From positions 1 through 17,740 of the forward strand of contig JACRKZ010000137.1 of the NCBI GenBank assembly GCA_016235455.1: a DNA stretch of 17,740 nt. The letters run 5' to 3'. The DNA comes from Armatimonadota bacterium. GTDB lineage: Bacteria > Armatimonadota > UBA10988. Shown piece after piece: positions 1-17,740 of this stretch. The notes under the pieces are model-generated. The model did no database searches. It was not told where the DNA came from and saw nothing but the letters and a program-made list of their open reading frames with translations. Each line of letters opens with the position of its first letter. The first letter of the stretch is position 1. The translations under genes and the position numbers were made by a program.

Positions 1-149
1 GGTAGCGCAACAGTGTGGTGGCGCGACCACGCTTGATCCGACGGTGCTGGTGTGGTACATGTCCGGTCGTTGCCTACAAGGGCGAGGCTGCCGGCTTTGC
101 TACCGCTCAGGGGCGGATACCGCGCGGCGTCGAGAGGGGAGTAGTTGCG

Positions 150-1211
150 ATGTCCGAGCCGCCGTCGCTGGTTCCTTACCATTCGCTGGGTCTTGCTGGC
201 GAGACGCCTATCGCGGTGCCCGTCAACGCCTACTTCCATGCGCCGTCGCCCGACGAGTCGCGCCCGTGGCCCCACGAGCCCGACACGTACCAGTACCACA
301 CCGACCAGGCCTTTCTTGTCGACCAGGTCACGCTGACCGGCCACCCGTCGGTGAGCTTTGGTGTGCGGGAAATCGTGCCGCCGCCGCTCATGCCGGTGAT
401 CGCGGTGGACGCCATGTATACGGCGCCCGGCACCTGGGTGGCCAAGGCCACGGTGTGCATCTACTGGGGCCGCACGCCCTTGGAGCCGCCGGACTCGCCC
501 ACCGAGAACATGACGGTGTTGTGGCCGATGACTGTCGCCATCCACATCAACGAGGACGGCGAGTGGTCGTGCGATTACTCCAACCCCAATCTGGAGAACT
601 GCGAGAGCTGCGGCACGTGCCTGTCGGAGCCGCACATCGGCGGCCTTAAGCCGTCGACGCTGACGCCTCGCCCGTTTGGCCCGTCGGCCGGTGACCCCGT
701 GGTGCCGGGCACCGGCGCCGAGGACTACCGCCCCGCGGCCGACCTGACGGTCTACTGTGAGCTGAGCGAGCCGTTTGAGTTTCGCCGGAGCTGGGTCAGC
801 AACCTGGCCATCGGCGAGTATGGGTCGCCCGGCCTGGCCAAGGGCTGGGTGCATGGTTGGGACCTGCTCATCCAGGAGGCCGAGAGCACGGCCACCTGGA
901 AGCCGCTCGACCTGGTCATGCCTGCGGGTCAGTTCTGGACGCTGACACCGGTGCTCGACAACCAGGGCGTGCCGACGGGCGCGTTCGATCTGCCGGCGGG
1001 CAGCCAGTTCCAGGCCACCGGCACACCCAGCGCCACGGCGGGCTTGTGGGACGAGATCACGCTGTTGTTCCGCGACCAGACGACCTGGCGCTTCGAGTGG
1101 CTGGCAGCTACGACGCGCAGGCCCGGCTGGCGAGCATCGCCGACAGCCATGGCCGGCAGGTGCGCTACACCCAGGAAGTGCTTGTCGGCGACGACTACAG
1201 CGGCAATCTGA
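150..1211 (+). CDS. N-terminal part of RHS repeat protein (unknown N-terminal region plus DUF6531-like domain); real coding frame runs to ~1097, then frameshifts
   Basis: ATG at 150 follows a purine-rich RBS GAGAGGGGA (132-140). Encodes GDPVVPGTG..DL..FEFRRSWVS..GLAKGWVHGWD (690-863), the pattern of the DUF6531 domain that precedes RHS repeats. After ...RDQTTWRFE (1097) the frame reads as nonsense and the RHS sequence continues in the -1 frame. Confidence 0.75.
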   Translation: MSEPPSLVPYHSLGLAGETPIAVPVNAYFHAPSPDESRPWPHEPDTYQYHTDQAFLVDQVTLTGHPSVSFGVREIVPPPLMPVIAVDAMYTAPGTWVAKATVCIYWGRTPLEPPDSPTENMTVLWPMTVAIHINEDGEWSCDYSNPNLENCESCGTCLSEPHIGGLKPSTLTPRPFGPSAGDPVVPGTGAEDYRPAADLTVYCELSEPFEFRRSWVSNLAIGEYGSPGLAKGWVHGWDLLIQEAESTATWKPLDLVMPAGQFWTLTPVLDNQGVPTGAFDLPAGSQFQATGTPSATAGLWDEITLLFRDQTTWRFEWLAATTRRPGWRASPTAMAGRCATPRKCLSATTTAAI

Positions 1212-4200
1212 CCGCACTGACGGGCGTGTCGCAGATCGTGCCGGTGGACGAGACGCAGCCTCTGCCGCGCTGGACCTATGGCTGGATGGAGGTGCCGGTC
1301 AGCGAATCCGCCGAGTACGACACGGACACGCACGGGTCCGGAAGCGGCTATGGGCCCTGGACGGAGACGCTGCTGCTGCTGACCAGCATCACGACGCCCA
1401 GCCCGAGCGGCGGGGGCGAGTCCACGGCGCGTCTGCGTTGGCTCGATGAGGTGTACAAGGTTGCTGAGACCGTCGATGCCAATGGCATCACCACCCTCTA
1501 TGCCTACGGCAACCAGCAACTGCTCACGGCAGTCATGGATGCCGACTCCAACCTGCTCCAGCAGGTTGCCCGCACGTTCGACAGCCGTGGCGTGCTAACC
1601 CATTCCGGTCTGCCCGGCTCGCCGTCGTTCATCTACGGCGACAGCGCTAACCCGAGCAAAGTCACCCGTATCGACTACCCGGACGGCCGGCACGAGGTGA
1701 TGACCTACGACTCCCACGGCAACCTGGTCAGCCAGACCGACGCGCGCGGCACCGTGATCGAGAACACCTGGGACTACACCAACTTCGCCTTTGGTCGCCT
1801 CACCCAGGTCACGCGCACGCCCGATGGCGGCCCGACACGTGTTGTCGCGGCATACACCTACGACGAGCCCAGCGGCCTGGTCCTTACCGCGACGACGCTG
1901 GAGCCCGGCACCACTGATGGCTCCACGGTGACCGTCAGCTACACCTACGACGATCTGGGCAACGTGCTCACCGTCGCCACGCCGGGCAACAACGCCGCCA
2001 CGACGCTGACCACGACCTACGAGTATGAGACCGACGGCACCTACACCACGACCGCCAAGGTCGGCCAGCCGATCAAGGTCAGTTGCCCCGGCACCTGTGC
2101 GCGGCACTACCGCTACGACGCGCGGGGCAATCGCACGCTGTACACCGACGCGCTGGGCAACACCTGGGAGACGGTCTACAACCTGGCTGACCAGACCATC
2201 GTCAGTTACGAGCCGGCCACGGGCCAGCAGGGCACGGGCCGCGCGCGGCGGGTGATGACCTACGCCTGGACCGGCGGGCCGCAGACTGAGTTGACGGTCT
2301 ACGACGAAGCCGGCAACGTCGTCCAGCACATCAACACCGACTATGGCGCCGAAGGCGAGACACTGGCCGTGAGCGGCGGCACCGAGCCGGTGGCCTACGC
2401 CTACGATGGATTGTACCGCGTGGTCACGCTGACCGATGGGAACGGCAACGTCACGCGCTACGCCTACGACAGCAACGACCGGCTGGCCTTGACGCGCTAC
2501 CCCGGCGCGACGGCCGACACCGGCGCGGACACCCTCCGCCAGACCAGCTACGACCTGGCCGGGCGGCTGCTCCAGCGCATCGACGGCAACAACCTGACCT
2601 GCAACTTCGCCTACAACGAGGCCGGCGGCGCGCTGACCAATGTGTCCTACCCGACGCAGTCGGCCTACAATGTCACTTACGGCCATGACACGTTGGGCCG
2701 AGTGACCAGCATGAGCGACGCGCAGGGCACCATCGCCACGACCTACGACGACCTGGGCAACCCGCTAACGGTGACCACCACCTATACCGGCCTAGACCCG
2801 CAGGTGGTGGAGTACACCTACTACCCCAACGGCCAACGCGCCAGCATGAACACGCCGGGCGGGCTGTTTGAGTATGAGTACAGCGTCAACGGGCAGATGA
2901 CCAGCCTCGACGGCCCGGCCGGGACCGCGAGCTGGACCTGGCTGGACAACCAGCAACTCGGCGCGCGGACGCTGCCGTGTGGCGCGTGGTCGGAGTTCAC
3001 CTACCTGCCCAATGGCCGGCTGTCGACGCTGACCAACAAGGACGATCAGGGCGCGGTGATGAGCCGCTACCTGGACCTCCAGTATCGCGGCACGGGCGAC
3101 CTTCAGCATTGGGAGGCGCAGGTGACGGGCTCGACCAGCCACTCGGGCGACACGGACTACGCCTACGACCTGCGGCGCGAGCTGACCGGCGAGACCTCCG
3201 AGCGCAACGGCGGCTACGCGGACGCGTATGCCTACGACAACGCGGGCAACCCGACCAGTTGGCGCGGCGCGACGCGGACGTTCAACAGCGACAACCAGGA
3301 GACCACCGGCGCCAACTGGACCTACGACGGCAACGGCAACCCGACCAGCTATGGCGGCACCACCTGCACCTATGATGTGGCCAATCACCTAACGGGCTTT
3401 GGCAGCGGGTTCACGGCGGGCTATCGTGGCGATGGGTTGCGGGCCTGGCAGCAGTCGGGTACGACGCGGAAGTACTACGTGTACGACGGCTGGCGGCCGG
3501 TGTGTGAGCTGGACGACGAAGGCGCAGTGCTGCGAAGCTGGACGTTCGGAGCGGATGGGCTGGTGGCGGTCGGCTCTGAGCAGGCGTTGTGCGACTGGCA
3601 GGGGAACGCGGCGCACTGGTGGGACGGCTCTACCTGGACGTTGGGCGCGGTGCTCGGCGGGTACGGCGCCGCCGGCGCTGGGTACAAGTGGCGGCACGGG
3701 TACTTGGACTGCGGCGAGGACCTGATCCTGTGTACGTATCGGCATCTCGACCCGGCGCTGGGGCGATGGCTGACGCGCGACCCGATTGGGCACCGGGGTG
3801 GGATTGGGTTGTATGGGTATGTGAGTGACGGGCCGATCACCAACGGGGATTCAAAGGGCCTGGACGCGTGCGGAGCTGATGCCGAGTACCCGGGCCATCT
3901 CAAAATGACGGAATGGACTTGCGCCGACTGGTGCGCTGACAAGATCGCCAACGAGCGTTACCCATCAAGCATAGGCAAGGGCTGCGTTGGCGCGCTCGCC
4001 GGCTCAGGCTTCTCGATGGCGAAGTCGGCCTTGGGGAAGATCCTTGCGGCGGCGACGGCCGCCGAGGCGTTGGCGTTGGCCGCGGCATATGGTTTCGCCC
4101 TGGCGTACATCAGTAACGTGCTGATTGAGGGCTGGCAGTGCCGAGTCGACTGCGGCAATGCTGTGCGCCGAGGCAAGCCGCCCTGGGACTGCCCCTATCA

Positions 4201-4258
4201 CTTCGAGTACGTGCAGGAACCTACGTGGCCGGAGTACCCTCCCGGCTGCGGCCTCTGA
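1097..4258 (+). CDS. RHS/YD-repeat polymorphic toxin: repeat shell, RHS-associated core and variable C-terminal tip (main part of the frameshifted gene 150-4258)
   Basis: Many YD repeats (YDSHGNL, YDDLGNV, YDARGNR, YDGLYRV, YDLAGRL, YDNAGNP). Core motif RHLDPALGRWLTRDPIG...LYGYV...DSKGL is followed by a 131-aa divergent tip (3863-4258). The ORF-track start at 857 gives non-RHS sequence until 1097. Confidence 0.93.
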   Translation: MAGSYDAQARLASIADSHGRQVRYTQEVLVGDDYSGNLTALTGVSQIVPVDETQPLPRWTYGWMEVPVSESAEYDTDTHGSGSGYGPWTETLLLLTSITTPSPSGGGESTARLRWLDEVYKVAETVDANGITTLYAYGNQQLLTAVMDADSNLLQQVARTFDSRGVLTHSGLPGSPSFIYGDSANPSKVTRIDYPDGRHEVMTYDSHGNLVSQTDARGTVIENTWDYTNFAFGRLTQVTRTPDGGPTRVVAAYTYDEPSGLVLTATTLEPGTTDGSTVTVSYTYDDLGNVLTVATPGNNAATTLTTTYEYETDGTYTTTAKVGQPIKVSCPGTCARHYRYDARGNRTLYTDALGNTWETVYNLADQTIVSYEPATGQQGTGRARRVMTYAWTGGPQTELTVYDEAGNVVQHINTDYGAEGETLAVSGGTEPVAYAYDGLYRVVTLTDGNGNVTRYAYDSNDRLALTRYPGATADTGADTLRQTSYDLAGRLLQRIDGNNLTCNFAYNEAGGALTNVSYPTQSAYNVTYGHDTLGRVTSMSDAQGTIATTYDDLGNPLTVTTTYTGLDPQVVEYTYYPNGQRASMNTPGGLFEYEYSVNGQMTSLDGPAGTASWTWLDNQQLGARTLPCGAWSEFTYLPNGRLSTLTNKDDQGAVMSRYLDLQYRGTGDLQHWEAQVTGSTSHSGDTDYAYDLRRELTGETSERNGGYADAYAYDNAGNPTSWRGATRTFNSDNQETTGANWTYDGNGNPTSYGGTTCTYDVANHLTGFGSGFTAGYRGDGLRAWQQSGTTRKYYVYDGWRPVCELDDEGAVLRSWTFGADGLVAVGSEQALCDWQGNAAHWWDGSTWTLGAVLGGYGAAGAGYKWRHGYLDCGEDLILCTYRHLDPALGRWLTRDPIGHRGGIGLYGYVSDGPITNGDSKGLDACGADAEYPGHLKMTEWTCADWCADKIANERYPSSIGKGCVGALAGSGFSMAKSALGKILAAATAAEALALAAAYGFALAYISNVLIEGWQCRVDCGNAVRRGKPPWDCPYHFEYVQEPTWPEYPPGCGL
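2572..3823 (+). repeat. Copy 1 of a ~1.25-kb direct repeat (RHS 3' core)
   Basis: Starts CCAGCGCATCGACGGCAACAACCTGACC and aligns to 4682-5933 at a constant offset of 2110 nt at both ends. Identity is high (roughly 90% by eye, not computed) and many differences are synonymous. Confidence 0.97.
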
Positions 4259-4294
4259 CGCAGTTCGCAGATGATGGGTCGCAGGAGGCATCAG

Positions 4295-4666
4295 ATGGAA
4301 GTCGTGGTCGGGCTGCTGATAGGCGAGTTGGCAGGCGAGCTGCTTCTGTGCGGTGGGCAGCTTGTCGACTTCGGGGTATTGGGGGTTGTCGGGGGCCTGT
4401 GCGCGCCGTTTGCGCCACGCCGGATGGGGTGGCTCGCATCGCCGCCCGGCACCGCAGCGCGCTCCGCCGCCCTGGGCGGAATCATCTACACGTCGGTTGT
4501 GGGCCGTGCGCGTATGGTCGCCGAGCGATGGGACGGCATCAGCCTCAACCCAGGGTTGGCGCTCTGCACGGTGCTGTGCGTGGTCACGTACTACGCCGTG
4601 GGCCGCTGGCGCCAGCGGTGGGCCGAGGAGCAGGGAGGAAGGACCAATGGGGACGCAACCCCGTAG
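4295..4666 (+). CDS. Small membrane protein, candidate immunity protein for RHS tip 1 (123 aa)
   Basis: AGGAGG (4283-4288) lies 6 nt before ATG 4295. The protein has several hydrophobic Gly/Leu/Val segments and sits directly downstream of the toxin stop, the canonical immunity position. Function is inferred from position only. Confidence 0.7.
   Translation: MEVVVGLLIGELAGELLLCGGQLVDFGVLGVVGGLCAPFAPRRMGWLASPPGTAARSAALGGIIYTSVVGRARMVAERWDGISLNPGLALCTVLCVVTYYAVGRWRQRWAEEQGGRTNGDATP
4647..4664 (+). repeat. Junction motif copy 1: ATGGGGACGCAACCCCGT (GGGG/CCCC hairpin)
   Basis: Lies just upstream of the start of RHS homology at 4682. Shares ATGGGGACGCA with 7220-7230 and GGGGACGC..CCCCGT with 7057-7071. 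Confidence 0.55.
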
Positions 4667-6356
4667 GCCCGTCCACGGCCGCCAGCGCATCGACGGCAAC
4701 AACCTGACCTGCAACTTCGCCTACAACGAGGCCGGCGGCGCGCTGACCAATGTGTCCTACCCGACGCAGTCGTCCTACAATGTGACATACGGCCACGATG
4801 CGTTGGGCCGAGTGACCAGCATGAGCGACGCGCAGGGCACCATCGCCACGACCTACGACGACCTGGGCAACCCGCTGACGGTGACCACCACCTATACCGG
4901 CCTAGACCCGCAGGTGGTGGAGTACACCTACTACCCCAACGGCCAGCGCGCGAGCATGAACACGCCGGGCGGGCTGTTTGAGTATGAGTACAGCGTCAAT
5001 GGCGCCATGACCCAGCTCGATGGCCCCGCCGGGACAGCGAGCTGGACTTGGCTGGACAACCAGCAGCTCGGCGCGCGGACGCTGCCGTGTGGGGCGTGGT
5101 CGGAGTTCACGTATCTGCCCAATGGGCGGCTGTCGACGCTGACCAACAAGGACGACCAGGGCAACGTCATGAGCCGCTACCTGGACCTCCAGTATCGCGG
5201 CACGGGCGACCTGGCGCATTGGGAGGCGCGGGTGACGGGCAGCACGTCGCACAGCGGCGAGACCGACTACACCTACGACCTGCGGCGCGAGCTGACCGGC
5301 GAGACCTCCGAACGCAACGGCGGCTACAGCGATGCGTATGCCTACGACAACGCGGGCAACCCGACCAGTTGGCGCGGAGCGACGCGGACGTTCAACAGCA
5401 ACAACCAGGAGACGACGGGCGCGAACTGGACCTACGACGGCAACGGCAACCCGACCAGCTATGGCGGCACCACCTGCACCTACGACGTGGCCAACCATCT
5501 GACGGCGCACGGCAGCGAGTTCACGGCGGGCTATCGCGGCGACGGGCTGCGGGCCTGGCAGCAGTCGGGCGGCACGCGGAAGTACTACGTGTACGACGGC
5601 TGGCGGCCGGTGTGTGAGCTGGATAGCTCGGGCACGGTGCTGCGGTCTTGGACGTTCGGCGCCGATGGGCTGGTGGCGTGTGGGTCGGAGCAGGCGCTGT
5701 GTGACTGGCAGGGGAACGCGGCGCACTGGTGGAACGGCTCGACGTGGACGCTGGGCGCGGTGCTTGGTGGCTATGGCGCTGCGGGCTCGGGGTACAAGTG
5801 GCTGCACGGGTACCTGGACTGCGGCGAGGACCTGATCCTGTGCGCGTACCGGCATCTGGACCCGGCGCTTGGGCGGTGGTTGACGAGGGATCCGATTGGG
5901 TACCGGGGTGGCGTCGGGCTGTATGGTTATGTGGGCAATAGTCCGTCATCCCGCATCGACCCCAGCGGGCGGTGCGGCGGCGGGGTGCGACAAGTCCCAG
6001 GTCTGCATGGCTTCCTGGGCTACGGGAACTACTGTGGCCCGTATGTCGGCGACAGAACCTTCCAGGCGCCGGCGCTGGATCCGGTGGACTCGTGCTGCAA
6101 GGCTCACGATTGGTGCTTCCAGCATGTTCCCGGTGGTTGCGGAGGCGCGTGTCAGCTCTACAAGTCGGAATGCGCGAAGTGCACCGAAACCCTAGCGCGA
6201 TGTCTGCTCACAGCCGACTGCGGGCTCAGCGAAAACGCCGGGTCGTGCGAGTTCTACCGGCAAGTCGCCATCTACATCTACGGCGTGCCAGCTGGCGTAG
6301 TACTTGGTGGGGTGATAGACACGCCGCCACTGAACCCGCCTGGTGCGATGGTCTGA
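4647..6356 (+). CDS. Orphan RHS cassette: truncated RHS core fused to a secretory phospholipase A2-type toxin tip (569 aa from ATG 4647)
   Basis: From 4682 it duplicates 2572-3823 in frame. Core motif GRWLTRDPIG...DPSGR. The tip has YGNYCG (Ca-binding loop, 6021-6038) and DPVDSCCKAHDWC (catalytic His-Asp, 6078-6116). In-frame ATG 4647 has GGAGG at 4634-4638. The ORF-track start at 4353 lies inside the immunity gene in another frame. Confidence 0.9.
   Translation: MGTQPRRPVHGRQRIDGNNLTCNFAYNEAGGALTNVSYPTQSSYNVTYGHDALGRVTSMSDAQGTIATTYDDLGNPLTVTTTYTGLDPQVVEYTYYPNGQRASMNTPGGLFEYEYSVNGAMTQLDGPAGTASWTWLDNQQLGARTLPCGAWSEFTYLPNGRLSTLTNKDDQGNVMSRYLDLQYRGTGDLAHWEARVTGSTSHSGETDYTYDLRRELTGETSERNGGYSDAYAYDNAGNPTSWRGATRTFNSNNQETTGANWTYDGNGNPTSYGGTTCTYDVANHLTAHGSEFTAGYRGDGLRAWQQSGGTRKYYVYDGWRPVCELDSSGTVLRSWTFGADGLVACGSEQALCDWQGNAAHWWNGSTWTLGAVLGGYGAAGSGYKWLHGYLDCGEDLILCAYRHLDPALGRWLTRDPIGYRGGVGLYGYVGNSPSSRIDPSGRCGGGVRQVPGLHGFLGYGNYCGPYVGDRTFQAPALDPVDSCCKAHDWCFQHVPGGCGGACQLYKSECAKCTETLARCLLTADCGLSENAGSCEFYRQVAIYIYGVPAGVVLGGVIDTPPLNPPGAMV
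4682..5933 (+). repeat. Copy 2 of the ~1.25-kb direct repeat (RHS 3' core)
   Basis: See copy 1. Homology ends at the LYGYV codons, just before the cleavage motif and variable tip. Confidence 0.97.
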
Positions 6357-6476
6357 GATGGCGTACCAGCGCTCTGGGTGAGCGCAACACCGCCGCTCAG
6401 GAGCGTGGACCACCGCCAGCCAGACGCATGCGCCCTGTCAGCGGTGTTGGGCGACGGACAAGACAGGAGGCTAGCG

Positions 6477-6971
6477 ATGAGCTGTCGAGGGCGACTCGTG
6501 GCGTCAGCGGTACCGCTGTTCTCAGGCGCTGGCGCGCTCCTGAGTCTGGCTGTAGCCAGCACCTGGGGTCCAGCGAACCAAGCTGCCTGCCGCACGACCC
6601 TGGCTATCATTCTGGTGTTCCACATCGCGGAGTCTCTGGTCTACGCGGAGTGGTACTTCCGGGCCTGCGGGCCTGCCCCGTCACGTGTTACTGACGAGTG
6701 GTCCAGGCCAGTTCTCACGGCAGCCGGCGTGTGTGCGACCGGCGCGGCCTTCGGAACTCTGCTGGCGATGGTGCTGTTTAAAGCACAAGGCATGGAAGGT
6801 ACGGTCGATCTGTTTGTCGCGTTGGGTATGGCGATGCCCGGTGGCATCGAAGGCTTGGTGCTCGGCCTGCTGTACCACGCATGGCAGCGCGCGCGTCTGT
6901 ACGCCGAGCCCACGGTCGGACCGAAGACAGAGGACACACAACTGGTTTGTGATGACGACAAGCGGACATGA
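6477..6971 (+). CDS. Membrane protein with about 4 hydrophobic helices, candidate immunity protein for the PLA2 tip (164 aa)
   Basis: AGGAGG (6465-6470) lies 6 nt before ATG 6477. Hydrophobic segments include PLFSGAGALLSLAVA, TLAIILVFHIAESLVY, GAAFGTLLAMVLF and LFVALGMAMPGGIEGLVLGLLY. It is the next gene after the toxin tip. Confidence 0.72.
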   Translation: MSCRGRLVASAVPLFSGAGALLSLAVASTWGPANQAACRTTLAIILVFHIAESLVYAEWYFRACGPAPSRVTDEWSRPVLTAAGVCATGAAFGTLLAMVLFKAQGMEGTVDLFVALGMAMPGGIEGLVLGLLYHAWQRARLYAEPTVGPKTEDTQLVCDDDKRT

Positions 6972-7056
6972 CAGCCACCGCCGAGGTTGATCAGCCGTTC
7001 AAGGTCAGTTGCCCCGCGCGCTGTACACCGACGCCCTGAGCAACACCTGGGGTGAG

Positions 7057-7071
7057 GGGGACGCTCCCCGT
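7057..7071 (+). repeat. Junction motif copy 2: GGGGACGCTCCCCGT (GGGGA/TCCCC hairpin)
   Basis: Lies between RHS fragments 7019-7051 and 7083-7198. Confidence 0.55.
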
Positions 7072-7219
7072 TTCTTGTGGCCTACACCCACGACACGTTG
7101 GGCCGAGTGACCAGCATGAGCGACGCGCAGGGCACCATCGCCACGACCTACGACGACCTGGGCTACCCGAGGACGGTTATCAGCCCCTACACGGGCCTGC
7201 TAGAAGGCAATAGGAGGCG

Positions 7220-7230
7220 ATGGGGACGCA
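7220..7230 (+). repeat. Junction motif copy 3: ATGGGGACGCA
   Basis: Lies between RHS fragments 7083-7198 and 7238-7324 and is preceded by AGGAGG (7212-7217). Confidence 0.55.
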
Positions 7231-7955
7231 GCACACTTGGCCGGCCGGCTGCTCCAGCGCATCGACGACAGCAAGAACCTGACCTGCAACTTCGCCTACA
7301 ACGAGGCCGGCGGCGCGCTGACCAGCGTCAGGCCGGCGCCTCCCGCGGCTCGCCAAGCCTTGGCAACCCGGCCAGGTTGAAAACGACCGCACCGTCGTGG
7401 ACAGCAGATGGTCCGTCGGCCACTGGCGGGCTCGGAGTCGGTCGGGTCGGGCACCGATGAACACGCCAGCAAGCCGGTTCAGGCCATGACGAGTCGGTTT
7501 GCCCCCAAATCAGCCGCTCGGCGCCGGATCGACCAACGTGAATGGGCAACGACAGATCGGCTCTGTGAGCCACGTAGCGCCGATCGATGCGCCCACTCGT
7601 TGTACATTCACCACGCGCAGAGCCGCTCCAGGAGCCGAGCGGCGCTATCCCTAGCTAGTTAGTTGGTCGAGAGACTCAGGATCAAGCTATTGGGCAAGCC
7701 TGTGGCGAAGAGCCAAAGCGAAGGAACAGCCAGCCACCTGCCTGTGGTACCAGGCAGGGATCATGCCGCACTCGCGGTGCTCCCTTCACCTTGGCCCTGC
7801 GTGACCCCGAGCAGCACACTGGGCCAGTGACGTTTGCCTACCAGGCCGACATCGACGGCAAGCTCCGTCGCGCTCTTAGGCGCGCCGGCCATGGTGTGGC
7901 TCGTAGCAGGCCCCGCGCTCGGCTATGGGGCCGGCAGTGGGTCGGCGTGGCGCGC

Positions 7956-9818
7956 CTAGTCGCCGAACAGCCGGCCGGTCAGGTCCATCCAGATCTCGCC
8001 TGGTACGGCGATGGGCCCGGCCACAGCCGCATCGCGCGTGATGGTGATGACCCGCCTGGTACGCGGGTGCGGCCAGTAGTCGCCGCTGGGGCCGGCCGCG
8101 TTGGTGGGCCGCCGCTTGAAGGGCATCACCTGGTAGCTGCCCTCCTTGAGCCCGTTGCGGCTGGACTCCTTGGCGAGGTCGAGATTGAACTTGCCATCGG
8201 CGCCGCTGACCCAACTCTCGCTCTGGTACGTCTTGCCCGTGGCCTCGAAGACGAGGAAGATCGTGGCTCCGGGCAGCGCGTTGCCGTCCGGGCCGCGCAC
8301 GTAGCCGGTGACCCGGCCGGAGCTCACCGGCCCGGGGTCGGCCGCCAGCGGCGTGCCCGTGCGGACTCCCTTGCTGGCGTCGTAGGCCTCGGCGGCGTCC
8401 GCGCCAACGAGAACCAGCCAGGTGATGAACTGAGTGCCCTCACGCGTCGTGCCGTCCTGGGCCTTGTAGGTCCATTTGCTGCGCGACCAGACCTCGCCGA
8501 CGCCGTTAGCCACGGCCCGTATCTTCATGCCGTCGCCAATGCGTTCGGAAGAGAGCACCGAGTCAGGTCCGCAGAACCAATCGACAGTGTCCCCCGGGAA
8601 GCGGGTAACACTGCTCTGCAGTTTGCTCAAGCCGGCACCCGTGACCACCGCGTTGGGCACGTCCGTGTGGTTGAGCAGCTTCGTGTCGCCGCGGTGGAGC
8701 TTGAGCGTCTCCTTGAGAGCATGCACAAACCGGCCACCAATGCCAAACAGGCGGTCGCTGGCGTAGGCGGGCAGCTTGAATGAAGGGCCAGGCGCGCCCA
8801 GCGCGGCTTGCGTCGAGTTGGTGGTGTCGAGGGTCGCCGGACGGTTGGGGTCAGAGGGCCGCGCCGTGAACAAGCCCGGGTAAGCCGAGGTGGCGACCGG
8901 CTTGCCGGTGAGCGCCTCGACCACCTGGCCGGTGCCGGAGCCGCCCTGAATGCTGCCCGATGGGCCCAGCGCGCCGCGCACCTCCACATCGGTGTCCACG
9001 CGGTCCGACACGGGCTTCTTGTCACGCACGCCTTTGAGCGCCACGGTCAGCGCTAACCGTCCAACAAGCAGGCCCTTGTCCACGGTGGCCTCGAAGCGAC
9101 TGCGCGGGAAAGTCACTTGCGCGCCCGGCGTGGCCTTGGTCAATGCGGTCACAAGCGGCGCGGCGAGCAGGTCGCCGGTCACCGTGGCGCCGGTCACGCG
9201 GAAGCGAATCACCGGTGCGCAGCCGAGGCCGCAGACGCGGGGCAGGGCCCAATCGAAACTCTCGCCGCCGGAGGGCTTCACCCAATCCGGGTAGGCCAGC
9301 GGGCCGACGGGGATCATCGCCGCTCGCCGGCTGGGCGGCGCTCCGGCAATGCGGCTGGCCGCCGGGTACTCCACGGGCGTGAACTCGCCCGGCGCCCACC
9401 TGACCGTCAGCCACTGGCTGTTGAGGTCACTCTCCTGACCGTCGATGATGGCCGAACTGGCCAGGTAGAAGACGCCACCCCGGGGGTCTTCGGGCGGCAC
9501 GACGGCGGTCAGATCGATCCAGGCCTGCAAGTCGTCGGGCTTGGTGACCTTGCCCGCGGCACGGCCGACCTCGGTGTTGTAGCTGTCGCGCTTGCCCTGC
9601 TCAAACGAGCGGTAGACCACGATGGTGCAAGGCGTGCCCGGCGGGATCGCCGTGCCATCGGCCCGGGTGCGGGGCGGGACGATGCACATGGGGATTTTGT
9701 TGGTCCCGCCGACCAGCATCTGCACGCTGTTCTTCCCATTGCGGGGCGCCTCGGGGAGAGCCGCGTAGAGCGGAGAGAGCGAGAGAACGAGAATGGTGAA
9801 GACCCGGGCAGTGTGCAT
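7956..9818 (-). CDS. Secreted multidomain protein of unknown function, with a C-terminal carboxypeptidase-regulatory-like (Cna-B/transthyretin-like) domain (620 aa)
   Basis: ATG at 9818 with AGGGAG RBS upstream. Signal-peptide-like start MHTARVFTILVLSLSPLYAA. C-terminal GRVTGYVRGPDGNALPGATIFL...SGADGKFNL...GSYQV pattern. The extension to 10085 looks non-coding. Confidence 0.75.
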   Translation of the reverse strand: MHTARVFTILVLSLSPLYAALPEAPRNGKNSVQMLVGGTNKIPMCIVPPRTRADGTAIPPGTPCTIVVYRSFEQGKRDSYNTEVGRAAGKVTKPDDLQAWIDLTAVVPPEDPRGGVFYLASSAIIDGQESDLNSQWLTVRWAPGEFTPVEYPAASRIAGAPPSRRAAMIPVGPLAYPDWVKPSGGESFDWALPRVCGLGCAPVIRFRVTGATVTGDLLAAPLVTALTKATPGAQVTFPRSRFEATVDKGLLVGRLALTVALKGVRDKKPVSDRVDTDVEVRGALGPSGSIQGGSGTGQVVEALTGKPVATSAYPGLFTARPSDPNRPATLDTTNSTQAALGAPGPSFKLPAYASDRLFGIGGRFVHALKETLKLHRGDTKLLNHTDVPNAVVTGAGLSKLQSSVTRFPGDTVDWFCGPDSVLSSERIGDGMKIRAVANGVGEVWSRSKWTYKAQDGTTREGTQFITWLVLVGADAAEAYDASKGVRTGTPLAADPGPVSSGRVTGYVRGPDGNALPGATIFLVFEATGKTYQSESWVSGADGKFNLDLAKESSRNGLKEGSYQVMPFKRRPTNAAGPSGDYWPHPRTRRVITITRDAAVAGPIAVPGEIWMDLTGRLFGD

Positions 9819-10059
9819 GGTCGTCTCCCTGTCACGGACCACGATGTTGTGCCTGATCAACCGTAGCTCACCGGGCAGGCGCCCGCCACTGGACAACCCG
9901 GCTCGGCCAGAGGCGGCGGCAACCGTTCGGCAACAAACGAGTGGGAAGATGCGCGGTGCGTGGAACGGCGGCGCCTCGCGCACCACGCACGCCGGGTGGC
10001 CGCTGAACGGGAGTCTGGTCATGGTAGCTGCCCCCGTGATGCGAGCTGACTGACCAGCA

Positions 10060-10079
10060 CCCAGCCGCGGGCGGCTGGG
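10060..10079 (-). terminator. GC-rich hairpin downstream of dnaE2, possible terminator
   Basis: CCCAGCCG-N4-CGGCTGGG perfect 8-bp stem, 15 nt after the stop codon. No clear U-tract. Confidence 0.4.
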
Positions 10080-10094
10080 GGCCATGGCGGCGCG

Positions 10095-13000
10095 TCAATA
10101 CAACGTCCGCGCATGCGGCGAGGCGAAGTTCGGCAGCGCCCGCAGCGCCACCACCTTGTCGGCGATAAGCCCCTGGCCGGTGCGGTTGTCCACGCGGCCG
10201 GCGACCATCACCACCGGGTTGTGCAGCGCGGCCTGGCCGTCGCGCTGATAGACATCGCGGAAGCAGGTGATGGGGATGACGCCGCTCTCGTCCTCCAGAT
10301 CGAAGAACAGCGTGTTGCGCCCGGTCTTGGTCGGCGGCCGGTGCGGGCGGATGACCAGGCCGCAGACGCGGTAGGCCGTGCCCGGCTCGGAATGAGGCAC
10401 GCGCGCCACGGGCACCGCGCCATACCGCGCTACTTTGCGCCGCGCCAGCTCCACGGGATGGCAGGTGGGCGAGTAGCCCAGCACGTCCCATTCGCCAGCC
10501 ACCTTGTCCCAGTCGCTCAGGTCGGCCAGGCGTGGGTCGGGCGGCGGATCGACGTGGCCCAGGTCGAGGCTCAGGCCGTCGTCTTGGGGCAGGCGCGGCA
10601 GTTCCTGAATCTGCCACAGCAACATGCGCCGGTGCAGCCGCTCGCCGCGCGGGCCCTGCAGGTGGTCGCAAGCGCCCGACCGCACCAGCGCCATGAGCTT
10701 GTCGCGCGGCAGCCCCGCGGCGCGTTGCAGGTCGCCGATGGTGCGGTGCGGCCGCGTGGCCACGATCTGCTCGGCGGTCTCGACGCTGATGCGCTTGATC
10801 TGCGCCAGACCCATGCGAATGGTGTCGCCCCAGCCCTCGGTGCGCGCCGGCCCGTGGTTGATATCGGGCGACTCGATGCGCACGCCGCGCCGCCGCACCA
10901 CGCCGATCAGCGTATGCACCGGGTAGAAGCCCATGGGCTGGTTGCGCAGCAGACCGGCGAAGTACTCCGCCGGATGATGCTCGATGAGGTAGACGCTGCG
11001 GTAGGCCGTGTCGGCAAAGGCTGCGGCATGGCTCTCGCAGAAGCCGTAGCCGGCGAACCCGCGCACCGCATCGAACAGTGAAGCGGCGGTCTCGGCAGCC
11101 AGTCCGTTGGCCTCCGCCTTGGCACAGAACTGCCGACCCAACTCGGCCATGGCATCGCCGCTGCGGTAGTGGCTGATGCTACGGCGCAGCAGGTCGGCTT
11201 CGGCCGCCGTGAGCCCCGCGGCGATGCGCGCCACCTCGATGACCTGCTCCTGATAGACCAGCACGCCGTAGGTCTTGGAGAGCACCGGCTCCAGCTCGGG
11301 CAGCCAGTACTCGATCTTCTCGCGCCCATGACGCCGCGCCAGATAGTGCTCGGGCATGCCGGTCACCATCGGGCCCGGCCGAATGAGCGCCAGCGCCGCC
11401 ACCAGCGGCTCGAAGCAGTCGCAGCCCAGCCGCGCATGGAGCGAGCGCTGCGCCGGACTGCCCACCTCAAATGCGCCATAGGTCTCGCTGCGCCGCAGCC
11501 GGGCGTAGGTGGCTTCGTTGTCCAGCGGCACATCGAACACCTCAAACTCGGGCTGGCCGACGCGGATGAAGCGGTTGGCATCCTCCAGCACGCTGAACAT
11601 GGGCAGGCACAGACAGTCGAACTTGGTCAGCCGGTCCTCGACGTCTTCCTTGTCGCCCTGGATGACCGGGAACGGCTGCCAGCCACCCTCCTCCGTCTCC
11701 CACAGCCGCGCGGCATGTTGCACGCCGACCAGGTCGGCCAACGGCGGGCTGGTGATGACCACGCCGCCCAGATGCGTGCCCAGGTTGCGCGGGATGCCGG
11801 CCAGCTTGGGCAGCAGCGCGCGCAACTGCGCGAACCGCGATTCCGCCCAGGCGCTGCCGCGGATATCGGGGTACTTGGCCTCGGCGCCGTCGATCTGGTC
11901 GGCGCCCAGGTGCGGCAGCGACTTGGCCAGCGCGTCGATCTCCGCCGGCGGCAGGGCCAGCGCGCGGCCCACATCGCGCACGGCGCTGCGCGCGTGGTAG
12001 CGCACGTAGGTGCCCGTCATGGCCACATGGCCCGGGCCGTAGCGCTTGAGGATGTAGTCGAGCACCTTGTCGCGCCCATCGCGCGCGAAGTCGACGTCGA
12101 TATCGGGCAGGCTCTCGGTGCGCTCCTCGTTGAGGAACCGCGCCGGCGTGATGTCGCGGCTGTAAGCATCGACATTGGCGATACGCAGCGCATAGCAGAC
12201 GACGCTGCCCGCGGCGCTGCCGCGCCCCGCGCAGCGGATGTCGTGCGCGCGCGCCCAGCGACAGACATCCCACACCAGCAGGAAATAGCCGTCCAGCCCC
12301 AGCTTGTGGATGATGCGCAGCTCGTCGGCCACACGCGGCGCGACCTTGGCCCACATGCCCCGCGGATAGCGCGTCTTGACCCCTTCGTGCACCAGCCGCG
12401 TGAGCAGCGCGTGCTGCTCGGCCTCCGGCGCGCCGTTGAACGACGGCACATAGCGGTCGCGGCTCAGCCCCAGTTCGTCGCAGGCCTCGGCCACCTTGGT
12501 CGTCAGCCGCAGCGCCTCGGGCAGGTCCTCAAAGGTCCGCGCCATCTCGTCGCCGCTCTGCAGGTACTGCATGTCGTTGGCCGGCCGGCCGGCGAACGGG
12601 GTATCGACAGTCTGCAGGTAACGCGTGCAGGTCAGCAGGTCATAGACCGGGAAGTCCTCGCGCACGGCATACCGCACATCGCCCGTGGCCACGTAGCGCA
12701 GGCCCAGTCGCCGCGCCAGCTCCACCTGTTGCAGGCTCAGCCGGCGGTCGCCAGCGCAGCCCAGCCGCTGGATCTCCACCAGCACCGAGCGCGCACCATA
12801 CAGCTCGCACAACCGCCGTAGCAACTGCTCCGCGCCAGCCTCGTCGCGCGCGCGCAGCCGCCGCGCCAGCTCACCCCGCCGCCCGCCGGTGAGAACGAAA
12901 CTGCCCTCGCCAGCCCACGCCTCCAGATCGGCCCAGCGCGCCAACGGCGCACCCCGCGCGCCGGCCAGATGCACCCGCGAAGTGAGCTGACACAGCCGCC

Positions 13001-13253
13001 GATAGCCCTCGCGTCGGCGGCACACGAACGTCAACGGACCGATCTCCGTGGTCAGCGTGCCCCCGACAATCGGTTTGACGCCCACCTTGCCCGCCGCCAT
13101 CTCGAACCGTGGCAACGCGCAGAGGTAATCCTCCTCGGTCAGCGCCAGAGCCGTCTGACCCAACGCCGCCGCCTGCTCCAGGTAGCGCTCGGGATGGCCC
13201 GCGCCACGCAGGAAGCTGTAGCAACTCGTGGCTCGCAGATGCACGTAATCCAT
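10095..13253 (-). CDS. dnaE2: DNA polymerase III alpha-family, error-prone DnaE2-type polymerase (1052 aa)
   Basis: Motifs YSFLRGA, GRGSAAGSVVCYAL, PDIDVDF (two catalytic Asp), KFD (third Asp), YGFCESHAAAFA, NQPMGFY and an OB fold with LEDESG. YSFLxGA, ESHA, QPMGFY, a degenerate PHP domain and the short C-terminus favour DnaE2 over replicative DnaE1. Confidence 0.9.
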   Translation of the reverse strand: MDYVHLRATSCYSFLRGAGHPERYLEQAAALGQTALALTEEDYLCALPRFEMAAGKVGVKPIVGGTLTTEIGPLTFVCRRREGYRRLCQLTSRVHLAGARGAPLARWADLEAWAGEGSFVLTGGRRGELARRLRARDEAGAEQLLRRLCELYGARSVLVEIQRLGCAGDRRLSLQQVELARRLGLRYVATGDVRYAVREDFPVYDLLTCTRYLQTVDTPFAGRPANDMQYLQSGDEMARTFEDLPEALRLTTKVAEACDELGLSRDRYVPSFNGAPEAEQHALLTRLVHEGVKTRYPRGMWAKVAPRVADELRIIHKLGLDGYFLLVWDVCRWARAHDIRCAGRGSAAGSVVCYALRIANVDAYSRDITPARFLNEERTESLPDIDVDFARDGRDKVLDYILKRYGPGHVAMTGTYVRYHARSAVRDVGRALALPPAEIDALAKSLPHLGADQIDGAEAKYPDIRGSAWAESRFAQLRALLPKLAGIPRNLGTHLGGVVITSPPLADLVGVQHAARLWETEEGGWQPFPVIQGDKEDVEDRLTKFDCLCLPMFSVLEDANRFIRVGQPEFEVFDVPLDNEATYARLRRSETYGAFEVGSPAQRSLHARLGCDCFEPLVAALALIRPGPMVTGMPEHYLARRHGREKIEYWLPELEPVLSKTYGVLVYQEQVIEVARIAAGLTAAEADLLRRSISHYRSGDAMAELGRQFCAKAEANGLAAETAASLFDAVRGFAGYGFCESHAAAFADTAYRSVYLIEHHPAEYFAGLLRNQPMGFYPVHTLIGVVRRRGVRIESPDINHGPARTEGWGDTIRMGLAQIKRISVETAEQIVATRPHRTIGDLQRAAGLPRDKLMALVRSGACDHLQGPRGERLHRRMLLWQIQELPRLPQDDGLSLDLGHVDPPPDPRLADLSDWDKVAGEWDVLGYSPTCHPVELARRKVARYGAVPVARVPHSEPGTAYRVCGLVIRPHRPPTKTGRNTLFFDLEDESGVIPITCFRDVYQRDGQAALHNPVVMVAGRVDNRTGQGLIADKVVALRALPNFASPHARTLY

Positions 13254-13257
13254 GGTT

Positions 13258-13271
13258 CAAACTGATGTTTG
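13258..13271. promoter_or_regulatory. Putative LexA (SOS) box CAAAC-N4-GTTTG
   Basis: Perfect palindrome CAAACTGATGTTTG, 4 nt upstream of the dnaE2 ATG. It is a variant of the Firmicutes/Actinobacteria/Chloroflexi-type CGAAC-N4-GTTCG box. dnaE2 genes are commonly LexA-controlled. Confidence 0.6.
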
Positions 13272-13281
13272 CATGGCTCTG

Positions 13282-13311
13282 AGTATAGGACAGCGCGGCC
13301 CAAACTGGCAA
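13282..13311 (-). promoter_or_regulatory. Putative sigma70 promoter of dnaE2 (TTGCCA-N18-TATACT)
   Basis: On the minus strand, -35 TTGCCA is at 13311-13306 and -10 TATACT at 13287-13282. Each matches 5/6 of consensus in a GC-rich background. Confidence 0.6.
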
Positions 13312-13518
13312 GGGAGTGTGTGGCGCGACGAGTCGGCGCCGCCGCTCCTGGCCACGGGCTTGCGGGCATGAGGGTATCCCCACAGGGCAAGGACGGCGGA
13401 GCCATGGGATTGGGAGCAGGATCCACCGGTTGTGTCCCAGACCCAATTAGGCGCACGGAAAATGGGAAGACTTCTCATAGCAGGCAGGCAGATCCGCTCG
13501 AGGTCCAAGGAGACCGAC

Positions 13519-14205
13519 ATGAAAAGGCGTTCAGGTTTCACTCTGATAGAGTTGCTGGTAGTGATCGCGATCATCGCGATTCTCGCCGCAATTCTGTTCC
13601 CCGTTTTCGCCAAGGCTCGCGAGAAGGCGCGCACGGCGAGTTGCCAGAGCAATCTCAAGCAGATGATGCTGGGCGTCATTCAGTACACACAGGACTATGA
13701 CGAGCGCTACCCGTCGGCGCGCTGGGGCGGCAACAACGCCTACAGTTGGCGCGCGACGACCGAGCCGTACGTCAAGAGCAAGCAGCTCTTCGCCTGTCCG
13801 TCCAACCCCGATTCGCAGCTCATCTGCGCGGGTGACGGCTTCCCCCGCGGCTACTGCGCCAACGGCGCCGCCTCCAACGGCGGCACGCAGCCGCTGGACC
13901 AGGCACCACAGTCGATTGCCTCGGTCATCTCACCATCGCAGTGCATCGGGCTGGCCTGCATCACCAAGCGCAACAACGGTGACGCGGACATCTGGTTCAA
14001 CGACTACACCGCGGGCGTCAACGGCGGCTACAGCGGCTCCTATGGCCACAACGGCATGGGCACGTATGGCTTCCTCGACGGGCACGTCAAGCTGATGAAG
14101 CCCACCGCCACGACCATACCGGTCAATCTGTGGGACATCAACAACAACACCGCGACGGCCACGGTTACGGCCTGGGCCGCGCTGTGCGAGACGGCGATGA
14201 AGTAG
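13519..14205 (+). CDS. Prepilin-type N-terminal cleavage/methylation protein with H-X9-DG motif (DUF1559-like), 228 aa
   Basis: AAGGAG (13507-13512) precedes ATG 13519. Sequence MKRRSG|[43 protein letters not shown]-terminal [15 protein letters not shown]. Confidence 0.93.
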
Positions 14206-14227
14206 GGCGCGGCGTGCGCGTTCCTGG

Positions 14228-14261
14228 ACCGCCCCGTCGCGCTTTGGCGTTGCGGGGCGGT
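14228..14261. terminator. Hairpin between convergent genes, probable terminator
   Basis: ACCGCCCCG/CGGGGCGGT 9-bp stem with further inner pairing, located between stops at 14205 and 14301. Followed by a T/G-rich tail on the + strand. Confidence 0.55.
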
Positions 14262-14300
14262 TGGGGTTTGGGGTGGTGCGCGGCGAGGTCGCAGGCTCGA

Positions 14301-17300
14301 TCACGGCACTGCGTAGAACACACGCCGCAGCGCCTGACCGGCGAACGAGGCGACTTCAAGCTGGATGAAGACGCGCGAGCCCGGTTTGGGGCCGGCCGGC
14401 AAGGTCAGCCGGATGTTGCCTGACGCCTGCTCATCACCTTGCTCCTTGCGCACGGTGACGCCCAGATCGCCGGTACCGCGCGACTGCACAAGCCACCGCC
14501 GGCCGTCTATCTCGACGCCGCCCGCGGTCGACTCGACCCACACCTGCGTCATGACCGAGCAACTCTTGTTGTAGCCGCTGGCCGTGACCTTATCGACGCG
14601 TATGGTCACAGGCACCTCGATGGTCGCACCAGGCTCGACGGTGGTGGGCAGCGCCCCCCAGGTGACTGAACCCATACTCAGCATCGTCCGTCCCGCGAAG
14701 GTCTGCGTCTGGTCGAATGTGGCGCCGCCGGCGTCGCCGGTGATCTTGTTGCGGCAGGGCATGTCGGGGTTGTTGTCGGGCGCAGCCTGGGACTCGGTCT
14801 TGTCGGCGGTCTGCTGCCACTTGCCTGGCGCCACGGTCGCGGGCACGGCCCCTGAGGCGATCACCGCCACGCCTTCAGCCTGTCCGAACTCAGCCTTGGC
14901 GTCGTCGTTCCAGCCGATGACGCGTACGGTGTAGGTGCCGGTCCGGGCGAACCGGTGTCGCGCGTTGGGCTCCTTGGTGCGCACGGTCGCTGTGCCGTCG
15001 CCGAACTGCCAGGCATAGGACGCGCGAGGCGGGCCACCGACCGTGACGGCGGTGAAGGCCACCTCCTGGTTGGGCACGCCGGTCGCCTTGGGCGGCGCAA
15101 GCGCCAGGGCCGGACCAGCGCGCACGATGACCTCGACAGTGGCGGGCCTCGACCGCGCGTTGCTGGCCATGATGTACAGCATGTCGCCGGCCGCCACGTT
15201 CGCCTCGACGTCCTTGGTGGTGGTCTCGGCCGCGAAGCTGCCGAGCGCCTTGGTGCCCGCGGCTCGTCGGTTGCCCTTCAGCAGGAACACGTCAACGGCA
15301 GACATCGGCGGCAGTGCGCCGCGCAGGCTGACATGGACAGTACGAGGAGCGGCGCCATTGGGCTCGACGGCACAGCCCCAGAGCAGGACCGTGCCGTCGG
15401 CGGGTAGGGCGAAAACCTGACTGGTCTGGGTGCGGGCCAACGGCAGCCGATTGTTGCTGAAGCTACCCGCCTGCGTGCGTAGCGCCAGCCCATCGGCCAC
15501 CGGCTCCCAGACTTTGGTCCGGGGGTTCTGGGTGGCCAGCGGGCTGGTCGGATCGAAGAAGGCGTACGTGGCAAACCCGCGCAGCATCTGCTCCCAGGGC
15601 GTCTTCGAGCGCAACAGGTGGTTCTCGATCATCGAGAGCGTCACCGTGCGACCGTAGTCGTCGTCCGGGTTGTAGGTGCCCAGCATCTGGCTGGCAAGTT
15701 GTAGACTGCCGATGCTCAAGACATTGGCCGTCTCCATGGTCAGACAGCGCGACGTGCTGCTGTAGACGTGGTCGAAGAGCGACTTGAAGGAGATGCCCCG
15801 GCCGGTGAGGTAACGCAGCCAGTGCGCGGCAGCATACTCATGGTTGTCGTCGACGGTGTTCAGGCCCCGGCCAAAGAAGTCGGCTGGCAGCGGTGCAATG
15901 CGTGTCTTGCCGCGCCACACGGTGTCGGCGGCGTACTCCGCGGCGCACTCCACCCACCAGCGGCGCAGGCGAATGCTGATCAGGCTCCAGTATTCGGCTT
16001 CCACCGTATGGAACAACTCGTGCGCCGCCATGAGCCGGACCGACTCCGGCGTGGGGGGCGCGCCGCTGGCGGTGAGGTAGCCGCGCAGCGTCAACGCCAG
16101 GGTCCCGGTGCAGACGCTACGGTAGGAGTCGCCGGTGCCGCCGATGGCCACGTCGATACGAAAGGCCTCGGGCAGGCGGAAGCCCAGCCCGCGGTACTGC
16201 GCGTGGGCGTATTCAAGGGCCGCCTTGGCGTACTCGACGAACGCCGGCACGCCTGGCCGCCTCGGCAGCCGCGCGCCGCCCAGTGGATCGCGAGCGCCTT
16301 CGGCGGCCAGGGCCGCCAGCCAACTGGCGTCGTTGGTCTGTGCATTGCCTTGGAGCTCCCTGGCGCTGTAGCTCACGTCGAAGTGCTCGGTCTGGTCGAA
16401 GCTGAGCGTGAGGAAGCCGGTGGCGCGCCGGAAGAGGCCCCAGGGCGACAGATGGCGTGTGCGCACGGAGACGGTGTGCGCGACCGGATCGATGCGCGTT
16501 GGCACGTTCACCCACTCGCGCACTGCACTGTCCCAGTAGCCCACGCTCAGCGACTCGTCAGGTGATTGGCCGGCCGGGACGGCATCCGGAGGGTAGCCGA
16601 AGGTCAGGGTCAGCGGCTCCTCGAACCAACACTTATCGCCCAGGGTGACTTCCGCGCCCTGGAGCAGCGTCCAGCCGGGGCCAGGTGAGCCGGGCAGCGC
16701 GTCGAGCGATTTGATAGTTGGCTGCGCCGCGCCCGGCGGCGCGCTGACCGTCGGGAGGCCGTGCGGTGCCCCGCCCGGCAATGGCAGGACCGGCCGTGCA
16801 TCCTCGATCGGCCCCGCGTACAGCATCCTGACGGTGCCTACCAGGCTGTGGCCTTGGCCGGGGCAATCGCCGAAGTACATCCGCAGCCGCGCCAGATGGG
16901 CCTTGAGCGCCATGCTCGCGTCGGCTCGACCATCAATCCGCAGCGTGACACCGTCGTCCCGCACCTCCACCTCGACGGTGTGGTCAGAGTCGGCGGGCAC
17001 CGTCGCGCGCGACACCAGCAGATGCCACCCGTTGGTGGCTCGTTGCGGGGACTGCTGGCTTGGCTCGTAGAGCCAGAAGTTGACCTTGCCCTGGCTGTCG
17101 ATGAACAACAGATGCGCACCGGCCGGGGCTGCGCCGTCGCCCACCGTGTCGTAGAGGCCGCCCGGCTGGGTATAGCGCACCGCGAACCGCAAACGCGCGT
17201 CGCGCTCCGGATACGCGGGCTCAACGGGTAGCGCCGACTGAACGTCGCCGAGTCGCAGGACCAGATCCGCGCCGCGCAGTTCCGCGACGGACAGGCAGGA

Positions 17301-17345
17301 CAACACGACGCAGACACGCGCAGCGAGACACGCCCGGCTCTGCAT
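14301..17345 (-). CDS. Large secreted protein: LamG/concanavalin-like domain, HLS-motif domain, HExxH zinc metallopeptidase-like domain, PKD domain (1014 aa)
   Basis: ATG 17345 with GGAGGGG RBS and a signal-like N-terminus. HTVEVEVRDDGVTLRIDG is LamG-like. YWDSAVREW...VSVRTRHLSPWGL. AAHELFH...WWVECAAEY (HExxH plus a downstream Glu). YAWQFGDG...HRFARTGTYTV is a PKD signature. Confidence 0.85.
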   Translation of the reverse strand: MQSRACLAARVCVVLSCLSVAELRGADLVLRLGDVQSALPVEPAYPERDARLRFAVRYTQPGGLYDTVGDGAAPAGAHLLFIDSQGKVNFWLYEPSQQSPQRATNGWHLLVSRATVPADSDHTVEVEVRDDGVTLRIDGRADASMALKAHLARLRMYFGDCPGQGHSLVGTVRMLYAGPIEDARPVLPLPGGAPHGLPTVSAPPGAAQPTIKSLDALPGSPGPGWTLLQGAEVTLGDKCWFEEPLTLTFGYPPDAVPAGQSPDESLSVGYWDSAVREWVNVPTRIDPVAHTVSVRTRHLSPWGLFRRATGFLTLSFDQTEHFDVSYSARELQGNAQTNDASWLAALAAEGARDPLGGARLPRRPGVPAFVEYAKAALEYAHAQYRGLGFRLPEAFRIDVAIGGTGDSYRSVCTGTLALTLRGYLTASGAPPTPESVRLMAAHELFHTVEAEYWSLISIRLRRWWVECAAEYAADTVWRGKTRIAPLPADFFGRGLNTVDDNHEYAAAHWLRYLTGRGISFKSLFDHVYSSTSRCLTMETANVLSIGSLQLASQMLGTYNPDDDYGRTVTLSMIENHLLRSKTPWEQMLRGFATYAFFDPTSPLATQNPRTKVWEPVADGLALRTQAGSFSNNRLPLARTQTSQVFALPADGTVLLWGCAVEPNGAAPRTVHVSLRGALPPMSAVDVFLLKGNRRAAGTKALGSFAAETTTKDVEANVAAGDMLYIMASNARSRPATVEVIVRAGPALALAPPKATGVPNQEVAFTAVTVGGPPRASYAWQFGDGTATVRTKEPNARHRFARTGTYTVRVIGWNDDAKAEFGQAEGVAVIASGAVPATVAPGKWQQTADKTESQAAPDNNPDMPCRNKITGDAGGATFDQTQTFAGRTMLSMGSVTWGALPTTVEPGATIEVPVTIRVDKVTASGYNKSCSVMTQVWVESTAGGVEIDGRRWLVQSRGTGDLGVTVRKEQGDEQASGNIRLTLPAGPKPGSRVFIQLEVASFAGQALRRVFYAVP

Positions 17346-17442
17346 GGCACCCCTCCAGAACGGCAGAGGCTTCTTCGCGGCGTGATGCATTCCTGTCCGC
17401 AGGCCCGAAATACGCGCGACGCCCCTGCAATGGGCGACGGCT

Positions 17443-17458
17443 TGCAGCCGGCGTGCCC
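17443..17458 (-). promoter_or_regulatory. Possible sigma54 (-24/-12) promoter of the secreted metallopeptidase gene
   Basis: Minus strand GGGCACG-CCGG-CTGCA versus consensus TGGCACG-N4-TTGCW, with correct GG-N10-GC spacing, about 100 nt upstream of the ATG. Confidence 0.35.
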
Positions 17459-17502
17459 GTCTGGGGCGTGGCCACGGACGGCCAGGAGGCCGGCTCTGCC
17501 TC

Positions 17503-17740
17503 CTACTCCACCCGCTCAACCCGAATCACATGCCGCACCGGCACCACCGCCCGCGCGACGTCGGCGGCCAGCCGCGCATGCGTCGCCTCGGTCTCGGCGA
17601 CCACCTGGTCGGGATTGGCGCGGAACTCGGCGCTGTGGAAGCGCTCCTTGATCTGCGTCCGCTCAAAGGCCTGCTTGAGCCGCACAGCCTCGTCCACTCG
17701 GGCGAAGGCCGCGGCGAACGGGTTGTCGGGGAAGGCGTCG
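17503..17740 (-). CDS. 3' end of a gene truncated by the window edge; possibly the C-terminus of an SGNH/GDSL hydrolase-family protein
   Basis: Open frame from the window edge: DAFPDNPFAAAFARVDEAVRLKQAFERTQIKERFH...VPVRHVIRVERVE*. Codon usage is typical of real genes here. The family assignment is from recollection of similar C-termini and is weak. Confidence 0.6.
   Translation of the reverse strand, partial: DAFPDNPFAAAFARVDEAVRLKQAFERTQIKERFHSAEFRANPDQVVAETEATHARLAADVARAVVPVRHVIRVERVE

Follow-up and report, generated by a model that had tools for sequence, protein, structure and literature searches.

Homologous recombination alone is the usual explanation of RHS arrays, and C-terminal displacement together with homologous recombination between cores that of orphan rhs-CT/immunity modules. 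Under the latter model, no conserved non-RHS sequence would be expected at an orphan's 5' edge. The window, i.e. the whole 17,740-bp stretch of DNA analysed here, bears an RHS array that is unlike this model in that the same short element precedes three RHS fragments. A sequence-only reading had suggested that this element might be a signal for enzyme-guided shuffling of toxin-immunity cassettes, for example a REP-like hairpin recognized by a RAYT-type enzyme. What is this element, and has it had a part in shaping the array?

The array lies on the + strand and starts with a full-length RHS ORF (857..4258, 1133 aa from the TTG at 857; PF05593 RHS_repeat, E=1.6e-23), hereafter the main RHS. According to the ORF list and translations, its core extends to about 3823 and its C-terminal tip (toxin 1) occupies about 3824-4258; its N-terminal part seems to run on in another frame (ORF 15-1211). 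It is followed by candidate immunity gene 1 (4271..4666), encoding a hydrophobic protein of 131 aa of no known family, without a Pfam match in the profile search of the window ORFs. The orphan RHS ORF (4647..6356, 569 aa; PF05593, E=1.5e-10) begins at an in-frame ATG at 4647, 8 nt downstream of a GGAGG, and is called thus in public data, where P0001 is 100% identical over 569 aa. Its core (4682-5933) corresponds to positions 2572-3823 of the main RHS with 89.9% identity by self-BLAST, and its tip (5934-6356) is phospholipase-A2-like, with a PF00068 match (E=2e-4) below the cut-off of that family. Both RHS ORFs read LDPALGRWLTRDPIG before their tips diverge. Candidate immunity gene 2 (6478..6971, with an ATG at 6478 after AGGAGG) also encodes a hydrophobic protein. 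Beyond it lie RHS core scraps: two at 6977..7051 (6977-7016 corresponding to main 2051-2090, and 7015-7051 to main 2132-2168), one at 7076..7198 (main 2675-2793, 90%) and one at 7235..7324 (main 2553-2639, 93%).

With its repeats, core-end DPxG motif, variable tip, small downstream ORF and 5'-truncated cores, the locus is an RHS/YD-repeat polymorphic toxin array. Its order is that of the orphan rhs-CT modules: the complete RHS gene and its tip come first with an immunity gene, a core truncated on its 5' side follows with a second tip and immunity gene, and decayed scraps close the array. Past the junction, identity between the main and orphan cores is about 98% for the initial 300 nt and about 88% thereafter, which fits homologous recombination within cores. 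As had been noted before, the window encodes no recombinase: there is no such family among its 12 ORFs, and no Y1 or tyrosine recombinase on the contig, which ends at 17,740 bp.

The window has three copies of the 8-mer GGGGACGC and no others; all are on the + strand, at 4649, 7057 and 7222, in agreement with the sequence-only reading. The non-RHS gaps holding the copies extend over 4667-4681, 7052-7075 and 7199-7234, and the copies lie 5 to 33 nt before RHS homology resumes. This bears out the earlier estimate of about 35 nt, except that two of the resumption points then given, 7083 and 7238, are a few bases off (7076 and 7235). The copies seem to mark junctions, since the next RHS core fragment begins right after each spacer, and the absence of any copy inside the full-length RHS ORF (857-4258) confirms that the motif is a feature of the junction spacers, not of RHS sequence. 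The junction at 6977 indeed lacks it.

The three copies differ in their completeness. Copy 1 (4649..4664, GGGGACGCAACCCCGT) can be drawn as a REP-like hairpin with a 6-bp stem, including one G-U pair, and a 6-nt loop; the last six codons and the TAG stop (4664-4666) of immunity gene 1 overlap it. Copy 2 (7057..7072, GGGGACGCTCCCCGTT, followed by TCTTGTG) has a 5-bp stem and a 3-4-nt loop, begins 86 nt past immunity gene 2, and is the sole terminator-like site on the + strand within 4000-7800. Copy 3 (7220..7230, ATGGGGACGCA) consists of the 5' half only, with no CCCC arm, and its ATG is out of frame with the following RHS scrap. All three are single and direct, not inverted pairs. Alignment confirmed that copies 1 and 3 have ATGGGGACGCA in common, and copies 1 and 2 GGGGACGC-(AA/T)-CCCCGT. 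The GGAGG described in front of copies 1 and 3 is present (4634-4638 and 7213-7217), with a different spacing to the ATG, 8 versus 2 nt. Compared with shuffled sequences, the fold energies of the three copies gave z = -1.15, +0.74 and +1.88, none being better than shuffled. Independent Logan contigs bridge copy 1 (X1 record 1, 4100-4711) and copy 2 (X1 record 6, 6431-7121; X3 record 13, 6431-7125) with 0 differences, and none of the Logan pieces listed spans copy 3.

Whether three copies call for an explanation is a matter of the null model chosen, shuffle or genome rate. In dinucleotide shuffles of the window 2.25 copies of GGGGACGC are expected and at least three were reached in 74 of 200, which would make the recurrence of a GC-rich 8-mer by chance sufficient, and the sequence-only reading had likewise expected the bare 8-mer a few times. 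The real genome rate is ten times lower: both strands of the 6,515,286-bp genome hold 88 copies, or 0.24 per window, in agreement with a maximal-order Markov expectation of 94.6. Since the 8-mer is so rare here (88 in 6.5 Mb), three copies within 2.6 kb are not a chance event. The gaps between them, 165 and 2408 bp, are the first and third smallest between GGGGACGC copies genome-wide. Looking elsewhere in 4634-7240, 17 of 2388 distinct 8-mers occur at least three times on one strand; of all 2388, only two words, both coding for the YD-repeat motif, rank above GGGGACGC (Poisson tail 9e-7). Moreover, the similarity between the copies runs past the 8-mer. Chance is thus already disfavoured, and we give it hardly any credence. 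Dinucleotide shuffling of one window can inflate the chance expectation tenfold.

Beyond the window, the family was searched with the pattern GGGGACG[CT]N{1,2}CCC[CT]?GT, which was widened after the site at C111 (below) had been noticed, so that only the test of the bare 8-mer is unbiased. It matched six times in the source genome (G000): copies 1 and 2, a pair at C25, the C111 site and C168. The reversed pattern matched twice, and 20 permuted cores 0-6 times (median 1). The C25 pair is inverted, lies between a stop codon and the start of the next gene, and begins 6 nt after the stop; the C168 match falls inside a coding sequence and was counted as chance. About 4-5 family matches thus lie at 3-4 places outside the window, and the family amounts to 5 credible copies plus the half-copy 3, with 14-20 nt of shared sequence. 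A genome scan with the pattern first proposed, GGGGAC-N2-5-(T/A)CCCC, returned only 6 matches at 5 sites and lends no support to enzyme-guided shuffling. In the phylum, GGGGACGCN{1,2}CCCCGT was found in 41 of 401 genomes, mostly once each (raw matches), and no RHS or Y1 gene lay within 1.5 kb of it in the 33 loci fetched.

A link to RAYT-like genes came from the flanks of Y1 genes. PF01797 matches in the source genome are C159, C129 and C111 only, the last two above its cut-off, and in NCBIfam C111 and C129 score best against the model for REP-associated tyrosine transposases (62.6 and 62.5 bits, below its cut-off of 80). PF00589 matches are C66 and C135 only. One of the 85 non-window copies of GGGGACGC lies 53 nt before the ATG of the C111 gene; we estimate the odds for one of these copies to fall at most 100 nt upstream of any of the three Y1 genes at about 0.004. 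Of the flanking copies suggested for such Y1 genes, C111 has one on a single side: the site at -53 is the only GGGGAC within 800 nt in either direction, with none downstream. The paralogue C129 has its own REP, the nearest copy of which starts at -54, close to the C111 offset; this REP is present in 41-55 copies in the source genome, differs in sequence from the window motif, and does not occur in the window. Of 14 homologous Y1 genes in the family, 6 have GGGGAC at -48 to -57, 2 others have GGGAC and 3 have GGGTC at -51 to -53; in 12 of the 14, TTGAC lies at -35 to -37. Copy 2 (GGGGACGCTCCCCGTTTCTTG) matches this layout, TTTCTTG included. The C111 protein keeps H-I-H but reads R-H-V-E-R-N-P where 11 of the 14 homologues have Y. 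This Y aligns with Y115 of 4er8_A, the catalytic Tyr of E. coli TnpA_REP as reported (PMC3479197); C111 has His at this position, and C129 keeps the Y.

The public-data relatives of the source genome are named Fimbriimonadaceae. Three further genera of the family (G001, G002 and G004) have RAYT-linked REP elements next to their RHS cassettes, and the REP type varies from genus to genus. G002 carries the exact 13-mer GGGGACGCAACCC twice, once in its RHS array, where it starts 17 nt past the end of an unrelated immunity ORF; a shorter GGGGACG begins on the last base of the stop codon of that ORF, and the element is 245 nt from the orphan start. In G001, GGGGAC(G/T)GACCC occurs 24 times; four of these bracket its RHS island, where a RAYT homologue also has this type on its 5' side. 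In G004, the hairpin CCAGGGCAACGCCCTGG is found on both sides of an IS200/RAYT-like gene; the RHS orphan cassettes there share a long conserved leader, present in five copies, that begins with this hairpin too.

With moderate confidence, we regard the copies as members or remnants of a low-copy REP-like family, GGGGACG(C/T)-N1-2-CCC-(C/T)-GT, located in the array spacers and related to the elements upstream of RAYT-like Y1 genes, their role being passive or that of a terminator and the array itself stemming from homologous recombination. The observed basis of this reading is the sequence family, its places here and in the relatives, and the layout of the array. From it we infer that the elements are of REP type, i.e. 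spread now or once by a RAYT. They may act, if at all, as hairpin terminators or protectors of RNA ends, or be passive passengers and deletion end-points. Copy 1 sits at the extreme 3' end of immunity gene 1, copy 2, by appearance a small intrinsic terminator (predicted), lies downstream of immunity gene 2, and copy 3 is a truncated copy amid decayed cassette remains, in an array built, on this account, by homologous recombination between RHS cores. The REP-like, RAYT-related part of the sequence-only reading is partly supported by the junction-spacer motif, the copy at -53 of C111 and the RAYT-linked REPs near RHS in three genera; the shuffling role is not.

The comparison with REP/REPIN elements and their RAYT (TnpA_REP) Y1 HUH enzymes is partial. 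Similar features are short GC-rich extragenic elements, predicted to be hairpins, right after stop codons, a copy beside a RAYT-like gene, an inverted pair (C25) and a genus-specific type. The position is extragenic: copy 1 overlaps only six codons and the stop, copies 2 and 3 are in non-coding scraps, and the C25 and G002 elements follow stops. Unlike REPs, this family has 5-6 copies per genome and stems of 4-6 bp, its window copies are single and direct, the inverted (REPIN) arrangement occurring at C25 only, and no conserved 5' GTAG of the E. coli type was seen. The RAYT-like protein next to one copy (C111) lacks the catalytic Tyr; neither it nor C129, which has the Tyr but another REP, is a cognate Y1 with both HUH and Tyr. 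Classical REPs number tens to hundreds of copies, a defining feature, against six pattern matches here, one of them chance. For the RAYT groups, Bertels et al. 2017 give 57 (group 2), 140 (group 3) and 12-14 (groups 1 and 4) (PMC5581495).

The likeness to REPs would be coincidental if the copies were scars of one ancient illegitimate join, of DNA downstream of an immunity gene to an RHS core at about 2553-2572, later copied along with cassettes as these were duplicated or exchanged through homologous recombination between cores. Copies 1 and 3 may be one junction copied by descent, because their exact 11-mer ATGGGGACGCA is 35 nt (copy 1) and 34 nt (copy 3) distant from one RHS position, CCAGCGCATCGAC; by BLAST, 4647-4749 and 7220-7324 are 84.9% identical, and copy 2 is derivable from copy 1 by an indel and a deletion of about 115 nt. 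The G004 orphan cassettes provide a parallel, their long leader being conserved by descent in five copies, and the source genome has only one RHS locus, hence no independent junction for comparison. However, copies 1 and 3 agree at only about half of the positions between the 11-mer and RHS, and descent leaves unexplained the 8-mer plus CCC at -53 of the RAYT-like gene, the C25 inverted pair, and the presence in a different genus of the exact 13-mer behind an immunity gene that is not homologous. We consider such a scar possible but unlikely. Far less probable is that GGAGG and ATGGGGACGCA are simply a ribosome-binding site and start codon that couple translation of the orphan RHS to the upstream immunity gene. 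This would suit copy 1, where the in-frame ATG at 4647 follows GGAGG by 8 nt and falls within the 3' end of immunity gene 1, and where public gene calls begin the 569-aa ORF; yet copy 3 has only 2 nt between GGAGG and an out-of-frame ATG, copy 2 has neither GGAGG nor ATG, a shell missing its first 570 residues would probably not fold, and the C111, C25 and G002 copies would be left without explanation.

On the shuffling reading, the copies would be an active signal: a RAYT/HUH Y1 enzyme working in trans would cleave and rejoin single strands at the hairpins, and RHS toxin-immunity cassettes would be captured, deleted or reshuffled in this way. This would suit the tight fit of the junctions: copies 2 and 3 have RHS fragments 0-21 nt away on either side, what non-RHS filler there is around copy 2 hardly exceeds the element itself, and direct copies 1 and 2 bracket the first orphan cassette. 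RAYT-linked REPs, of a different type in each of four genera, adjoin RHS cassettes, the genome has RAYT-like genes, one of which (C129) retains the Tyr, and E. coli TnpA_REP is reported to cleave REPs in vitro (PMC3479197). Against this, the assembled contigs showed no circular or alternative joint, the three joints seen among them being cross-mapping of the main gene or contiguous cores, the RAYT-like gene that carries the motif encodes His for the catalytic Tyr, the C129 REP is a different sequence missing from the window, the 6977 junction has no motif, the G002 element is 245 nt away from the orphan start, and homologous recombination suffices for the array. Together with folds no better than shuffles, the few copies, the missing 3' arm of copy 3 and a contig without recombinase, these points speak against the enzyme-guided shuffling first proposed. 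We think it unlikely that the motif drives cassette shuffling. Neither the titles and abstract openings of the best-matching literature nor its top match mention a RAYT-Rhs link.

Repeated signals at cassette boundaries are also known from integron attC sites and recombinase-associated immunity arrays. attC sites are far longer than this motif, and, unlike in integrons, no integrase is encoded on the contig. A further parallel is found in marine picocyanobacteria, where TnpA_REP is associated with prochlorosin (lanthipeptide) arrays and a diversifying role has been proposed (bioRxiv 10.1101/2020.03.09.984088); the same authors later added that there was no strong evidence for or against causation. 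As described in that preprint, a RAYT-type system likewise stands alongside a hypervariable array of antibacterial genes, but there the transposase genes sit in the arrays, and here only the hairpins do.

What recurs at the cassette edges in several genera is a REP/RAYT-type hairpin, each genus having its own type. We see little likelihood that, in this bacterial family, REPs cognate to RAYT-type Y1 enzymes mark RHS cassette edges and take part in capture, deletion or exchange, via cleavage and joining by a RAYT in trans or as end-points of recombination and deletion; if true, polymorphic toxins would have a second way to diversify, besides homologous recombination from core to core. If the recurrence is more than passive accumulation, it would link polymorphic toxins to domesticated single-strand transposases, which are usually studied apart, and would offer a testable handle on the gain and loss of toxin tips. 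If it is passive, the hairpins would still help to locate, in arrays now decayed, the boundaries that cassettes once had.

The window is the complete contig C103 (17,740 bp) of G000, a draft genome of 6.5 Mb with 69% G+C, and carries the only RHS locus of that assembly; public records name Fimbriimonadaceae as the source of the related proteins. The array opens with the full-length RHS gene, hereafter the main gene (857-4258; PF05593, E = 1.6e-23). Its N-terminal part lies in a different frame, ORF 15-1211 ending with '...TTWRFEW' and the RHS frame resuming at 'SYDAQARLASIADSHGRQVRY', which points to a frameshift or a misassembly around 1100-1200. The main gene is followed by a hydrophobic ORF of 131 aa (4271-4666), likely the immunity gene (immunity gene 1) paired with the first toxin tip, and by the orphan, a 5'-truncated RHS ORF whose core (4682-5933) repeats positions 2572-3823 of the main gene with 89.9% identity and whose tip (5934-6356) differs from the main tip. 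The orphan tip is Cys-rich and weakly resembles phospholipase A2 (PF00068, E = 2e-4, 22.2 bits, under the cut-off of 32.1). Downstream of a second hydrophobic ORF (candidate immunity gene 2, 6478-6971), RHS sequence is present as core scraps only, at 6977-7016, 7015-7051, 7076-7198 and 7235-7324, corresponding to positions 2051-2090, 2132-2168, 2675-2793 and 2553-2639 of the main gene, respectively. The closest outside relative, P0004 (352 aa, from a 1682-bp contig; 72% identical across 41% of the query), begins with MTDAQSTISTAYD followed directly by LRRQL, and looks as though it lost an internal segment by deletion between two YD repeats, similar to the scraps of the window. Further along the contig, a DnaE-type polymerase III alpha ORF (10095-13253, - strand) with PHP, NTPase, finger, HhH and OB domains adjoins a 140-aa ORF without family; together they could be an error-prone dnaE2-type cassette.

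As described in the sequence-only reading, GGGGACGC occurs on the + strand at 4649, 7057 and 7222 (copies 1, 2 and 3) and nowhere else in the window, ATGGGGACGCA is common to copies 1 and 3, copies 1 and 2 both continue after one or two bases with CCCCGT, and the junction at 6977 is devoid of the motif. Every copy falls within a short non-RHS gap separating RHS pieces. Immunity gene 1 shares its final six codons and its stop with copy 1. Between the end of immunity gene 2 and copy 2 are 86 nt, and copy 2 is the sole + strand terminator-like site in 4000-7800. Copy 3 is a half-copy amid the scraps. The next RHS fragment starts directly after each spacer, and therefore the elements appear to mark junctions. 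Copies 2 and 3 were also considered as diverged RHS sequence and rejected: alignments to the main gene gave only scattered matches around both, and, by reading of these alignments, their GACGC words are off register. Public runs supply Logan contigs that cross copies 1 and 2 with 0 differences, and at least one of these runs may be the sample from which the contig originates; among the Logan pieces listed, none spans copy 3.

Dinucleotide shuffles of the window give an expectation of 2.25 copies of GGGGACGC, which accounts for the initial caution about chance. Counting both strands, the whole genome contains 88 copies, equal to 0.24 per window, in line with a Markov expectation of 94.6, because runs of G followed by A are rare in G000. 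The two inter-copy gaps of the window rank 1 and 3 among all genomic gaps, and among the 2388 distinct 8-mers of 4634-7240 the motif is third in over-representation (Poisson tail 9e-7), outranked only by two words that both encode the YD-repeat motif. The clustering is thus real. The 11-mer ATGGGGACGCA also occurs on contig C130, where it supplies the start codon to an unrelated membrane-protein ORF; it is hence a chance match and was rejected as a family member.

Three Y1/HUH genes (PF01797) were found in G000, on contigs C159, C129 and C111. The first is IS200-like; the other two are RAYT-like, their best NCBIfam match being the REP-associated tyrosine transposase model, under its cut-off. 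Upstream of the C129 gene lie three copies of GGTCCCTGACACCGTTT, a 17-mer present 41 times in the genome (its 13-mer 55 times), and the gene and its repeat are a normal, classical REP/RAYT pair. These three copies, of the form GGTCCCTGACACC(GTTT), lie at C129:4115-4184. This REP type is absent from the window, save for one match with 2 mismatches judged to be due to chance. The C111 gene is preceded by GGGGACGCACCCTGTTCTTGAC, one of just 85 copies of the 8-mer outside the window, at -53 from the ATG, compared with -54 for the nearest C129 REP. Among 14 homologous Y1 genes from this genus and four related genera, GGGGAC is found at -48 to -57 in 6, GGGAC in another 2, GGGTC at -51 to -53 in 3, and TTGAC at -35 to -37 in 12. 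Copy 2 (GGGGACGCTCCCCGTTTCTTG) matches this layout, TTTCTTG included. A subfamily regex matched six sites in G000. Two are window copies 1 and 2, and one precedes the C111 gene. C25 contributes an inverted pair located after a stop codon and before the start of the next gene, and the last site, within a coding sequence, was taken as chance. Control patterns gave 0-6 matches (median 1). As the regex was widened after the C111 site was known, the unbiased coincidence is that of the bare 8-mer alone, with estimated odds of roughly 0.004. The C111 protein (C111:4146-4814) keeps the HUH motif and has His where 11 of the 14 homologues have Tyr, a position aligned with Y115, the catalytic residue of E. 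coli TnpA_REP (PMC3479197); the C129 protein keeps the Tyr. At the same position the homologues at loci L049 and L040 have His and Phe, respectively, and all three proteins may be inactive or domesticated copies.

Searches with the orphan core in genome and metagenome contigs yielded no related loci, and across the 6 family genomes 4271-4800, used as a DNA query, matched only the window itself. RHS arrays bearing orphan fragments, with REP-type elements close to them, are found in three genomes from other genera of the family, G001, G002 and G004. The bare 8-mer itself lies within 90 nt of none of the 13 orphan junctions in these arrays. The exact 13-mer of copy 1 (GGGGACGCAACCC) occurs twice in G002 (7.5 Mb). 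One copy lies 17 nt past the stop of an unrelated immunity ORF in an RHS array, 245 nt from the next orphan fragment downstream, and a shorter GGGGACG starts on the last base of that stop codon; the other is intergenic, with a 5' flank similar to that of C111. In G001, GGGGAC(G/T)GACCC is present 24 times, four copies together with inverted-pair variants bracket the RHS island, and an element of this type lies on the 5' side of a RAYT homologue. In G004, five contigs each carry an RHS orphan cassette with a common leader of ~170 nt (L020:2740-2925, L023, L024, L025 and C81). The hairpin CCAGGGCAACGCCCTGG opens at least two of these leaders, and two copies of it lie on each side of an IS200/RAYT-like gene. 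Besides the REP hairpin, the leader has a TTGACA box and, directly ahead of RHS position q795-805, AAGGGGAGT. These cassettes look like stand-alone promoter-bearing units. Across the phylum, GGGGACGCN{1,2}CCCCGT matched 41 of 401 genomes, mostly once, and a reversed-pattern control also gave scattered single matches (untallied). Outside the family, all 33 loci examined were free of RHS and Y1 genes to a distance of 1.5 kb. In the unrelated genome G208, the exact 16-mer GGGGACGCAACCCCGT followed by TGGGGTT occurs three times (C1; L089-L091) in an unrelated repeat of ~110 nt, with no RHS or Y1 gene near its copies.

Several readings of the copies were weighed. Copies 1 and 3 may be a single junction inherited by descent, as their spacing to RHS sequence is alike (35 and 34 nt). 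A translation start signal would suit copy 1, whose ATG shares the frame of the orphan ORF, follows a well-spaced GGAGG and is where public gene calls begin. In copy 3, however, the ATG is badly spaced and in another frame, and copy 2 lacks an ATG, so that this role cannot explain the family. The shuffling signal proposed in the sequence-only reading, with hairpins actively guiding an enzyme, is unproven, whereas the part of that reading on a REP-like element with a RAYT link is supported. An active role is improbable but may exist: RHS pieces abut copies 2 and 3 from both sides, and the C129 protein has the Tyr at the catalytic position. However, the predicted hairpins do not exceed shuffles in stability, copies of the family in the genome are few, those of the window are direct singles, the contig encodes no recombinase, and the RAYT-like protein adjoining the motif is the one with His. 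The Logan joints 5933>4100, 7051>4682 and 5902>7236 were rejected as rearrangements, being the main gene or a contiguous related core mapped across paralogous fragments, in a comparison of assembled contigs from four runs at which level rare circles or alternative joints are invisible. Runs X5 and X9 contain related RHS cores (88-95%) with tips and immunity genes uncovered, and nothing was concluded from them.

The simplest and most likely reading is that REP-like hairpins would have lodged in the spacers of an array built by homologous recombination alone. The main and orphan cores are ~98% identical over the first 300 nt past the junction and ~88% beyond, a pattern that points to a boundary left by crossover or gene conversion around position 2870 of the main gene. 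Such a split is the expected trace of a crossover within cores, and the array would need only homologous recombination. Deletions with end-points at or between hairpins may have produced the scraps that surround copies 2 and 3.

The REP, REPIN and RAYT features used here are those given in PMC5581495 and PMC3479197, and the present element is a low-copy variant of such systems. For prochlorosins, a link of TnpA_REP to a hypervariable antibacterial gene array has been proposed, the authors later adding that, on causation, they see strong evidence in neither direction (bioRxiv 10.1101/2020.03.09.984088). A literature search on RAYT and Rhs gave no paper linking them among the matches listed, a statement confined to those matches, and passages of bioRxiv 10.1101/2024.07.17.603846 handle REP and Rhs as separate topics. 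RAYT-linked hairpins adjoin RHS cassettes in four genera, with an element type differing by genus, a pattern worth testing that carries no statistic, the paralogous copies not being independent and the cases having been found by inspecting RHS loci. The element is of a low-copy REP-like type, and the recurring neighbourhood of REP and RHS is the part worth following.
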